Shown here: positions 1 through 64,000 of the stretch, one piece after another
How the letters are laid out: each line of letters begins with the position of its first letter
Position numbering within the stretch: position 1 is the stretch's first letter
Notes under the pieces: model-generated
Databases searched by the model: none
What the model was told of the DNA's origin: nothing
The model's input: only the letters and a program-made list of their open reading frames with translations
Assembly (NCBI GenBank): GCA_963730325.1
Contig: CAVSRC010000006.1
Location: 2,693 to 66,692, forward strand
Origin: an uncultured Alphaproteobacteria bacterium
GTDB lineage: Bacteria; Pseudomonadota; Alphaproteobacteria; Rhizobiales; Kaistiaceae
DNA: 64,000 nucleotides
Direction of reading: 5' to 3'
Position numbers and translations under genes: made by a program

Positions 1-333
1 GTCGTCCACGAACGGGCGTTGTTCTACGCCACTGGCGGCTTGGCGGTCGCGGGCATCAACAACAGCGGCATTGACGACGATGAGCTCTATGAAGGGCCGC
101 TTTGGAGTTCAAACTCCACTCGTGTCGGCTTTACGCTTGGCGCTGGCGTTGAAATGGCACTGCACAGCGGATGGTCGCTGAAGCTGGAAGGCCTTTACAT
201 GGATTTCGGCTCATCGACCCTGCCGCCCAATCCGGGGACAGAGTCACAATATACCTGCTCCGCACCCGCGTGCCGCATGACCGTTAGCAATAGTGCAGTC
301 GTGTTTCGAGTGGGCGCCAACAAGCACTACTGA
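1..333 (+). CDS. Omp25/Omp31-like outer-membrane beta-barrel (porin family) protein, C-terminal part; 5' end lies outside the window
   Basis: The frame of ORF 19..333 stays open to nt 1. The pattern YATGGLA..GFTLGAGVE..WSLKLEGLYMDFG..VVFRVGANKHY resembles the last strands of Rhizobiales Omp25-type barrels, including the terminal aromatic residue. Confidence 0.7.
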   Translation, partial: VVHERALFYATGGLAVAGINNSGIDDDELYEGPLWSSNSTRVGFTLGAGVEMALHSGWSLKLEGLYMDFGSSTLPPNPGTESQYTCSAPACRMTVSNSAVVFRVGANKHY

Positions 334-370
334 TTGGGCAATAGAAGGCTGCCCCGCAGTGGCTGGCTGA

Positions 371-958
371 TTGGCTCGATGTCGCGGAGGCTTTTCAAGG
401 CGAGACCGGCGAACTTTCCGGCTCTGGCCGATGGCGCGTCAGGTTATCCCCGTGGCATGGGCTCGGTTGGACCGGGAGCAAATTCACCGCGATCTTTATG
501 ACGTGCTTCGGCCCATGCAGTCCCGCGAGCGGCAGGGTGTCATGGAGCAAATCCGCGCCCTTCGCGGCGACAAGGGCCTCACAACGTCTGACCGCCCAAT
601 GAACGTTGGCGAGATTCAAACCCTCACCAGGGAAGGCCCGTGGACAATCGGCGCCCACTCGGTCACCCACCCGCTTCTTGCCGACATCGCATTGAGCGAG
701 GCGGCCTACGAGATCGCGCAATCGCGCCGCGCCTGCGCCGCTCTTTCGGACATGCCCATGGACAGCTTCGCCTATCCCTATGGCTCCTTCGACAGCAACA
801 CCTGCGCGCTGGTGAAGGAAGCCGGCTTTCGCCACGCCTGTTCGACCGTCGGGAGCGCCGTCTCCCCGTCGTCGCCCCTCTTCTCCCTGCCACGCTTGCA
901 GGTTCCGAACCTCGGTGGCGACGCATTCGCCGAATGGCTTCAGGACCAGGCGCCGTAG
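371..958 (+). CDS. Polysaccharide deacetylase (NodB-fold) family protein, N-terminally truncated; probable gene remnant
   Basis: NodB motifs HSVTHP and FAYPYG are present. The upstream TFDDG-type motif region is missing because the ORF cannot extend past about nt 371 (the porin gene ends at 333). Confidence 0.55.
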   Translation: MARCRGGFSRRDRRTFRLWPMARQVIPVAWARLDREQIHRDLYDVLRPMQSRERQGVMEQIRALRGDKGLTTSDRPMNVGEIQTLTREGPWTIGAHSVTHPLLADIALSEAAYEIAQSRRACAALSDMPMDSFAYPYGSFDSNTCALVKEAGFRHACSTVGSAVSPSSPLFSLPRLQVPNLGGDAFAEWLQDQAP

Positions 959-1695
959 CGCGCCGCATTGACGCCGGCGGCGGACCTGGGTCCGGGCCGA
1001 GACGGAACGGAAGGCCCGCCGAACGTCCGTTCGAATGCGCCGGTTCGCCGGCGCGCGCATGGGACGCTCCGCCCATCAAGCGCAATTCCACAGGTATTTG
1101 AGCTACTTAGGAGAAGGTGCGGCGTCATGGCTCCCGGCAACCGTCGCGACGGACGTGCCCCGCCAACCCGCGACAACGGCAAATCTTGACGCCGCCCTTG
1201 TCCGGAACCAGATTCTGTTCAGCAGCCTGTCGAACCACGACAGCGGGTCCGCAGGGACCTTGCAGTGGGGGGAGCGAAAGGGGCTGAAACATGAGACAGC
1301 ATCACGCCGATATAACAGCGACGTTCACAGACCGGTGGATGGCCGGCAGATTTGCCATGCATTGCCGAGCCGACGGATATCCCGGCGAACGAGACGGGGA
1401 AACCGTTGTCACCGTGACCGTAAACAGCGACCGGGATGAACGGATCGTCCTGGGCCTGGCCGAGGGAGTTCAAGGGTACAGCCAAGGTACTAGCCGACGT
1501 GGAGTGAGCATCCCCGCGTCACCCTGCCGACGGAGGCCCGCCAGACGGTCCCGCGAGGACCCCTGGAGCGGGGCTTGATTCTTGTGGGTCCACTTCAAGC
1601 GCAATGGGCTCACCCCCTGCCGACTGCCAAGGTCGCCGCGTCGTCTCCGCCTTCATCGCCACCGCCTTTGCCCAGAGCAACGCCTGACACCCGGA

Positions 1696-1730
1696 CGAAG
1701 AAAAGCCCGTCTCGATCGCTCGAGACGGGC
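1696..1730 (-). terminator. Rho-independent terminator downstream of the VOC-like remnant
   Basis: Perfect 11-bp stem gcccgtctcga/tcgagacgggc (1705-1715 / 1720-1730) with a 4-nt loop. On the minus strand it is followed by ttttcttcg. Confidence 0.6.
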
Positions 1731-1761
1731 TCGATCCGTCATTTTTCAATCAGGCACCACG

Positions 1762-1998
1762 TCAGTCGGTGTTGACCAGGCGTTCGCCCGGGGTCTTGGG
1801 CTCCCACAGAACGGTCTTGCCGCTCTTGTCATGGGCGATGCCGTCTTCGCAGCTCACCAGCTCGAGGTTCATGCCCCACGGCGTCACGAAATAGATCCAG
1901 GTGAGGCCGGCGAGCAGCTTTTTCAGCTTGGCGTTCTCATGAGCCTGTCGCAGTGACGCCTTGAAGAGGAACCGTCCGCATCTCTGCGCGGTCCGCAA
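1762..1998 (-). pseudogene. VOC/glyoxalase-family C-terminal remnant
   Basis: TWIYFVTPWGMNLELVSCEDG resembles the last beta-alpha-beta module of VOC proteins. The missing N-terminal half would have to overlap the LacI gene ending at 2062. Confidence 0.4.
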
Positions 1999-2061
1999 CG
2001 GGTCATTCAGGACCGAAACCGACGGCTCTGGCTGTCAGTGCATGTCGCCTTCGCGACACGG

Positions 2062-3051
2062 TCAGCCGCTTTCGCTTTCGATCAAGCGCACCGGGAGCCT
2101 GATCACCGGCTCCTTGATTTCGCGCTTCAGGGACAGCGCGATCGCCAGCTCTGCAGCCCTGGTTCCGATCTCCGCCCTGGGGATACTCACATAGGTAAGC
2201 GGCACCGGCAGGTACCGGTTGAGCTCGACCTCGCCGATGCCGACGATCGCAACGTCCTGGGGAACCCTTATGCCTTCCCTGAGAAGCTGGAGAAGCGTCA
2301 CCGGAGTCCAGATCTCGCCGGCTACGACGAGTCCGTCGAACCTGACGTTGCGCGCCAATTGCGTCGCAGCGTTTTGGCCGGCAACGACGCCATGGTCCAC
2401 CTGCACCATCCGCTCCGATGCGATTTCAAGACCCGCCTCCCGATGGGCCAGGCGATAACCGGCAAGGCGGTCCCGTGCATTGGTTGTCTGCCTCACATGG
2501 CCGCTGATGATGGCGATCTGCCTGCGGCCCGTGGCGATCAGCCGCCGGGTAGCGACATAACCTGCCTCAAGGTCGGAGTGCCCGACTGCGAAATGGATCG
2601 GCTGTTTCGACAGGTTGCCGACTTCGATCGGCGGCACAGGCAGCGACCTTATGAGGTTGGCGCTTTCCGGCGTATGGCCGATGGAAGGCAGGAGAATTGC
2701 CTTTACACGCTGCGCCAGAAGTGCGGCAACGGCCTGTGGCTCGCGCTTCTTGTCGTAGTTGATCGTCTGCAGCACAAAGTCAGCGCGGGCCTTTTCGAAA
2801 ACCGAGCGCACCGCATCGATGAACGGCAGGTAGACCAAGTCCTGCAGTGTCGCCACGACAACACCGAAGGCGCGCGTACGCTGCGACGCCAGGTGGGACG
2901 CCGCCCGATTCCCGTAATAGCCTATCTCCTTGGCGACCTCGAGGATGCGCTTGCGCGTTTCCGGCTTGATTGGCGCGCCGTCCAGAAACGCGCGCGAAAC
3001 CGTCATTTGGGAGAAGCCGCTCAGCCGCGCCACATCGTAGGTCGTCGGCAT
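2062..3051 (-). CDS. LacI family transcriptional regulator
   Basis: N-terminal HTH YDVARLSGFSQMTVSRAF followed by a periplasmic-binding-fold effector domain. ATG at 3051 places the HTH at the N-terminus; the ORF is open to 3117. Confidence 0.9.
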   Translation of the reverse strand: MPTTYDVARLSGFSQMTVSRAFLDGAPIKPETRKRILEVAKEIGYYGNRAASHLASQRTRAFGVVVATLQDLVYLPFIDAVRSVFEKARADFVLQTINYDKKREPQAVAALLAQRVKAILLPSIGHTPESANLIRSLPVPPIEVGNLSKQPIHFAVGHSDLEAGYVATRRLIATGRRQIAIISGHVRQTTNARDRLAGYRLAHREAGLEIASERMVQVDHGVVAGQNAATQLARNVRFDGLVVAGEIWTPVTLLQLLREGIRVPQDVAIVGIGEVELNRYLPVPLTYVSIPRAEIGTRAAELAIALSLKREIKEPVIRLPVRLIESESG

Positions 3052-3349
3052 GCTGCGCGCGGGCCATTCGCTGGCGCGCGCTTCTTTCGATTTCCGGCGG
3101 CGAGGCGAATTGGTCATCCTGGGCCGTGAGGCTCGTCTACGGGAGTTTCGGCGCGCGCCCTATGGGCCTTCGGTGGACAAACGTCGCGGGCCGATGTGAC
3201 CTTCCCCACGGGTGGTTGCAATCGAGGCAGGTTTCGAGCGGCAGTGCCCATGTCGGACGAGACCGGGCCGAAGCGAAACTAGACGGAAGGTTGGTCGGGC
3301 GCAACGCTGCACGCCGTGGTCGAGAGCCAGGCTGACCTTGTGGGCCGGA

Positions 3350-4249
3350 TTACGGCTCCGCGATCGAGCGCATCAGGGTCTCCTTGGCGGAGGCCAGATG
3401 CGCCGCACACGCCAGTTGCGCCAGGGACGGTTTCCGGGTCTGCAGAGCGTCGATGTAGACGAGGTGTTCGCGCAGCGCCACCTCATTGCGCTGGCGCTCG
3501 TCACGCTTGTTCCACTGGTAGTGATAGTGGAAGATCAGGGTGATGATCTCGTAGAAGCCTTCGATGAATCTGTTCGGATCTGCAGCGTTTATCAGGCGGT
3601 GAAAACGGCTGTCGATGTCCGAGAAATCATGGAACCGATCGTCGATCTCCGACAGCAGCGCCAAATGTTCCGCGCGAATTGCGTCGAGCTGAACCCAGCG
3701 CGGTGAACTCTCCGGCAGCTTTGCGAAAGCCACGGCCGAGCGCAGTTCAAACATCTCGCGGATCTCGAAAAGCTCCAGGCCGAACGCCGTCGTAAAGCCA
3801 CTGAAGACCCAACCGGCATTTGGGCGCTTCTTGATGAGCCCGAACCGCTGGAAGCGGTTCAGGAACTCGCGAACGCTGCTGGTCGCCACGCCAAACCGCC
3901 GGGCGAGTTCCAGCTCGTTGATGGCCGTTCCCGGATGCGCGTTTCCCCTCAGCATCCAGTCCATGAAGCGCTTTTCAACGTTCGCGGCGGTGGAGACCGT
4001 TTCGGCCTGGGGAAAGCGGCGGATCGATCGTGGTGAAAGGCGAACGAAGCGGTCGCGACCGCTTCCCTTCACGACGCCATTCTCGGACAGCACGTCGAGA
4101 ACCTTGCGTACCGTGGCGCGGCTGACGTTGAGCTGTGCGCCGAGTTTGGCCTCCGACGGAAGCGGCTGTCCGTCCTCGAAATTCGAGATCACGTCGAGGG
4201 CATCGTTGAAGGCGCATTTGAAGACGGTATCGGATTTCATATCGATCAC
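3350..4249 (-). CDS. GntR/FCD family regulator with two tandem winged-HTH modules
   Basis: First wHTH: LPSEAKLGAQLNVSRATVRKVLDVLSENGVVKGSGRDRFV. Second wHTH: INELELARRFGVATSSVREFLNRFQRFGLIKKRPNAGWVF. An all-helical FCD-like C-terminal domain follows. Confidence 0.85.
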   Translation of the reverse strand: MIDMKSDTVFKCAFNDALDVISNFEDGQPLPSEAKLGAQLNVSRATVRKVLDVLSENGVVKGSGRDRFVRLSPRSIRRFPQAETVSTAANVEKRFMDWMLRGNAHPGTAINELELARRFGVATSSVREFLNRFQRFGLIKKRPNAGWVFSGFTTAFGLELFEIREMFELRSAVAFAKLPESSPRWVQLDAIRAEHLALLSEIDDRFHDFSDIDSRFHRLINAADPNRFIEGFYEIITLIFHYHYQWNKRDERQRNEVALREHLVYIDALQTRKPSLAQLACAAHLASAKETLMRSIAEP

Positions 4250-4285
4250 CTCCCGCCCAATTCGGTCGTTTACTCGATAAAATAC

Positions 4286-4336
4286 AGTTTGACCTTATTC
4301 CAAACTATGGCTTTTCTCCATAACAAACGCTGTTTG
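4286..4336. promoter_or_regulatory. Candidate GntR operators in the divergent promoter region
   Basis: Inverted repeats share one half-site: AGTTTG-N9-CAAACT (4286-4306) and CAAAC-N3-GTTTG (4324-4336). They lie in an unusually AT-rich spacer between the GntR gene and the ABC permease gene. Confidence 0.4.
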
Positions 4337-4368
4337 CGCAATCACAAATGCGTTGAGCGGGGGGAAGG

Positions 4369-5415
4369 GTGACAGGGGCAACGCGCGACGCATCGAATGC
4401 CGTCTCGCCCGATGGCGGCCACACCGGCAGCACGATGGTCATCGCGCTCAGCCTGCGGCTCGTCAGCATCGGCCCCCTGCTGATCCTCATCGTTCTGGTG
4501 GCGGGGATCAGCCTGCTCACGCCGTATTTCCTGACGCCCATCAACATCAAGAACATCCTGGCGCAGACGGCGGTCATCGCCATTGTCGCGCTCGGTCAGC
4601 ATCTGGTCATCCTGACCAGGGGCATCGACCTTTCGGTGGGCTCGAACCTGGCGCTGGCCACCGTCATTGGCGGCCTGCTGTTCCGGGTCACCAACTCGGC
4701 GGCGCTGGTCATTGCGGCGATCCTCGTCACCGGCGCGCTTGTCGGTTTCGTCAACGGCGCCGTCTACGTATTCGGGCGCCTGCCGCATCCCTTCATCATC
4801 ACGCTCGCGACCCTCAGCGTCTGTCGCGGTCTCGCGCTCGAATTGTCGATCGGGCACACCACCATGCGTGGCATGCCCGACGCCGTCGTTGCCGTCGGCA
4901 GCGGAGAAACCTTCGGCGTTCCCAACGCCTTCTTCGTGGTTGTCCTGGTCGCGATCGCCATCTTCGTCATGGCGAAATTGATGGTCTGGGGCCGCTGGAC
5001 CTACGCCGTCGGCGGCGAGCCGGAAGCGGCCGTCGAGATGGGCATCCCGGTCAAGTGGGTGCTGCTGTCGACCTATGTGATCTCCGGCCTGTGCGCGGGA
5101 ATCGGCGCGGTCGTGCTGGCGGGCCGCACGGCGGCCAGTTCGCCGCTCTACGGCAACCTGCTCGAGCTCGACACCATCGCCGCGGTCATCATCGGCGGGG
5201 CGAGTTTCCTCGGCGGCCGCGGCCACATCGGCAACGCGCTCGTCGGCGCCGTCATGATCGGCGTCATCCGCAACGCCCTCAACCTGCTCGACGTCGACGT
5301 GTTCTTCCAGATGATCGCCATCGGCCTGGTCATCGTTGTGGCGGTCGAGGCGGACGTGCTGCGCAACTATCTGGAAGGGCATGCCCGCACCCTCCAGGCA
5401 GCGAGGGCGCAATGA
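4369..5415 (+). CDS. Sugar ABC transporter permease (ribose/CUT2 type)
   Basis: Multi-pass hydrophobic protein with RbsC-like architecture. Its stop overlaps the ATG of the ATPase gene (ATGA at 5412-5415). Confidence 0.9.
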   Translation: MTGATRDASNAVSPDGGHTGSTMVIALSLRLVSIGPLLILIVLVAGISLLTPYFLTPINIKNILAQTAVIAIVALGQHLVILTRGIDLSVGSNLALATVIGGLLFRVTNSAALVIAAILVTGALVGFVNGAVYVFGRLPHPFIITLATLSVCRGLALELSIGHTTMRGMPDAVVAVGSGETFGVPNAFFVVVLVAIAIFVMAKLMVWGRWTYAVGGEPEAAVEMGIPVKWVLLSTYVISGLCAGIGAVVLAGRTAASSPLYGNLLELDTIAAVIIGGASFLGGRGHIGNALVGAVMIGVIRNALNLLDVDVFFQMIAIGLVIVVAVEADVLRNYLEGHARTLQAARAQ

Positions 5416-6176
5416 CCGCCGCGCCGACCGCCCCCGTTCTCACGGTTCGCAACGCCGACAAGCACTTTGGCGCCGTCCATGCCCTGAAGGACGTCAGCCT
5501 GGACGCCTATCGCGGCGAGGTGCTGGCGCTGCTCGGCGACAACGGCGCCGGCAAGTCGACGCTGGTCAAGTGCATTGCCGGCGTTCACGCGTTGGACGGG
5601 GGCGAGATACTGCTCGACGGCGAACGCACCGCTCTGCATTCGCCGGCTGCCGCGCGCCGCGCCGGCATAGAGACCGTCTACCAGGACCTCGCTCTCTTCG
5701 ACAATCTGACGCCGGCCCAGAATTTCTACTGCGGGCGCGAGATCGCATTCCCCAATTGGCTGCCGCGCGGCATGCGCTTCCTGCGCCAACGTGCCATGGA
5801 CCGCGAAGCGGCCGCGGTGATCGACCGCCTCAAGGTCAAGCTGCCCAAGTTCGACGCGCCGGTGGCGCTGATGTCCGGTGGACAGCGGCAGGCCATCGCC
5901 GTCGCCCGCGCCACGGTCTTCGCGGGCAAGCTGGTCATCCTCGACGAACCGACGGCCGCCCTCGGCCTGCGCGAGTCGCGCAAGGTCCTCGACCTGATCA
6001 AGCAGCTCCGCGCCGAGGGCAATGCCGTGATCCTCATCACCCACAACATGGAACATGTGGTCGAGCTTGCCGACCGCGCGGCCGTCCTGCGCCAGGGCCG
6101 CAAGGTCGGCGAACTGAAACCGGACCGTTCGAACCGGCAGGAGCTGGTCTCCATGATCGTCGGTGCGGAGGTCTAG
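5412..6176 (+). CDS. Sugar ABC transporter ATP-binding protein (single ABC domain)
   Basis: Walker A GDNGAGKST, signature MSGGQRQ, Walker B LVILDEPT. Translationally coupled to the permease. Confidence 0.9.
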   Translation: MTAAPTAPVLTVRNADKHFGAVHALKDVSLDAYRGEVLALLGDNGAGKSTLVKCIAGVHALDGGEILLDGERTALHSPAAARRAGIETVYQDLALFDNLTPAQNFYCGREIAFPNWLPRGMRFLRQRAMDREAAAVIDRLKVKLPKFDAPVALMSGGQRQAIAVARATVFAGKLVILDEPTAALGLRESRKVLDLIKQLRAEGNAVILITHNMEHVVELADRAAVLRQGRKVGELKPDRSNRQELVSMIVGAEV

Positions 6177-6253
6177 CGAGATTCGCCGCCAATCGCGCGG
6201 CGGATGAACGGAGTCGGTCCGTTGAGGGCTGACCCAAAATGGGAGATGGAGCC

Positions 6254-7168
6254 ATGAGACTGAAACTCATGCTGGGGGGCCTGATACTCGCCGTCGCGGC
6301 AGCGGGACCCGCCCTGGCAGCTGACAAGATCAAGATCGGGTACATCACGAAGTTCCCGGTGCCTTACTTCCAGACCATGGAAGATGCCGCCAAGGCCTGG
6401 GCCAAGGACCATCCGAACGTCGAGATCGTCTACGGCCAGGGCGCGGCGGCGACCGACATCGAAGGCCAGATCGCGCTCATCGAGAAGATGGTCGCCCAGG
6501 GCGTGCAGGGCATTGCCATCACGCCGGTCGATCCGAGCGTATCGACCACGCTCGACAAGGCCGTTGCGGCGGGCGTCAAGGTCGTTCTGATGGACAACAG
6601 CATCCCCGGTTGGGAGAACGGCACGTCGCTGGCAACCACCAACAACCTCGAGGCCGGCAAGCTCGCCGGTGAATACCTCAAGACGGTGCTCAAGGATGGC
6701 GACAAGCTCGGCATCCTCGAAGGCGTTCCGGGCGTTCCTTCTCTGGACGACCGGGTCAACGGCATGCTCGCGGGGCTGACGGGCGTCAACGTCGACATCG
6801 TCGGCAAGGGCGCCACGGGCTGCACGGAGGAGAAGGGCATCAACGTCGCGCAGGACATCCTGACGGCGAATCCCGAGATCAAGGCGATCTACTCGGCCTG
6901 CGGCCCGCCCGCCGCCGGTGCCGCCCAGGCGATCAAGAACGCCAAGCTCGACCACCACATCATCCTGGTCGGCTTCGACTTCTGCTGCGGCGAGCCGGAA
7001 GCCATCGCCGCCGGCGACGAGGACGCCTCGGTGGCTCAGTTCCCGGCCAAGATGTCGGAGTATGGCGTCGATGCGCTGGTCAAGGCGATCAACGGCGAAA
7101 AGGTCGAGCCGCTGATCAACTCCGGCGCCGCGCTGGTCACCAAGGACAACATGGCCGAGTTCCAGTAG
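6254..7168 (+). CDS. Periplasmic sugar-binding protein (CUT2 type)
   Basis: Signal peptide MRLKLMLGGLILAVAAAGPALA, then a type I periplasmic-binding fold. GGAG-like RBS before ATG 6254; alternative ATG at 6239. Confidence 0.9.
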   Translation: MRLKLMLGGLILAVAAAGPALAADKIKIGYITKFPVPYFQTMEDAAKAWAKDHPNVEIVYGQGAAATDIEGQIALIEKMVAQGVQGIAITPVDPSVSTTLDKAVAAGVKVVLMDNSIPGWENGTSLATTNNLEAGKLAGEYLKTVLKDGDKLGILEGVPGVPSLDDRVNGMLAGLTGVNVDIVGKGATGCTEEKGINVAQDILTANPEIKAIYSACGPPAAGAAQAIKNAKLDHHIILVGFDFCCGEPEAIAAGDEDASVAQFPAKMSEYGVDALVKAINGEKVEPLINSGAALVTKDNMAEFQ

Positions 7169-7178
7169 CGCCCGTCGC

Positions 7179-7203
7179 GGGGGCCGGACCGTCTCCGGCC
7201 CCC
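7179..7203 (+). terminator. GC-rich hairpin after the binding-protein gene (possible terminator or attenuator)
   Basis: Perfect 10-bp stem gggggccgga/tccggccccc with a 5-nt loop. No U-tract follows. Confidence 0.35.
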
Positions 7204-7259
7204 GCCCCCACCCCTGTCGCTCAAACCAGATCCGGCATCTGCGCAGCGAGGCACCAACG

Positions 7260-8258
7260 ATGGAACTGATCGATGCGTTGGTATGCGTCGAGCCCGGCAG
7301 GCTCGAATTGGCGCGGCGCCCCGTTCCGTCGCTTGCGGCGACGGATGCCTTGGTGCGGCCGCGGCGCGTCGGCATCTGCGGCACCGATTTTCACATCTTT
7401 GAGGGCAAGCATCCCTATCTGAACTATCCGCGCGTAATGGGCCATGAACTCGCTGTCGAAGTCGTCGAAGCGCCTCCCGCTTCGGGTCTGGCGCCAGGCG
7501 ACATGTGCGTCGTCAATCCGTATATCTCCTGCGGCCATTGTGTCGCGTGCCGCGCCGGCAAGCCGAACTGCTGCGTCGAGATCGCGGTCCTCGGCGTTCA
7601 TCAGGACGGTGGCATGGCTGACCTCATGGTGCTGCCGGTCGTCAACCTCATCCGGACGCCGGGCCTCACCGCCGACGAATGCGCAACAGTGGAATTTCTA
7701 TCGATCGGAGCACACGCGATCAGGCGCGGCGCGGTCACCAGCCAGGACAGGGTGCTCGTGGTTGGCGCCGGCCCGATCGGCCTTGGCGTCGCTTTGTTTG
7801 CGGGCCTTTCGGGTGCTGCGGTCGCCGTCTTCGACCGCGACGAGGAGCGAGCCACGGCTGCGCAATCGATCTCCGGTGCAGACGTCCTGGGCCGAGCTGA
7901 TATCGATGCCGCCACCGACGGCTTCGACATCGTGTTCGATGCCACCGGCAATCAGCAGTCGATGGAGAAGGGGTTCGATTTTGTCGCCCATGGCGGACGC
8001 TACGTCCTCGTAAGCGTGATCAAGGGTCCGATCACGTTTGCGGATCCCGACTTCCATCGCAAAGAAATGACGCTTAGCGGCAGCCGCAACGCCACCAACG
8101 ACGACTTCGGGCGCGTTATCGCGGCCATTCACGATGGGCTGGTTCCGATCGGCCGCTTGATCACCCACCGCACCACCCTTGAGGAGGCCGTCAAGGACAT
8201 CCCGCGATGGGCTTCCGACAGGTCCGGCCTCACAAAGGCGCTGATCGAAATCAGCTGA
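7260..8258 (+). CDS. Zn-dependent alcohol/polyol dehydrogenase (MDR family)
   Basis: Catalytic-zinc region GICGTDFH..GHE, structural-zinc cluster CGHCVACRAGKPNCC, and Rossmann motif VGAGPIGLG. Confidence 0.9.
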   Translation: MELIDALVCVEPGRLELARRPVPSLAATDALVRPRRVGICGTDFHIFEGKHPYLNYPRVMGHELAVEVVEAPPASGLAPGDMCVVNPYISCGHCVACRAGKPNCCVEIAVLGVHQDGGMADLMVLPVVNLIRTPGLTADECATVEFLSIGAHAIRRGAVTSQDRVLVVGAGPIGLGVALFAGLSGAAVAVFDRDEERATAAQSISGADVLGRADIDAATDGFDIVFDATGNQQSMEKGFDFVAHGGRYVLVSVIKGPITFADPDFHRKEMTLSGSRNATNDDFGRVIAAIHDGLVPIGRLITHRTTLEEAVKDIPRWASDRSGLTKALIEIS

Positions 8259-8261
8259 CAT

Positions 8262-8497
8262 GGCGCTTCAAGAGGGGCGTCGTTGGCATGCGCGCGGTAC
8301 ACGCGTTGCCGGGTCGACCAATTCGCCCAGTCCAGCGTCTGAGCGATGCGTTCCGGCCTGGTGACTCCGACCACGGTAGACGTCACGCGCGGGTCGCGCA
8401 TGGAGAACTGCAACGCTGCCGCGCCCGTCGGCACACGGTAGCGAGCGCAAATCGCCTCGATGCGGCGCTCGAAGGCGGCACTGCGAGCCTGGGGCAG
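8262..8497 (-). pseudogene. Aldo/keto reductase 3' fragment (last 75 codons or so only)
   Basis: RIEAICARYRVPTGAAALQFSMRDPRVTSTVVGVTRPERIAQTLDWANW matches the AKR C-terminus. The rest of the gene is absent because the livF-like gene ends at 8499. Confidence 0.6.
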
Positions 8498-8498
8498 C

Positions 8499-9206
8499 CT
8501 ACGCGCCGAGATAAGCCTGACGGACGCGATCGTCGTGGAGCAGGGCCTCGCCGGTGCCTGACAGTGCCACCCTGCCGTTCTCGATGACATAGGCGAAAGC
8601 CGCCAGCTTGAGAGAGGCGGCGACGTTCTGCTCGACCAGAACGCAGGTGATGCCGGCCGCGTTCAGATCGGCGATCGTCTTGAGCACGCCCTGAACCGCC
8701 AGCGGCGCCAGGCCGAGCGAGGGCTCGTCGAACATGATGAGATCGGGCGAGCCCATCAGGCAACGCCCGATGGCGAGCATCTGCTGCTCGCCACCCGACA
8801 GCGTGCCGGCCGGCTGGCGGCGGCGTTCCGCCAGGCGCGGGAACATGGTCATCACGTGCTCGAGGTTGCGGTGCCGGTCGGCGCGGGCCCTGGGCAGCAT
8901 GGCGCCCATGGCGAGGTTCTCGGCGACCGACAGGCTCGGGAAGACCTGGCGGCCCTCGGCGACCTGGCCGATGCCAAGGTCGCAGACCTGGTGGCTGGGC
9001 CGGCCGGCGATATCCTCACCGCGATAGAGGATGCGGCCGCGCGCCGGGCGATACATGCCGGCGATCGTGCGGATGAGCGAGGTCTTGCCGGCGCCGTTGG
9101 CGCCGACGATGGCGACGATGGCGCCTTCCTCGATCGTAAGCGATACGCCGTCGAGCGCCTGGGCGTCGCCATAGAACAGGTCGAGCTCTTCGACGGAGAG
9201 GATCAT
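8499..9206 (-). CDS. LIV-type (HAAT family) ABC transporter ATP-binding protein, LivF-like
   Basis: Walker A GANGAGKTS, signature LSGGEQQ, Walker B LIMFDEPS. ATGA overlap with the upstream LivG-like gene. Confidence 0.9.
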   Translation of the reverse strand: MILSVEELDLFYGDAQALDGVSLTIEEGAIVAIVGANGAGKTSLIRTIAGMYRPARGRILYRGEDIAGRPSHQVCDLGIGQVAEGRQVFPSLSVAENLAMGAMLPRARADRHRNLEHVMTMFPRLAERRRQPAGTLSGGEQQMLAIGRCLMGSPDLIMFDEPSLGLAPLAVQGVLKTIADLNAAGITCVLVEQNVAASLKLAAFAYVIENGRVALSGTGEALLHDDRVRQAYLGA

Positions 9207-9931
9207 GCCGGCGTCTCCACGCCGAGATAGGATTCGATGACGGCGGCATCGCGCACGACGGCCTCGGGCGGGCCATCGGCGATACGCGCGCCGTGATGCA
9301 GGACGGCGATGTGCGAGGCGAGCGCCATCACCGCGCGCATGACGTGCTCGATGAGGACGATGGTGAGCCCGGTGTCCCGGTTGAGCGCCTTGAGCACCGC
9401 GACCAGGCGGTCGGTCTCGGTGGGTCTCAGGCCTGCCATCACTTCGTCGAGCAACAGCAGCTTGGGGTCGGTGGCGAGCGCCCGCGCCACTTCCAGCCGC
9501 TTGCGGTCGGGCAGCGTCAACGAGGCGGCGCGCTGATGGCGCTTGTCGTAGAGGTCGAGCCGGCGGAGCAGGTCGTGGGCACGATCACGCGCCGCGGGCA
9601 CGCTGGCGCGATGCAGAAGCCCGCCGATGATGACGTTGTCCTCGACGGTGAGGCCGGGAAACGGCCGCACAAGCTGGAAGGTGCGTCCGATGCCGCGCCG
9701 GCACACCTTGTCGGCGGAGAGCCCGTCGATGCGCTGGCCGGCGAAGGTGATGGTGCCGCCGTCGGGGTCGAAGACGCCGGCGATCATGTTGAAGAGCGTC
9801 GTCTTGCCGGCGCCGTTGGGGCCGATCACACCGCAGATCTCGCCGGCCTCGACTTCCAGCGACACCTCGTCCACCGCCACCAGGCCGCGGAAGCGTTTGG
9901 TCACGTCGTCGAGGACAAGCAGCGCACTCAC
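9203..9931 (-). CDS. LIV-type ABC transporter ATP-binding protein, LivG-like
   Basis: Walker A GPNGAGKTT and Walker B LLLLDEVM. The GTG start at 9931 overlaps the permease stop (GTGA). The longer track ORF to 10780 is an antisense-frame artefact. Confidence 0.85.
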   Translation of the reverse strand: MSALLVLDDVTKRFRGLVAVDEVSLEVEAGEICGVIGPNGAGKTTLFNMIAGVFDPDGGTITFAGQRIDGLSADKVCRRGIGRTFQLVRPFPGLTVEDNVIIGGLLHRASVPAARDRAHDLLRRLDLYDKRHQRAASLTLPDRKRLEVARALATDPKLLLLDEVMAGLRPTETDRLVAVLKALNRDTGLTIVLIEHVMRAVMALASHIAVLHHGARIADGPPEAVVRDAAVIESYLGVETPA

Positions 9932-10932
9932 CGGTCGTCCTCCGTCAGCCGCAGGCGGCGCGCCAGCCATGGCCACAAGCCGCCGGGCAGCGCCACGATG
10001 ACGAAGAACAGGCAGACGCCGTAGAGCACCTGCTTGGCGCCCGGAATGTCGATGCCGACGGCGGCGAGCAGGCCGTTCAGGCCCTCGGCCAGGCCGGTCA
10101 GCAGGAAGGCGCCGATGATGGGGCCGAAGAGCGTGCCGAGCCCGCCGATGATCGGCCCGACGATGAGCTCGATGGAGCGCGAGATGTGGAAGACCTGCTC
10201 GGGAAACAGGTTGTTGTAGTAGAAGGCATAGAAGACGCCGCCGAAGGCGGTCATGCCGGCGGAGATGACGACGGCAGCCATCTTGTAGGCGAAGGTGTTG
10301 ATGCCGACGGCGCGCGCCGCCTCCTCGTCCTCGCGGATCGCCAGCCAGTAGTAGCCCATGCGGCTGTTGAGCATCAGGCGGCAGGCGATGAGCGCGGCGA
10401 CCGCGGCCGCCAGCATGACGTAATAGAACATGACCGGCGGGCCGCGCAGCGACCAGACGTCGACATGGCCCTGTGTGGCGACGGGCAGGAAGAAGCCGCC
10501 CGAGCCGTTGACGATCGATAGATGGTCGAAGCCGATGCGGGCGAACTCGGCAAAGGCGATGGTGAGGATGGCGAAATAGACGCCGGTGACGCCGAAGCGC
10601 AGCGCCAGGAAGCCGATCGTGGCGCCGGCCAGCATGGTGAGCGGTACCGAAGCGAGGAAGCCGAACCACGGGCCGACGCCGTAATCCTTGAAGAGAAGCG
10701 CCGCGAGATAGCCGGCAAGCCCGACATAGAGGGCGTGGCCGAGGGAGAGCTGGCCGGCGAAGCCCATCATCACGTTCCACGCCTGGCCGACATAGGCGAA
10801 ATAGAAGATGAGGATGAGGACGGTGACGAGATAGTCGCCGGCGAAGAAAGGAGCGGCAAGAAGAGCGGCGAGCAGGAGGGCGAGCAGGACCAGGCCGCGC
10901 GGCGACAGGCCGAGGCGCAAGCGCTCCATCAT
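9928..10932 (-). CDS. LIV-type ABC transporter permease, LivM-like
   Basis: Hydrophobic multi-pass protein starting MMERLRLGLSPRG. The start lies 1 nt after the LivH-like stop. Confidence 0.9.
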   Translation of the reverse strand: MMERLRLGLSPRGLVLLALLLAALLAAPFFAGDYLVTVLILIFYFAYVGQAWNVMMGFAGQLSLGHALYVGLAGYLAALLFKDYGVGPWFGFLASVPLTMLAGATIGFLALRFGVTGVYFAILTIAFAEFARIGFDHLSIVNGSGGFFLPVATQGHVDVWSLRGPPVMFYYVMLAAAVAALIACRLMLNSRMGYYWLAIREDEEAARAVGINTFAYKMAAVVISAGMTAFGGVFYAFYYNNLFPEQVFHISRSIELIVGPIIGGLGTLFGPIIGAFLLTGLAEGLNGLLAAVGIDIPGAKQVLYGVCLFFVIVALPGGLWPWLARRLRLTEDDR

Positions 10933-10933
10933 C

Positions 10934-11818
10934 TCAGGCCTTCCTGCCGAGGATGCCCTGCGGGCGGAAAAGGAGCACCAGCACGAGGATGGCGAAGCCG
11001 AACATGCTCTTGGCCGAGGGCGTGAACAGCAGGCCGGCCATCGCCTCGGTGAGGCCGATGAGAATGCCGCCGAGAAGGGCGCCCGGCATCGAGCCGAGGC
11101 CGCCGGTGATGACGATGACGAAGGCAAGCAGCGTATAGGCGGGGCCGAGCGCCGGGGTCACGTCGATGAGCAGCACCAGCATGGAGCCGGCGGCGCCGAC
11201 GCAGGCGGCGCCGAGACCGAAGGTGAGCGCATAGAGGTGCTGGACGTCGAGGCCGACGACCAGCGCCCCGGTGTGGTTGTCGGCCGCGGCGCGGATGGCG
11301 GTGCCGAGGCGGGTGAAGCGGAAGAAGGCATAGAGCGCGGCGGCGACGACGATGGAGACGGCGGCGGCGTAGAGCTTGGTGGCGTCGATGATCAGCGCGC
11401 CGACGGCGAAGCTGTCATAGGAATAGGCGGTCTGCACGCCCTGAGCGTCCGGCCCGAAGATGATCAGCAGGACGTTGGAGATGATGATCGCGATGGCGAT
11501 CATCAACAGGAACTGGCTGGTCTCCGCGCGGGTGATGAAGGCGTTGACGACGCGCCGCTGAAGCAGGTAGCCGAATGCGAACAGCACTGCCGCGATCGGC
11601 ACCAGCATGATCAGCGGATCGAGGCCGAAGCTAGCGAACAGGGTGACGGCGATGTACATCGCTATCGTCATCATCTCGCCATGGGCGAAATTGACGACGC
11701 GCACGACGCCGAAGATGACCGAAAGGCCGAGCGCCATCAGCCCGTAAACCAGGCCGGTCAATACGCCGCTGACGGCAACGTTGAGATAGACCTCGGCAGG
11801 CACCGCCCGTCCCCACAA
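10934..11818 (-). CDS. LIV-type ABC transporter permease, LivH-like
   Basis: LivH-like multi-pass protein (..FAHGEMMTIAMY..). Confidence 0.9.
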   Translation of the reverse strand: MWGRAVPAEVYLNVAVSGVLTGLVYGLMALGLSVIFGVVRVVNFAHGEMMTIAMYIAVTLFASFGLDPLIMLVPIAAVLFAFGYLLQRRVVNAFITRAETSQFLLMIAIAIIISNVLLIIFGPDAQGVQTAYSYDSFAVGALIIDATKLYAAAVSIVVAAALYAFFRFTRLGTAIRAAADNHTGALVVGLDVQHLYALTFGLGAACVGAAGSMLVLLIDVTPALGPAYTLLAFVIVITGGLGSMPGALLGGILIGLTEAMAGLLFTPSAKSMFGFAILVLVLLFRPQGILGRKA

Positions 11819-11870
11819 AGCGGCTCCGGCCGCAGGTCGCGGCCGGAGCCTGAGCCCGCTTCGAAACGCC

Positions 11871-13127
11871 CTAGCGTTCGTTATACGGCTTCATCGGCCA
11901 TTCCGTCTTATCCGACGCCGCTTCCTTGGGCGCGATGGTGACCAGCTTGCCACCGCGGTTCTGGATGGCACCGTCCTTGACGCCGGCGTTCTGGCCCTTG
12001 GCATCGAACTTGATGCCGGGCCCGATGCTGACATTGTCGGTGATGTCGGTGGCGCGGATCGCCTCGGTGAGTGCGTTGGGGTCGGTCGAGCCGGCGCGCT
12101 TGTAGGCGTCGGCGGCGACCATCAGCGCCTCGAAGGTGAAGATGTGGTTGGTGTTCAGGTTGACGCCCGGGAAGGATTTGGCGATCGCCGCGTCCAGCAC
12201 GCCGGAGAGCTTCTTGTGGGGATCGTACCAGGGCACGAAGCTGATCGGCCCGTCCGAGTACTTGCCCAGCGTCTTCAGATACTGGTCCTCGTACCAGCCG
12301 GGACCCATGCTGAGCACGGCCTCGGGGGTCCAGCGCTGCTTGATGAGTTCGCGGGTCATCAGGATGGCGTCGTTGAGGCGGCTGACGAGCAGGAGGAGGT
12401 CGGCCTTGGCGGCCTTGGCCTTGGCCACCTCGACCGACAGGTCCTTGGTCGCCGGGTCGTAGGCGATCTCGTCGACGATCTTGTAGGGCAGCGGGAACTT
12501 GGAGGACACGATGCCGATGCCCTTGGCCATGGCGGTGCCGAAGGTGTCGTTGACGTGCATGAACACCGCCGTCTTCGGCGACGCACCGGTCATGCCGAAG
12601 ATTTCCATCTGGTTGGCGAAGGCATCGCCAAGGATGGTCGGCGCGGTGGGGAAGTTGCGGAAGACGAACTTGTAGCCCTGCTCGGTGATGTCGGGCGCCG
12701 CGGCGATGTTGATGACGAAGGGAATGCCCTTCTGCTCGGCGACCTGGGCGATGGCCGAGCTCTCGCCGGAATCGAAGGCGCCGACGAGAAGCTGGGCGCC
12801 GTCGCTGATCATCTTCTCGGCGCGCGAGCGGGCGGTATCGACGCTCGATTCCGTGTCGCCGCTCATGATTTCCAGATCGGGATAGCCGAGATCCTTGAGG
12901 ATCGGCCCGGCGATGTCGACGCCGCGCTGGCAATCCTGGCCGATGCCGGCCATGTAGCCGGAACGCGGCAGGATGACGCCGACCTTGAGCGGACCGCCGG
13001 CGGCACGGACGATGGAGAACGGTGCCGTCCCGGCGATGAGGCCAAGGGCACCGGCGCCCGCGGCAAAGGTGCGGCGGGTCATGCGCGGACCGGTACGAGC
13101 GGCCCAGGACTGCGACTTGCGGCTCAT
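11871..13127 (-). CDS. LIV-family periplasmic substrate-binding protein; candidate aromatic-acid/hydroxycinnamate binder
   Basis: Twin-arginine-like signal TRRTFAAGAGALGLIAG, then a type I PBP fold. GGAGGG RBS before ATG 13127. Sits in an operon with the hydroxycinnamate catabolic genes. Confidence 0.85.
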   Translation of the reverse strand: MSRKSQSWAARTGPRMTRRTFAAGAGALGLIAGTAPFSIVRAAGGPLKVGVILPRSGYMAGIGQDCQRGVDIAGPILKDLGYPDLEIMSGDTESSVDTARSRAEKMISDGAQLLVGAFDSGESSAIAQVAEQKGIPFVINIAAAPDITEQGYKFVFRNFPTAPTILGDAFANQMEIFGMTGASPKTAVFMHVNDTFGTAMAKGIGIVSSKFPLPYKIVDEIAYDPATKDLSVEVAKAKAAKADLLLLVSRLNDAILMTRELIKQRWTPEAVLSMGPGWYEDQYLKTLGKYSDGPISFVPWYDPHKKLSGVLDAAIAKSFPGVNLNTNHIFTFEALMVAADAYKRAGSTDPNALTEAIRATDITDNVSIGPGIKFDAKGQNAGVKDGAIQNRGGKLVTIAPKEAASDKTEWPMKPYNER

Positions 13128-13144
13128 CTCATTTCCCTCCCTTT

Positions 13145-14017
13145 TCAAAGCCTGAGCAGGCTTCTTGCATTTTCCTTCAAGATCAGCGGTCGGACATCGG
13201 GCTTGATGTCGAGCGCCGCGAAATCCGCCAGCCAGCGATCGGGCGCGATCAAGGGCCAGTCGGAACCGAACAGCACTTTGTGCTTCAGAATGGAGTTGGC
13301 GTATTTCACCAGGATCGGCGGAAAGTATTTCGGCGACCAGCCGGAGAGGTCGATATAGACGTTCGGCTTGTGCTGGGCGACGGCGAGCGCCTCCTCCTGC
13401 CATGGAAAGGAGGGGTGCGCCAGGATGATCGGCATGTCGGGAAAATCGGCGGCGACGTCGTCCAGATAGAGCGGATTGGAATATTTCAGCCGCATGCCCA
13501 TGCCGCCCGGCATTCCGGAGCCGACTCCGGTCTGGCCGGTGTGGAAGAGTGCCGGAACGCCGGCCTCGGCGATCGCCTCGTAGAGCGGGTAGGCGCTGCG
13601 GTCGTTGGGATAGAAGCCCTGCATGGTGGGGTGGAACTTGAAGCCGCGGATGCCGAACTCCGCGACCAGCCGCCGCGCCTCGCGGACGCCGGCCTTGCCC
13701 TTGGCGGGGTCGATCGAGGCGAAAGGAATAAGGACGTCGGAGAACTGGTTGGCTAGCTCTGCCATCTCCTCGTTGGCGTAGCGGCGGAAGCCGGTCTCGC
13801 GCTCGGCGTCGACGGGGAAGATGACGCAGGCGATCTTGCGCTCGCGGTAATAGGCGGCGGTCTCCGGCACGGTCGGCGGATGCTTGTGGGGCGACTTGAA
13901 ATAGGCGCTCATCGCCGCCTGGAAATCGTCGTAGCCGTCGTCCGGGTGGGTGCCGCAGGGCTCCTCGGCATGGGTGTGGATGTCGATGGCGACGATCGTG
14001 TCGAGGTCGATGGTCAC
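13145..14017 (-). CDS. Amidohydrolase_2 (metal-dependent TIM-barrel hydrolase) family protein
   Basis: Metal motif IDIHTHA near the N-terminus, plus HPSFPW and GSDWP motifs. The GTG start at 14017 overlaps the MarR stop (GTGA). Confidence 0.85.
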   Translation of the reverse strand: MTIDLDTIVAIDIHTHAEEPCGTHPDDGYDDFQAAMSAYFKSPHKHPPTVPETAAYYRERKIACVIFPVDAERETGFRRYANEEMAELANQFSDVLIPFASIDPAKGKAGVREARRLVAEFGIRGFKFHPTMQGFYPNDRSAYPLYEAIAEAGVPALFHTGQTGVGSGMPGGMGMRLKYSNPLYLDDVAADFPDMPIILAHPSFPWQEEALAVAQHKPNVYIDLSGWSPKYFPPILVKYANSILKHKVLFGSDWPLIAPDRWLADFAALDIKPDVRPLILKENARSLLRL

Positions 14018-14529
14018 GAATCCCCCGCGCGGTTCGCCAGCTTCGCCAGAAGCCGCAGCAGGGTGTCGCGCTCGCGTGCGGTAAGCGCCGCGGTCGCCGC
14101 CCGGTCGCTGACGGTCAGTTGCGGGACGGTCGCGTCGACCGCGACGCGGCCGTTGTCGGTGAGGTGCAGTTCGACGGCGCGGCGGTCGTTGGCCGGCACC
14201 CGCCGCTCGATCAGGCCCCGGTCCTCGAGCAGGCGGATGATCTTGGCCATATTCGACCACTTGATGCGCAGCGCATCGGCGAGCACGCCCTGTCGCACGC
14301 CGGGATTGCCGCCGACGGCAACCAGGACACCTATCTGGCCGGGCGTAACGCCGCGCACCCCGAAATCGCGGAAGAAGGATTCGAAGAGCTGGACCTGCGC
14401 CAGGCGCAGCATGAAACCGGCGAGTCCAGCGAGCGGTCCGAACTCCACCTCGTCGGGGGTGGCCGGCGGCGCCAGCGCGATCTTCTCGTGGCGCGTCACT
14501 GGCGGCTTACCTCTTGAGAGGCGCGGCAA
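14014..14529 (-). CDS. MarR family transcriptional regulator (HcaR/CouR-like by context)
   Basis: wHTH region GQIGVLVAVGGNPGVRQGVLADALRIKWSNMAKIIRLLEDRGLIER. The start is uncertain: 14529 overlaps the hydratase 3' end, and an alternative GTG lies at 14499. Confidence 0.85.
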   Translation of the reverse strand: MPRLSRGKPPVTRHEKIALAPPATPDEVEFGPLAGLAGFMLRLAQVQLFESFFRDFGVRGVTPGQIGVLVAVGGNPGVRQGVLADALRIKWSNMAKIIRLLEDRGLIERRVPANDRRAVELHLTDNGRVAVDATVPQLTVSDRAATAALTARERDTLLRLLAKLANRAGDS

Positions 14530-15289
14530 CCTTCGCCGCGCGCTTGTCGAGAAAGGCCTTCAGGCGTTCGTTCGCCTCCGGGTCCGTCTGGGTGAAGGAG
14601 GCCATCAGGGATTCAACGAAGAGACCGTCGTCCTGGGCCATGTCCTGGATGCGCGGCAGCGCATTGATGATGGCGTAGTTGGAGAGCGGCGCATTGTTTG
14701 CCGCAATTCGGGCCAGCTCCTTCGCCTTGGCGAGCGCGGTGCCCTGCGCAACGACGTACTGCACCAGATTGCAGCGCTCGGCCTCCTCCGCGTCGAGCAC
14801 CCGCCCGGTCAGCATCAGGTCGGTCATGCGCGCGACGCTCATCAGGCGCGCCACCTTCACCGAACCGGAGCCACCGACGAAGATGCCGCGCTGGCCCTCG
14901 GGCAAGGCGAAGAAGGCGGTTGCATCGGCGACGCGGATATGGGTCGAGGCGGCAAGCTCCAACCCGCCGCCGACGACGGCGCCGGTGAGCGCGGCGACAA
15001 AGGGGATGGTGCCGCGCTGGATGCGCTCGAAGACAGCATGCCAGCGGCGCGAGCCATGGATGCCTTCGATCGGCGTCTTGGTCATGTGCTCGGCGAGGTC
15101 GAGGCCGGAACAGAAGTGCTCGCCGACGCCATGGATGACGCCGGCCCTGGCCTCCCGCGAGGCACGCTCGATCGCACCCGCCAACGCCTCGACCACCACG
15201 TCCGAAATGGCGTTGCGCTTCTCCGGCCGGTTGAGGGCAATCAGCGCAATCTCGCCCTCAAGGGCATAGGTCACCAGCAGTTTGGACAT
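14507..15289 (-). CDS. Enoyl-CoA hydratase/isomerase (crotonase) family protein
   Basis: Crotonase motifs FCSGLDL and VVGGGLELA. The ATG at 15289 (MSKLLVTYALEG) is the first plausible start. Confidence 0.9.
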   Translation of the reverse strand: MSKLLVTYALEGEIALIALNRPEKRNAISDVVVEALAGAIERASREARAGVIHGVGEHFCSGLDLAEHMTKTPIEGIHGSRRWHAVFERIQRGTIPFVAALTGAVVGGGLELAASTHIRVADATAFFALPEGQRGIFVGGSGSVKVARLMSVARMTDLMLTGRVLDAEEAERCNLVQYVVAQGTALAKAKELARIAANNAPLSNYAIINALPRIQDMAQDDGLFVESLMASFTQTDPEANERLKAFLDKRAAKVAAPLKR

Positions 15290-15383
15290 GGATGCCCGGC
15301 TTCCTCCCATGACCGCATTTCGGCCCGTTTCAAGGGCTCTGGCGGTGTCCGGGCCGGCTGTCGGGTGCATTCGCGCCGGCCAA

Positions 15384-15406
15384 ATTTGTTTCCTAGTGGA
15401 CGAAAT
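15384..15406. promoter_or_regulatory. Candidate MarR operator in the divergent hydratase/synthetase promoter region
   Basis: 23-bp imperfect palindrome ATTTGTTTCC-TAG-TGGACGAAAT in the AT-richer core of the 200-bp divergent spacer. Confidence 0.3.
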
Positions 15407-15519
15407 ACCGGCTGGCGTGTCAAGATCAATCGGTCGGGCCGCGTTGCCAGGCCGGCTGGAGGGAGGCTGGCAGGGCGCTATATTTCAGCGTGCCCGGTCG
15501 CGTGGGGAGGACACGCCTT

Positions 15520-17403
15520 TTGAATGCAGCCGTTTCGAACGTCGCTGCCATCGAGGCGGCGCCGTTACGCAAGGTCCGTTTCTGGGAACCGGAGGTCCTT
15601 GTCAACCGGCGGCCGGACGGGACCATCCTGGTGCGCCAGGCCGGGGACCTGCCGCCGTTTCCGCCGCGGCTGACCGACCGGCTGGTGCATTATGCCGGAA
15701 CCACCCCCGACACGCTTTTCCTCGCCGACCGCAATGGCGAAAGCGAGGACTGGCGCCGGGTCACCTACGCGGAGGCGCTCGATCGCGTGCGCCACATCGG
15801 CGAGGCGCTCATCGAATTCGACCTGTCGCTCGATCATCCGCTGCTGATCCTGTCGGGCAACGATATCGAGCACGCCCTGCTCGGGCTCGCCGCGCAATAT
15901 GTCGGCGTTCCCTACGCCTCGGTCTCGCCGGCCTATTCGCTGGTCTCAACCGATTTCTCCAAGCTGCGCGGCATCGTCGACACGCTGCAGCCGGGCCTGG
16001 TCTTTGCCGCCGACGGCGAGCCGTTCGGCCCGGCGATCCAGGCGGTGGTGCCGGCACCGACGCCGATCGTTTCGGTCACCAATCCACTGCTCCACCGCAC
16101 CAACGTTGCCTTCGTCGAGCTGGAAGCCCATCGGCTGACCGGCGCCGCCGACGCTGCGCACGAGACCGTCGGGCCGGATACCGTCGCCAAATTCCTCTTC
16201 ACCTCCGGCTCGACCGGCTCGCCCAAGGCGGTCATCAACACCCAGCGCATGATGACCGCCAATCAGGAGATGGTGCGCGACTGCTTCGCCTACATGGTCG
16301 AAGAGCCGCCGATCGTGCTCGACTGGGCACCGTGGAACCACACCGCCGGGGGCAACAAGGTGTTCAACATGGTGCTCTACAACGGCGGCACCCTCTATAT
16401 CGACGATGGCCGCCCGACCCCGGCGGCGATCGGCAAGACCGTGCGCAACCTGCGCGAGGTGGCGCCGACCTGGTACTTCAACGTGCCCAAGGGCTACGAG
16501 GAGTTGATCCCCTTTTTGGAAGAGGACGCGGAACTCAGGCAGCGCTTCTTCAGCCGCCTGAGCATGATGATGTATGCCGGCGCCGGCCTCGGCCAGCACA
16601 CCTGGAGCGCGCTCGAGCGCCTGGCCGTGCAGGCGACCGGCGAGCGCGTGCTGCTGGTCACCGGCCTCGGCTCCACCGAGACCGCGCCATTCTCGATGAT
16701 GTGCACCGTCGACCAGCGTGTTGCCGGCAATATCGGCGTGCCGGCGCTCGGCATCGAACTCAAGCTGGTGCCGGTCGAGGGCAAGCTCGAGGCCCGCCTC
16801 AAAGGCCCCAACATCACGCCTGGCTATTGGCGCGACCCGAAGCGGACGGCGGAAGCCTTCGACGAGGAGGGGTTCTATCGTCTCGGCGATGCCTTCCGCT
16901 TCGCCGACCCGGACGACGCGTCGAAAGGCTTCTATTTCGACGGGCGCATCGCCGAGAACTTCAAGCTCAACACCGGAACCTGGGTGAATGCCGGCACACT
17001 GCGCGCCCAGCTCGTCGATGCCCTCGGTGGTCTGGCGCGCGATGCCGTGATCACCGGTCTCGACCGCGATTTCGTCGGCGCCATCGTCGTCCCGGACATG
17101 ACGGCCTGCCGTGTGCTTGCGGCCGGTACGACGGACGCTACACCGGTCGCGGAGATCCTCGACGACGACCGCGTGCGCGCCGATTTCGGCGTCCGCCTCG
17201 CCGCTCTGGCGCGGGAGAGCACCGGCTCGTCGACACTCATCCGGCGGATCGTCCTCTATGGCGGGGCATTATCGATCGATCGGGGTGAACTCACCGACAA
17301 GGGCTCGCTCAACCAGCGCGCCGTGCTCGCCAACCATCCCGACCTCGTCGAAGAGATCTACGAGGGCTCGCCGCGGGTGATCGCGTTCAGAAAGGGCGGG
17401 TGA
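15520..17403 (+). CDS. Feruloyl/hydroxycinnamoyl-CoA synthetase-like AMP-dependent ligase
   Basis: AMP-binding motif FTSGSTGSPKAV and overall similarity to Fcs-type ligases. TTG at 15520 follows a GGGGAGGA RBS; the ORF is open from 15490. Confidence 0.85.
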   Translation: MNAAVSNVAAIEAAPLRKVRFWEPEVLVNRRPDGTILVRQAGDLPPFPPRLTDRLVHYAGTTPDTLFLADRNGESEDWRRVTYAEALDRVRHIGEALIEFDLSLDHPLLILSGNDIEHALLGLAAQYVGVPYASVSPAYSLVSTDFSKLRGIVDTLQPGLVFAADGEPFGPAIQAVVPAPTPIVSVTNPLLHRTNVAFVELEAHRLTGAADAAHETVGPDTVAKFLFTSGSTGSPKAVINTQRMMTANQEMVRDCFAYMVEEPPIVLDWAPWNHTAGGNKVFNMVLYNGGTLYIDDGRPTPAAIGKTVRNLREVAPTWYFNVPKGYEELIPFLEEDAELRQRFFSRLSMMMYAGAGLGQHTWSALERLAVQATGERVLLVTGLGSTETAPFSMMCTVDQRVAGNIGVPALGIELKLVPVEGKLEARLKGPNITPGYWRDPKRTAEAFDEEGFYRLGDAFRFADPDDASKGFYFDGRIAENFKLNTGTWVNAGTLRAQLVDALGGLARDAVITGLDRDFVGAIVVPDMTACRVLAAGTTDATPVAEILDDDRVRADFGVRLAALARESTGSSTLIRRIVLYGGALSIDRGELTDKGSLNQRAVLANHPDLVEEIYEGSPRVIAFRKGG

Positions 17404-17422
17404 GAGAAGCGAGTAGTGAGTA

Positions 17423-17478
17423 GCGAATGGCGAATAGTGGGGCGTAATCGGCACTTCTATTCGCTATTCGCTATTCGC
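17423..17478. terminator. Hairpin built from GCGAATA heptamer repeats between convergent genes
   Basis: gcgaatggcgaatag (17423-17437) pairs with ctattcgctattcgc over a roughly 15-bp stem with one G-T pair. An extra tandem tattcgc copy follows. It lies between the synthetase stop (17403) and the SDR stop (17479). No U-tract. Confidence 0.4.
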
Positions 17479-18240
17479 TCATTTCGGCGCCATGCGCAAC
17501 GCGCCGTCGAGGCGCACGACTTCGCCGTTGAGATAGGGATTGGTGATCATCGCCGCGACCAGCGCGGCGAACTCGTCCGGCTCACCAAGGCGGGCGGGGA
17601 AGGGTATCGATGCCGCCAGCGCTGCCTGCGTCTCCTCGGGCAGTTCCTCCACAAGCGGCGTGCGGAACAGGCCGGGCGCAATGGTCAGCACTCGGATGCC
17701 GAAGCGAGCGAGTTCGCGCGCCGCTGGCAGCGTCAGCGAGACGATGCCACCCTTCGATGCGGCATAGGCGGCCTGGCCGATCTGGCCGTCAAAGGCGGCG
17801 ACCGAAGCGGCGGAGACGATGACGCCGCGCTCGCCGGTCGCGATCTCCGGCAGCGTCTTCATGGCAGCGGCGGCAAGACGCATGACGTTGAACGTGCCGA
17901 TAAGGTTGACCCTGACGACGCGCTCGAAGGCGTCGAGCGGCATCGGGCCGTCGCGGCTGACGATGCGCGCCGCTCCGCCGATGCCGGCGCAGCCGATCAG
18001 GATGCGCGCCGGGCCATGCGCCGCGGCGGCCTTCGCGATCGCCGCCTCGACGCTCGCCGCCTCGGTGACATCGCAGGAACAGAAGACGCCCCCGATCTCC
18101 GCGGCGAGACTTTCGCCGGCGGCGGCGTTGCGGTCGAGTATTGCAACGCTTGCGCCTTCGCGCGCCAGCCACAGGGCCGTGGCGGCGCCCAGACCCGATG
18201 CCCCTCCGGTCACCAGTGCGGCCGATCCTCGAATGTGCAC
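17479..18240 (-). CDS. SDR family 3-hydroxyacyl-CoA dehydrogenase-like oxidoreductase
   Basis: Cofactor motif TGGASGLG and catalytic YAASKGG. Resembles HSD17B10/FadB2-type SDRs. Confidence 0.9.
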   Translation of the reverse strand: MHIRGSAALVTGGASGLGAATALWLAREGASVAILDRNAAAGESLAAEIGGVFCSCDVTEAASVEAAIAKAAAAHGPARILIGCAGIGGAARIVSRDGPMPLDAFERVVRVNLIGTFNVMRLAAAAMKTLPEIATGERGVIVSAASVAAFDGQIGQAAYAASKGGIVSLTLPAARELARFGIRVLTIAPGLFRTPLVEELPEETQAALAASIPFPARLGEPDEFAALVAAMITNPYLNGEVVRLDGALRMAPK

Positions 18241-18553
18241 CCGCTTCCCTCACTCTCGATCGCCGCGGCGCTGGAACAGGCTGTCCTGCCCGACGGTCCG
18301 GTTGACGCCTCCACCTCTAGTCCATGTCGTCGTGATCGCAAACGGATCGGTGGCCGCGGCAGGAAATACGACACAGTCGCCCTCGATTGCCAATTCGATG
18401 GCGTTCTTGGCGCCGGCGCGTCGGTGCGGGCGCGGCCGTCAGCTTTCGTGTTCCCTGCTCGCCTTGGCCTGGGCCTTGGGGCCAGGGTGTCCACGCAGGT
18501 AGTGCTGCTCCGGGTGAAGCTTTTTGCGTTGTCGCCGACCCACTGGCCGCCGA

Positions 18554-19543
18554 TCATGCCATTTCCTGCTCTTCCAGTGGTTCTTCGAATGCCGTCACGC
18601 TGCCGGTCATTGCGACCGCGAGGCGATAGGTGCGTGTGGCGCCCGGTGCGAGCATCTTCGCCACCGCGCTGTGGCCGTCCTCCGCACGCGCGCTGGTGCA
18701 AGGCTCGACCGCAAAGATGCCGCTGTGCGGCCTGAGATCGTGCCAGAGCTGCAGGAAGGGTAGCGCCGTCGGGTCGAAGTCGAAGGAAACCGTGAGCTTG
18801 CGCCCATCCTTGAATGGCGTGCCAATCGTCGCCCGCGCCCAATCCGCCTTCCCCGTCGGTACGACCAGGGCCGCTTGCAGAGGTTCCTGCGCGGGGAAGT
18901 CGATCGGCTCCATGACCTGCCGGTCGTTGAGCGCGACCGCGGTTCCCTGCTGGATGGCCGGGTAACCCAGATTGAAGTGGTAGAGCATCGCCTGTGGCCA
19001 CGGCGTGGCGCCGAGGTTCTCCACCGTGTCGCGGATCGTGAAGGTGCTGCCGCCGATCGGCGCCTCGATCCGCCGATGCAGGCGCAGCGCCTCACCGCCG
19101 AGCCGAGCCTGGGTCACCTCGCCTTCGACGTAGAGGACCGGCACGGGAGCGCGCCAATCCTCGCCATAGGCGGTGACCCGCGCCGGCGTGAAGGGCAGCC
19201 GCCCGTGCAGCGGGTGTTCGCCGACGGGCTGGCGCGTATGGTCGAGGCCGCAGGTGACCAGGAAGCCGGAGAAGGACCGGTTGAAGCCGCGCCCGCCGTC
19301 GCCTTCGAGGTCAGTCAGCGCCGGGCTGCGGAAGCCCGCCGGCGCCTGCCAGGCAAGCTGCGTTCCCTTCCACCACAGCGGCCCGATATCGAGCGAGCGG
19401 TCGGAAAGCACCCAGAAATCGAGCCCGCCGCCGGTGGAGAAGGCGAGCGCGCGCACGCCCGTCTCCGGCCCGTCGTCGAGGACGATCCGGCGAACGCTAG
19501 CGACCTGACGCAGGTCGCCGACAAGGGAGGCGAGCGCCGACAC
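18554..19543 (-). CDS. DUF4432 / aldose-1-epimerase-like fold protein
   Basis: Length and motifs (LHGRLPFTPA, MLYHFNLGYP, FAVEPCT) fit the galactose-mutarotase-like DUF4432 family. The GTG start comes directly after the sulfatase stop. Confidence 0.75.
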   Translation of the reverse strand: MSALASLVGDLRQVASVRRIVLDDGPETGVRALAFSTGGGLDFWVLSDRSLDIGPLWWKGTQLAWQAPAGFRSPALTDLEGDGGRGFNRSFSGFLVTCGLDHTRQPVGEHPLHGRLPFTPARVTAYGEDWRAPVPVLYVEGEVTQARLGGEALRLHRRIEAPIGGSTFTIRDTVENLGATPWPQAMLYHFNLGYPAIQQGTAVALNDRQVMEPIDFPAQEPLQAALVVPTGKADWARATIGTPFKDGRKLTVSFDFDPTALPFLQLWHDLRPHSGIFAVEPCTSARAEDGHSAVAKMLAPGATRTYRLAVAMTGSVTAFEEPLEEQEMA

Positions 19544-21097
19544 TCACGTAGCCGCCTTTGCCATGGCGCCGGGACCGCCGGTGCCGTCGGGTTTGAGATC
19601 GAGCCGGGTGAACGCCTCGGGCGGGGCATGGTTGGCGCGCATCAGATCGGCCATCAGGGCGACCATGCGCGCCTCGACCGCCGCATCGGCGAGCGGCGTC
19701 TGCTGGCCGGGATCGGTCTCAAGGTCGTAGAGGCGGGTATCGTCCTCGAGCAGGGCGCCCGGACCGTAGGTGTCGTACATCGGCGAGCGTTCGTTGACCG
19801 GAACCTTGAGCAGCTTCGCCCCCTTGGTGAAGGGGAACGGCTTGGCGAGGTCGGCCGCAGCCATCTCTTCCGCCGAGAAGAAGCCCCAGATATGGGTGGG
19901 CATCACCGTGTACTGGTAGATCTCCTGGCTGCCGAGGTCGGCCGGGAAGCGATGATAGGTGTAGCGGCCGTCGGTGACGTTCACGGCTCCGCCGAAATAG
20001 CCGAAGAGCGCAGCCTCGCGGACTTCAGTGCCGTCGCGTGTCGTGAGCAGCGAATGCCCCTCGTTCTCGGCGGGCGGCGTGAGACCATGAAGGTCGAGCA
20101 TGGTGGCGGCGATATCGATCGTCTGGGTGAGCGCCGCCGAGCGCGTGCCGGCCAGCTCGGACGCCCGCGGGTCGTGCACGAAGAGCGGGATGTGCACCAG
20201 CTCCTCGTAGAGCTGCATGCGGTTCTTGGCCCAGAAGTCGTGCTCGCCGAGCAGGTATCCGTGGTCGGTGGTGACCACCAGCGCGGTGTCCTTCCACATG
20301 TCGTGGCGATCGAATTCGTCGAGCAGCCGGCCGAGCTGGAAATCGCACAGCGAAACCACGGCGTAGTAGTTGGCCCTCAGCTCGTCGCATTCGGCCGGCA
20401 GCTCGTCGACACGGTCGTAGCGCGGCCAGTCGCGAACGGGGCCGTTCCAACCGGTCTCGAACGGCTTCTTGAAGCGCGCCGGCGCGTGGAACGGCTCGTG
20501 CGGATCGAAGGTCTCGATCTGCAGGAACCAGTTGTCGGCATCGCGGTTGCGGGCGAGGAATTCCAGGCCACGGTCGAAGACCTGGACGGACGGAAAATCG
20601 GATTCCTCGCGGATGAACTCGCGATTGACGACGTTCTTGCGCGGATAGGTGCGCTGCGCCGTGCTGAACTGGCGCTCGTGATACATCTCGCGCAGCCGCT
20701 CCCACGGCGGCTGGACCATCGCCTTCCACGCATCGCCTTCCTGGCCGCGGACGAACTCGTAGGAATCGTAGCGGTTGTGATAGGTGGCGCCGCCGTCTTC
20801 CCAATAGTGGTGGTGGTCGGTGACCAAGTGGCTGTAGACACCGGCCTGATAGAGCTGCACGGGAAAGGCGTTGTCGAAGGGCTCCATCGGCCCCCAGCTG
20901 CGGTGCAGGAAGGACAGGCGCCCGGTGAGCATGTCGCGGCGCGCCGGGATGCACGGCATGCTGCCGACATAGTGGCGGTCGAAGGTGACCGCGCGTTGCG
21001 CCAGCCGGTCGAAGTTCGGCGTCGGGATGCGCGCGCCGCCATAGGCGCCAAGCATGTGGCGGTTGAGCGAATCGAAGAGAACGAAAACTGTCTTCAT
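19544..21097 (-). CDS. Sulfatase (formylglycine-type, CxPxR), apparently cytoplasmic
   Basis: Sulfatase signature SMPCIPARRDMLTG (C-x-P-x-R). The N-terminus MKTVFVLFDS begins directly with the catalytic fold, so no signal peptide is evident. Confidence 0.85.
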   Translation of the reverse strand: MKTVFVLFDSLNRHMLGAYGGARIPTPNFDRLAQRAVTFDRHYVGSMPCIPARRDMLTGRLSFLHRSWGPMEPFDNAFPVQLYQAGVYSHLVTDHHHYWEDGGATYHNRYDSYEFVRGQEGDAWKAMVQPPWERLREMYHERQFSTAQRTYPRKNVVNREFIREESDFPSVQVFDRGLEFLARNRDADNWFLQIETFDPHEPFHAPARFKKPFETGWNGPVRDWPRYDRVDELPAECDELRANYYAVVSLCDFQLGRLLDEFDRHDMWKDTALVVTTDHGYLLGEHDFWAKNRMQLYEELVHIPLFVHDPRASELAGTRSAALTQTIDIAATMLDLHGLTPPAENEGHSLLTTRDGTEVREAALFGYFGGAVNVTDGRYTYHRFPADLGSQEIYQYTVMPTHIWGFFSAEEMAAADLAKPFPFTKGAKLLKVPVNERSPMYDTYGPGALLEDDTRLYDLETDPGQQTPLADAAVEARMVALMADLMRANHAPPEAFTRLDLKPDGTGGPGAMAKAAT

Positions 21098-21131
21098 TGT
21101 TGTTGTCCCGACATGATCTGATGCAGGCGGC

Positions 21132-21965
21132 TCACTTGATCGCGCCTGCCGTCAATCCCTTCACGATGTAACGTTGGCCGATGAGCAGCAGGACAAGCGC
21201 CGGCAGGATGGAGAGCGCGGCGCTGGCCGCCATCTGCGTGTACTGAATCTCGTAATCCTGGGCGAACTTGGCGATGGCCACCGGCACCGTTGCCGTCTGC
21301 TTCATGGTCAGGTTGAGCGCGACGGCGAACTCGTTCCAGCTGAAGACGAAGCAGAGCACGGTGGTGGCGGCCAGGCCGGGCGTGATGATCGGCAGGACGA
21401 CCGAGCGGAAGAGCATCGGCGAATTGCAGCCGTCGATGCGCGCCGCCTCGACCAGCTCCCGGGGCACATCGCGCACGAAGACACCCATCAGCCACACCGC
21501 CATCGGCAGATTGAGCGTGGCGTGGGCCAGGATGAGGCCGGTGAAGGTGTTGTCGAGGCCGACCGCCCGCTCCATCGTGTACCAGGCGCTGGCAAGTGCG
21601 ATCGGCGGGATCATGTTGAAGACCAGCGCCCAGCCGAGAAAGATGTGGCCGACCCAGCGCGGCCAGTTCATGCGGTCGAGCGACCAGGCGGCCAGCGTCG
21701 CCGCCGACACGCACAGCGCCGTCGAGACGCCGCCGACGAACAGCGAGTTGCGGTAGTTGATGAGGTAGTCGGAGGTCTTCGAGAAGAGGACCTCGGCGAA
21801 ATTCATCAGCACCGGAGTGAAGAAGAACTGGCCCATGAGCAGCGAGATCTGCGTGCGGAAGCCGGCGGCGATCACCCAGACCACCGGCACCAGCACGATC
21901 GCAGCGACGGCCGAAAGGACCCCGTAGACGAGGAGGTCGCGACGCCTGAGCCACAGCGCGGTCAT
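21132..21965 (-). CDS. CUT1-type sugar ABC transporter permease (MalG-like)
   Basis: Six-TM pattern with an EAA-like loop VEAARIDGCNSPMLFRSVVLPI. ATGA overlap with the upstream permease. The track ORF to 23411 is an artefact. Confidence 0.9.
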   Translation of the reverse strand: MTALWLRRRDLLVYGVLSAVAAIVLVPVVWVIAAGFRTQISLLMGQFFFTPVLMNFAEVLFSKTSDYLINYRNSLFVGGVSTALCVSAATLAAWSLDRMNWPRWVGHIFLGWALVFNMIPPIALASAWYTMERAVGLDNTFTGLILAHATLNLPMAVWLMGVFVRDVPRELVEAARIDGCNSPMLFRSVVLPIITPGLAATTVLCFVFSWNEFAVALNLTMKQTATVPVAIAKFAQDYEIQYTQMAASAALSILPALVLLLIGQRYIVKGLTAGAIK

Positions 21966-22900
21966 GACCGGGCCCTCGCGGCACGCCCGGCCGAGAGCGC
22001 GACGACCAGCAGGAGCGAGATGAAGAAAATGACCACGACCGACATCGCCGAGCCGTAGCCGACGCGGTCCTCGGTGAAGAAGCGCTGGAACAGGGTGAAG
22101 CTCACCACCTCGGTGGCGGTGCCCGGCCCGCCATTGGTCATCAGGTAGATCTCGTCGAAGACCTTGAAGGCGATGACCAGGCGAAAGGCGAAGGTGACCA
22201 GGATGGTCGGGACCATCAGCGGAATGGTGACCAGGCGAAGCTCCTGCCAGGGCGAGGCACCGTCGATGCGCGCCGCTTCGAAGATGTCGGTGGGCAGCGA
22301 TTCGAGGCCGGCGAGGAAGAGCAGGAAGCAGAAAGGCGTCCAGTGCCAGATGTCGACGGCGACGACTGTCGCCAGCGCCGTATACTTGTCGCCGAGCCAG
22401 TCGTGCGCGGCGATGCCGATGAGCCCCAGCGCCTGGTTCACCAGTCCGAAATCGTAGTTGAGCATCAGCTTCCAGATGGCGCCGATGACGATGCCGGGGA
22501 TAAGGATGGGCAGGATGAAGACGGCGCGGAAGAAGACGCGTCCGCGGTCGATGCGGCTGACCAACACGGCGAGCAGGAAGCCGAACACCATCTGGCCGCC
22601 GACGGCGGCGATGGCGAACAGGGTGGTGTTGACCACCCCCGCCCTGAGCAGCGGGTCGTCGAGCAGCTCGGGGTAGTGCGCGAGGCCGACCGGCGTCCAC
22701 GTCGCCTGCCCACCCGTCCAGGAGACGTCGAAGAAGCTGGTGAGGAAGAGATTGGCGAGCGGCAGGACGGCCATGGCGACCATCAGCACCAGCGCCGGGC
22801 CGAAAGCGGCCCAGCGCCAGATGCGATCGTCGTCCAGGGCCCTCATCCGCGCCCTCGCAGTAACCGCCCCGCCGGCGGCAGAGAGCGAGGACACTGTCAT
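21962..22900 (-). CDS. CUT1-type sugar ABC transporter permease (MalF-like)
   Basis: EAA loop FEAARIDGASPWQELRLVTIPL within a multi-pass hydrophobic protein. Confidence 0.9.
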   Translation of the reverse strand: MTVSSLSAAGGAVTARARMRALDDDRIWRWAAFGPALVLMVAMAVLPLANLFLTSFFDVSWTGGQATWTPVGLAHYPELLDDPLLRAGVVNTTLFAIAAVGGQMVFGFLLAVLVSRIDRGRVFFRAVFILPILIPGIVIGAIWKLMLNYDFGLVNQALGLIGIAAHDWLGDKYTALATVVAVDIWHWTPFCFLLFLAGLESLPTDIFEAARIDGASPWQELRLVTIPLMVPTILVTFAFRLVIAFKVFDEIYLMTNGGPGTATEVVSFTLFQRFFTEDRVGYGSAMSVVVIFFISLLLVVALSAGRAARARS

Positions 22901-22915
22901 CGGACCTTCCCGCGC

Positions 22916-24262
22916 TTAGGCCTTCAGCGGCGGCAGTTCGCCGGTCTGGTACTTGTACTTCTCCATGACCTTGTAGATGTCGTCCGACATGCTGTTCAAG
23001 GCATCGATCGCCTTGATCTCGCCGGCAATCGCCCGGTTGAGCCCGACCTCGAGCACGGCGATGACCTCGCTCGCCTCCGGGAAGGCATAGAGGTTGCGGG
23101 CGTGGGGCAGGGCCGCGGCGAGCGGCTTCATCCAGCGGAATTTGCGCTCGTCGGCAATCGGCTCCTTGTAGACCGAGGCATTGAGCGGGATGCCGCCGGC
23201 CTGGGCGTTGGCAAGCTGGGCATCCTTGGTCTGGAACCAGCGGAAGAACTCCACCGCCGCACGCTTGCGCTCGTCGGGCACGTTGTGGGAGATGCCGCCG
23301 AGCCAGTGGCCGAGACCCGGGCCGGTGGGCAGGCCGGGCGCATGCGGTGTCGGGACATATTCGATCTTGTCGACGACGGCCGACTTGTTGGGATCGTCCA
23401 TGGTCGACCATGCCGCAATCACGATGCTGGCATGGGCGCAGTGGCCGGTGACCAGCGACTGGATGATGTCGGCCTGGTCGATCGAGGCGGTGTTGGGATG
23501 GCCGGCCTCGTCCTTGAGGCGCAGGTAGTATTCCAGCGCTTCCTTGCCCTGGTCGTTGTTGAGGATGACGGAATAGTCGCCGGCCGTCTGGTCCTTGAAG
23601 ACGGCGCCGCCCATGCCGAACAGGTAGGGATAGAAGTCGTAGGACACCGTGTTGGCGCCGCGGGCCCCGCGCTGGACGATGCCGTACATCTTGGGCGGAT
23701 CCTGCAGCGCCTTGGCGTTGGCCTCGAGGTCGGCGAAGGTCTCGACCGGCTTCAGGCCCTTCTCCTTATAGAGATCGCCCCGGTAGTAGAGCATCGGGAT
23801 GTTGGGCTGGATGGGCACCGTCATGAGCTTGCCGGACGGTGTCATGGTCTTCTTGGCCGGGTCGAAATAGATGGTGTCACCGAGCGTGAAGAGATCCGGG
23901 TCGAGCTTGAACGACGGATCGATGTCGCTGATGGCGGTGACGAATCCGCCGAAATACATCTCGGTGAACCAGCCCGAATTCAGGATCAGGATGTCGTAGT
24001 CGCCCTGCTTGGCGCGCACCGAGTTGCGCTGCTTCTCCAGCGACCCGGCGAACGGATTGACATCGAGATTGACCTTGTTGCCGCTCTCCTTCTCGTACAG
24101 CTCGACCGTCTTGCGGAAGCTGTCGAACCACGGCGACTGGTTGATGACGATGGTAATCGGGGCGGCCGATGCGGCCCATGTGTAGGGGACCTTTGCGGCA
24201 AGAGCCGCGGCACCCATGCCGACGAGCGCACTGCGACGCGTTAGTTTGGTTCTGCCGATCAT
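22916..24262 (-). CDS. CUT1-type extracellular solute-binding protein
   Basis: Tat-like signal TRRSALVGMGAAALAA. GGAGGG RBS before ATG 24262. Family 1 SBP fold. Confidence 0.9.
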   Translation of the reverse strand: MIGRTKLTRRSALVGMGAAALAAKVPYTWAASAAPITIVINQSPWFDSFRKTVELYEKESGNKVNLDVNPFAGSLEKQRNSVRAKQGDYDILILNSGWFTEMYFGGFVTAISDIDPSFKLDPDLFTLGDTIYFDPAKKTMTPSGKLMTVPIQPNIPMLYYRGDLYKEKGLKPVETFADLEANAKALQDPPKMYGIVQRGARGANTVSYDFYPYLFGMGGAVFKDQTAGDYSVILNNDQGKEALEYYLRLKDEAGHPNTASIDQADIIQSLVTGHCAHASIVIAAWSTMDDPNKSAVVDKIEYVPTPHAPGLPTGPGLGHWLGGISHNVPDERKRAAVEFFRWFQTKDAQLANAQAGGIPLNASVYKEPIADERKFRWMKPLAAALPHARNLYAFPEASEVIAVLEVGLNRAIAGEIKAIDALNSMSDDIYKVMEKYKYQTGELPPLKA

Positions 24263-24349
24263 CTTTGTATCCCTCCCTCGACGATGGCGATGGCAGGAGA
24301 AGGGTGGCACGCCCTCGCCATTACCACAAATAATAAGAGAGACCATTGC

Positions 24350-24368
24350 GATAGCCAATAATCATATC
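24350..24368. promoter_or_regulatory. Candidate LysR box (T-N11-A dyad)
   Basis: GATA-N11-TATC dyad (gatagccaataatcatatc) in the AT-rich spacer between the divergent SBP and LysR genes. Confidence 0.4.
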
Positions 24369-24456
24369 GGTTGCGGGCGCCTCGATTTCATTGCAATAGG
24401 TCCAGTGTGGGCACCGCGCGACGGACCCATCGGTCTTCTCCGCAAACGGGTAAGCC

Positions 24457-25362
24457 ATGCACCTGAGGCAGCTCGAATATTTCCTCGCCATTGCCAAGGC
24501 GCGCAGCCTGACCCTGGCGGCCGCCGAACTCGGCGTCGCCCAGCCGACGCTGACCAGGAGCATTCGCGCCCTGGAGGAGGAACTGGGCGTGAAGCTCTTC
24601 CGCCGCCAGCCGCGCGGCGTCGAGCTGACGAGCTACGGTGAATCCCTGTTCCGTCATGCGCAGACGCTCAACGTCCAGCTCGGCGATGCCATCAAGGAGT
24701 TGCGCTTTCTCCAGGACGGCATGGCCGGTGCGGTCGCCATCGGGGCCGGTCCGGCATGGCTGAGGCGCCTGCTGCCGCTGGCGGTGGCGCGCACGGTCAA
24801 GCGCAATCCGGCGATCCGGGTCCGCGTCGACGGCGGCTTCGACGACGTGCTTCTGCGTGCGCTCAGCCGCGGCGACGTCGATCTCGTCGTTGCCGAGGTT
24901 CCTTCGCCCGAGACGGCGAAGGACTACAAGGTGATCCCGCTGACCTCCGACAGACTGGGCGTCGCCTGCCGCTCGGGCCATCCACTGACCCGCATGAAGC
25001 GCGTCGCCCTCAGCGACCTGCTCGGCTATCCCTGGTCGATGCCGCCGCTATCGACGCGCACCACGCGCCGCCTCAGGGCGCTGTTTGTCGCCGCCGATCT
25101 CGCGCCGCCGGAGATCATGGTCGAGACCGAGTCGATGGCCTTCCTGGTGCAGACGGTGCTCAACTCCGACACGATCACGCTGACCGTGGCCAGCACCATC
25201 CACATGCCGGAATCGAAGGGCCTGCGGCTGGTGAACGTGGCCGGGCTGGCGCCGCGGCGCGAGGCCGGCGTGGTGCTGCGCAAGGACGGATTCCTGTCGC
25301 CGGCGGCCGAGGCGATCGTCGACGAGTTGAAGCGCATCTGCGCGCTGGAACCGACGAACTGA
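24457..25362 (+). CDS. LysR family transcriptional regulator
   Basis: N-terminal HTH MHLRQLEYFLAIAKARSLTLAAAELGVAQPTLTRSIRALEEELG followed by a LysR substrate-binding domain. Confidence 0.92.
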   Translation: MHLRQLEYFLAIAKARSLTLAAAELGVAQPTLTRSIRALEEELGVKLFRRQPRGVELTSYGESLFRHAQTLNVQLGDAIKELRFLQDGMAGAVAIGAGPAWLRRLLPLAVARTVKRNPAIRVRVDGGFDDVLLRALSRGDVDLVVAEVPSPETAKDYKVIPLTSDRLGVACRSGHPLTRMKRVALSDLLGYPWSMPPLSTRTTRRLRALFVAADLAPPEIMVETESMAFLVQTVLNSDTITLTVASTIHMPESKGLRLVNVAGLAPRREAGVVLRKDGFLSPAAEAIVDELKRICALEPTN

Positions 25363-25599
25363 GGTTCTATCCGAGCCTCGCGGCGATGGTCCAGGTTCCG
25401 TGCTTGGAAAGCGGAAATGGCTACTCGCTGCGGTCTTCTATGCTTCAGCCGCAGTTGGCGAAGTCCGGCACCACGGGCGCACTATGCAGAGAGGCACAAG
25501 GGCCTTTGCTTGGGGTTCGATGTGAGCGATCGCTTACCCCCAGCGCTACCCCGACGGAAGTTCCGCCGAGCGTCGATTGCTATAAGCCTTTGAAAAGAT

Positions 25600-25676
25600 T
25601 GGCGCGCCCGAAGAGATTCGAACTCCTGACCCCCAGATTCGTAGTCTGGTGCTCTATCCAGCTGAGCTACGGGCGC
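25600..25676 (-). tRNA. tRNA-Arg (anticodon ACG), CCA encoded
   Basis: Minus strand reads GCGCCCGTAGCTCAGCTGGATAGAGCACCAGACTACGAATCTGGGGGTCAGGAGTTCGAATCTCTTCGGGCGCGCCA. It folds into a cloverleaf with anticodon loop CTACGAA and closely parallels E. coli tRNA-Arg(ACG). Confidence 0.95.
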
Positions 25677-25720
25677 CTGGGCCGTCTGCCGCCGATCGTC
25701 ATGGCGGGCACGGCCGGCCT

Positions 25721-25749
25721 TAGCTACTGAATGGCCTCGCCGATTGCAA
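25721..25749 (-). promoter_or_regulatory. Possible sigma70-type promoter for tRNA-Arg
   Basis: On the minus strand, TTGCAA-17 nt-TAGCTA, with the -10 element about 45 nt upstream of the mature tRNA 5' end. Confidence 0.3.
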
Positions 25750-25846
25750 GGCCCGGCTTGCCCCAGCGTGCCCCATGACGCCCGAGCCTTTCGCGCCCCT
25801 CACGCTTCCTCTACGGTCTCTGGCGGGACCGAGGGAGACGACCCGC

Positions 25847-26380
25847 ATGCGCTTCTCCGCGCTTCTCGGCGGATGGCTGATCGTGGCGGCGCTCGCCGCG
25901 CCGGCGGCGGCGACGCCCTATCCCGGCCAGGTGGCGGCGGCGGAGGCCGGCGACCCGCGAGCCCAGTTCGCGCTCGCCATCATGTACGACACCGGCGACG
26001 GGGTGCCGCACGACTTTCCCCTGGCGCTCACCTGGTTCCGCCGTGCGGCGGAGGGCGGCTACGACGTGGCGCAGGCCAAGCTCGGCCTCATGTACCTGGT
26101 CGGCTGGGCGGTGCCGCGCGACCCGGGCGCGGCGGCGCGCTGGTATCGCAAGGCCGCCGATCAGGGCAACACAATCGCGCAATTGCGGCTGGCGCGGCTT
26201 TCTGCTTACGGCATCGGCGTGCCCCGCTCGCTGGTGGACGCGTATGCGTGGGCGCGGCTGGCGGCGTCCGGGGGCGACAGGCTGGCGGCGTGGCTTGCCG
26301 CGCGCTACGCGGAGCGCATGAGCCCGGACGAGATCGCCGAAGCCGAGACCCGGGTGCGGGCCCGGCGGCCGGCACGCTAG
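25847..26380 (+). CDS. Secreted Sel1-repeat (TPR-like) protein
   Basis: Signal peptide MRFSALLGGWLIVAALAAPAAA. Repeated Sel1 units (AQFALAIMYDTGDGVP.D...A..WFRRAAEGG; AQAKLGLMYLVGWAVPRD; AQLRLARLSAYGIGVPRS). Confidence 0.85.
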   Translation: MRFSALLGGWLIVAALAAPAAATPYPGQVAAAEAGDPRAQFALAIMYDTGDGVPHDFPLALTWFRRAAEGGYDVAQAKLGLMYLVGWAVPRDPGAAARWYRKAADQGNTIAQLRLARLSAYGIGVPRSLVDAYAWARLAASGGDRLAAWLAARYAERMSPDEIAEAETRVRARRPAR

Positions 26381-26386
26381 GCTCAC

Positions 26387-27868
26387 TCAGCCATTGCCGT
26401 TGCGGCCGTTGGCGCGCGGACGATCGGGGATGGTGATGGCGAAGGTGGCGCCGGGGCCGCCATCGACCGGGGCGATGGTGCCGCCATGGGCGCGCACCAG
26501 CTCGGCGGCGATGGCCAGACCCAGGCCGGTGCCGCCCGGACTGACGGACCCCTGGAAGGCGCGGAAGAGCGAGGCGCGCGCCTTTTCGGGCAGGCCGGGG
26601 CCGGTATCGGCGACCCGCACGGTGACGGCCGACCCGTCGCGGGCAGCCGTCACGGTCAGCCGGCAGATCACCGCCGGGTTGGGATCGGCGGCCATCGCCT
26701 GAACCGAATTGCGGCCGAGATTGACCAGGACGCGGAAGAGCTGGTCGGGGTCGGCATCGACCTCGAGACCCGCCGGCACGTGGTTCTCCCAGGTGATCGT
26801 CGGATGCTCGACCACGCCGAGCGCATCGGCGACGTCATCGACCAGCCGGCCGAGGGCGACCAGGCGGCGGGCCGGCGCCGGCTCGCGGGCGCGGCCATAG
26901 GTGAGCGTCGACTGGCAATAGGCGATGGCGCGGTCGAGCGCGCCGATCAGCTTGGGCGCGAAACGCTGGACGTTGGGGTCGGGCAGGCTGCCGAGGCGGT
27001 CGGAAAAGAGCTGCGCCGAGGCCAGCATGTTCCTGAGGTCGTGATTGATCTTGGAAACGGCCAGGCCGAGATCGGCGAGGTGGCGCTGCTCGCGCAGCGT
27101 GCCCTGCAGATCGCGCTCCATGGCGGCCAGACGCTCCTCGGCGATGCCGACCTCGTCGCCGCGGCCGCTCGGCACGATCACGCGGCTGGCGTCCTCCGGC
27201 TCCTCCGAAAACGACATGATGTTCTCGGTGAGGCGGCGCACCGGCCTGACCAGCAGCCGGTTGATGGTGAAGTAGAGCAGGCCGGCGGTGATGATCGAGA
27301 TCAGCGCCGCCAGCCAGACGATGTTGACCGAATAGTCGAGCATGGCGGCGCGCAGCGGCCGGTCGCTGATGATGAGCTCGAGAACCGCGCCGGAGCGCGA
27401 CGCGCCAATGACCCTCAGCGTGCGCGCCTCGCGGGCAAACAGCGTATCGAAGGCATCGACGACCTCGGCGACCGGCTCCATGATCCTGAGATCGGCGGTG
27501 CGATCGACCTTGGGCGGCATGTCGACGGTGGCGATCAGGCGGCTGGCGGCGCCGGTGCGGATGGCGATGGCCTTGGCGCCGACCGCGGTCAGCAGGTCCT
27601 CCTGGATGCTGCGCGGCACCTCGGAGGCGACCGACTCGGCCAGAACCGAGGCGGCGGCATCGGCCATGGTCATGCGGTCCATGAGCCAGTTGGCGCGGAA
27701 ATTGGCGATGGAGGGGACGTAGATCAGCACCTCGGAGAGCATGACGTAGAGCACGGTCAGCGCCAGCAGCTTCCACGACAGGCCGAAGCCGCGCCGCGCG
27801 GAAGCCCTGGATGCTTTCACGGTTTCGGTCGTCTTGTTCTCCTCGCCGTTGCCGGGCCGGTCGGTCAT
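26387..27868 (-). CDS. Membrane sensor histidine kinase (no cognate response regulator adjacent)
   Basis: Two hydrophobic segments, H-box INHDLRNMLASAQLF, and ATPase boxes LVNLGRNSVQAM, DTGPGLP, GTGLGLAIA. Confidence 0.9.
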   Translation of the reverse strand: MTDRPGNGEENKTTETVKASRASARRGFGLSWKLLALTVLYVMLSEVLIYVPSIANFRANWLMDRMTMADAAASVLAESVASEVPRSIQEDLLTAVGAKAIAIRTGAASRLIATVDMPPKVDRTADLRIMEPVAEVVDAFDTLFAREARTLRVIGASRSGAVLELIISDRPLRAAMLDYSVNIVWLAALISIITAGLLYFTINRLLVRPVRRLTENIMSFSEEPEDASRVIVPSGRGDEVGIAEERLAAMERDLQGTLREQRHLADLGLAVSKINHDLRNMLASAQLFSDRLGSLPDPNVQRFAPKLIGALDRAIAYCQSTLTYGRAREPAPARRLVALGRLVDDVADALGVVEHPTITWENHVPAGLEVDADPDQLFRVLVNLGRNSVQAMAADPNPAVICRLTVTAARDGSAVTVRVADTGPGLPEKARASLFRAFQGSVSPGGTGLGLAIAAELVRAHGGTIAPVDGGPGATFAITIPDRPRANGRNGNG

Positions 27869-27872
27869 CGGC

Positions 27873-29336
27873 TCAACCCAGCTTCCTCAGCGCGTTGATG
27901 ATGCGCTTGCGCCAAATGCCGGTCAAACCGGGCTTTTGTGAGCCATCGCGCTCCGCCAGACCGGCGGCGACGCGCCGCGAGATCTCGGCGCGCGTCAGAT
28001 AGGGCGCCGGCAGCGCGGCCAGCGCCGAAAGCGGCAGGTGCTGGGAGACGGCCAGCGACCACAGGGCGATCATCTCGCCGGCATCGTGGCCAGCGATCGC
28101 CGCGCCGAGAACCCGGCCGCCGCGGCCGGCCACCACCTTGATCATACCGGCCGGCATGCGCTCGATCTGGGCGCGCTCGTTCTCGGCGAAGGGGAAGCGC
28201 AGAACGCGCACGGCCGCACCGTGACGGCGGCGCGCCTCGGCCTCGTCGAGGCCGACGCTGGCCAGGCCCGGATCGGTGAAGGCGACGAAGGGCGCTTCGC
28301 CGGACCGGTCGGCGACCGGCAGGCGGAAAAGGATCGCGCGCACCACCTGGCGCGCCTGCGCCTGGCTGCGCGTGGCGTCGGCGCGCCCGGCGACGGCATC
28401 GCCGATGGCATAGACGCGGCGGTTGCCGGTCCTCAGATTGCGGTCGACGACGATGCCGCCGGCATCGGCGCGGATGCCGGCGATGGTGAGATCGAGGCCG
28501 TCGATATTGGGTTTGCGGCCGCCGGCGATCAGCAGATGCGAGCCGTCGATGGCGGCGGCGTCTCCCTCCGGGTCGGAAACGGTGAAGCGCACGCCGCCAC
28601 GGCGCCGGCCGACCGAGACGATATCGACGCCGACGCGCACGCGGATGCCCTCGGCGCGCAGCCGGTCGACGACGATGGCCGTGAGCTCCGGATCGGCCTC
28701 GGGCAGGGCCGGACCGCGATCGAGCACGGTGGTGTCGATGCCGAGCCGGTTGATGGCCTGCGCCAGCTCCAGCCCCTCGCGGCCGGCGCCGAGCACGATG
28801 AGATGGTTCGGCTTGCGGCTGAGATCGAACAGGCCGGAGAGCGTCAGCACGTCGATGCCGTCGAGGCCGGGGATATCGGGTGGCGCCGGCTCGCTGCCGA
28901 CCGCCAGGATGGTGCGGCGGGCGCGGATGGTGGCCTCGCCGGCCTCGATCGTGTCGCGATCGGTGAAGCGGGCGGCCCCCTCGACCACGCGGATATCGAA
29001 GGCGGCCAGGCGCTCGGCCGAGACATTGGCGGCAATCGCGGCACCGACGCCGGCCATATGCTCGCGCACCTTGGCAAAATTGACCTGGAGCGGCGCCCCG
29101 GTGACGCCCATGGCGGGGCCGCGGCGCAGAAATTCGTTGATTTCCGCGGCGACGAGGAGCGCCTTGGCGGGAATCGAGCCGGCGGTCAGGTCGCTGCCGC
29201 CGAGCGGCCCCTTGGCGACCAGGACGACGGGAACGCCCTCGCCGGCAGCGGCAAAAGCCGCGGCAATGCCCGCCGGGCCGCCGCCTATCACGCATATGTC
29301 AGGAGTCAGGGTGTCCGGCATGTGTGTCGTCTTCAA
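27873..29336 (-). CDS. Class I pyridine nucleotide-disulfide oxidoreductase homologue (lipoamide dehydrogenase-like) lacking the redox-active cysteines
   Basis: FAD motif VIGGGPAG and NAD motif VLGAGREG are retained. The canonical GGTCLNVGCIPSKALL site reads GGSDLTAGSIPAKALL, so both Cys are replaced. The stop lies 4 nt before the kinase start. Confidence 0.85.
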   Translation of the reverse strand: MKTTHMPDTLTPDICVIGGGPAGIAAAFAAAGEGVPVVLVAKGPLGGSDLTAGSIPAKALLVAAEINEFLRRGPAMGVTGAPLQVNFAKVREHMAGVGAAIAANVSAERLAAFDIRVVEGAARFTDRDTIEAGEATIRARRTILAVGSEPAPPDIPGLDGIDVLTLSGLFDLSRKPNHLIVLGAGREGLELAQAINRLGIDTTVLDRGPALPEADPELTAIVVDRLRAEGIRVRVGVDIVSVGRRRGGVRFTVSDPEGDAAAIDGSHLLIAGGRKPNIDGLDLTIAGIRADAGGIVVDRNLRTGNRRVYAIGDAVAGRADATRSQAQARQVVRAILFRLPVADRSGEAPFVAFTDPGLASVGLDEAEARRRHGAAVRVLRFPFAENERAQIERMPAGMIKVVAGRGGRVLGAAIAGHDAGEMIALWSLAVSQHLPLSALAALPAPYLTRAEISRRVAAGLAERDGSQKPGLTGIWRKRIINALRKLG

Positions 29337-29435
29337 ATCCTAGCGATTCCTGCGGTCGAAACGGTGGCAATGATAGCCGCTTTCCGGTAAAAGCCACCGC
29401 ACGAGAACGACCGCCGCGGCCGGAGGTGGTTCGCG

Positions 29436-29464
29436 TTGACTCGATTCAACCCGCTCCTTATAAG
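29436..29464 (+). promoter_or_regulatory. Sigma70-type promoter of rpmH
   Basis: TTGACT (29436-29441), 17-nt spacer, TATAAG (29459-29464), about 35 nt upstream of the rpmH ATG. Confidence 0.5.
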
Positions 29465-29499
29465 CCCGGCGCGGCCGGTCCGCGCGGAGACGACACGAT

Positions 29500-29634
29500 A
29501 TGAAACGTACCTATCAACCGAGCAAGCTGGTCCGCAAGCGCCGCCACGGCTTCCGCGCGCGCATGGCCACGACCGGCGGCCGCAAGGTGATTGCCGCCCG
29601 CCGCTCCCGCGGCCGCAAGCGGCTCTCGGCCTGA
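29500..29634 (+). CDS. rpmH: 50S ribosomal protein L34
   Basis: Own translation: [44 protein letters not shown] (44 aa, below the ORF-track cutoff). Conserved position upstream of rnpA. Confidence 0.97.
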
Positions 29635-29655
29635 GGTCGGGCAGATCCGGCCGGC

Positions 29656-30015
29656 ATGGAGCGCCTGAGGCGCCGCGCCGATTTCAAGGCTGTTGCCGGC
29701 GGCAGACGGGTCTCGCGACCGGGTTTCGTGCTGCAGGCGCGAGAGAATTCCGAGGGCGACGGGCAGAATCCACCGCGGATTGGGTTCACGGTGACGCGGA
29801 AAATCGGCAATGCGGTCGTGCGCAATCGCATCCGCCGGCGGCTCAGGGCAGCGGTCGGCGCCGTCGGTGGAAACCTTGAAACCGCCACGGATTATGTGCT
29901 TGTCGGGCGTCGTGCCGCCCTGACCCTTCAATTCCAGCGGCTGGTTACCGATCTAGAGACCGGGTTGGCCGCACTATCGCGCAACCGACAAGCGCCGGAC
30001 AGGTCCGTTCAATGA
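29656..30015 (+). CDS. rnpA: Ribonuclease P protein component
   Basis: Basic RNR-like motif KIGNAVVRNRIRRRLR. In the rpmH-rnpA-yidC synteny, with an ATGA overlap with yidC. Confidence 0.92.
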   Translation: MERLRRRADFKAVAGGRRVSRPGFVLQARENSEGDGQNPPRIGFTVTRKIGNAVVRNRIRRRLRAAVGAVGGNLETATDYVLVGRRAALTLQFQRLVTDLETGLAALSRNRQAPDRSVQ

Positions 30016-32042
30016 CCGACAATAATCGCAATTTCATCGTGGCGATCGTGCTGTCGATGGTCGTTCTGTTCGGCTGGCAGTTCTTCATTGCCGGGCCGCA
30101 GATCGACCAGGCGCGCAAGCAGCAGGAGGCCGCCCAGCAGCAGGCGGCGGAACAGCAGCAGCAGCAAGCGCAGCAGCCGGCAGCGACGGCCGACCAGTCC
30201 GCAAGCGGCGCCGGCACCACGCCGGCACCGGCGGCCGGCACGGCGCCCGCAGCGTCGGTGCAGCAGACGGCCGAAACCCGCGACGAGGCGCTCGCCCAGA
30301 GCAAGCGGGTGCCGATCGCGACGGCGAGCATCACCGGCTCGATCAACCTCACCGGCGGCCGCGTCGACGATATCCGCCTCAACGACTATCACGAGACCGT
30401 CGACAAGCAGAGCCCGACCATCATCCTGCTCAGCCCGAGCGGCGGGCCGGAGGCCTATTTCGCCGATTTCGGCTGGGCGGGCGCGGCCGGCGCCGGACCC
30501 CTGCCCGGTCCCTCGACCGTATGGACGGCACCGGCGGACGCGACGCTGACGCCGGACACGCCGGTGACGCTGACCTACGACAACGGCGCCGGCCTCGTCT
30601 TCAGCCGCCAGATCGCCATCGACGACAAGTTCATGCTGACGGTGAACGACAGCGTCACCAACAAGGGCAATGCCAGCGTCGCCCTGTCGCCCTACGGCCG
30701 CATCACCCGCGTCGGCGAGCCCAAGGTCTCGGGCTACTGGATCCTGCATGAGGGCCTGGTCGGCGTGATCGGCGACAAGAGCCTGCAGGAATACAAGTAC
30801 AAGGACATCCTGAAGGACCACGAGGTGTCGTGGACCGACAAGACCGGCGGCTGGCTCGGCATCACCGACAAGTACTGGGCGGCGACGCTGATCCCCGAGC
30901 AGACCCAGGCCTACACGGCGCGCTATATCGGCAAGGAAAGCGGCACCACGCCGGTCTACGAGACCGACTTCACCGCCGCGGCGGAGTCTCTCGCGCCCGG
31001 CGCGACCATCAGCCAGACCACCCACCTGTTCGCCGGCGCCAAGCAGGTGAGCGTGCTGTCCGCCTACAGCAGCAAGCTCGGCATCGAGAAATTCGACCTG
31101 CTGATCGACTGGGGATGGTTCTTCTTCATCACCAAGCCGATGTTCTACGTGATCGACTGGCTGTTTCGCGTGTTCGGCAATTTCGGCGTCGCCATCCTGC
31201 TGGTGACCGTGATCGTCAAGGCGATCTTCTTCCCGCTCGCCAACAAGTCCTACAAGTCGATGAGCGCGATGAAGAAGGTGCAGCCGCAGATGACGGCGCT
31301 GCGCGAGCAATACAAGGACGACAAGGTCAAGCAGCAAGAAGCCTTGATGCAGCTCTACAAGACCGAGAAGATCAACCCGCTCGCCGGCTGCTGGCCGATG
31401 GTGATCCAGATCCCGGTCTTCTTCTCGCTCTACAAGGTGCTGTTCGTCACCATCGAGATGCGCCACGCGCCGTTCTTCGGCTGGATCCAGGACCTCTCGG
31501 CGCCCGACCCGACGCACATCTTCAACCTGTTCGGACTGCTGCCCTACGACCCGGCAACGGTGCCGATGATCGGCTCGTTCCTGGCGATCGGCATTTGGCC
31601 GGTGATCATGGGCATCACCATGTTCGTGCAGATGAAGCTGAACCCGACGCCGCCCGACCCCACCCAGGCGATGCTGTTCACCTGGATGCCGGTGCTGTTC
31701 ACCTTCATGCTGGCGTCGTTCCCGGCCGGCCTGGTGATCTACTGGGCGTGGAACAACACGCTGTCGGTGACCCAGCAATACATCATCATGCGGCGCCAGG
31801 GGGCCGAGGTGGATCTCCTCGGCAACATCCTCGGGACCTTCGGGGTGAAGCCGAAGAAGAAGCCGGTTCATGTCGCCGCGCCGTCGAGCAGCCACGCCCC
31901 GGCAACGCCGAAGGCGGCCAACAATTCGGCGGCGCCGCAGGCGACCCAGCGCAAGTCGGCAAAATCGACGGTGAAATCGCGCCGCGCTGCCCGGGCCAAG
32001 GCGAAGTCCAAGGCCGCCAAGCCCGCCGACGCCAAGAGCTAG
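30012..32042 (+). CDS. yidC: Membrane protein insertase YidC
   Basis: N-terminal TM, large periplasmic domain, and the conserved 60-kDa IMP core (..[12 protein letters not shown].., ..[10 protein letters not shown]..). Also a Q/A-rich insert and a long Lys/Ala-rich C-terminal tail. Confidence 0.95.
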
Positions 32043-32058
32043 AGGCGACGGGCAGCCC

Positions 32059-32709
32059 ATGCCCGAGATCGACGACGCGCAAAAAGAGGCCGAGCGCCTG
32101 GAGGCGGGACGGCTGTTCTTCGCCAGGCCATGGCAATTCATCGCCGGGGCGCCCAAGGCCGCCGACCTGCCCACCGCCGATGCCGTCGAGGTCGCCTTCG
32201 CCGGCCGGTCGAATGTCGGCAAATCGTCGCTGTTGAACGCCCTCACCGGCAGGAACGCTCTGGCGCGCACCTCCAACACGCCGGGGCGAACGCGCGAGCT
32301 CAACCTGTTCTCGGCGGAGGCGGGCGTGGCCATCGTCGACATGCCCGGCTACGGCTATGCGCGCGCCTCGAAAGCCGACGTGGCGGCGTGGACGCGCACG
32401 GTGTTCGACTATCTGCGCGGGCGGCCGCGGCTGAGGCGCGTCTATGTGCTGGTCGACGCCCGCCACGGCCTCAAGCCCAATGACACGGAGGCGCTCGCCA
32501 CCCTCGACAAGGCGGCGGTCTCCTATCAGATCGTGCTGACCAAGGCGGACAAGGTGAAGGCCGGCGAACTGCCGGAGGTCATCGCGGCGACGGCGGCGAA
32601 GCTTGCCAAGCGCCCGGCGGCGCACCCTGAGGTGCTGGCGACATCGTCGACGACCGGCGCAGGAATCGCCGAACTCAGAGCGGAGATCGCAGCGCTGGCT
32701 TCAAAATGA
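32059..32709 (+). CDS. engB: Ribosome biogenesis GTPase YsxC/EngB
   Basis: G1 [15 protein letters not shown]3 DMPGYG, G4 TKADK. Conserved position after yidC. Confidence 0.93.
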
Positions 32710-32714
32710 GCGCG

Positions 32715-32847
32715 AGGTTCCCGCGCAGGCGGGAACCCAGTAGCCGCCGAAATCCGTTGTTTGAGCCGTGCGGCCGCCAACAGGACCGATGCTCCAAATC
32801 GCCAGTCCTTGCGATTACTGGGTCCCCGCCTGCGCGGGGACCTACAA
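32715..32847 (+). repeat. 133-nt MITE-like palindromic element, copy L
   Basis: 27-nt terminal inverted repeats (ggttcccgcgcaggcgggaacccagta vs the reverse complement of tactgggtccccgcctgcgcggggacc; 25/27 match). Each TIR is itself a 9-bp hairpin. Near-identical copy at 33179-33312. Confidence 0.8.
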
Positions 32848-32848
32848 G

Positions 32849-33148
32849 TCACCGCCACGCTGCAATCATTGGATACAGATCATCCCAGTTGGGATTCTTC
32901 TCTTCGATCAGGCGCACCTTCCAGGCGCGATTCCATTTCTTGATCTGCCGCTCGCGCAAGATCGCCTGCTCGAGATCGTCGTAAGGCTCGAAATAGACGA
33001 GTCGCGTTACGCCGTATTTCTTCGTGAAGCCCGGAGCGGCCTTTGCTCGGTGCTCGAACACGCGCCGGACGAGGTCGTTGGTCGAACCGACATAGAGTGT
33101 GCCGCCGATGCGGCTGGCGAGAATGTAGACGTAGCAATCTCCGGCCAT
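32849..33148 (-). CDS. GIY-YIG (URI domain) nuclease family protein
   Basis: GIY-YIG motif YVYILASRIGGTLYVGSTNDLVRRVFEH..G plus downstream LVYFE and E..IK.W elements. 99 aa. Confidence 0.88.
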   Translation of the reverse strand: MAGDCYVYILASRIGGTLYVGSTNDLVRRVFEHRAKAAPGFTKKYGVTRLVYFEPYDDLEQAILRERQIKKWNRAWKVRLIEEKNPNWDDLYPMIAAWR

Positions 33149-33178
33149 GACCGCAGTATAGTGTCATTCTCACAGCCC

Positions 33179-33312
33179 AGGTTCCCGCGCAGGCGGGAAC
33201 CCAGTAGCCACCGAAGGTCCGTTGTTTGAGCCGTGCGGCCGCCAACAGGACCGATGCTCCAAATCGCCAATCCTTGCGATTACTGGGTCCCCGCCTGCGC
33301 GGGGACCTACAA
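33179..33312 (+). repeat. 133-nt MITE-like palindromic element, copy R
   Basis: Direct repeat of 32715-32847 with 3 substitutions and a 1-nt indel. Same 27-nt TIR structure. Confidence 0.8.
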
Positions 33313-33376
33313 ACCTCGGTTTGTCCCCCTGTCGCAAACCCGGTATAGACCGGCCCTCACCAGACGGACGACGATC

Positions 33377-34282
33377 ATGAGCCAGACCACCGACCAGGAC
33401 ACCGCCGAGGCGATCGCCCGCGCCCGGCTGATCTCGGCGGCGCTGCCCTACATGCTGGCCTATGACGGCAAGGTGGTGGTGGTGAAATATGGCGGCCACG
33501 CCATGGGCGACCCGGACCTTGCCAAGGCGTTTGCCCGCGACATCACGCTGCTCGAGACCTCCGGCGCGCGCCCTGTGGTGGTGCATGGCGGCGGACCCCA
33601 GATCGGCGACATGCTGAAGCGCCTCGACATCCAGTCCGAATTCCGCTCAGGCCTCCGCGTCACCGACAAACGCACCGTCGAGGTGGTCGAGATGGTGCTC
33701 GCCGGCTCGATCAACAAGGAGATCGTGATGGCGATCAATGCCGAGGGAGGCAAGGCGGTCGGCCTCTCCGGCAAGGACGGCAACATGGTGTTCGCCGAAA
33801 AGGTGACGCGCAGCGAGATCGACCCCGATTCCAATATCGAGAAGATCGTCGATCTCGGCTTCGTCGGCGAACCGAAGAAGGTCAACCGCGCGGTGATCGA
33901 CATGGTGCTGTCGGCCGAGCTGATCCCGGTGATCGCGCCGGTGGCGCCGGGGCTGGACGGGGCGACCTATAACGTCAACGCCGATACCTTTGCCGGCGCC
34001 GTCGCCGGCGCGCTCGGCGCCACGCGCCTGCTCTTTCTCACCGACGTGCCCGGCGTGCTCGACAAGAACGGCAAGCTGCTCAAGGAGCTGACCGTGGGCG
34101 ACGTGCGCAAGCTGATCGCCGACGGCACCATCACCGGCGGCATGATCCCCAAGGTCGAGACCTGCATCGAGGCGCTCGGCCGCGGCGTCGAGGGCGTCGT
34201 CATCCTCAACGGCAAGACGCCGCATGCGGTGCTGCTCGAGCTCTATACCGACCACGGCGCCGGCACGCTGATCCTGCCATGA
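33377..34282 (+). CDS. argB: Acetylglutamate kinase
   Basis: [10 protein letters not shown] and [10 protein letters not shown] motifs and AAK fold. ATG at 33377; the upstream part of the track ORF runs through the repeat element. Confidence 0.95.
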
Positions 34283-35016
34283 ACGCCCGGCTGCCTGCCC
34301 CCGACGGGCCGGCGCTCACCCGGTTCCTGGGCATCGACAACTGGGTCTTCGACCTCGACAACACGCTCTATCCGCGCCACGTCAACCTGTTCGTGCAGGT
34401 CGACCGGCGCATCCGCGCCTATGTCGGGCGGCTGCTCGACATCGGCCCGGACGAGGCCCATCGCGTGCAGAAGGACTATTACCAGCGCTACGGGACGACG
34501 CTGCGCGGGCTGATGGAGGAGCACGGCATCCAGCCCGACGACTTCCTCGAATACGTCCACGACATCGACCATTCGGTGGTCAAGCCGGACCCGCGGCTGG
34601 CCAGGGCCATCGAGCGGCTGCCGGGGCGCAAGTTCATCTTCACCAACGGCTCCAGAGCGCATGCCGAGAAGGTGGCGGAGCGGCTCGGCATTCCCGACCA
34701 TTTCGAGAGGATCTTCGACATCGTCTCGTCCGAGCTCCTGCCCAAGCCCAACCGCGAGACCTATGACCGCTTTCTCAGGGTCACCGGCGTCGATCCCAGG
34801 CGGGCGGCGATGTTCGAGGACCTGGCGCGCAATCTGGAAGCGCCCAAGGCGCTCGGCATGGCGACCGTTCTGGTGGTGCCGCACGGCACGCGCGAAGTGC
34901 TGACCGAGGACTGGGAGCTGGAAGGCCGCGACGCGCCGCATGTCGAGTTCGTCAGCGACGACCTCGCCGGCTTCCTCGAGGCGGTGCTCAAGGCAGGCGG
35001 CAACAAGCGGGGCTGA
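34279..35016 (+). CDS. Pyrimidine 5'-nucleotidase (HAD superfamily)
   Basis: HAD motif I DLDNTLY, motif II FTNGS, motif IV FEDLARN. ATGA overlap with argB. Confidence 0.85.
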
Positions 35017-35055
35017 GGCCCTCAATTCCGGCTGGAAGTGCGATAGGCTGCCGCG

Positions 35056-36351
35056 ATGACCCTGATCGCCATCGTCGTCATCGCGCTTCTGATCGTCCTC
35101 AACGGACTGTTCGCCCTTTCCGAGATGGCGCTGGTCTCGGCGCGCCGGACCCGGCTGGAGGCGATGGCCAGGCGCGGCAACCGGGGCGCCACGACGGCCC
35201 TGGCGCTGATCGCCGATCCCAGCCGCTTCTTCGCCACCGTGCAGATCGGCATCACGCTCATCGGCATCGTCGCCGGCGCCTTCAGCGGCACGACGCTGGC
35301 CGACCCGCTTGCCCGGCTTCTCCGGCCGGTGATCGGCGCGCACAGCCATGCCGTCGCGCTGGTCGTCGTGGTGACGCTCATCACCTATCTGTCGCTGATC
35401 GTCGGCGAGCTGGTGCCCAAGCGGCTGGCGCTGACGCGACCGGAGCGGTTCGCCGCGGCGATTGCCCGGCCGATGCAGACGCTTTCGACGATCGCGGCGC
35501 CGGCGGTGTGGCTGCTCAGGCATTCGACCGAGGCGGTGCTCAGCCTCACCGGGCGGCCGGCGGCGCGCGAGACGACGGTCACCGAGGACGAGGTCAAGTC
35601 GCTGATCGCCGAGGGCACGCGGGCCGGCATCTTCGCGCCGGAGGAGCATCTGATGATCAACGGCGTGCTCAGGCTCGCCGACCGCTCGGTGCGGGCGATC
35701 ATGACGCCGCGCGCCGAAGTCGCCTGGATCGACCGGGCGGCGGAGCGCGACCGTCTGGTCGCGGCGGTGACGGCGAGCCGCCATACGCAGTTCATCGTCT
35801 GCGATGGCTCGATCGATGCGCCGGTCGGGCTGGTCAGCACGCGCGACCTGCTGGCGGCGCTGCTCGCCGACCGGCCGCTCGATATCGGCGCCCTGATGAC
35901 GTCGGTGCCCTTCGTGCCCGAGCACACGCCGGTCATCCGGCTGATCGAGGTATTCCGCCGGGCGCACCGGCGCACCGCGGTGGTGGTCGACGAATACGGC
36001 GTCACCGAAGGCGTGGTCAGCGCCACCGACATTCTGGAGAGCATTGCCGGCGCCCTGCCGGATGTCGGCGAGACGCCGGAGAAATCGGTGGTGCGCCGGG
36101 CGGACGGGTCGCTGCTCATCGACGGCATGCTGCCCATCGACGAGTTCGAGGAGCTGACCGGACGGCACGACCTGCGCGGCGGCGCCGATTTCGAGACGCT
36201 TGCCGGCCTGGTGATCAACCGCCTCGGCCGTCTGCCGGACATCGGCGACCGGGTCGCGGTGGACGGGATGACGCTGGAGGTGGTCGACCTCGACGAACGG
36301 CGCATCGACCGGCTGCTGGTGACCCTGCCGCCCCCGTCCGACGAGGGGTGA
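35056..36351 (+). CDS. CNNM/TlyC-family membrane protein (DUF21-CBS pair-CorC_HlyC)
   Basis: Four N-terminal TM helices (DUF21), a CBS pair region, and a C-terminal CorC_HlyC-like domain (..LPIDEFEELTG..ETLAGLV..GRLP..GD..). Confidence 0.88.
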   Translation: MTLIAIVVIALLIVLNGLFALSEMALVSARRTRLEAMARRGNRGATTALALIADPSRFFATVQIGITLIGIVAGAFSGTTLADPLARLLRPVIGAHSHAVALVVVVTLITYLSLIVGELVPKRLALTRPERFAAAIARPMQTLSTIAAPAVWLLRHSTEAVLSLTGRPAARETTVTEDEVKSLIAEGTRAGIFAPEEHLMINGVLRLADRSVRAIMTPRAEVAWIDRAAERDRLVAAVTASRHTQFIVCDGSIDAPVGLVSTRDLLAALLADRPLDIGALMTSVPFVPEHTPVIRLIEVFRRAHRRTAVVVDEYGVTEGVVSATDILESIAGALPDVGETPEKSVVRRADGSLLIDGMLPIDEFEELTGRHDLRGGADFETLAGLVINRLGRLPDIGDRVAVDGMTLEVVDLDERRIDRLLVTLPPPSDEG

Positions 36352-36427
36352 CGCCGGCGCGCGTTGACTTCCCCCGGTGCCCAATTATGGTCCGCGCGCC
36401 CGATCATCGACCAACGGACCTGCCTCC

Positions 36428-37277
36428 ATGACCCCCTCCACCGCCGCCCTGCAAGACAACCATCGAGGCGGCCTACGAAGACCGCGACACCATCGGCCCG
36501 GAGACGACCGGGACGTTGCGCGATGCGGTCGACGCCACGCTCGGCCTGCTCGACAGCGGCGCGGTGCGCGTGGCGCAGAAGACCGATACCGGCTGGACGG
36601 TCAACCAGTGGCTCAAGAAGGCGGTGCTGCTCTCCTTCCGCCTCAATCCGATGGATCTGATCCCCGGCGGCCCGGATGGCGGCGGCTGGTGGGACAAGGT
36701 GCCCTCCAAGTTCGCCGGCTGGGGCCCGGCCGAATTCGCCAAGGCCGGCTTCCGCGCCGTGCCCAACTGCATCGTGCGGCGCTCGGCCTATATCGCGCCG
36801 GGCGTGGTGCTGATGCCCTCCTTCGTCAATCTCGGCGCCCATGTCGATTCCGGCACCATGGTCGATACCTGGGCGACGGTCGGCTCCTGCGCGCAGATCG
36901 GCAAGAACGTGCATATCTCCGGCGGCGCCGGCATCGGCGGCGTGCTGGAGCCCCTGCAGGCGGGGCCGGTCATCATCGAGGACAACTGCTTCATCGGCGC
37001 CCGCGCCGAGGTGGCCGAGGGTGTCATCGTTGGCGAAGGTTCGGTGCTGTCGATGGGCGTCTATCTCGGCGCCTCGACCAAGATCGTCGATCGCGCCACC
37101 GGCGAAATCCACATGGGGTCCGTGCCGCCCTATTCGGTCGTCGTCTCCGGCTCGCTGCCCGGCAAAAACCTGCCCGGCGAGAATTACGGCCCATCGCTCT
37201 ATTGCGCCGTCATCGTCAAGAAAGTCGACGAAAAGACCCGCTCAAAAACGTCGGTCAACGATCTGCTCAGAGACTAG
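36428..37277 (+). CDS. dapD: 2,3,4,5-tetrahydropyridine-2,6-dicarboxylate N-succinyltransferase, with an apparent 1-nt frameshift near codon 10
   Basis: Body of the protein ([15 protein letters not shown]..., hexapeptide repeats) is in the frame of ORF 36516..37277. That frame has a stop at 36429-36431 and no canonical start before TTG 36516. A plausible N-terminus [10 protein letters not shown] with ATG 36428 lies in the +2 frame. One extra base around 36456-36460 (gacaacc) joins the two. Confidence 0.8.
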
Positions 37278-37342
37278 ATACGACTCGTTTCCGCCTGTAG
37301 TCTCGGCCCCCTCATCGAACACGCATCCAGAAGGGGGACGTT

Positions 37343-37612
37343 ATGGGTGGATTTCGACGCTTCATCATCAAGACCGCTGAAGTGATGATGGTGATCTTCG
37401 TCGTCCTGCTGACGATCGCGTTGGCGATCAGCAGCGCGGCCGGGGCGCAGGAATACGGTACCGCGGCTGCGATCGTGGCCTTCTTCGTCGGCGGAATCCT
37501 CGGGTTCATCATCGCAGCGGTGCTGGCGGCCTTCTTCTTCCTGCTCGCCGAGATCGCCGCCAATACGCGCCAGGAAGTGCTGGAGCGGGAGCACCCGCAT
37601 CCGCAGAGCTGA
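37343..37612 (+). CDS. Small hypothetical membrane protein (two hydrophobic helices)
   Basis: AGGGGGA RBS. Two long hydrophobic segments, then a charged tail. High GC3. Confidence 0.6.
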   Translation: MGGFRRFIIKTAEVMMVIFVVLLTIALAISSAAGAQEYGTAAAIVAFFVGGILGFIIAAVLAAFFFLLAEIAANTRQEVLEREHPHPQS

Positions 37613-37676
37613 CGGCGTCGGCGAGGATGCCTGAGCCGTTACCTGCCGGAAGCGGACCAAAATGGGAGGGGCCAGC

Positions 37677-38126
37677 ATGAACTTCGACTACAACCATCTC
37701 TATCTGACCACCGAGGGCCGCATCGGCCGCCAGACGTTCTGGATCGGTACCATTGCGCTCGTCGTCGTCAGTATCGTGGTCAACGTGATCATCGGCGCCA
37801 TCTTCGGCTGGGCGAGCTTCGCCATGTTGCTGGTCTCGTTCATCGTCCAGCTCGTGCTGGCCTATCCGGCCTACGCGCTGATGGCGAAGCGCTTCCAGGA
37901 CCGGGCCAAGCCGGGCATCTATGCCGCCGCCGTCGTCGGCATCAACATCCTGTTCTCGCTGTTGACGCTGATCGGGCTGACCGGCACGCCGGGCTCGTAC
38001 AACATCTTCGGGACGCTGATCTCCCTCATCGGGGTGGCGATCGGCATCTGGATCCTGATCGAGCTCGGCATCCTGCGCGGTACGGTCGGCGACAATGCCT
38101 ATGGCCCCGACCCGGTCCAGGGCTAG
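37677..38126 (+). CDS. DUF805 family inner-membrane protein
   Basis: DUF805 signature GRIGRQTFW near the N-terminus, four hydrophobic helices, and C-terminal G..G.N.YGPDP. GGGAGGGG RBS before ATG 37677. Confidence 0.8.
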   Translation: MNFDYNHLYLTTEGRIGRQTFWIGTIALVVVSIVVNVIIGAIFGWASFAMLLVSFIVQLVLAYPAYALMAKRFQDRAKPGIYAAAVVGINILFSLLTLIGLTGTPGSYNIFGTLISLIGVAIGIWILIELGILRGTVGDNAYGPDPVQG

Positions 38127-38189
38127 GCCGGGCGGCAGCTTGATGGAGCAGGCGGAGGCGGCGCCAGCGGCGCTTCCGCCTGTGTCGTG

Positions 38190-38561
38190 ATGCGGCCGGT
38201 CCGCATCAACGACCTGATGGTCTTCTTCTTCATTGCCGGCGGGCGGATCACCCGCCAGGAATACTGGCTCGGCCTCGCCTTCGTTTACGCCGCCAACGCG
38301 GCGCTCGTCGCCTTCGCGCTGCATCAGGCGGACCGCGACCTGGCGCTCGGCCTGGCGATCATGGTCACGACCTTCCCCTCGACGGTGGCGGTGTTCGTGC
38401 TGGCGGCCAAACGCTGCCATGACCTGGCGCTTTCCGGCGCGATGACGCTGCTCCTGCTGGTGCCGATTGTCGGCCTCTTCTGGCTGATCGGCCTGGGCGT
38501 CGTGCCCGGCACTGCCGGCCCCAACCGCTTCGGGCCGCCGCCCCGTTTCCGCCCCGGCTGA
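38190..38561 (+). CDS. DUF805 family inner-membrane protein (second paralogue)
   Basis: GRITRQEYW motif, KRCHD motif, and C-terminal PGTAGPNRFGPPP. Confidence 0.8.
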   Translation: MRPVRINDLMVFFFIAGGRITRQEYWLGLAFVYAANAALVAFALHQADRDLALGLAIMVTTFPSTVAVFVLAAKRCHDLALSGAMTLLLLVPIVGLFWLIGLGVVPGTAGPNRFGPPPRFRPG

Positions 38562-38658
38562 CGGTCACGATTCGACCCGGATCGGCCGCCATGATTGACG
38601 GCCGGAGGCAAGCCTCGCTAAACCGCAGGCGCGCACCTCTCCCTGGCACGCGAGTCCG

Positions 38659-39843
38659 ATGACCCAGACACATGACCCGGCCGCCTTGCTGAAGGCGCTG
38701 ATCGCGTGCCGCTCCGTCACCCCGGCCGACGACGGCGCGCAAGACTGGATGGCCGAGGTGCTGACCGGCGCCGGCTTCGCGGTCGAGCGGCTGACCTTCT
38801 CGGCGCCCGGCACGCCGGACGTCGACAACCTGTTCGCCAGCATCGGCAGCGGCGCGCCGCACCTGGTCTTCGCCGGCCACACGGACGTGGTGCCGGCGGG
38901 CGAGGAGGCGCGCTGGAGCCACCCGCCCTTTGCCGGCGAGATTGCCGGCGGGGCGCTCTACGGGCGCGGCGCGGTCGACATGAAGGGCGGTATCGCCTGC
39001 TTCATGGCGGCGGCGCTCGGCAAGCTTGCCGAAGACGGGCAGGCGCACGGCACACTGTCGCTCCTCATCACCGGCGACGAGGAAGGCCCCTCGGTCAACG
39101 GCACGGAGAAGGCGCTCGCCTGGGCGCTGGAACAGGGCCAGCACTTCGACGCGGCGCTGGTCGGCGAGCCGACGTCGCGGGTGAAGCTCGGCGATACGGT
39201 CAAGACCGGCCGGCGCGGCGGCCTCTCGGCAACGATCACGGTCACCGGCCGGCAGGGCCACGCCGCCTATCCGCACCTCGCCGACAACCCGATGCACAAG
39301 ATGATCCGCATCCTCGACCGGCTGGAGCGCCTGTCGCTCGACGAGGGAACGCGCGACTTCGAACCGTCGAACCTCGAGATCACCAGCGTCGATACCGGCA
39401 ACCCGGCCTTCAACGTCATCCCGGCGAAGGCGGAAGCCAAGCTCAACGTGCGCTTCAACGACACCTGGACGCTCGAATCGCTCGAGGCCCATCTCAGGGC
39501 CGAGATCGAGGCGGCAGCGGCAGAGGCCGCGGGCAAGGCACGGGTCGAATTCAAGGTCGTGCGCGGCAGCCAGTCCTTCCTCACCGAGCCCGGGCCGCTC
39601 ACCGACAGCCTGTCGCAGGCGATCGGCGCGGTGGCCGGCATCTTCCCCTCGCCCTCCACCGGCGGGGGCACCTCCGATGCGCGCTTCTTCAAGGAGGTGT
39701 GCCCGGTGGTCGAGTTCGGCCTGGTCGGCGACACCATGCATCAGGTCGACGAGCGGGTGCCGCTCGCCGACCTCGCACAGTTGACTGCGATCTACCGCGC
39801 CTTCCTCGACCGGTTCTTCGCCGCCGGCGCGGCAGGCGCCTGA
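38659..39843 (+). CDS. dapE: Succinyl-diaminopimelate desuccinylase
   Basis: M20 peptidase motifs FAGHTDVVP, GRGAVDMKG, ITGDEEG. Length and overall similarity fit DapE. Confidence 0.93.
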   Translation: MTQTHDPAALLKALIACRSVTPADDGAQDWMAEVLTGAGFAVERLTFSAPGTPDVDNLFASIGSGAPHLVFAGHTDVVPAGEEARWSHPPFAGEIAGGALYGRGAVDMKGGIACFMAAALGKLAEDGQAHGTLSLLITGDEEGPSVNGTEKALAWALEQGQHFDAALVGEPTSRVKLGDTVKTGRRGGLSATITVTGRQGHAAYPHLADNPMHKMIRILDRLERLSLDEGTRDFEPSNLEITSVDTGNPAFNVIPAKAEAKLNVRFNDTWTLESLEAHLRAEIEAAAAEAAGKARVEFKVVRGSQSFLTEPGPLTDSLSQAIGAVAGIFPSPSTGGGTSDARFFKEVCPVVEFGLVGDTMHQVDERVPLADLAQLTAIYRAFLDRFFAAGAAGA

Positions 39844-40445
39844 TGGACCGCGCCGAGATCGTCCGATCGCTGAGGGGGGCATGGCGGCTGTTCCTCGGCC
39901 GGCCGGACGCCATGCGCTTCTTCGACACCAGCGTCGACGGTTTCTGGCGCTCCTTCCGCGCGATCATCCTGGTGGCGCCGCTCTATGGACTGACGGCGCT
40001 GGCCGACCGCTACGACCTGCTGACCGACGCCAACCCGACCGACGATTTCACCAACGGCCAGTTCTGGGCGGCGAAATCGCTGACGCTGGCCCTCGACTGG
40101 GTGGCGCTGCCGATCCTGCTCGGGCTCCTCGCCGATTTCATCGGCATACGGCGCGGCTACCCCGGCTATGTCGTGGCGCGCAACTGGGCGACGGTGCTGA
40201 TGATCGTTCCGTTCGCGGCGATCGCGCTCCTCGACCTCTCCGGCATGGCCACCACCAAGGTGCTGGTGCTGCCGTCGGTGGTGGCGCTGGCCGCCACCTT
40301 TCTCATGAGCTACGCGATCGCGCGCAAGGCGCTCGGCGCCAGCGGCGACGTCGCCGTCGCCTTTGTGGTGCTCGATCTGCTGGTCAGCCTCGTCATCGTC
40401 ATGACGGCCAATCGGCTGTTCGGCATCGATTCCGTGATTCAGTAA
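39843..40445 (+). CDS. Hypothetical integral membrane protein
   Basis: ATG overlaps the dapE stop (TGATG). Four to five hydrophobic helices. No family recognised. Confidence 0.65.
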
Positions 40446-41176
40446 TCCACTGCCACCAGATAGAGCCCGTCGGGCGGGGCCACCGGGCCGGAGCGCGTGC
40501 GGTCGCAGGCCTCCAGTGCCGCGCCGACGGCGGCAACCGGCCATTTGCCGTCGCCGACCTTCTTCAGCGTGCCGACCATGGAGCGCACCTGATTGTGCAG
40601 GAAGGAGCGCGCCTCGGCGACGACCATGATCTCGTCGCCGGCGCGCGAGACATCGAGCCGGTCGAGCGTCTTCACCGGCGATCTGGCCTGGCACTCCGAC
40701 GAGCGGAAGGTGGTGAAATCGTGCTTGCCGACGAGCGCCTGGGCGGCGGCGTGCATGGCCTCGTGATCGAGGCGCTGGGAGACCCACCAGACGCGGCCGC
40801 GGTCGATGACCGGCGGGGCGCGGCGATCGAGCAAGCGATAGAGGTAGTGCCGCTTCACCGCCGAGAAGCGGGCGTCGAAACCCGCCGCGACCGCCTCCGC
40901 CGAAAGGATGGCGACGGTCTCCGGCTTGAGATGGGCGTTGAGGGCGTCGCGCACGGTGTCGGCCGGCCAGTCGCGGGCAAGGTCGATGTGGGCCACCTGA
41001 CCCAGAGCATGAACGCCTGAATCGGTGCGCCCGGCACCCTTGACCACGACCGTCTCGCCGGTGAAGGCGGTGACCGCCTCCTCGATCGCCTGCTGCACCG
41101 CGCGGCCGTTCTCCTGACGCTGCCAGCCGACAAAGGGGCGGCCGTCATATTCGATGGTGAGCTTGTAGCGCGGCAT
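40439..41176 (-). CDS. truA: tRNA pseudouridine(38-40) synthase
   Basis: Catalytic motif [12 protein letters not shown]-terminus [12 protein letters not shown]. Confidence 0.93.
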
Positions 41177-41177
41177 C

Positions 41178-42101
41178 TCAGACGAGGCGGCCGAGGGCGC
41201 CATGCAGGCCGCGCAGGAACTCGGCCGCCGCCACGGCGCCCTTTCCGGCGCGCTGTACCTGCACCAGCCGCACGGCGCCGGAACCGCAGGCCACGGTCAA
41301 CTGATCGTCGAGCACGCTGCCGGGCGCGCCATCGCCCTCGGCCAGCGTCGCGCGCAGGATTTTCATGCGCTCCGGTCCCTTGCCGAGATCGGCCTCGCAC
41401 CAGGCGCCCGGAAAGGGCGACAGGCCGCGAATGTGATTGTGGACGTCCGTCGCCGGGCGCGACCAGTCGATGCGGGTCTCGGCATTGTCGAGCTTCTTGG
41501 CGTAGGTGACGCCTTCTTCGGCCTGCGGGGTGAAGCCGAGATCGCCGCGCGACAGGGCGGCAAGCGCGCGCACCATGAGGTCGGCGCCGAGGGCGGCGAG
41601 CGTGGCCGCCACTTCGCCGGCGGTGGCGTCGGGCGCGATCGCGAGGCGCTCGCTCATGGCGACCGGGCCGGTATCGAGCCCCTCCTCCATGCGCATGACC
41701 ATGACGCCGGTCTCCGCATCGCCGGCCATGATGGCGCGGGCGACGGGCGCGGCACCGCGCCAGCGCGGCAGCAGCGAGCCATGCAGGTTGACGAAGCCGT
41801 GCGGCGGAACGTCGAGGAAGGCTTTCGGCAGGATCTGGCCGTAGGCGGCAACGACGCCGACATCGACGCCGAGGCCGGCGAAACGCTCCGCCTCGCCCTC
41901 GTTTCTCAGGCGGGCGGGCGTGAAGACCGGCAGGGCGAAGCGCTCGGCGACCTCATGCACCGGCGACTTGCGCTCGGCCATGCCGCGGCCGGCGGCGCGC
42001 GGCGGCTGGGTGTAGACGGCGGCGACGTCATGGCCCTGGCCGACGATCTCGGTCAGCGTCGGGACGGCGAAATCCGGTGTTCCGAAGAAAGCGATGCGCA
42101 T
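41178..42101 (-). CDS. fmt: Methionyl-tRNA formyltransferase
   Basis: [15 protein letters not shown]-terminus and [13 protein letters not shown] motif. In the def-fmt-truA neighbourhood. Confidence 0.93.
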
Positions 42102-42188
42102 GGGGCGCGGCATAGCGCCCCCTCGGCGTGCCGGCAAGGCGGCAGCCGGCGCTTGCGACGCGCCGGCGACCGATTGTCCGCGAGCGGC

Positions 42189-42449
42189 TCAGTAGCGGCA
42201 GCGATCGCGATAGTACTTGCCGTGATACTTGTAGGTGCACCAGCCGTCGTTGAGGTGGTTGACCAGAACCGCACCGGCAAGCGCACCGATGCCGGCACCG
42301 ACGACCGCACCGCCGACCGAACTGGTGGCGATGCCGCCGAGCGCGGCGCCGATACCGGCGCCGGACAGGGCGCCCTCGGTGGTCGTGCACCCGGCAATGC
42401 CGAGGCTGAGGGCCGAAACCGCCGCCACGGCCAGAACCGTCTTTCTCAT
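42189..42449 (-). CDS. Glycine-zipper lipoprotein
   Basis: Lipobox LSLGIAG-C, Gly-zipper segment GAGIGAALGGIATSSVGGAVVGAGIGALAGAV, and a Cys-containing C-terminal tail. Confidence 0.75.
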   Translation of the reverse strand: MRKTVLAVAAVSALSLGIAGCTTTEGALSGAGIGAALGGIATSSVGGAVVGAGIGALAGAVLVNHLNDGWCTYKYHGKYYRDRCRY

Positions 42450-42583
42450 GTCAGCTCTCCCTGTTGTGCTCGTCTGACAAAGCCGTGGTTATCGCCCCGG
42501 CCGCGCGCCAATCAAGGCCGCTGCATTATGGCCGAAACGAGGCTTTGTTGTGAAGCAGGCGCGCCCGAAGGACGCCACGGTTC

Positions 42584-43126
42584 CTACAAGGCCGGCGGTT
42601 TGCCGCCGATTTTCGCCTGCTTGGTGAACTTCTTGATCACCATGTCGCGCTTCAACTTGGACAGGTAGTCGATGAACAGCTTGCCCTCGAGATGGTCGAT
42701 CTCGTGCTGCATGACGACGGCGAGCCAGCCATTGGCCTCGACCTCGTGCGGCTTGCCGTCGCGGTCGAGATAGGCGACGCGCACCTGGGCCGGCCGCTCG
42801 ACCTCGGCGAAATATTCCGGAATCGACAGGCAGCCTTCCTCGGCGGTGGCCACGTCGTCGGAGCGCCACAGGATCTTCGGATTGACCAGGAAGAGCGGAT
42901 CGGGCTTGGGCTCCTCCTCATCCGATTCGCGCGAGGCGACGTCGATGGTGATGACGCGGCGCGGCACGCCGACCTGGATGGCGGCGAGCCCGATGCCCGG
43001 CGCCTCGTACATGGTCTCCAGCATGGAATCCATGAAGGTGCGCAGCTCGTCGTCGACCCGTTCGACGGGGGCGCTCCGCATGCGCAGCTTGCGGTCAGGC
43101 AGGGTGATGATATCGAGCTTTGACAC
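42584..43126 (-). CDS. def: Peptide deformylase
   Basis: Motifs [26 protein letters not shown]. Confidence 0.95.
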
Positions 43127-43182
43127 GCGCTTCAGATATGAGAGGAACCCTTCCGGGTCAACGCTTTCGACAGGATTCGGGG

Positions 43183-43350
43183 ATGGTCAGGAAACCGAAA
43201 AAGGCGGTCCCCCGCAGGCTGAAGCGCAATCCGGTCGCCCGATCGCTCGCCTCGCCGCTGTTCCGGGAAAGGAAAGTCGAACGGCCCGACCGGCCGAAGC
43301 GCAAGCCGAAGCACCCGAAACGGCCGGATGAGGACGAAGCCGGCGAATAG
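43183..43350 (+). CDS. Small highly basic hypothetical protein (55 aa)
   Basis: [55 protein letters not shown]. Codon third positions are GC-biased like genuine genes. No family recognised. Confidence 0.4.
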
Positions 43351-43397
43351 CCGATTTCCGCCAGATTCAGCGGTTTTCGCCCTTTCGGCCGCAATTC

Positions 43398-43598
43398 CTA
43401 GAAGATTTCGCTGAGGGAATGGTCCCGACGGACGTGCCGAGGGTGCAGATCGCGCTCCGGCGAAGCCGTGGAGGCCGGCCGGTCCGGGCCGCCCGAACCG
43501 CCCCTGCGATCGCCGGTCGCCTGACCGTCCGCCGGCCGCTCCGCCGCCTCGCGTCTGCCGAATGTGCCTCTGCTGCCGGCCTCGGTCCGCATTCTCAT
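43398..43598 (-). CDS. Possible small hypothetical protein
   Basis: M(RM)RTEAGSRGTFGRREAAERPADGQATGDRRGGSGGPDRPASTASPERDLHPRHVRRDHSLSEIF. GGAG precedes two ATGs (43598/43592). High GC3. Divergent from the LuxR gene. Confidence 0.3.
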   Translation of the reverse strand: MRMRTEAGSRGTFGRREAAERPADGQATGDRRGGSGGPDRPASTASPERDLHPRHVRRDHSLSEIF

Positions 43599-43767
43599 CG
43601 TCTCCGTTCCCGTTGTTTCGCGGCGGGACGCTAGGCGATGGCCCAGGACGCACGCGTCGTTCGGTCGGGGGATATGCGCTTCACGAAGCGGTGAATTCGA
43701 GGCGGGGGGTGTGACGGCCGTCACAGGCCGCCGAATAGACAGCGCACTTCGGCTGTTCCCGCCGTCC

Positions 43768-44895
43768 ATGACCGAAATCGAATTGCTGTCGACGCTGGTC
43801 GGCGAGATCTATGACGCCACGCTCGACCCGACGCTCTGGAGCGCCGCGCTCGACCATGCGGCACGCTTCGTCGGCGGATGCGCGGCGGCCCTGTTCACCA
43901 AGAGCGCCAGCCTGAGCGGCGCCAACGCCTTCGATTCGGGAATCGAGACGCGCTACACCACGGCCTATTTCGACACCTACATCAGGATCGATCCGCTGTC
44001 GCTCGGCCACGTCTTCGCTGCCACCGGCCAGCCCACCGCCGTGACCGACCTGATCGCCTATGACGAATTCCTCGATTCCCGCTTCTACGCCGAATGGGCG
44101 CGGCCGCAGGGCTTCGTCGATTTCGCCGGGGCGGTGCTCGACAAATCGTCCGGTGGCTCGGCCATGTTCGGCGTCTTCCGCCACCAACAGGACGGCGTGG
44201 TTGGCGACGAGACGCGCCGGCGCATGCGGCTGGTCGTGCCGCACGTTCAGCGGGCGGCTCTGATTGCCGGCGTGATCGACCAACAGACAACGGCGGCCAC
44301 GAACCTGACAAACGGTCTCGATGGCGTCGCCTGCGGTGTGTTCCTGCTCGACGCCGAGATGCGCGTCCTGCATGCCAATGTCGCCGGGCGCCGTATGCTG
44401 GACGGCGCCGATGTGCTGCGCATCGCCAATGGCCGGTTCACCGCCGGCGAGCCCGCTGCGGACGGCGAGCTCGGCCAGATCGTCGCCACGGCGGCAACCG
44501 GCGACCGGACGCTCGGCGTCCGCGGCATCGCCCTGCCGCTCATCTCCAGCGACGGCGAGCGTCACGTCGCCCACGCCCTGCCGCTGGCCTCCGACGCCCG
44601 CGGGGACGCCGGCGGACGCCGCGCCGTCCTGGCGCTCTTCGTTCACAAGGCGACCGTCGCGGCGCCGTCGATGCCGGAAGCGATCGCCCGCGCCTATGGA
44701 CTCACGCTGACCGAGCTGCGCGTCCTGCTGGCCATCGTCGATGTCGGCGGCGCGCCGGAAGTCGCGGACGCGCTCGGCATCGCACCGAGCACGGTGAAGA
44801 CCCATCTCGGACGACTCTACGAAAAGACCGGCACGCGCCGACAGGCCGACCTCGCCAAGCTGGTTGCCGGCTACGCGACGCCGCTGCTGCGCTAG
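43768..44895 (+). CDS. LuxR-family transcriptional regulator with N-terminal sensor (PAS-like) domain
   Basis: C-terminal HTH LTLTELRVLLAIVDVGGAPEVADALGIAPSTVKTHLGRLYEKTG. The N-terminus MTEIELLSTLVGEIYDATLDP is typical of this rhizobial regulator class. Confidence 0.88.
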   Translation: MTEIELLSTLVGEIYDATLDPTLWSAALDHAARFVGGCAAALFTKSASLSGANAFDSGIETRYTTAYFDTYIRIDPLSLGHVFAATGQPTAVTDLIAYDEFLDSRFYAEWARPQGFVDFAGAVLDKSSGGSAMFGVFRHQQDGVVGDETRRRMRLVVPHVQRAALIAGVIDQQTTAATNLTNGLDGVACGVFLLDAEMRVLHANVAGRRMLDGADVLRIANGRFTAGEPAADGELGQIVATAATGDRTLGVRGIALPLISSDGERHVAHALPLASDARGDAGGRRAVLALFVHKATVAAPSMPEAIARAYGLTLTELRVLLAIVDVGGAPEVADALGIAPSTVKTHLGRLYEKTGTRRQADLAKLVAGYATPLLR

Positions 44896-45038
44896 AGGTC
44901 TCCGCCTCTCCATTTCGTGATCGCGGCATCCGCCGATCGGGGGACGCGACCCCGCGAGGGCATCGGCAATGTCCGCGCCCCAACCGATGCCAGCCGAGAG
45001 CTCCCTCCGGCGGCGCATCAGTCGACAATGAGGTTCCC

Positions 45039-45287
45039 ATGCCGGAAATCGCCGCACGGCTGCCAGACCGATCCCGGCCGCACAGTGCCATCGGCACGTT
45101 CGTGCTGGCGGTGAAACGCGCCGGGGCGGCGTATGTCCGATGGCGGCTGCGGCGCAAGACGGCCCGCATGCTGAGCGGGCTCAGCGACGACATGCTGAAG
45201 GATCTCGGCGTGACGCGATCCGACCTGTGTCGCTATCGCGGCAAGGACACGGTCCACAACCGGCAATCCGTCGACCGGCGCCGCTGA
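45039..45287 (+). CDS. DUF1127 domain small protein
   Basis: Own reading of the 3' part of track ORF 44094..45287: MPEIAARL...RRKTARMLSGLSDDMLKDLGVTRSDL. This carries the DUF1127 signature L..LSD..L.D.G..R. Confidence 0.75.
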   Translation: MPEIAARLPDRSRPHSAIGTFVLAVKRAGAAYVRWRLRRKTARMLSGLSDDMLKDLGVTRSDLCRYRGKDTVHNRQSVDRRR

Positions 45288-45360
45288 AGGCGTCGGCCAG
45301 CAGGTGGCCGACACCGCCACCGACACAATCCCCACGCAACTGCAAACGAGGAGACCACGC

Positions 45361-45852
45361 ATGAACAAACGCCATTGGCTTGCCGGATTGACTTTCCTGG
45401 CCATCTTCGCGGCCGGTGCCGCGACGGCGGCGGAGAACCCGCTGGCGGAGCATGTGCGCAGCGCCAACGACCGTTTCAAAGATGTGAAGGCGGCGCTGGC
45501 CGAGGGCTATGCGCCGATCCCCTGCGCCAGCGGCGTCAACGGCGGCGCCATGGGCATTCACTACGTCAACGCGAAATACCTGAAGGATGACGGCCTCGAC
45601 GTGGCGCACCCGGAGGCGGTGATGTACGAGCCGGGCCCGGACGGCAAGCTGACCCTGATCGCGGTGGAATACATCACCACCAAGGGGCCGGCCCAGCTTG
45701 AAGGCCACCTGTTCAACTTCACCGGCGCGCCCAACCGCTATGGCCTTCCCGCCTTCTATGAGCTGCACGTGTGGGCGTGGAAGGAGAACCGGACTGGCAC
45801 GTTCGCCGACATGAACCCCAACGTGTCGTGCGACGCCGCGACCGGCCAATAG
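45361..45852 (+). CDS. Secreted hypothetical protein
   Basis: Signal peptide MNKRHWLAGLTFLAIFAAGAATA. Mature part not recognised. Confidence 0.7.
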   Translation: MNKRHWLAGLTFLAIFAAGAATAAENPLAEHVRSANDRFKDVKAALAEGYAPIPCASGVNGGAMGIHYVNAKYLKDDGLDVAHPEAVMYEPGPDGKLTLIAVEYITTKGPAQLEGHLFNFTGAPNRYGLPAFYELHVWAWKENRTGTFADMNPNVSCDAATGQ

Positions 45853-45887
45853 GGTGATCCTCCTGATCTCCCGGCTCTCCCCCTCGG

Positions 45888-45914
45888 CCCGGGCCGGCGC
45901 AATGCCGGCCCGGG
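45888..45914 (+). terminator. GC-rich hairpin after the secreted-protein gene
   Basis: Perfect 11-bp stem cccgggccggc/gccggcccggg with a 5-nt loop. No clear U-tract. Confidence 0.35.
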
Positions 45915-45979
45915 TCGGCAGACCGCGGGCGGGAAAGTTCCCGTTTTGTACTCGTCGGTCTTCGGGTTACTCTTACCGG

Positions 45980-47185
45980 ATGAACGAAACGATCTATCGA
46001 TTCGGCGATGTCACCATCACCGGCGCGACGCTTGCTGCCGGCGCGGCGGCGGCGCTGCTGCTGGTGCTGCTGGTCATCACCCTTGTCGCCTGGCGCCGGG
46101 CAGCGCAGCGCGTGACGGCGCTGGAAGAGGCGCGCGAGGACGGCATCGCGGCCGGTCTGGCGGCGCTCCGCGATCATCAGAGCCAGATCACCGGCCAGGT
46201 ACGTAACCTGACCGACCGGCTCGACAATTTCGGCCACCGGGTCGGCCAATCGGTGAGCGAGACGGCGCGCGGGACACATGACAGCCTGGCAAAACTCGGC
46301 GAGCAGACCCATGAGAGCCTGGCCAAGCTCGGCGAGCGGCTGGCGGTGATCGACAAGGCGCAGCGCACGATCACCGACCTGTCGGGCCAGGTGGTCGAAT
46401 TGCAGCAGATCCTCGCCAACAAGCAGCAGCGCGGCGCCTTCGGTCAGGCGCGCATGGAAGCCATCGTCGGCGACGGCCTGCCGGCCTCGGGCTACCGGTT
46501 CCAGGCGACGCTGTCCAACGGCAACCGGCCGGACTGCCTGATCCTCTTCCCCAATGGCGGCCCGAGCCTGGTGATCGACGCCAAGTTTCCGCTGGAGGGG
46601 TGGAGCGCCATCCGCGCGGCGGAGACGCCGGAGGGCAAGAAGGCGGCGGAGAGCCAGTTCCGCCGCGACACGCTGAAGCACGTCCAGGATATCGCCGAGC
46701 GTTATCTGGTCACCGGCGAGACGCAGGACACCGCCTTCATGTTCGTGCCGTCGGAATCGATCTTCTTCGATATCCACGAGCACTACGAAGACATCGTCCA
46801 GAAGGCGCACCGGGCGAGTGTGGTGATCGTCTCGCCGTCGCTGCTGATGCTGTCGATCCAGGTGGTGATGTCGCTCTTGCGCGACGCGCGCATGCGCGAG
46901 CAGGCGCACATCATCCAGCAGGAGGTGATCCGGCTGATGGACGATGTCGGCCGGCTGGACGACCGGGTGCGCAAGCTTGGCGTCCACTTCAACCTGGCCA
47001 ACAAGGACATCGAGGACATCCTCGTCTCCAGCCGCAAGATTTCCGGGCGCGGCGAGAAGATCAAGGCGGTCGAGGTGGAAGACGGCAATGCGCCCGCCGA
47101 GGTGCCCGAGGCACCGGCGCGGCCGGCCCCGGCACAGCGCAGCGCGCCGCCGCAACTGCCCTTTTCGACGTTCGAGGAAGTGTGA
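45980..47185 (+). CDS. rmuC: DNA recombination protein RmuC
   Basis: N-terminal TM, coiled-coil region, and RmuC nuclease-like C-terminal domain (..PDCLILFPNGGPSLVIDAKFPLE..FMFVPSE..). Confidence 0.9.
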   Translation: MNETIYRFGDVTITGATLAAGAAAALLLVLLVITLVAWRRAAQRVTALEEAREDGIAAGLAALRDHQSQITGQVRNLTDRLDNFGHRVGQSVSETARGTHDSLAKLGEQTHESLAKLGERLAVIDKAQRTITDLSGQVVELQQILANKQQRGAFGQARMEAIVGDGLPASGYRFQATLSNGNRPDCLILFPNGGPSLVIDAKFPLEGWSAIRAAETPEGKKAAESQFRRDTLKHVQDIAERYLVTGETQDTAFMFVPSESIFFDIHEHYEDIVQKAHRASVVIVSPSLLMLSIQVVMSLLRDARMREQAHIIQQEVIRLMDDVGRLDDRVRKLGVHFNLANKDIEDILVSSRKISGRGEKIKAVEVEDGNAPAEVPEAPARPAPAQRSAPPQLPFSTFEEV

Positions 47186-47194
47186 GGCAGCAGC

Positions 47195-47518
47195 ATGGTC
47201 AGGATCAGCATCTTCTATCCGAACACGGCGAACGCCCGTTTCGACATGGACTACTACATCGAGACGCACATGCCGGCGTCGATCGAACGACTTTCCGCCG
47301 GCAAGGGCTTTCGGGGCGTTTCGGTCGATCGCGGCATCGGTGGCGGCGCGCCGGGTACACCGCCGGCCTATGTGGCGATGTGCCAATACCTGTTCGATAC
47401 GGCCGAGGACTTCATGTCCGCCTTTGGGCCGCACGCGGAGTTCCTGCAAGGCGACATTGCGAACTACACCGACATCGCGCCGGTGATCCAGATCAGCGAC
47501 GTGGCCATCGCCCGCTGA
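47195..47518 (+). CDS. EthD family reductase
   Basis: MVRISIFYPNTANARFDMDYYIETHMP... is typical of the EthD (TIGR02118-like) dimeric alpha/beta-barrel family. Confidence 0.85.
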   Translation: MVRISIFYPNTANARFDMDYYIETHMPASIERLSAGKGFRGVSVDRGIGGGAPGTPPAYVAMCQYLFDTAEDFMSAFGPHAEFLQGDIANYTDIAPVIQISDVAIAR

Positions 47519-47912
47519 AAATACTTATCCCCGCCCCCTGAACCGCCCCCATATTGGTTGGCATCCCCGCTCGAATGAGGGCGCCGTCCGGAGGCGTTCG
47601 TTCGGTGGAGCGGGGTGCGGCGCCCCCGCGCTTTCGGTTTCGCAGACCGGTGCCCGGGGCGTTCCCGGCGGGACCGTCGGCACTACGACCGGCCGCCCTC
47701 AGGGCTTGAACCCCGCGCCAATGCTGGGCGTAGCGCTCGCCGGGAGACGAAAGAAAATCGCCGCGGCGGGCGCTCGGGTCGAGTGCCCCCAATCTTCGCG
47801 GAGTAACCGCACGGCATTCGCCGGGCGCCCGCCACCCCCTCATGCCTCCGGGCAAGGGGAGCGGTCTTTGAAAGGTCAAAACCCGGTGCGAAACCGCGCG
47901 CGGGAACGAACC
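47515..47912 (+). repeat. Conserved intergenic element, copy A (candidate structured RNA)
   Basis: Blocks nearly identical to the reverse complement of 57439-57925 alternate with diverged blocks that preserve base pairing. No conserved ORF. Confidence 0.7.
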
Positions 47913-47919
47913 ATCTCGT

Positions 47920-47945
47920 GGTCCCCGCGAAGGCGGGGACCCAGT
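47920..47945. repeat. Solo hairpin related to the TIR of the 133-nt element
   Basis: ggtccccgcgaaggcggggacccagt differs from the 33.2-kb TIR only in the loop. Confidence 0.6.
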
Positions 47946-48041
47946 CGTCGCCAATGCTGGCGGCTCAATCCCGGGCGCCGGCGTTTACCGGGCGCCCGGC
48001 CGGCGCCGGGCACCCCAGGAGCCTGGCGCAACGTCGTGCCG

Positions 48042-48644
48042 TCAGAACCCCCTTCCGCCCTTCAGGAACTCCAGCTCCTCCTCCGTCGATTCGCGGCCGA
48101 GCGCCGCGTTGCGGTGGGGAAAGCGGGCGAACTTGCGGATGATGTCGCGGTGCTTGGTGGCGTAGTCGAGCTGCTCGCGGGCGCTGTCGAGACGGTCGAG
48201 GGGGACTTCCAGCGTGCGCTCGGCAAAGAGCGTCACCGACATGTCCTGATCGGCGACCGCCTCGCTGTGCTCGAAGGGGAGCATGACGAAGGTCTGCTCG
48301 ACCACGAAGAAGCGGCGCCAGCCGCCGGCCACCAGCTGACGGGCGAAGGACAGGGCAGCGGCATCGCAGGCGAAGGCCTCGCCGCTGTCGCGGTGGATCT
48401 GGCGCGGGAACTGGTCGAGCAAAACGATGAGGGCCACCTGCTGACGCCTCGTCAGCGATGCGAGATCCCAGACGGCGTCGCGCGCGGCGACGGTGTCCGC
48501 GCCCCAGGTGTCACGGATATGGGCGTCGATCTCCGGGGTCGGCCGGAACCAGGCCGTGCGCCGTTCCTCGTCCGGCTGGTCGTCCCACGCCTTGAGGTCG
48601 CCGAACCAGTAGAGATAGACCGCGTCCAGGATGGTCACGTCCAT
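48042..48644 (-). CDS. DUF924 family protein
   Basis: Helical protein of about 200 aa with W.G.L..WD and FPRNAALGR-like (FPHRNAALGRES) motifs characteristic of DUF924. Confidence 0.8.
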   Translation of the reverse strand: MDVTILDAVYLYWFGDLKAWDDQPDEERRTAWFRPTPEIDAHIRDTWGADTVAARDAVWDLASLTRRQQVALIVLLDQFPRQIHRDSGEAFACDAAALSFARQLVAGGWRRFFVVEQTFVMLPFEHSEAVADQDMSVTLFAERTLEVPLDRLDSAREQLDYATKHRDIIRKFARFPHRNAALGRESTEEELEFLKGGRGF

Positions 48645-48659
48645 GTCTTCCCCCTTCTG

Positions 48660-49265
48660 CTAGAACGGCGTGCGCTGGCGGATGGCCGCCGAAAGCGTGC
48701 CCTCGTCGAGATAATCGAGTTCGCCGCCGACGGGAACGCCGTGGGCCAGGCGCGAGACCTTCACGTCGAGGCCGGCGAGCCGGTCCATGATGTAGTGCGC
48801 GGTGGTCTGGCCCTCGACGGTGGCGTTGACCGCGAGGATGACCTCGCGCACGCGGCCCTCGGCGACCCGCGCCACCAGCCGGTCGATGCCGAGATCGTCC
48901 GGTCCGACGCCATCGAGCGGCGACAGCGCCCCGCCGAGGACGTGGTAGCGGGCGTTGAGCGCCCCGGCGCGCTCCAGCGCCCACAGGTCGGCGACGTCCT
49001 CGACCACCACGATCATGCCCTCCTCGCGGCGCGGATCGGCACAGATGGTGCACGGATCGCTGGTATCGATGTTGCCGCAGGTGGAGCAGACCACGACCGT
49101 CTCCAGCGCCACGTCCATGGCCCTGGCGAGCGGGGTCAGCAGCTCGTCCTTCTTCTTGACCAGATGCAGCGCGGCGCGGCGGGCCGAACGCGGCCCCAGG
49201 CCCGGCAGCTTGGCAAGAAGCTGGATCAGACGCTCGATTTCGGGGCCGGCGGCGGAACGGGGCAT
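48660..49265 (-). CDS. recR: Recombination protein RecR
   Basis: HhH N-terminus, C4 zinc finger [16 protein letters not shown], and Toprim domain. Confidence 0.95.
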
Positions 49266-49392
49266 GAATCGGTTAACCTCGCTTGAAACCCAGCCACAAA
49301 CGGCCTGGCGGGGTTCCTGTCAACTCGGGCCGCGCGCGCCATCCGGCAAAGCCTGATAGAATGAGGTGGGCGATGTCTTGCGAGAGTGATCC

Positions 49393-50022
49393 ATGCGAAA
49401 ATTGCTGCCAACCCTTGCCTGTCTCGTCGTCACCGCCTGGGCGGCGGCCGGGCCGGTCCATGCCGCGCCGATTTCCATCATGCAGTTGATGGCACCCACC
49501 GCGCTGCCCGACATGGCGCTCGGGCAACCCACCGCACCGGTGACGATCATCGAATACGCCTCGATGACCTGCCCGCATTGCGGCAATTTCGACAAGACCG
49601 TCTTCGACACGCTGAAGACGGACTATGTCGACACGGGCAAGGTCTATTACGTGTTCCGCGAATATCCGCTCGACGAGCTCGCCTTCGCCGCATCGATGGC
49701 GGCGCGCTGTGCCCCGGCGGACAAGTACTTCCCGATCATCGATACGCTGTTCCGCACGCAGAACGACTGGGCCTTCGTGCAGAATCCGGAGCCGGCGCTG
49801 GTCGCCCAGCTTGCCGCCTTCGGCTTCACGCACGATTCGTTTGCCGCCTGCCTGAAGAAGAGCGACATCGCCGACGGCATCGGCGAGATCGCCAAGCGCG
49901 CGCAGACGGAATTCGGCGTCGAGGGCACGCCGACCTTCTTCATCAACGGGGAGAAGCATGTCGGCGAGATGGACGTCGCCGGGATGAAGGCGATCCTCGA
50001 TCCGCTGCTGGCGAAGAAATAG
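49393..50022 (+). CDS. DsbA-family thiol:disulfide oxidoreductase (CPHC)
   Basis: Signal peptide, then a thioredoxin fold with active site CPHC. Confidence 0.88.
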   Translation: MRKLLPTLACLVVTAWAAAGPVHAAPISIMQLMAPTALPDMALGQPTAPVTIIEYASMTCPHCGNFDKTVFDTLKTDYVDTGKVYYVFREYPLDELAFAASMAARCAPADKYFPIIDTLFRTQNDWAFVQNPEPALVAQLAAFGFTHDSFAACLKKSDIADGIGEIAKRAQTEFGVEGTPTFFINGEKHVGEMDVAGMKAILDPLLAKK

Positions 50023-50166
50023 CAGAAGCCCGCCGCGCACCGGGTTTTCCGCCGGGATCGGGCCTGGGCTTGCGGCCGATTGCGGCGGCGGGCGGTAAAC
50101 TTGCCGCTTGTGGCCGTTGCCGCGAAAGTCGATGATGGTGGCGGGGGTATCCTTCGGGACGTTTCA

Positions 50167-50796
50167 ATGCACAGATTGCTTCCTGCCTTCCTTGGCCTCC
50201 TTGTCGCCGCCTGGGCCGTTGCCGCGCCGGCACGGGCCGAGCCGGTCTCCATCATGAAGCTGATGGCGCCGGGGCCCCTCCCCGAAATGGCCCTCGGCGA
50301 TCCCGCAGCACCGGTGAGCATCGTCGAATATGTTTCGCTGACCTGCTCGCATTGCGCCAATTTCCACGCCGAGACCTTCGACGCGCTGAAGACCAACTAT
50401 ATCGATACCGGCAAGGTCTATTACGCGCTCAGGGAATTTCCGATCGACTCCCTCGCCTTCGGCGCAATCATGATGGCGCGTTGTGCGCCCAAGGACCAGT
50501 TCTTCCCCATCGTCCAGGCGCTGTTTCGCGAGCAGAGGAACTGGGCGTTCGTGGAGAGCCCGGCGGTCGCGCTGCTTGCCCAGCTCGAGCCCTTCGGTTT
50601 CACCGAGGCATCCTTCGAGGCCTGCCTGGGGGACGGCGACCTCGCCAAGAGCATCGGCACCATCGCCCAGAGCGCGCAGAACGCGTTCGGCGTGCACGGC
50701 ACCCCGACCTTCTTCATCAATGGCGAGAAGCACGTCGGCGCGATGGGATTCGCGGAGATGGCGGCGATCCTCGACCCGCTGCTGGCGAAGAATTAG
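50167..50796 (+). CDS. DsbA-family thiol:disulfide oxidoreductase paralogue (CSHC)
   Basis: Signal peptide MHRLLPAFLGLLVAAWAVAAPARA and active site CSHC. Collinear similarity to the preceding gene, so a tandem paralogue. Confidence 0.88.
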   Translation: MHRLLPAFLGLLVAAWAVAAPARAEPVSIMKLMAPGPLPEMALGDPAAPVSIVEYVSLTCSHCANFHAETFDALKTNYIDTGKVYYALREFPIDSLAFGAIMMARCAPKDQFFPIVQALFREQRNWAFVESPAVALLAQLEPFGFTEASFEACLGDGDLAKSIGTIAQSAQNAFGVHGTPTFFINGEKHVGAMGFAEMAAILDPLLAKN

Positions 50797-51318
50797 TCAG
50801 CGAATGAACTGGTCGACATAGGCGGCGCCGAGGCCGATGGCAGCGTAGTGCTTGCGGCACATGGCGATCTTGGAGAAGACGTCCTCGTAGCCGAGCGCAT
50901 TCCCGTCGGGATCGACGTAGAGCATGATGCCGTTGACCTGGAAGAGCGTGATCATCTCCGGGCAATCGTCGGGGACGACCAACGTGTGGGTCTCGCCGGG
51001 CGGCTCATAGACATAGCCGCCCTCCTCCGCCACCCAGTCGTGCTCGAGATAGTGCCACCTGCCCTTGAGCACGATGCCGTGGACGGGGTTGGTATGGCGG
51101 TGGCGGGAGAGGACGCCGGAGCGGGTCACTTTCAGCAGGTTGACCCAGTAACCCTGCGACACCGACAGACAGAGGGGGCGGAACCAGACATTCTCCGCCT
51201 GCGGCACCCAGATGCGTTCGTCTTCCGGCACGGCGGGCGCGACGACCAGATCGGCCGCCATCTCGGCCGGCTGCGGCAGCCGATAGGGCGTGCGCCGGTC
51301 CGCCGCGTCGCTGGTCAT
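50797..51318 (-). CDS. Cupin protein of the 2,4'-dihydroxyacetophenone dioxygenase-like family
   Basis: Cupin His cluster SRHRHTNPVHG..GETH. Its ATG overlaps the ybaB stop (ATGA at 51315-51318). Confidence 0.75.
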   Translation of the reverse strand: MTSDAADRRTPYRLPQPAEMAADLVVAPAVPEDERIWVPQAENVWFRPLCLSVSQGYWVNLLKVTRSGVLSRHRHTNPVHGIVLKGRWHYLEHDWVAEEGGYVYEPPGETHTLVVPDDCPEMITLFQVNGIMLYVDPDGNALGYEDVFSKIAMCRKHYAAIGLGAAYVDQFIR

Positions 51319-51647
51319 GAGAAGGGCAGGTTCATGCCCGGCGGCAGCTGAAGGCCGCCGGTCATCGCGCGCATCTTGTCGGCGAGCACCTGCTCCGCCT
51401 TGGCGCGGGCGTCGTTGACGGCGGCGACGATGAGGTCCTCAAGGATCTCGGCGTCCTCCGGTTTGATGAGCGACGGGTCGATCTTGAGGCGTTTCATCTC
51501 ACTCTTGCCGGTCATGACGACCGAGACCAGACCGCCGCCGGCGGCGCCCTCGACTTCCATGGCGGCGACCTCCTCCTGCAGAGCCTGCATCTTCTCCTGC
51601 AGTTCCTTGGCCTGCTTCATCATGCCCATCAGGTCGCCAAGCGCCAT
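51315..51647 (-). CDS. ybaB: YbaB/EbfC nucleoid-associated protein
   Basis: MMKQAKELQEKMQALQEE... is typical of the YbaB family. Lies immediately downstream of dnaX. Confidence 0.93.
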   Translation of the reverse strand: MALGDLMGMMKQAKELQEKMQALQEEVAAMEVEGAAGGGLVSVVMTGKSEMKRLKIDPSLIKPEDAEILEDLIVAAVNDARAKAEQVLADKMRAMTGGLQLPPGMNLPFS

Positions 51648-51650
51648 CGG

Positions 51651-53399
51651 TCAGTCATCCTCATCTGCTGTGTCGTCGGGGATCGGCGGCAATGCGTCGT
51701 CGGCCGCCGGCCCGGCGGCACCGGCGCCCAGAACGCGCACATCGACGATCTCGGCGCCGGGGAAGGTCTGCAAAACGGCGGCGACCAGCGGGTCGGCGCG
51801 GGCGTCATCGACCAGTTGGTCCTGGGCTTGTCTGCGCTGTTCGGCAATGGTCGGACCGCCGCCCTCGCGCGCCACCGCGATCATCCAGCGGGTGCCGGTC
51901 CATTCTTCCAGTTTCTTCGACAGCATGCCGGCGAGGCCGGGCGAGGCGTGCTCGGTGAGCGCGATCTCGATGCGGCCCGGCTCGAAGCGGACGAGGCGCA
52001 CATAGGTCTCAAGCTCGTGCTTGAGCTTCAATTCGCGATGCGTACCGGCAAGCGCCACCACGTCGGCGAAGGCGGCGACATGGGCGGTCGGCGCCGCGCG
52101 GGGCGCCGGTTCGGCCGCCGGAGCGCGCGCGCCTGCGGCCGTACCTGTGGCGCTCATGCGGGCGCGGCTGCCCTCGCCGGAGGGCGGCGGCGTCCGGTTG
52201 GGCGCGGGCGATGCGCCGCCATTGCCTTTCAGGGTGCGCAACGCCTCGTCAGGCGTGGGCAGATCGGCGGCGTGCGCCAGGCGCACGATGACCATGTCGG
52301 CGGCGGCCAGCGGCCGCGACGCCTCGCGCGTCTCCTCGATGCCCTTGAGCAGCATCTGCCAGGCGCGGGCGAGCGCGCGCAGCGACAGCTTGCCGGCAAA
52401 GCCGCTGCCGCGCTCGCGCTCTTCCGTCGTCAGCGCATCGTCTTCGGCCGCGCCCGGTGCGAGCTTCAGCCTTGTCACCAGATGGGTGAAGGCGGCGAGG
52501 TCCTCCAGAACGACGGCCGGGTCGGCGCCGACATCGAACAACTGCTTCAGCCGGGTGAGCGCCGCCGCAACGTCGCCGCCCATGACCTCCTCGAAGAGAT
52601 CGATGACCAAGGCGCGATCGGCGAGCCCCAGCATCTCGCGCACCTCGCTGGCCGAGACCGCGCCGGCAGCGTGGGCGATCGCCTGATCGAGGATCGACAG
52701 CGCATCGCGGACGGAGCCCTCGGCGGCGCGGGCGATCATGGTGAGCGCCGCATCGTCGATGGCGACCTTCTCCCTCGCCATGATCTCCTTCATCAGGCCG
52801 ATCAGCGCCCCCGGCTCGATGCGCCGGAGGTCGAAGCGCTGGCAGCGCGACAGCACGGTGACCGGCACCTTGCGCACTTCCGTGGTGGCGAAGATGAACT
52901 TGACGTGCTCCGGCGGCTCTTCCAGCGTCTTCAAGAGGCCGTTGAAGGCGGCCTTGGAGAGCATATGCACTTCGTCGATGATGTAGACCTTGTAGCGGGC
53001 GATGGCCGGCTTGTAGCGCACCGCCTCGATGATCTCGCGGATATCGTCGATGCCGGTGTGGGAGGCGGCGTCCATCTCGATGACGTCGACATGGCGGCCT
53101 TCCATGATCGCCGCGCAGTGCTCGCCCATCTCGTCCATATCGATGGTCGGCTGGTCGACCTTGCCGGGAACGGAATAATTGAGCGCACGGGCGAGGATGC
53201 GGGCGGTGGTGGTCTTGCCGACGCCGCGCACGCCGGTGAGCATGTAGGCCTGGGCGATGCGGCCGCTGTGGAAGGCGTTGGTGAGCGTGCGCACCATCGG
53301 CTCCTGGCCGATGAGATCGACGAAGCTCTGCGGCCGGTACTTGCGGGCAAGCACGCGATAGGGGCCGGCGCTGGCTTGCTCCTGTCCGGTACCGTCCAT
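51651..53399 (-). CDS. dnaX: DNA polymerase III subunits gamma/tau
   Basis: YRVLARKYRPQSF start region, Walker A GVRGVGKTTTARI, Walker B IIDEVHML, sensor motifs. ATG at 53399. Confidence 0.95.
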   Translation of the reverse strand: MDGTGQEQASAGPYRVLARKYRPQSFVDLIGQEPMVRTLTNAFHSGRIAQAYMLTGVRGVGKTTTARILARALNYSVPGKVDQPTIDMDEMGEHCAAIMEGRHVDVIEMDAASHTGIDDIREIIEAVRYKPAIARYKVYIIDEVHMLSKAAFNGLLKTLEEPPEHVKFIFATTEVRKVPVTVLSRCQRFDLRRIEPGALIGLMKEIMAREKVAIDDAALTMIARAAEGSVRDALSILDQAIAHAAGAVSASEVREMLGLADRALVIDLFEEVMGGDVAAALTRLKQLFDVGADPAVVLEDLAAFTHLVTRLKLAPGAAEDDALTTEERERGSGFAGKLSLRALARAWQMLLKGIEETREASRPLAAADMVIVRLAHAADLPTPDEALRTLKGNGGASPAPNRTPPPSGEGSRARMSATGTAAGARAPAAEPAPRAAPTAHVAAFADVVALAGTHRELKLKHELETYVRLVRFEPGRIEIALTEHASPGLAGMLSKKLEEWTGTRWMIAVAREGGGPTIAEQRRQAQDQLVDDARADPLVAAVLQTFPGAEIVDVRVLGAGAAGPAADDALPPIPDDTADEDD

Positions 53400-53451
53400 A
53401 CGTCTTTCGTATCGCTCCGGCCCGCGGCGGGCACTGAAATCCAAGGGAAAG

Positions 53452-53549
53452 GTGGGAGACCGGCAGGCGACCCGCGCCGAAACTCGTTAGGGCTGCTTCC
53501 TTCCGGACCTGACCCGGTTGGCGAGCGACACGTCCGCCGCCGGCCTCCC
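53452..53549 (-). ncRNA. ffs: Signal recognition particle RNA (small/4.5S type)
   Basis: The minus strand contains the invariant domain IV sequence GGUCAGGUCCGGAAGGAAGCAGCC. It is closed by a terminal helix GGGAGGCCGGCGG / CUGCCGGUCUCCC. Typical position upstream of dnaX. Confidence 0.9.
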
Positions 53550-53687
53550 GAGGGCACCATATCATGTTGACCACCGGCCGGGGCAAGGGTCGCCGGCAGG
53601 CCTTTTTCCGCCAATTGCCCTGTGATGCACGGCCCTGTCGTCGTATGGTCGCGGCCGATTGCACCCGCTTCTCACGATCGAGCCGTC

Positions 53688-54113
53688 ATGTCCGAAGCCT
53701 TCACCCTCGACCCGCGCCTTGCCGCCGATTCGACGCACATAGCCTCGCTGGGCCTTTCGGACCTGCGCCTGATGAACGATGCCCGCGTCCCCTGGCTGCT
53801 GCTCGTGCCGCGGCGCGCCGGCATGGCCGAAATCATCGACATGGAGAAGCCCGACCGGGCACGGCTTTTCGAGGAGATCGTGGCGGTAATGACCGCGCTC
53901 AAGGCGGCCACCGGCTGCGACAAGCTGAACGTCGCCGCGCTCGGCAATCAGGTGCGCCAGCTTCATGTCCATGTCATCGCCCGGTTTCAGAGTGACGTTG
54001 CCTGGCCGAACCCGGTATGGGGAACCGGCGCGCCGGCTGCCTATGACGACGAGAGGCGGGACAAGCTGATCGCCGACCTCACCGCCGACATCAGCGCCGC
54101 CCTTGCCGCCTGA
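53688..54113 (+). CDS. HIT family protein
   Basis: Histidine triad QLHVHVIAR and HIT-fold length. Confidence 0.85.
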   Translation: MSEAFTLDPRLAADSTHIASLGLSDLRLMNDARVPWLLLVPRRAGMAEIIDMEKPDRARLFEEIVAVMTALKAATGCDKLNVAALGNQVRQLHVHVIARFQSDVAWPNPVWGTGAPAAYDDERRDKLIADLTADISAALAA

Positions 54114-54132
54114 CCACGACGCGAGACCTGGA

Positions 54133-55074
54133 ATGACCAGCCTTTTCGACGGTCTGCCCGCGGTCGAACCGAGCAGCCTGACCGGCTTTTCCGGCAACGT
54201 CATCGACCGGCGGAGCGAGGCGCGCACGGCGGACTCACTTGCCGGCGCGCTCGCCGACGCCGCGGCGCGGCTCTACCTCTTCCGCGGCGAACCGGCGCTC
54301 ATCAAGACCGGCGACGACCCGCTGTTCACGGCGGCCGAGGCGCGGGCGCTCGGCGCCAGCCTCGATGCGGCGGTGCTGCTCGGCTGGAGCGACAGCGGCC
54401 CGCGGCTCGCCGCCGCGCTCGCCGAGGAAGCGCCGATCGACGAGACCAAGGTGGCCGCCGTGACGCTGCGGACGCTGGCGAGTTCCGCCTTGCTCCCCGC
54501 CGACCATCTCGGCGCGCTGGCGCAGGCGCGCGCGCTCCTCAGCTGGCACATTCGCCACGGGTTTTGCGCCGTCTGCGGCACGGCGACGACAAGCACGCTC
54601 GGCGGCGCTCGGCGCGACTGCCCGAACTGCGGGGCACAGCACTTTCCGCGCACCGACCCGGTGGTCATCATGCTCGCCATCGACGCCGGCTCGGGCGGCG
54701 AACAGGCGCTGCTCGGCCGCTCGGCGCGCTTCAATGCGGGCATGTATTCGTGCCTCGCCGGCTTCATGGAGCCGGGCGAGACCATCGAGGACGCGGTGCG
54801 CCGCGAGACGGCCGAGGAATCCGGCATCCGCATCGGGCGCGTGCGCTACCACGCCAGCCAGCCCTGGCCCTTCCCCTCGTCGCTGATGATCGGCTGCTAC
54901 GCCGAGGCGCTGTCGACCGCGATCCGCCGGGACGAGAACGAACTGGAGGACTGCCGCTGGTTTTCGCGCGAGGACGTGCGCCGCATGCTCGCCGGCAACC
55001 ACAAGGAAGGCATCACCGTGCCGGTCTCGATGGCGATTGCCAGCCATCTGATCCGGGGGTGGGCCTATGCGTGA
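54133..55074 (+). CDS. nudC: NAD+ diphosphatase (NADH pyrophosphatase)
   Basis: Zinc ribbon CAVCG...CPNCG, Nudix box GFMEPGETIEDAVRRETAEESG, and SQPWPFP motif. Confidence 0.9.
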   Translation: MTSLFDGLPAVEPSSLTGFSGNVIDRRSEARTADSLAGALADAAARLYLFRGEPALIKTGDDPLFTAAEARALGASLDAAVLLGWSDSGPRLAAALAEEAPIDETKVAAVTLRTLASSALLPADHLGALAQARALLSWHIRHGFCAVCGTATTSTLGGARRDCPNCGAQHFPRTDPVVIMLAIDAGSGGEQALLGRSARFNAGMYSCLAGFMEPGETIEDAVRRETAEESGIRIGRVRYHASQPWPFPSSLMIGCYAEALSTAIRRDENELEDCRWFSREDVRRMLAGNHKEGITVPVSMAIASHLIRGWAYA

Positions 55075-55178
55075 CATGGGACCGTGCCTGTCACATGTGC
55101 GTGACGGCATAGGTTCCGGGGGCGGCCAATGGTAGCGTCGGCCCTGAGCTAACGAGACCTTTGCCAAGGGGCCCCGCG

Positions 55179-55739
55179 ATGCGCCGACCGATCGTCTATT
55201 CCATCTCCCTGATGCTGGCGACGCTTGCCGGCGCCAGCCAGGCCCCCGCCGCCGACGGCGACCTCCCCGGTGCCAGCGACTATCCCGGCATCGAACGCTT
55301 CACCGGCAGCATCATCACCGGATACGACGCCAGGGATTTCGACGCGACGCGCCTGCAGACCGCGCCGTTCCAGAACGGCAATGCGACCGGCGACAAGCGG
55401 CCGGAAGGCCGCGTGACCCGCATCGCCTACCGCACCAGGCCCGGCCCCTCGATACCGGAGGTGGCGCAAAGCTTCGAGACCGAGCTTGCCGAGGCCGGAT
55501 ACGAAACGGTGTTCACCTGCAACGCCGAGGACTGCGGCGGCACCTTTTTCAGCCAGGCCGTCGACGCGCTGTTCGTGCCGCAGATGTGGGTGAACGGGGT
55601 CAACTACCGCTACGTCGTCGGCCGCAAGGAAGGCGACGACGGCGCCGAGACCTGGGCGACGGTGCTGGTCAGCCACCACGCCGATTTCGTCACCGCGCAA
55701 CTGGTGGTGACCGAGGTCGGCGCCGCCACAGGTCAGTGA
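55179..55739 (+). CDS. Secreted DUF4892-like protein
   Basis: Signal peptide [24 protein letters not shown]. The YPG..R..GS.I..Y...DFD...L pattern is typical of DUF4892. Confidence 0.65.
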   Translation: MRRPIVYSISLMLATLAGASQAPAADGDLPGASDYPGIERFTGSIITGYDARDFDATRLQTAPFQNGNATGDKRPEGRVTRIAYRTRPGPSIPEVAQSFETELAEAGYETVFTCNAEDCGGTFFSQAVDALFVPQMWVNGVNYRYVVGRKEGDDGAETWATVLVSHHADFVTAQLVVTEVGAATGQ

Positions 55740-55774
55740 TCGATACCGAGGTCGAGCCGTAGGGCGGGGCCCGC

Positions 55775-56047
55775 ATGAAGCGGACGCTTGTTCTGGCACT
55801 ACTGCTGCTCGCCGGGTGTGACAAACCCGGCGAGTGGAGCGCGATCGTCTATCCAGACCGCACCGACCGCACCCATTTCGAGGTGACGCCGCGCTTCCAG
55901 ACGTTTTCCTACTGCCGCGACCAGGCCATCGAGCGGATGAAGGCGATCGAGGTCAGTGTCGGCGGGGGCGACTACGAATGCGGCCGCAACTGCCAGCTCG
56001 AGGGCGATCCACACAAGATGAACATCTGCGAGGAGAAACGGAAATAA
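55775..56047 (+). CDS. Small lipoprotein
   Basis: Lipobox LLLAG-C and a Cys-rich mature part. 90 aa. Confidence 0.7.
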   Translation: MKRTLVLALLLLAGCDKPGEWSAIVYPDRTDRTHFEVTPRFQTFSYCRDQAIERMKAIEVSVGGGDYECGRNCQLEGDPHKMNICEEKRK

Positions 56048-56217
56048 TTGCCGGCCGCCGGCGGCGTCCGGCGCTTGCATCGCCTCGGCCGCTCGGCCAA
56101 TCTTGCAGCATCCACACCCAAGGCGCCTGTCGATTCGCCCAAGTGCCGGGCCGGCCGCACGGCCGCCCGCCTTTCCCCTCGCGAAACCCGGGCCCTCACC
56201 CGCGAAGGCTGAATCCC

Positions 56218-57159
56218 ATGAAGACCTATACCGTTCCCCACACCGATTTCACGGTGCCCAGCGTCGTGCTCGGCCTGATGCGCATCGCCAAGATGAGCGA
56301 CGGCGACATCCAGAAGCTGGTCGGCACCGCCCTCGACAATGGCATCACCTTCTTCGACCACGCCGACGTCTATGGCGGCGCCGTGCATCGCTCGGAGGAG
56401 CGTTTCGCCGAGGCGATGAAGTTCTCGGCCGCCCAGCGCGAGGAGATCGTGCTGCAGAGCAAGGCCGGCATCAACATCACCAACGGCCCCGCCTATTTCG
56501 ACTTTTCCGCCGAGCACATCCTCGAGGCGGTCGACGGGTCGCTGAAGGCGCTGAAGACCGACTATCTCGACGTTCTGCTGCTGCATCGCCCCGACACGCT
56601 GTTGGAGCCGGAGGAGATCGCCGCCGCCTTCGACAAGCTGGAGGCGGCGGGCAAGGTGCGCCGTTTCGGCGTTTCCAACCAGACGCCCGGCCAGATCGAG
56701 CTGATCAAGACGGCGGTCAAGCAACCGCTGCTCTTCAACCAGGTGCAGCTCTCGATCACCCACGCCAACCTGTTCGCGCAAGGCATCGCCGTCAACATGA
56801 ACGGGCTCGGCCAATCGGTCGTGCGCGACAACGGCCTGCTCGACTATTCGCGGCTGAAGGGCATGATGCTGCAGGCCTGGTCGCCGTTCCAGAAGGGCTT
56901 CTTCGACGGCGTGTTCATCGACGACCGCGAAAACCACGCCGAACTCAACGACGTGCTCGACGAACTGGCCGCGAAATACGGCGTGACGCCGACCGGCATC
57001 GCGGTGGCGTGGATCGTGCGCCATCCGGCCAACATCCAGGTGGTGCTGGGCACCACCAATCCGGGGCGCGTGGCCGAATCCGCCGCCGGCTCGGACGTCA
57101 CCCTCAGCCGCGAGGAGTGGTACCGCCTGTTCCGCGCCGCCGGACACACGGTGCCGTAG
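56218..57159 (+). CDS. Aldo/keto reductase (YdhF-like)
   Basis: AKR motifs GITFFDHADVYG, LDVLLLHRPD, GVSNQTPGQIE. ATG at 56218. Confidence 0.9.
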   Translation: MKTYTVPHTDFTVPSVVLGLMRIAKMSDGDIQKLVGTALDNGITFFDHADVYGGAVHRSEERFAEAMKFSAAQREEIVLQSKAGINITNGPAYFDFSAEHILEAVDGSLKALKTDYLDVLLLHRPDTLLEPEEIAAAFDKLEAAGKVRRFGVSNQTPGQIELIKTAVKQPLLFNQVQLSITHANLFAQGIAVNMNGLGQSVVRDNGLLDYSRLKGMMLQAWSPFQKGFFDGVFIDDRENHAELNDVLDELAAKYGVTPTGIAVAWIVRHPANIQVVLGTTNPGRVAESAAGSDVTLSREEWYRLFRAAGHTVP

Positions 57160-57250
57160 GGGGGCGGCTTCGGCGTTCCACGAAACACCCTGGGGTGCTC
57201 GGCCTCGACCGGGCACCCGGCAAGCGCAGGCCACGGTCTCTTGCCAATAC

Positions 57251-57322
57251 CCCCCTCCCTTCGCGCCTAACTCGCTTCGCTCCCAAGGCGCGAAGCCCTC
57301 CCCCGCAAGGGTGGAGGGGGAG
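57251..57322 (+). repeat. Double-hairpin R element, copy R1
   Basis: cccctccct + hairpin 1 (cttcgcgcc/ggcgcgaag) + ccctccccc-gcaa-gggtggaggggg. Confidence 0.7.
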
Positions 57323-57438
57323 CAAGCCGAAAGGCTCGCGCTTTGATGGCACTGCCGTCGTGTTGGGGTCCTCTCCCCCCTTGCGGGGGAGAGATAGAGA
57401 GGGGGGTACGGGCACGCACCTATCGCCACCAAGACACA

Positions 57439-57925
57439 GCTTCCCGTTCCCGCGCGCCGGAAGCACCGGGGTTTGACCTTTCAAAGAGCATCCTCATGGC
57501 CTGGACCATGAGGGGATGGCGGGCGCTCGATGAGCACCAGTCTGTAACTTTGTGGGGCGCTCAGCCGAGCGCCCGCCGCGGTGGTTTTTGCTCCGGTCCC
57601 GCCTGGGCCAGACGAAGGCAAGGCGGCTCCATCCGGACGACCGACCTTTGGACCACCACGGCGCCGATGCCGGTTTCCCGTATCGCACTGGCCGTGGCTG
57701 ACCCTCGCCTGCCTTTAGCGCTGCCCTTTCGGGGCAATGGCGCGCGGCGGAGGACAAGCCTCCGCTGGCGGGCTTCCGAGCCCACGCCGCTCCGCTTGCG
57801 AGGCGGAAACGGCGGACACCGCACCCCGCTCCCATCTCAAGACGCCTCCGGAGACGCCCCTCATTCGAGCGAGGATGCCAACCAATATGGGGGCGGGTGA
57901 GCGAGCGGGGATAGATTTCTTTTCA
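57439..57925 (-). repeat. Conserved intergenic element, copy B (candidate structured RNA), inverted relative to copy A
   Basis: The reverse complement aligns with 47515-47912 from tgaaaa...tatccccgc to ...ctttgaaaggtcaaa..cgcgcgggaacg. The central part is longer. Confidence 0.7.
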
Positions 57926-58022
57926 TGGGCGCTCGCAGAAGACGTGGATGGCCGGGACGAGCCCGGCCATGACGAGAGACTGTGAACGCGGGCGGAGGAG
58001 AGCCGCACCATCACCACAGCCT

Positions 58023-58093
58023 GAGCCCCTCACCCTGTTCCTCCAGGCTCTCTCCGTTCGCCAAGAGGAACAGCCCTCTCCCTGTGGGAGAGG
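58023..58093 (+). repeat. Double-hairpin R element, copy R2
   Basis: gagcccctcaccct + hairpin 1 (ctgttcctc/gaggaacag) + ccctctccc-tgtg-ggagagg. Confidence 0.7.
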
Positions 58094-58169
58094 AAACCCA
58101 CCAGCCGACGCCACAAGCTGCCTCTCCCGACGGGAGAGGAAATTCCGCCACAGCGCCTGCTGCGATTTG

Positions 58170-58236
58170 CCTCTCCCAAAGGGAGAGGGCTTTCGTGCCT
58201 TATGAGCGGAGCGAATTAGGCACAAAGGGTGAGGGG
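58170..58236 (-). repeat. Double-hairpin R element, copy R5 (inverted), abutting the DUF559 start codon
   Basis: The minus strand reads cccctcaccct + hairpin 1 (tttgtgcc/ggcacgaaa) + gccctctccc-tttg-ggagagg. Confidence 0.7.
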
Positions 58237-58587
58237 ATGAAGCCTGTCGGGATTGCCCGCCGTCTGCGCCGCGAGGCGACCGACGCGGAGCGGCGCCTAT
58301 GGTCACGACTGCGCAACCGGCAGGTGGGCGATGTCAAATTTCGCAGGCAGGTGCCCATCGGTCCCTTCATTGCAGATTTTGCCTCCGTCGAGGCGAAGCT
58401 GGTCATCGAAGTCGACGGCAGCCAACATGCCGAAGAAATCGAGGCGGATCGGCTGCGGTCCGATGCGCTCGGCGAGGCGGGTTACCTCGTGCTTCGCTTC
58501 TGGAACAACGACGTGCTCGACAATATCGATGGTGTCGTGAAGGAGATCGAGAGGACACTGGCCGCTCGGCCGGTGGACAATCGCTAA
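58237..58587 (+). CDS. DUF559 (Vsr-like endonuclease fold) protein
   Basis: ARRLRREATDAERRLWSRLRNRQ..KFRRQ..IG.FIADF......LVIEVDG.QH...........D..L...G..VLRFWNNDV is the DUF559 signature. ATG at 58237; the upstream part of the track ORF is translated repeat sequence. Confidence 0.88.
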   Translation: MKPVGIARRLRREATDAERRLWSRLRNRQVGDVKFRRQVPIGPFIADFASVEAKLVIEVDGSQHAEEIEADRLRSDALGEAGYLVLRFWNNDVLDNIDGVVKEIERTLAARPVDNR

Positions 58588-58592
58588 GGTCT

Positions 58593-58663
58593 CAGCCCCT
58601 CACCCTGTTCCTCTAGGCTCGCTTCGTTCGCCAAGAGGAACAGCCCTCTCCCGGCGGGAGAGG
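58593..58663 (+). repeat. Double-hairpin R element, copy R3
   Basis: cagcccctcaccct + hairpin 1 (ctgttcctct/agaggaacag) + ccctctccc-ggcg-ggagagg. Starts 6 nt after the DUF559 stop. Confidence 0.7.
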
Positions 58664-58687
58664 AAACACGTCGAGAGGCGCCGCCCC

Positions 58688-58753
58688 CTAAACCAGCCCC
58701 TCCGGGTAGACGCCGAGGATGCGCACGCGGGTGGAGAAGAACTCCAGCTCCTC
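58688..58753 (-). pseudogene. Duplicated 3' fragment of pheA
   Basis: Encodes EELEFFSTRVRILGVYPEGLV*. It is identical in nucleotide sequence to the real pheA end (58874-58954) apart from one substitution and a 15-nt in-frame gap (ASSFR). Confidence 0.75.
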
Positions 58754-58782
58754 TGGCCGCTCGGCCGGTGGACAATCGCTAA
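58754..58782 (+). pseudogene. Duplicated last 29 nt of the DUF559 gene
   Basis: tggccgctcggccggtggacaatcgctaa is identical to 58559-58587. Confidence 0.75.
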
Positions 58783-58787
58783 GGTCT

Positions 58788-58856
58788 GAGCCCCTCACCC
58801 TTCGCCTCTAGTTCGCTGCGCTCACAAGAGGCGAAGCCCTCTCCCTGTGGGAGAGG
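58788..58856 (+). repeat. Double-hairpin R element, copy R4
   Basis: gagcccctcaccct + hairpin 1 (cttcgcctct/agaggcgaag) + ccctctccc-tgtg-ggagagg. Confidence 0.7.
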
Positions 58857-58873
58857 AGACCCGTCGCCGCCCC

Positions 58874-59722
58874 CTACACCAGCCCCTCGCGGAACGAGCT
58901 TGCCGGGTAGACGCCGAGGATGCGCACGCGGGTGGAGAAGAACTCCAGCTCCTCCAGCGCCAGCGCCAGCGGGCGGTCGTCCGGGTGGCCTTCGACATCG
59001 GCAAAGAACTGGGTGGCGAAGAACTGGCCGTCGAGCTGGTAGCTCTCCAGCTTGGTCATGTTGACGCCGTTGGTGGCGAAGCCGCCCATCGCCTTGTAGA
59101 GCGCGGCCGGCACGTTGCGCACGCGGAAGACGAAGGTGGTGATGACCATGCCCTTGCCGCGGCGGGCGCGCACCTCGTCCTTCGACAGGATGACGAAGCG
59201 CGTGGTGTTGTGGGCGGCATCCTCGACGTCCTCCTTGAGGATATCGAGGCCGTGGACTTCCGCCGCGATGGCCGGGGCCAGCGCCGCCTGCGTGATATCG
59301 CCGGCCTCGGCGACCTCGCGCGCGGCACCGGCGGTATCGCCGGAGACGACGGTCTTCCAGCCGTGCCGGCGGATGATGTTGCGGCACTGGCCTAGCGCAT
59401 GGATGTGGCTGTGGACGGTCTTGATCGTCTTCAGCGTGGTGCCCCTCGGCGCCATCAGCTGGAAGCGGATGGGGAGAAAATGCTCGCCGATGATGTGCAG
59501 CCGGGAGCTCGGCAGCAGGTGGTGGATATCGGCGACGCGGCCGGCGAGCGAATTCTCGATCGGGATCATGGCGAGGTCGGCGGTGCCCTTGTCGACCGCG
59601 GCGAAGCAATCCTCGAAGGTCGGACAGGGAATTGCCTTGGCCTTCGGGTAGACCTCGTGGCAGGCGACCTCGGAATTGGCGCCGGGCTCGCCCTGGAAAA
59701 CGATCGTCTTTGGTTTCGGCAT
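58874..59722 (-). CDS. pheA: Prephenate dehydratase
   Basis: PDT domain (IVFQGEPGANSE..., TRF motif HNTTRFVIL) followed by an ACT domain. ATG at 59722. Confidence 0.93.
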   Translation of the reverse strand: MPKPKTIVFQGEPGANSEVACHEVYPKAKAIPCPTFEDCFAAVDKGTADLAMIPIENSLAGRVADIHHLLPSSRLHIIGEHFLPIRFQLMAPRGTTLKTIKTVHSHIHALGQCRNIIRRHGWKTVVSGDTAGAAREVAEAGDITQAALAPAIAAEVHGLDILKEDVEDAAHNTTRFVILSKDEVRARRGKGMVITTFVFRVRNVPAALYKAMGGFATNGVNMTKLESYQLDGQFFATQFFADVEGHPDDRPLALALEELEFFSTRVRILGVYPASSFREGLV

Positions 59723-59823
59723 GACACGCACCCCTTTTCGCGCCGTGGCTTAGCGCAGCAGGCGAGAAACGGGAAGCTTTGTCTGCCGTGTCCCGCTGGC
59801 GCTCGACGTGGCCCGTGGAACGG

Positions 59824-61893
59824 TCAGGTCGCGCCCGGGGCGAGCGGAACAGCCAACAGGAAACTCGTGCCGCTCTTGCGTTCGGGCACGATTGTCAAGG
59901 AAAGGCCGCGATCGCGCGCAAGCGAACAGGCGATCGACAGGCCGAGGCCGTGCCCCTGGGGAGCGGAGGCATCCGCAGCAAGCCGCACCGCGCGCCCGCT
60001 CGCCCTGGCGAAGTCTGCGGCCGTCATGCCCGGCCCGGTATCGTGCACCTCGATACGCAGCGATCGCCCGTCCCGCCGGCAGCCGAGCAGGACGCGGCCT
60101 TGCCGTGTATATTTGATCGCATTGGCGACCAGATTGGTGACAATGCGCATCAGGACGAGCGGTTCGACGGCCGCCTGAGCCGAGGTTCCGACATAGCGGA
60201 GCTCGAGCGCCTTCTCGGCTGCATCCGGCAGGAACATCTCGTGGATGCCCTTGAGCACATCGCCGACGGCGAGTTTCTCCGTTCCCTCGTCCGCCCCGGT
60301 TGCCGGCGGCACCGGTTCCATGGCGATTGCACGATCCAGATGCCCGGTCAGAAGCTTCTCGAGATAGTCGAATGTGCCCTCTATGCGCTTGCGGCGCGCC
60401 GAGTCGGTGCCGTGGTCCGCCACCAGTCCCCTCAGGTCCAGTCGCAGCGCGTGCAGCGGCTGGTTCAGGTCGTGGATGGCGTCGGTGATCCGCCGCCCCT
60501 TCATGTCGGCCAGTCGACAGACAAGCGCGTATTGCTCTTCCAGATCCTGCAGCCTCTGGCTGAGTTCCAGACTGCGCATGGTGGTGTCGAGATTTTCCTT
60601 CAGCGCTTGATGGCGGGCCTGCCGCAGTTGGTTGAAATGGTCCCAGATCGCCAGTCCCATCAGCGCCGCATCCAGCACCATCACGATGCGCATGGAATCG
60701 AACTGCACCTCCTCCGATATCTCGATCCCCAGCCAGTGGCGGGCCGTCATGATCGCACTTGAGATGACGGCCCCGGTCCAGGCGATCACGTAGAAACGCA
60801 CCTGCTTGAAGCGGGTCCGCGCGGCAACAAGGCCCGCCATGACGAAGAGCAGGATCGCCGCGAAGGCGACCAGCACGAGTATCTTCTTGATCTGCTGGTC
60901 TTGCTGGTCGTCGAGCAAAGCGGAGGCGAGCAGCATGCCGAGCGTGACCAGGACGACCGCGCCCAGCGACTTGTCGAGTAGCGGGTGGTAGCGGCGCGTC
61001 TGCAGGAAGAGCATCGCATAGACGGCGCCGCACAGGATGATGCCGGAACCGAGCAGGATGGTTGCGTTGCTGTTGAAATGGGGCGCGTCCGGCCACAGGA
61101 ATTTGAATGCGCTGCCGTCCGCGTGCATGATGAAGAGAAGCGCGCTGCCCGAATAGCCGGCATAGGCGAGGAACACCGGTCGCCGCACAATCGCAAAGGC
61201 GAAGAGCGCGATGAGGATGAGGATCAGCATCATCCCGTAGTAGACGAAGTTCTTCGCCGTCGCGCGCGCGCTGATCGCCTCGAAACTCTCCAGCAACTCG
61301 ATGGAAAAGGCGAGCGCGGAGGATCCGCCGGACCAGTAGCGGACATAGACAGTCTTGTGGGCACCGGCAGGCAGGATCATGGGCACGGCAAGCTGTGGAT
61401 AGGACAGCGGACGCGCGGAGAAGGGCGAGTCGGCGTCCTGGTTCGCAAGCGTTTCGAACGAACCGTCGTCACCGACCAGATAGACGGTGAAGAGCTGCAG
61501 GAAATTCTCGCGAAACAGGAGCCGCCAGCGTTCCAGCGACGGGCTGTGGTTGGTCAGCGAGAAGCGCAGCCAGATGACCGACCCGGTATAGCCGAAATCG
61601 GCGCTGCGACCCTGAACGGGCTGAAAGCGCGCCGACACGTCCGGCCGGGTCACGTCTTCGATCCCGAGTTTCCGGCCCGGATCGAGAAGATAGTCGACAT
61701 GCCCCTGCATGCCGCCGACGCCAACCGGACCGCGAAGGTCGATGCCCGGACTTGCACTCGCCGTGATTGTATGAAGGATGACGACGAGACAAGCCGCAAC
61801 CAGGATTAGGTGCCGCTGCCGCGGGATCCGTGCGAACGCAGCCAGGACACGGATGGCTCCATGCCGATCACAGCGGTTATCGCCGACGACCAC
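59824..61893 (-). CDS. 7TMR-DISM-type sensor histidine kinase
   Basis: Signal/anchor LILVAACLVVILHTITASA, 7TMR-DISMED2-like extracellular domain (YLLDPGRKLGIEDV..FGYTGSVIWLRFSL), seven hydrophobic helices, H-box DAIHDLNQPLHAL, and ATPase boxes NLVANAIKY, DTGPGM, GHGLGLSIA. The start is uncertain; the first canonical in-frame start upstream of the signal sequence is GTG 61893. Confidence 0.85.
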   Translation of the reverse strand: MVVGDNRCDRHGAIRVLAAFARIPRQRHLILVAACLVVILHTITASASPGIDLRGPVGVGGMQGHVDYLLDPGRKLGIEDVTRPDVSARFQPVQGRSADFGYTGSVIWLRFSLTNHSPSLERWRLLFRENFLQLFTVYLVGDDGSFETLANQDADSPFSARPLSYPQLAVPMILPAGAHKTVYVRYWSGGSSALAFSIELLESFEAISARATAKNFVYYGMMLILILIALFAFAIVRRPVFLAYAGYSGSALLFIMHADGSAFKFLWPDAPHFNSNATILLGSGIILCGAVYAMLFLQTRRYHPLLDKSLGAVVLVTLGMLLASALLDDQQDQQIKKILVLVAFAAILLFVMAGLVAARTRFKQVRFYVIAWTGAVISSAIMTARHWLGIEISEEVQFDSMRIVMVLDAALMGLAIWDHFNQLRQARHQALKENLDTTMRSLELSQRLQDLEEQYALVCRLADMKGRRITDAIHDLNQPLHALRLDLRGLVADHGTDSARRKRIEGTFDYLEKLLTGHLDRAIAMEPVPPATGADEGTEKLAVGDVLKGIHEMFLPDAAEKALELRYVGTSAQAAVEPLVLMRIVTNLVANAIKYTRQGRVLLGCRRDGRSLRIEVHDTGPGMTAADFARASGRAVRLAADASAPQGHGLGLSIACSLARDRGLSLTIVPERKSGTSFLLAVPLAPGAT

Positions 61894-62478
61894 GCTTTCA
61901 TCGTTGCCGGCATCTCGGCGGCGCTCGCCGAAACCTTCGGCTTCGATATCGTGGGTACGGCCCGCGACGGCATCGAGGCGATCGTGCTGATCAAGAAGCA
62001 CCGCCCCGACTGCGCGATTCTCGACCTCTCCATGCCGGGCGCCAACGGCCTCGAAGTCTTCGTCGAGGCAAGGCGCTGGTCGCCACAGACCCGCGTGGCG
62101 ATCGTCACCGGCAATCCGTCCGCCGCGATGTTCGCGCAGCTCGTCGGAGCCGGCGTCGACGGCATCTTCCTGAAGAGCGCCCCCGCCGAGGAAATCTGCG
62201 CCGGTCTCGGCGCAGTCGCGCGCGGCGTCAGGGTCATTCCGCCTGAAATCGGCACCGCCGGCCACCCTGGCAGCGAGAATGCGGAACTGACCGCCCGAGA
62301 AATCGAGGTCCTGCATGGCATCGCCCGCGGCATGTCCAACGCGCAGATGGCCGAATCGCTTGGCGTCAGCCCCAAGACCGTCGACAGCCACCGCACGACA
62401 CTGATGCGAAAGATGGACGTCCATTCCACCGCCACGCTTCTGGTTCGTGCAATCCGCGACGGCCTGATCGACGTATGA
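61861..62478 (+). CDS. NarL/FixJ-family response regulator
   Basis: REC domain (VIADDH, DLSMPG, K in FLKS) plus LuxR-type HTH LTAREIEVLHGIARGMSNAQMAESLGVSPKTVDSHRTTLMRKM. Confidence 0.92.
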   Translation: MPITAVIADDHAFIVAGISAALAETFGFDIVGTARDGIEAIVLIKKHRPDCAILDLSMPGANGLEVFVEARRWSPQTRVAIVTGNPSAAMFAQLVGAGVDGIFLKSAPAEEICAGLGAVARGVRVIPPEIGTAGHPGSENAELTAREIEVLHGIARGMSNAQMAESLGVSPKTVDSHRTTLMRKMDVHSTATLLVRAIRDGLIDV

Positions 62479-62625
62479 CAGAGCGGTCGGGCGACAGCCG
62501 CTATTAATCACCACTGCGGTGGCGAATGTAAATTCAGGTGATCACCCGATATCGAAGCCACCTTCGCTTGGGCATCGTCCTCCGCGCTGAATGCGGGGGC
62601 GAAAACCGATCGGAGGTATTTGGTA

Positions 62626-63045
62626 ATGAAGAAATTGCTCGCAGTGTTGGCCATCTGTGTCTTTGCGACGCCCGCGCTTGCAGCGCAGCATTGGGGGAGC
62701 TTCAAGGACAACGGATGCGTCTCCGGCAAGGGCCGGAAGTTCCACGTCTACTCGTCGGTCCTGTGGGGCATTCCCTGGGGCGCAAGCTGGGAAGTTGCCT
62801 GCTCGAAAATGCCGGCCAGGGTTCACGGCCAGAATTTCTCGCACCCCACGGCCTGCGTGAAGGCGAGCGTCGTCGATGCGATCGGCATAGCTGGCACCGT
62901 GCTCGGGGTGGCGGGCATTGTCTATCCGCCCGCGGGCGTCGTCGGCACCGTCGTCGGCGCATCCGCGATCGCGATGGACAAGGGCGGCGTCGGCGCCCTG
63001 AACATGTGGGGCGTCTTCTACGTTCAGGATCCCAGCTGCCGATAG
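62626..63045 (+). CDS. Secreted hypothetical protein with Cys residues and a Gly-zipper-like hydrophobic segment
   Basis: GGAGG RBS. Signal peptide MKKLLAVLAICVFATPALA. Several Cys in the mature part. Segment VVDAIGIAGTVLGVAGIVYPPAGVVGTVVGASAIAM. No family recognised. Confidence 0.7.
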   Translation: MKKLLAVLAICVFATPALAAQHWGSFKDNGCVSGKGRKFHVYSSVLWGIPWGASWEVACSKMPARVHGQNFSHPTACVKASVVDAIGIAGTVLGVAGIVYPPAGVVGTVVGASAIAMDKGGVGALNMWGVFYVQDPSCR

Positions 63046-63126
63046 AGTCCGGCGAACGCCGGCGGGTATGGCCCCCGGAGCGGCGATACCGCTTTTCGAA
63101 GGCGAGATGCCGCGCCCGGGGGAACC

Positions 63127-63870
63127 CTACGGCTTCAGCAGCTCCCGCGCCCGCTCGAGGTCGGCTTGCGTGTCGACGCCGAGCGGCACGGTGTCGACGA
63201 TGGCGACATCGATGCGCATGCCGTTTTCAAGCGCGCGGAGCTGCTCGAGCCGTTCGCGCGTCTCCAGCGGCGTCGGCGTGAGCGTGACGTAATGCTCCAG
63301 CGCCGAGCGGCGATAGGCGTAAAGACCGATATGGTGATAGAGCGGCCCCGGGCCGGAGGGCGCGGTGGCGCGGGTGAAATAGAGCGCGCGCAGGATGCCG
63401 GCATCCTCCTCGCCAAGCGTCAGCGGGCTGCCGACCACCTTGACCACGTTGGGGTCGGTCTTCTCCTCCTCGCGGGCGATGACGGCGCAGATGGTGCCGA
63501 TATCGACCTCCGGCAAAGCGAGCGGCGCCAGCGCCGCCTGGACGGTCGCCGGCGAAACGGTCGGCAGGTCGCCCTGCAGGTTGACGACGATCTCCTCGTC
63601 GGCGCCGATCAGCCCCAGCGCCTCGTGGATGCGCGAGGTGCCGTTGACATGGTCGGCGCGGGTCATCACCGCCTCGCCGCCGGCAAGCTCGATGACGCTG
63701 GCGATGGCGAGATCGTCGGTGGCGACCACCACCCGGCCGAGGCCGGCCTCGACCGCCCGGCGCCAGACATGGACAATCATCGGGTGGCCGTTGATGTCGG
63801 CCAGCGGCTTGCCCGGCAGGCGGGTGGAGGCCATGCGGGCGGGGATGAGGACGATGGCGCGCTCGGTCAC
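63127..63870 (-). CDS. kdsB: 3-deoxy-manno-octulosonate cytidylyltransferase (CMP-KDO synthetase)
   Basis: N-terminal [15 protein letters not shown] motif and overall KdsB length and fold. Confidence 0.93.
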
Positions 63871-64000
63871 GGGCGGATTCTTGGGCTAGACTGCGGAAAC
63901 GGACAAGTTCGAGGACGACAATAAGTCTCAATCCCGCCGGCTTATACGTGTTGCCTCAAGCGGCGGAAAGCTTGTAGTTTCCGCGCCTGCGGGCGGCTGG

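What the first reader, a model, noticed from the sequence alone, without database searches (positions are those of the whole stretch)
58170..58663. DUF559 (Vsr-like) endonuclease gene bracketed by inverted ~70-nt double-hairpin repeats, a transposon-like unit
Inverted R element R5 (58170-58236) ends exactly at the ATG of the DUF559 gene. Direct element R3 (58593-58663) starts 6 nt after its stop. The gene is therefore framed by inverted copies of one structured repeat, with outermost-to-innermost order gggagagg hairpin, variable hairpin, cccctcaccct on both sides. DUF559 proteins carry a very-short-patch-repair-type endonuclease fold, and their cellular role is poorly defined. A nuclease gene with structured terminal inverted repeats in an otherwise repeat-only spacer is what a selfish, nuclease-driven mobile unit would look like. 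It could equally be a REP-processing system.
Basis: partly seen in the sequence, partly recalled or inferred. Interest (0 to 1): 0.65.

Follow-up and report, generated by a model that had tools for sequence, protein, structure and literature searches.

The report
DUF559 nuclease gene framed by BoxC repeats
A small Vsr-type nuclease gene sits between inverted copies of a folded DNA repeat that proves to be a variant of the old, unexplained "BoxC / triplex-motif" repeat of E. coli, and the same gene-between-repeats layout recurs across many bacterial phyla, which gives this repeat family its first candidate partner enzyme.

Summary
A 116-aa DUF559 gene (58237-58587) is abutted upstream by an inverted R element (58170-58236). 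A direct R element (58593-58663) starts 6 nt after its stop. R-type motifs occur nowhere else in the 64 kb.

The R element is not a private repeat. It is a long-loop variant of the BoxC / PIT / "TM" intrastrand-triplex motif (CCCTCTCCC-loop-GGGAGAGGG-loop-GGGTGAGGG), with an extra covarying hairpin in the second loop.

The layout is general. Of 81 DUF559 homologues from several phyla, 68% have inverted repeats across the ORF, against 0.4% of 548 control genes. 57% have triplex motifs on both sides, facing inward, against 0.2% of controls.

The gene is under purifying selection (dN/dS 0.1-0.2). The arms are better conserved than synonymous sites.

Orthologues are syntenic, always next to pheA, so there is no sign of recent transposition. 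Most R/TM copies elsewhere have no DUF559 neighbour.

This asymmetry matches REP and RAYT: one vertically inherited nuclease gene flanked by its repeat, plus dispersed solo and doublet copies. I found no paper linking BoxC/TM to DUF559. The mechanism is inferred, not shown.

The parts
57985..58025 (+). Remnant of an old pseudo-copy of the pheA 3' end, lying just outside R1. It is full length (~100 nt) in relatives L001 and L002.
   Evidence: Alignment A3. L001 5846-5942 and L002 5786-5882 align with the genuine pheA 3' ends. The window keeps only 'gtgaacgcgggcggaggagagccgcaccatcaccacagcc'.
58026..58093 (+). R1: direct R element (C-box cccctcaccct, variable hairpin gttcctc..gaggaac, ccctctccc-tgt-gggagagg hairpin). 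It forms a tail-to-tail doublet with the inverted arm R5.
   Evidence: ssDNA fold z -3.79. Member of alignment A2.
58121..58139 (.). Lone cctctccc-gac-gggagagg hairpin with no C-box or G-box, between R1 and R5. It is conserved with R1 in L003.
   Evidence: The same R1 + lone-hairpin module is seen at L003 6573-6700.
58170..58236 (-). R5: inverted R element and left arm of the unit. On the gene strand it reads hairpin cctctccc-aaa-gggagagg, then variable hairpin, then G-box gggtgagggg. It ends on the base before the ATG. The G-box probably supplies the ribosome-binding purines (inference).
   Evidence: I1, I3, I6; z -4.59. It is conserved at 63-66 of 67 nt in L001 and L002, and at 64 of 78 in L084, which has an 11-nt nested-hairpin insertion; identity at 4-fold sites is only 54-77%. 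Gene callers read it as a false N-terminal extension 'LPLPKGEGFVPYERSELGTKGEGM'.
58237..58587 (+). DUF559 gene, 116 aa: a stand-alone Vsr-fold PD-(D/E)xK-type nuclease, 46% identical to E. coli YcjD.
   Evidence: Pfam E 3.6e-39. PDB 3HRL E 2e-38 and I-Bth0305I catalytic domain E 5.6e-5. AF2 pLDDT 85, with Foldseek hits 3HRL, 3R3P and Vsr 1CW0. Invariant D47, E58, D60, H64 and D71. dN/dS 0.10-0.21. YcjD comparison E 7e-32.
58593..58663 (+). R3: direct R element and right arm of the unit (C-box, variable hairpin gttcctc..gaggaac, ccctctccc-ggc-gggagagg).
   Evidence: z -4.75. 64 of 68 nt identical in L001, L002 and L084.
58676..58752 (+). Recent pseudo-copy of the pheA 3' end. It is the end of copy 1 of the ~195-nt tandem duplication.
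   Evidence: D5: 58702-58778 against 58903-58979; D6: 58679-58702 against 58865-88. Alignment A3.
58753..58787 (+). Duplicated last ~30 nt of the DUF559 gene plus its stop. It is the start of copy 2 of the tandem duplication.
   Evidence: D1: 58753-58811 is 93% identical to 58558-58616. Self-BLAST hit of 27 nt at 100%.
58788..58856 (+). R4: direct R element of the second duplication copy. It has a different variable hairpin with compensatory changes (tcgcctc..gaggcga).
   Evidence: z -4.53.
58874..59731 (-). pheA (prephenate dehydratase), the conserved neighbour, convergent with the DUF559 gene. Context only, not part of the unit.
   Evidence: Pfam PDT E 2.7e-58. Same neighbour in L001, L002, L003 and L084.

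Best explanation
The DUF559 gene and its two flanking inverted R elements form one conserved module: a small Vsr-fold nuclease together with its cognate structured DNA repeat. It is built like a RAYT gene between its REP sequences.

R is a variant of the BoxC / PIT / TM element. It has a pyrimidine-purine hairpin (CCCTCTCCC/GGGAGAGGG) plus a third G-rich block (GGGTGAGGGG). In E. coli this element folds into an intrastrand triplex when single-stranded. Here an extra hairpin sits in the second loop.

Proposed working:
1. When the DNA is single-stranded or extruded, the element folds. This is shown in vitro for the E. coli form; for the variant here it is supported by covariation.
2. The DUF559 protein recognises the folded or paired arms of its own type (inferred).
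3. It nicks or cuts there (inferred from fold and conserved catalytic residues).
4. Repair of those lesions keeps the two arms alike, now and then seeds solo copies and gene-less doublets elsewhere, and produces the local duplications, deletions and variable islands seen next to these units. The footprints are observed; the causation is inferred.

The gene itself is inherited vertically and kept by selection. It does not hop as a transposon.
For: Generality and specificity of the layout:
- 81 homologues have median inverted-repeat score 18, with 68% at 14 or more. Permuted flank pairs give 11% and 548 control genes of the same loci give 0.4% (Mann-Whitney p 1.5e-35).
- Arms of 30-76 nt at 89-100% identity abut or overlap the ORF ends.
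- Triplex-type motifs face inward on both sides in 46 of 81 genes, against 1 of 548 controls (p 2.5e-46).

Identity of R with BoxC/TM:
- The block sequences match the consensus in Holder et al. 2015.
- E. coli YcjD, 46% identical to the window protein, lies next to TMECO no. 9 and has a degenerate ccctctccc hairpin at its own 3' end.

Constraint:
- dN/dS is 0.10-0.21.
- R3 is 91-96% identical between orthologues, and R5 94-99% apart from an 11-nt insertion in L084, against 54-77% at 4-fold sites.
- The variable hairpin has 6 of 10 pairs with compensatory changes and none one-sided.
- Arm mismatches show no G:U excess (59 against 61), so the constraint is on DNA, not on mRNA pairing.

Nuclease: Vsr fold, with the nearest characterised enzyme the homing endonuclease I-Bth0305I.

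REP/RAYT-like asymmetry:
- Dispersed copies of the cognate type exist. There are 49 places in about 3.5 Mb of Sphingomonas parapaucimobilis and 23 in E. coli K-12, including L-spacer-R doublets with the same arrangement as L-gene-R.
- Four K-12 copies, including the one next to ycjD, are identical.

Instability footprints:
- A 195-nt tandem duplication lies in the window.
- pheA 3' pseudo-copies occur outside the unit.
- L003 has a truncated second gene copy.
- Relatives carry variable islands beside the unit.
- ycjD and eefRABCD are alternative occupants of one E. coli spacer (PMC12817139).
- TM loci are reported as unstable (PMC4666352).

TM copy number is higher in ycjD+ than in ycjD- E. 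coli rows (median 19 against 7).
Against: - No biochemical link between any DUF559 protein and these repeats is known or shown here.
- In the 64-kb window all R copies are in this one spacer, so dispersal in this genome is not shown. An E. coli-like or Sphingomonas-like density predicts under one further copy, so this is uninformative.
- TMs are present in all 5,426 E. coli genomes, including about 2,000 without ycjD.
- The copy-number difference follows phylogroups. The probable independent ycjD+ lineages (rows H93 and H94, 15 and 11 places) look no richer than their ycjD- neighbours.
- Physical linkage alone explains why arm type tracks gene lineage.
- About a quarter to a third of homologues lack clear arms.
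- A 116-aa nickase-type domain has no known way to move DNA.
- The only studied family member, Caulobacter VsrA, is proposed to be a mismatch-repair nuclease tied to cytosine methylation.
Confidence: 0.45

Rival explanations
1. Free-standing homing endonuclease gene. The DUF559 nuclease cuts a conserved site in alleles that lack it, either the centre of a palindromic L-spacer-R repeat doublet or the end of the neighbouring housekeeping gene. Repair from a gene-bearing allele then copies the gene in. On this reading the flanking arms are the two halves of the target.
For: The closest characterised relative by sequence and fold is the catalytic domain of homing endonuclease I-Bth0305I. Units lie in short spacers between highly conserved genes: carA|carB in Alphaproteobacteria, Deltaproteobacteria, Myxococcota and Chloroflexi; trpG|trpD|trpC; glyQ|glyS; yqeY|dnaG. 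This is where free-standing homing genes of phages sit. Gene-less L-16/27 nt-R doublets exist in E. coli. There is presence/absence polymorphism: ycjD in 3,374 of 5,426 E. coli genomes, and DUF559 absent after pheA in L085, L087 and L088. ~100-nt pheA 3' pseudo-copies bracket the unit in L001 and L002.
Against: The protein has no extra DNA-binding domain (116 aa, catalytic core only). No clean empty site was found: the loci lacking the gene are rearranged. The yqeY|dnaG copies of sphingomonads form one clade of 54-74% identity across several genera, which indicates long vertical descent. Solo repeats and tail-to-tail doublets are not explained. Homing predicts no duplication of the flank.
Confidence: 0.15
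2. A host DNA-repair or structure-processing nuclease whose gene merely uses the repeats in cis. DUF559 would be a Vsr-like repair enzyme (as proposed for Caulobacter VsrA) or a nuclease that removes hairpin/triplex blocks. The flanking elements would then serve its expression, as ribosome-binding site, insulation from the surrounding operon, or autoregulatory binding sites. Dispersed copies elsewhere would be unrelated passengers.
For: The G-box lies 0-30 nt before the start codon in most units and is purine-rich like a Shine-Dalgarno sequence. The gene shows purifying selection and vertical inheritance. Caulobacter VsrA is a DUF559 protein, DNA-damage-induced and functionally linked to a cytosine methyltransferase. 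The elements persist in E. coli lineages without ycjD. No promoter-like site was found, so the gene probably depends on read-through.
Against: A regulatory role needs the upstream element only. It does not explain a matching inverted copy downstream whose loop is the exact reverse complement (for example the 42-nt perfect arms in L058). There is no G:U bias, as mRNA 5'-3' pairing would give. Earlier work reported no promoter or terminator activity for these elements (citing Hoyne/Maher). This reading also does not explain why the gene-adjacent type is the type dispersed in the same genome.
Confidence: 0.2
3. Invertible cassette. The inverted repeats are recombination sites that flip the gene (programmed inversion), as suggested by the reported enrichment of DUF559 among predicted inversion targets.
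For: Milman et al. 2023 list 'DUF559 domain-containing protein' with odds ratio 14.3 among predicted inversion targets. The carA|carB spacer is occupied in both orientations in different lineages.
Against: Orientation is constant within every orthologous set examined: 5 of 5 loci of the window clade are convergent with pheA, and 7 of 7 sphingomonad loci are co-directional with dnaG. No Pfam family of an invertase or recombinase is listed in the neighbouring gene tables. That paper did not validate DUF559 cases.
Confidence: 0.05
4. Coincidence. Structured repeats simply pile up in an unstable, repeat-rich spacer that happens to hold a small ORF.
For: The spacer is repeat-rich and rearranged. 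Most R/TM copies have no DUF559 neighbour.
Against: The same inward-facing arrangement occurs at 57-77% of 81 homologues in unrelated genomes and spacers, against 0.2-3% at control genes. The arms abut the ORF to the base.
Confidence: 0.03

Closest known systems
BoxC / PIT element / TM (TMECO) intrastrand-triplex repeat of E. coli and many other bacteria (Bergler 1992; Bachellier; Hoyne & Maher 2000; Holder et al. 2015, PMC4666352)
   Same: The three sequence blocks are the same: CCCTCTCCC, GGGAGAGGG, GGGTGAGGG(G). Both are strictly intergenic, occur as solo copies and as inverted doublets, and are associated with locally rearranged DNA. One E. coli copy (TMECO no. 9) lies beside ycjD, the E. 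coli homologue of this gene.
   Different: In the window the second loop is a 33-38-nt covarying hairpin instead of about 3 nt, so published searches with loops of 1-6 nt would miss it. The published work found no associated protein and stated that no mobility functions were near the elements. The DUF559 link is not in any paper I could find.
REP / REPIN sequences and their RAYT (TnpA-REP) genes ('REPtrons')
   Same: A single, vertically inherited nuclease gene is flanked by inverted copies of a structured repeat. Copies of that repeat are dispersed in the same genome, partly as inverted doublets. Different paralogues in one genome have different repeat types: L004 and L068 each carry two types.
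   Different: The protein is a Vsr-fold PD-(D/E)xK-type nuclease, not an HUH/Y1 transposase. The repeat has a three-block, triplex- or G4-capable architecture rather than a simple palindrome with a GTAG/CGTC tag. No activity has been shown.
I-Bth0305I, a homing endonuclease with a Vsr-like catalytic domain (PDB 3R3P)
   Same: Homologous catalytic domain (profile E 5.6e-5; Foldseek probability 1.0, TM 0.63-0.74). Both are selfish-looking small nuclease genes.
   Different: From memory of the literature, not tested here: I-Bth0305I is encoded in a phage group I intron and has a large N-terminal DNA-binding region. The protein here is the bare catalytic domain plus one N-terminal helix pair, is chromosomal and lies between repeats.
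Vsr endonuclease and Caulobacter VsrA (DUF559; PMC12907096)
   Same: Same fold (1CW0, Foldseek probability 0.99). VsrA carries a DUF559 domain and causes DNA damage when its partner methyltransferase is missing.
   Different: No methyltransferase family appears in the gene tables of L001-L003 and L084, which cover about 4-6 kb each side. T:G mismatch specificity is untested. Whether VsrA is flanked by such repeats was not examined.

Membership tests
DUF559 (PF04480) / Vsr-fold PD-(D/E)xK nucleases | Match to the family profile above the curated threshold | tested here: met
   133.4 bits against cut-off 20.6, E 3.6e-39, covering profile positions 6-108 of 109.
DUF559 (PF04480) / Vsr-fold PD-(D/E)xK nucleases | Vsr-like alpha/beta nuclease fold | tested here: met
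   AF2 model with pLDDT 85. Foldseek hits 3HRL (TM 0.71/0.87), 3R3P (0.63/0.74) and Vsr 1CW0 (probability 0.99). Sequence match to 3HRL at E 2e-38.
DUF559 (PF04480) / Vsr-fold PD-(D/E)xK nucleases | Conserved acidic/histidine active-site residues | tested here: met
   D47, E58, D60, H64 and D71 are invariant in 25 sequences of 52-100% identity. Assigning them to catalytic roles rests on my knowledge of the family, not on a test.
DUF559 (PF04480) / Vsr-fold PD-(D/E)xK nucleases | Endonuclease activity and substrate (T:G mismatch or other) | not testable with these tools
   Needs purified protein.
BoxC / PIT / TM intrastrand triplex motif | Three blocks: pyrimidine arm, complementary purine arm, and a third G-rich block able to pair antiparallel with the purine arm | tested here: met
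   R3, R5 and their orthologues pass a three-block detector, for example TCCTCTCCC / GGGAGAGGG / GGGTGAGGG. The blocks equal the published consensus CCCTCNCCC..GGGNGAGGG..GGGNGAGGG.
BoxC / PIT / TM intrastrand triplex motif | Short loops (first 3-6 nt, second about 3 nt) | tested here: not met
   The first loop is 3 nt. The second 'loop' is 33-38 nt and itself a hairpin. R is therefore filed as a variant, not a canonical member.
BoxC / PIT / TM intrastrand triplex motif | Intergenic position, solo or in inverted doublets | tested here: met
   All window copies are in the AKR-pheA spacer. R1 and R5 form a tail-to-tail doublet; R5 and R3 are head-to-head with the gene between them.
BoxC / PIT / TM intrastrand triplex motif | Forms a triplex in vitro | not testable with these tools
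   Shown only for the E. coli form by others. A long hairpin in loop 2 may or may not allow it. A G-quadruplex is an alternative fold of the same G blocks (inference).
REP/RAYT system (REPtron) | Gene encodes an HUH / Y1 (IS200-IS605-like) transposase | tested here: not met
   Only DUF559 and MTES_1575 match. It is not a member of this family; the resemblance is one of organisation.
REP/RAYT system (REPtron) | Gene flanked by inverted copies of the repeat | tested here: met
REP/RAYT system (REPtron) | Tens to hundreds of dispersed copies of the same repeat in the same genome | tested here: inconclusive
   Met in S. parapaucimobilis (49 places) and E. coli (23 copies in K-12; median 16 places per genome). 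It cannot be tested for the window's genome, since only 64 kb are held and no copy lies outside the spacer.
Homing endonuclease gene | Precise presence/absence at an otherwise identical site, and cleavage of the empty allele | tested here: inconclusive
   Absences exist (L085, L087, L088; E. coli eef+ strains), but all are rearranged rather than precise. Cleavage is not testable.
Insertion sequence / MITE with terminal inverted repeats | Transposase gene, target-site duplication, several near-identical copies per genome | tested here: not met
   There is no transposase domain. I noticed no short direct repeat outside the arms at the few ends read by eye. Copies of a locus's own arm type away from the unit are few, 15 in about 776 kb of flanks. 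Orthologues are syntenic.
Programmed-inversion cassette | Both orientations among close relatives or within a population; invertase nearby | tested here: not met
   Orientation is constant in 5 of 5 and 7 of 7 orthologous loci. No invertase or recombinase Pfam family is listed in the neighbour tables.

The most novel reading that the evidence does not exclude
BoxC/PIT/TM elements and their long-loop variants are the non-autonomous copies of a previously unrecognised, bacteria-wide class of selfish or domesticated DNA replicator. Its engine would be a Vsr-fold DUF559 nuclease that recognises a folded (hairpin/triplex or G4) DNA structure rather than a plain sequence. That would be a second, independently evolved REP/RAYT-like system built on a different enzyme fold. 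It would also be the cause of the genomic instability reported at these repeats.
Probability: 0.3. Interest if true: 0.9.

Novelty: new variant of a known kind. Interest (0 to 1): 0.78.

Why it matters
BoxC/PIT/TM repeats have been catalogued since 1992. They have been shown to fold into triplexes and linked to genome instability, yet no protein partner, origin or function has been found. The main survey states that no mobility functions were ever seen near them.

DUF559 is a very large family: more than 7,000 clusters for this subfamily alone. It has essentially no assigned role. Finding the two physically interlocked across phyla, with both under constraint, turns two open questions into one bench experiment: does YcjD, or this protein, bind or cut BoxC-type DNA, and does deleting it change BoxC stability?

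If the link holds, there are three consequences:
- It adds a second enzyme fold to the REP/RAYT type of genome-resident replicator.
- It explains a class of rearrangement hot spots between housekeeping genes.
- It corrects a systematic annotation error, in which ORFs are extended through the repeats at both ends.

Tried and rejected
1. Rfam scan of 57200-59000. Only sub-threshold chance hits, the best being whalefall-1 at 21 bits against a gathering score of 37. R is not a described RNA family.

2. mRNA 5'-3' pairing (hok fbi-like) as the reason for the inverted arms. Rejected as the main cause. Arm mismatches give 59 G:U against 61 A:C on the sense strand, and the variable hairpin has no one-sided (wobble) changes.

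3. Transposon reading. There is no transposase. Orthologues are syntenic. The subfamily is in only 35 of 72,556 plasmid records, 29 of them typed non-mobilizable and several of megabase size or evidently chromosomes.

4. Search for clean empty sites via PheA homologues. L085, L087 and L088 lack the gene but the region is rearranged. L088 keeps a solo R-like element. Not decisive.

5. Partial 3'-end gene duplications as a general footprint. Found only in the window, L003 and E. coli ycjD; absent in the other ~80 loci.

6. Promoter and terminator scans. No sigma-70-like promoter and no terminator at the R elements.

7. Crude neighbour clustering was noisy in high-GC DNA because of spurious ORFs. 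Only the CarA, CarB and DnaG clusters were used.

The survey covers homologues of 45-60% identity.

9. The ycjD against TM copy-number contrast in E. coli is strong on 59 sampled rows (p 2e-9) but follows phylogroups. I do not count it as independent evidence.

10. Literature searches found nothing linking the repeat family to this protein family: DUF559, ycjD, boxC, intrastrand triplex. The library lacks most subscription journals, so an earlier report cannot be excluded.
Full report
**1. What is in the window**

The region between an aldo/keto reductase gene (ending at 57159) and pheA (58874-59731, minus strand) contains one real gene. It is a 116-codon ORF at 58237-58587 that matches Pfam DUF559 at E 3.6e-39.

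Read in the direct sense, R consists of three parts:
- a C-box, cccctcaccct;
- a 'variable' hairpin of about 35 nt;
- an invariant hairpin, ccctctccc-NNN-gggagagg.

The copies are:

| Copy | Coordinates | Orientation |
|---|---|---|
| R1 | 58026-58093 | direct |
| R5 | 58170-58236 | inverted |
| R3 | 58593-58663 | direct |
| R4 | 58790-58856 | direct |

A lone invariant hairpin lies at 58121-58139.

The invariant hairpin pattern has 5 hits in 64 kb, all in this spacer, against 0.05 expected. Each copy folds as a double hairpin as single-stranded DNA, with z from -3.8 to -4.75.

The spacer also holds a ~195-nt tandem duplication: 58558-58752 against 58753-~58950. Each copy consists of the last ~30 nt of the DUF559 gene, an R element and the last ~70 nt of pheA (families D1, D5, D6). 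This duplication is the origin of R4.

**2. The close relatives**

Proteins 82-89% identical to this one exist. In the three of them I looked up (L001, L002, L003), and in L084, found through its 95%-identical PheA, the gene is in the same place, convergent with pheA.

The inverted R abutting the ATG is present in all of them. Gene callers often read through it, giving false N-terminal extensions such as 'LPLPKGEGFVPYERSELGTKGEGM'.

The DNA on the other side of the unit is a variable island. Depending on the genome it holds an IS, mazEF, a Shedu-type SduA_C gene, or an HD-GerE gene.

The gene is under purifying selection, with dN/dS 0.10-0.21. The two arms are more conserved than the gene's own synonymous sites. 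R3 is 91-96% identical between orthologues, and R5 94-99% apart from an 11-nt nested-hairpin insertion in L084, against 54-77% at fourfold-degenerate sites.

I aligned 18 R copies of this clade. In the variable hairpin, six of ten base pairs carry compensatory double changes, none carries a one-sided change, and 96.7% of cells are paired. The covariation score is 0.346 against 0.107 in shuffles, reached by 0 of 500 shuffles. The fold is therefore selected, and the absence of wobble intermediates points to DNA rather than RNA.

In L001 and L002 a diverged ~100-nt pseudo-copy of the pheA 3' end lies just outside R1. The block R1..R3 is thus bracketed by direct repeats of the pheA end. The window keeps a remnant at about 57985-58025.

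Three PheA relatives of 86, 81 and 79% identity lack the DUF559 gene after pheA, but those regions are rearranged, so they are not clean empty sites.

**3. The layout is general**

A scan of one genome per species returned 80 loci with homologues of 45-60% identity. They come from Alpha-, Beta-, Gamma- and Deltaproteobacteria, Myxococcota, Chloroflexi, Spirochaetes, Nitrospirae and others.

Reading their flanks showed the same design almost everywhere:
- upstream: a pyrimidine/purine hairpin followed by a G-rich box close to the start codon;
- downstream: the reverse complement of that element, often overlapping the end of the ORF, so that many C-termini read 'PxPxPxxGEG'.

| Measure | DUF559 genes (n = 81) | Control genes, same loci (n = 548) | Permuted flank pairs |
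|---|---|---|---|
| Best inverted-repeat score, median | 18 | 8 | 9 |
| Score of 14 or more | 68% | 0.4% | 11% |
| Three-block triplex motif, upstream, sense strand | 62 (77%) | 8 | - |
| Three-block triplex motif, downstream, antisense strand | 61 (75%) | 17 | - |
| Triplex motif on both sides | 46 (57%) | 1 | - |

For the inverted-repeat score the Mann-Whitney p is 1.5e-35. For motifs on both sides the Fisher p is 2.5e-46.

Arms of 30-76 nt at 89-100% identity are common. L058, for example, has a perfect 42-nt pair whose hairpin loops are exact reverse complements. The arm sequence differs between lineages and between paralogues in one genome: L004 and L068 each carry two genes with two arm types.

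Mismatches between arms show no excess of G:U over A:C on the sense strand, 59 against 61. This argues against selection for long-range mRNA pairing.

The units sit in short spacers between housekeeping genes:
- yqeY|dnaG and carA|carB in sphingomonads;
- carA|carB again in Rhodospirillales, a Syntrophaceae MAG, a Kofleriaceae MAG and a Dehalococcoidales MAG;
- trpG|trpD and trpD|trpC;
- glyQ|glyS;
- a liu operon;
- upstream of lpdA and aroC.

Within an orthologous set the position and orientation are constant. The proteins form a clade of 54-74% identity, which indicates long vertical descent.

**4. What R is**

I then looked at E. coli ycjD, which encodes a protein 46% identical to the window protein (E 7e-32). 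A 41-nt element, cccctcaccctaaccctctccccagaggggcgagggg, lies between ycjD and fabI and recurs elsewhere in the genome.

This is the BoxC repeat, also described as PIT element and as 'TMECO' triplex motif. Its consensus is CCCTCNCCC N3-6 GGGNGAGGG N3 GGGNGAGGG. The copy next to ycjD is TMECO no. 9 in Table 1 of Holder et al. 2015, and it is identical in sequence to copies 16, 19 and 22.

That paper reports the following:
- the motif folds into an intrastrand triplex in vitro;
- it is always intergenic, sometimes as inverted pairs;
- the loci that carry it are unusually rearranged;
- the authors 'never found' mobility functions near it.

The window's R has the same three blocks, but with a 33-38-nt hairpin in place of the ~3-nt second loop. 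It is therefore a variant that published searches, which allow loops of 1-6 nt, would miss.

ycjD itself ends in a degenerate ccctctccc hairpin. It is followed by a partial duplicate of its own 3' end, an echo of the duplication in the window.

Two of the E. coli inverted pairs that I read, nos 1/2 and 10/11, have the arrangement [hairpin + G-box] - 16 or 27 nt - [C-box + hairpin]. That is the arrangement that brackets DUF559 genes elsewhere, with the gene missing.

**5. Are R/TM copies independent of DUF559?**

In one direction they are largely independent. A metagenome scan for the long-loop pattern gave 100 matches in 80 loci. Only 7 were within 150 nt of a DUF559 homologue. The rest that I inspected were gene-less tail-to-tail doublets or solo long-loop copies.

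In E. coli K-12, 22 of 23 copies are away from ycjD. All 5,426 complete genomes carry copies, although only 3,374 carry ycjD.

In Sphingomonas parapaucimobilis the arm type that flanks the yqeY|dnaG DUF559 gene has 49 places in about 3.5 Mb.

Within the 20-kb loci around DUF559 genes, further copies of a locus's own arm type are few: 15 in about 776 kb. That density is no lower than in E. coli.

The picture is asymmetric. Most repeats have no gene nearby, but most genes of this subfamily lie between repeats. REP sequences and RAYT genes show the same asymmetry.

In a spread sample of E. coli genomes, rows with the ycjD-side copy have a median of 19 places, against 7 in rows without it (37 against 22 rows, p 2e-9). 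This follows phylogroups, so I treat it as suggestive only.

In E. coli, ycjD and the eefRABCD operon are alternative occupants of the sapF|fabI spacer (PMC12817139).

**6. The protein**

The profile of the subfamily matches the solved DUF559 structure 3HRL at E 2e-38. It matches the catalytic domain of the homing endonuclease I-Bth0305I (3R3P) at E 5.6e-5.

An AlphaFold model (pLDDT 85) finds 3HRL, 3R3P and Vsr (1CW0) by fold. D47, E58, D60, H64 and D71 are invariant.

The only experimentally studied DUF559 protein I found is Caulobacter VsrA. It is DNA-damage-induced and causes an SOS response when the ScmA cytosine methyltransferase is missing. Milman et al. 2023 list DUF559 as enriched (odds ratio 14.3) among predicted inversion targets, without follow-up. 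That is an independent trace of the inverted repeats described here.

**7. Interpretation**

The best-supported reading is a nuclease-plus-cognate-repeat module organised like RAYT/REP. The enzyme would be a Vsr-fold nuclease and the repeat a triplex- or G4-capable, three-block element.

What is shown here:
- the association and its specificity;
- the conservation of gene and arms;
- the selected fold of the variable hairpin;
- the identity of R with BoxC/TM;
- dispersed copies in two genomes;
- the rearrangement footprints.

What is inferred:
- that the protein recognises and cuts the folded element;
- that repair of such cuts maintains the arms, seeds new copies and causes the instability.

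Rivals:
- A free-standing homing endonuclease whose target is the repeat doublet or the neighbouring conserved gene. This fits the fold and the positions between conserved genes. It lacks clean empty sites, and the protein has no separate DNA-binding domain.
- A host repair nuclease that uses the repeats only in cis. This fits the G-box near the start codon and vertical inheritance. It does not explain the exact inverted downstream copy or the dispersed cognate copies.
- An invertible cassette. Orientation is constant in every orthologous set, so I think this unlikely.
- Chance. This is excluded statistically.

**8. Novelty**

The repeat family and the protein family are each known. Within the searchable literature their association is not, and the main paper on the repeats states the opposite expectation.

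I rate the finding as a new variant of a known kind, namely structured repeats with a resident cognate nuclease. The open possibility is that it is a distinct class of replicator.

The limits are plain:
- no biochemistry;
- no whole-genome census;
- only 64 kb of the source genome;
- a literature library that omits most subscription journals.

Noticed in passing
window 58558-58950: A ~195-nt tandem duplication. Each copy is [last ~30 nt of DUF559 + R + last ~70 nt of pheA]. It leaves both genes intact. The two R copies (R3, R4) have different variable hairpins with compensatory stems, so one was replaced or converted after the duplication.
   Followed up: yes
window 57985-58025; L001 5846-5942; L002 5786-5882: An older, diverged pseudo-copy of the pheA 3' end (~100 nt, from the stop codon inward) lies just outside R1. 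The whole R1..R3 block is therefore bracketed by direct repeats of the pheA end. This could come from an old tandem duplication or be a footprint of how the block arrived.
   Followed up: partly
window 57947-57975; also L003 5806-5835 and L088 ~4880-4905: A second, unrelated hairpin repeat, 'ggccgggacgagcccggccatgacg', which translates as ..AGTSPAMT.. It truncates the pheA pseudo-copy in the window and recurs in the same spacer of relatives.
   Followed up: no
L001 3252-5940; L002 1483-5704; L003 3918-5790: The DNA between the aldo/keto reductase gene and the DUF559 unit is a variable island in close relatives. Contents include an IS (DDE_Tnp_1), mazEF, a Shedu-type SduA_C gene, an HD-GerE regulator, and large ORFs with no family. 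L084 has no island. This is a hot spot adjacent to the repeats.
   Followed up: partly
L003 6463-6862: L003 carries a first DUF559 copy with an altered, probably frameshifted C-terminus. It is followed by R, an R1+hairpin module and a 5'-truncated second DUF559 copy (76-aa ORF). This looks like two tandem units with an internal deletion.
   Followed up: partly
E. coli K-12 NC_000913.3 1351204-1351760 (L090 205-761): ycjD ends in a degenerate ccctctccc hairpin. About 30 nt downstream lies a ~70-nt partial duplicate of its own 3' end, then BoxC copy TMECO no. 9. In the eef+ strain I aligned, the ycjD segment is replaced by eefRABCD, with homology to K-12 ending within about 10 nt of the sapF stop on one side and about 160 nt into the fabI-side query on the other; in other ycjD-lacking genomes the sapF-side homology begins at query 815-839, around the sapF stop at 829.
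   Followed up: partly
P0001, P0005, P0011, P0014, P0015, P0020 and many loci: Systematic annotation artefact. Gene callers extend DUF559 ORFs through the flanking repeats at either end, giving N-terminal 'LPLPKGEGF...' and C-terminal 'PxPxPxxGEG' tails. In L056, L062 and L082 the ORF is fused to the next gene.
   Followed up: partly
L004, L013, L028, L029, L055, L068, L070, L071, L075: About 10% of the sampled DUF559 units lie in or beside the carA|carB spacer, in at least four phyla and in both orientations. The Kofleriaceae copy is most similar (66%) to a Sphingobium copy. This suggests either a preferred site or transfer; contig mis-binning was not excluded.
   Followed up: partly
L088 4965-5020 (minus strand as read): A relative that lacks the DUF559 gene after pheA still has a solo R-like element of another type (gccctcaccccaccc .. 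cccctccccgttcggggaggg). It is in the same orientation as R3, about 120 nt from the pheA stop. It may be a relic of a lost unit.
   Followed up: no
L122 3510-3930: A ~290-nt tandem duplication, each copy carrying a tail-to-tail repeat doublet, in a metagenome contig. This is another case of duplication at these repeats.
   Followed up: no
window 57492-57578: Upstream of the repeat cluster there is a terminator-like hairpin (57492-57513, minus strand). Next to it is a ~60-nt palindromic stretch (57517-57578) that drew weak, sub-threshold Rfam hits to the same miRNA family on both strands. The ~800 nt between the reductase gene and R1 has no convincing ORF.
   Followed up: no
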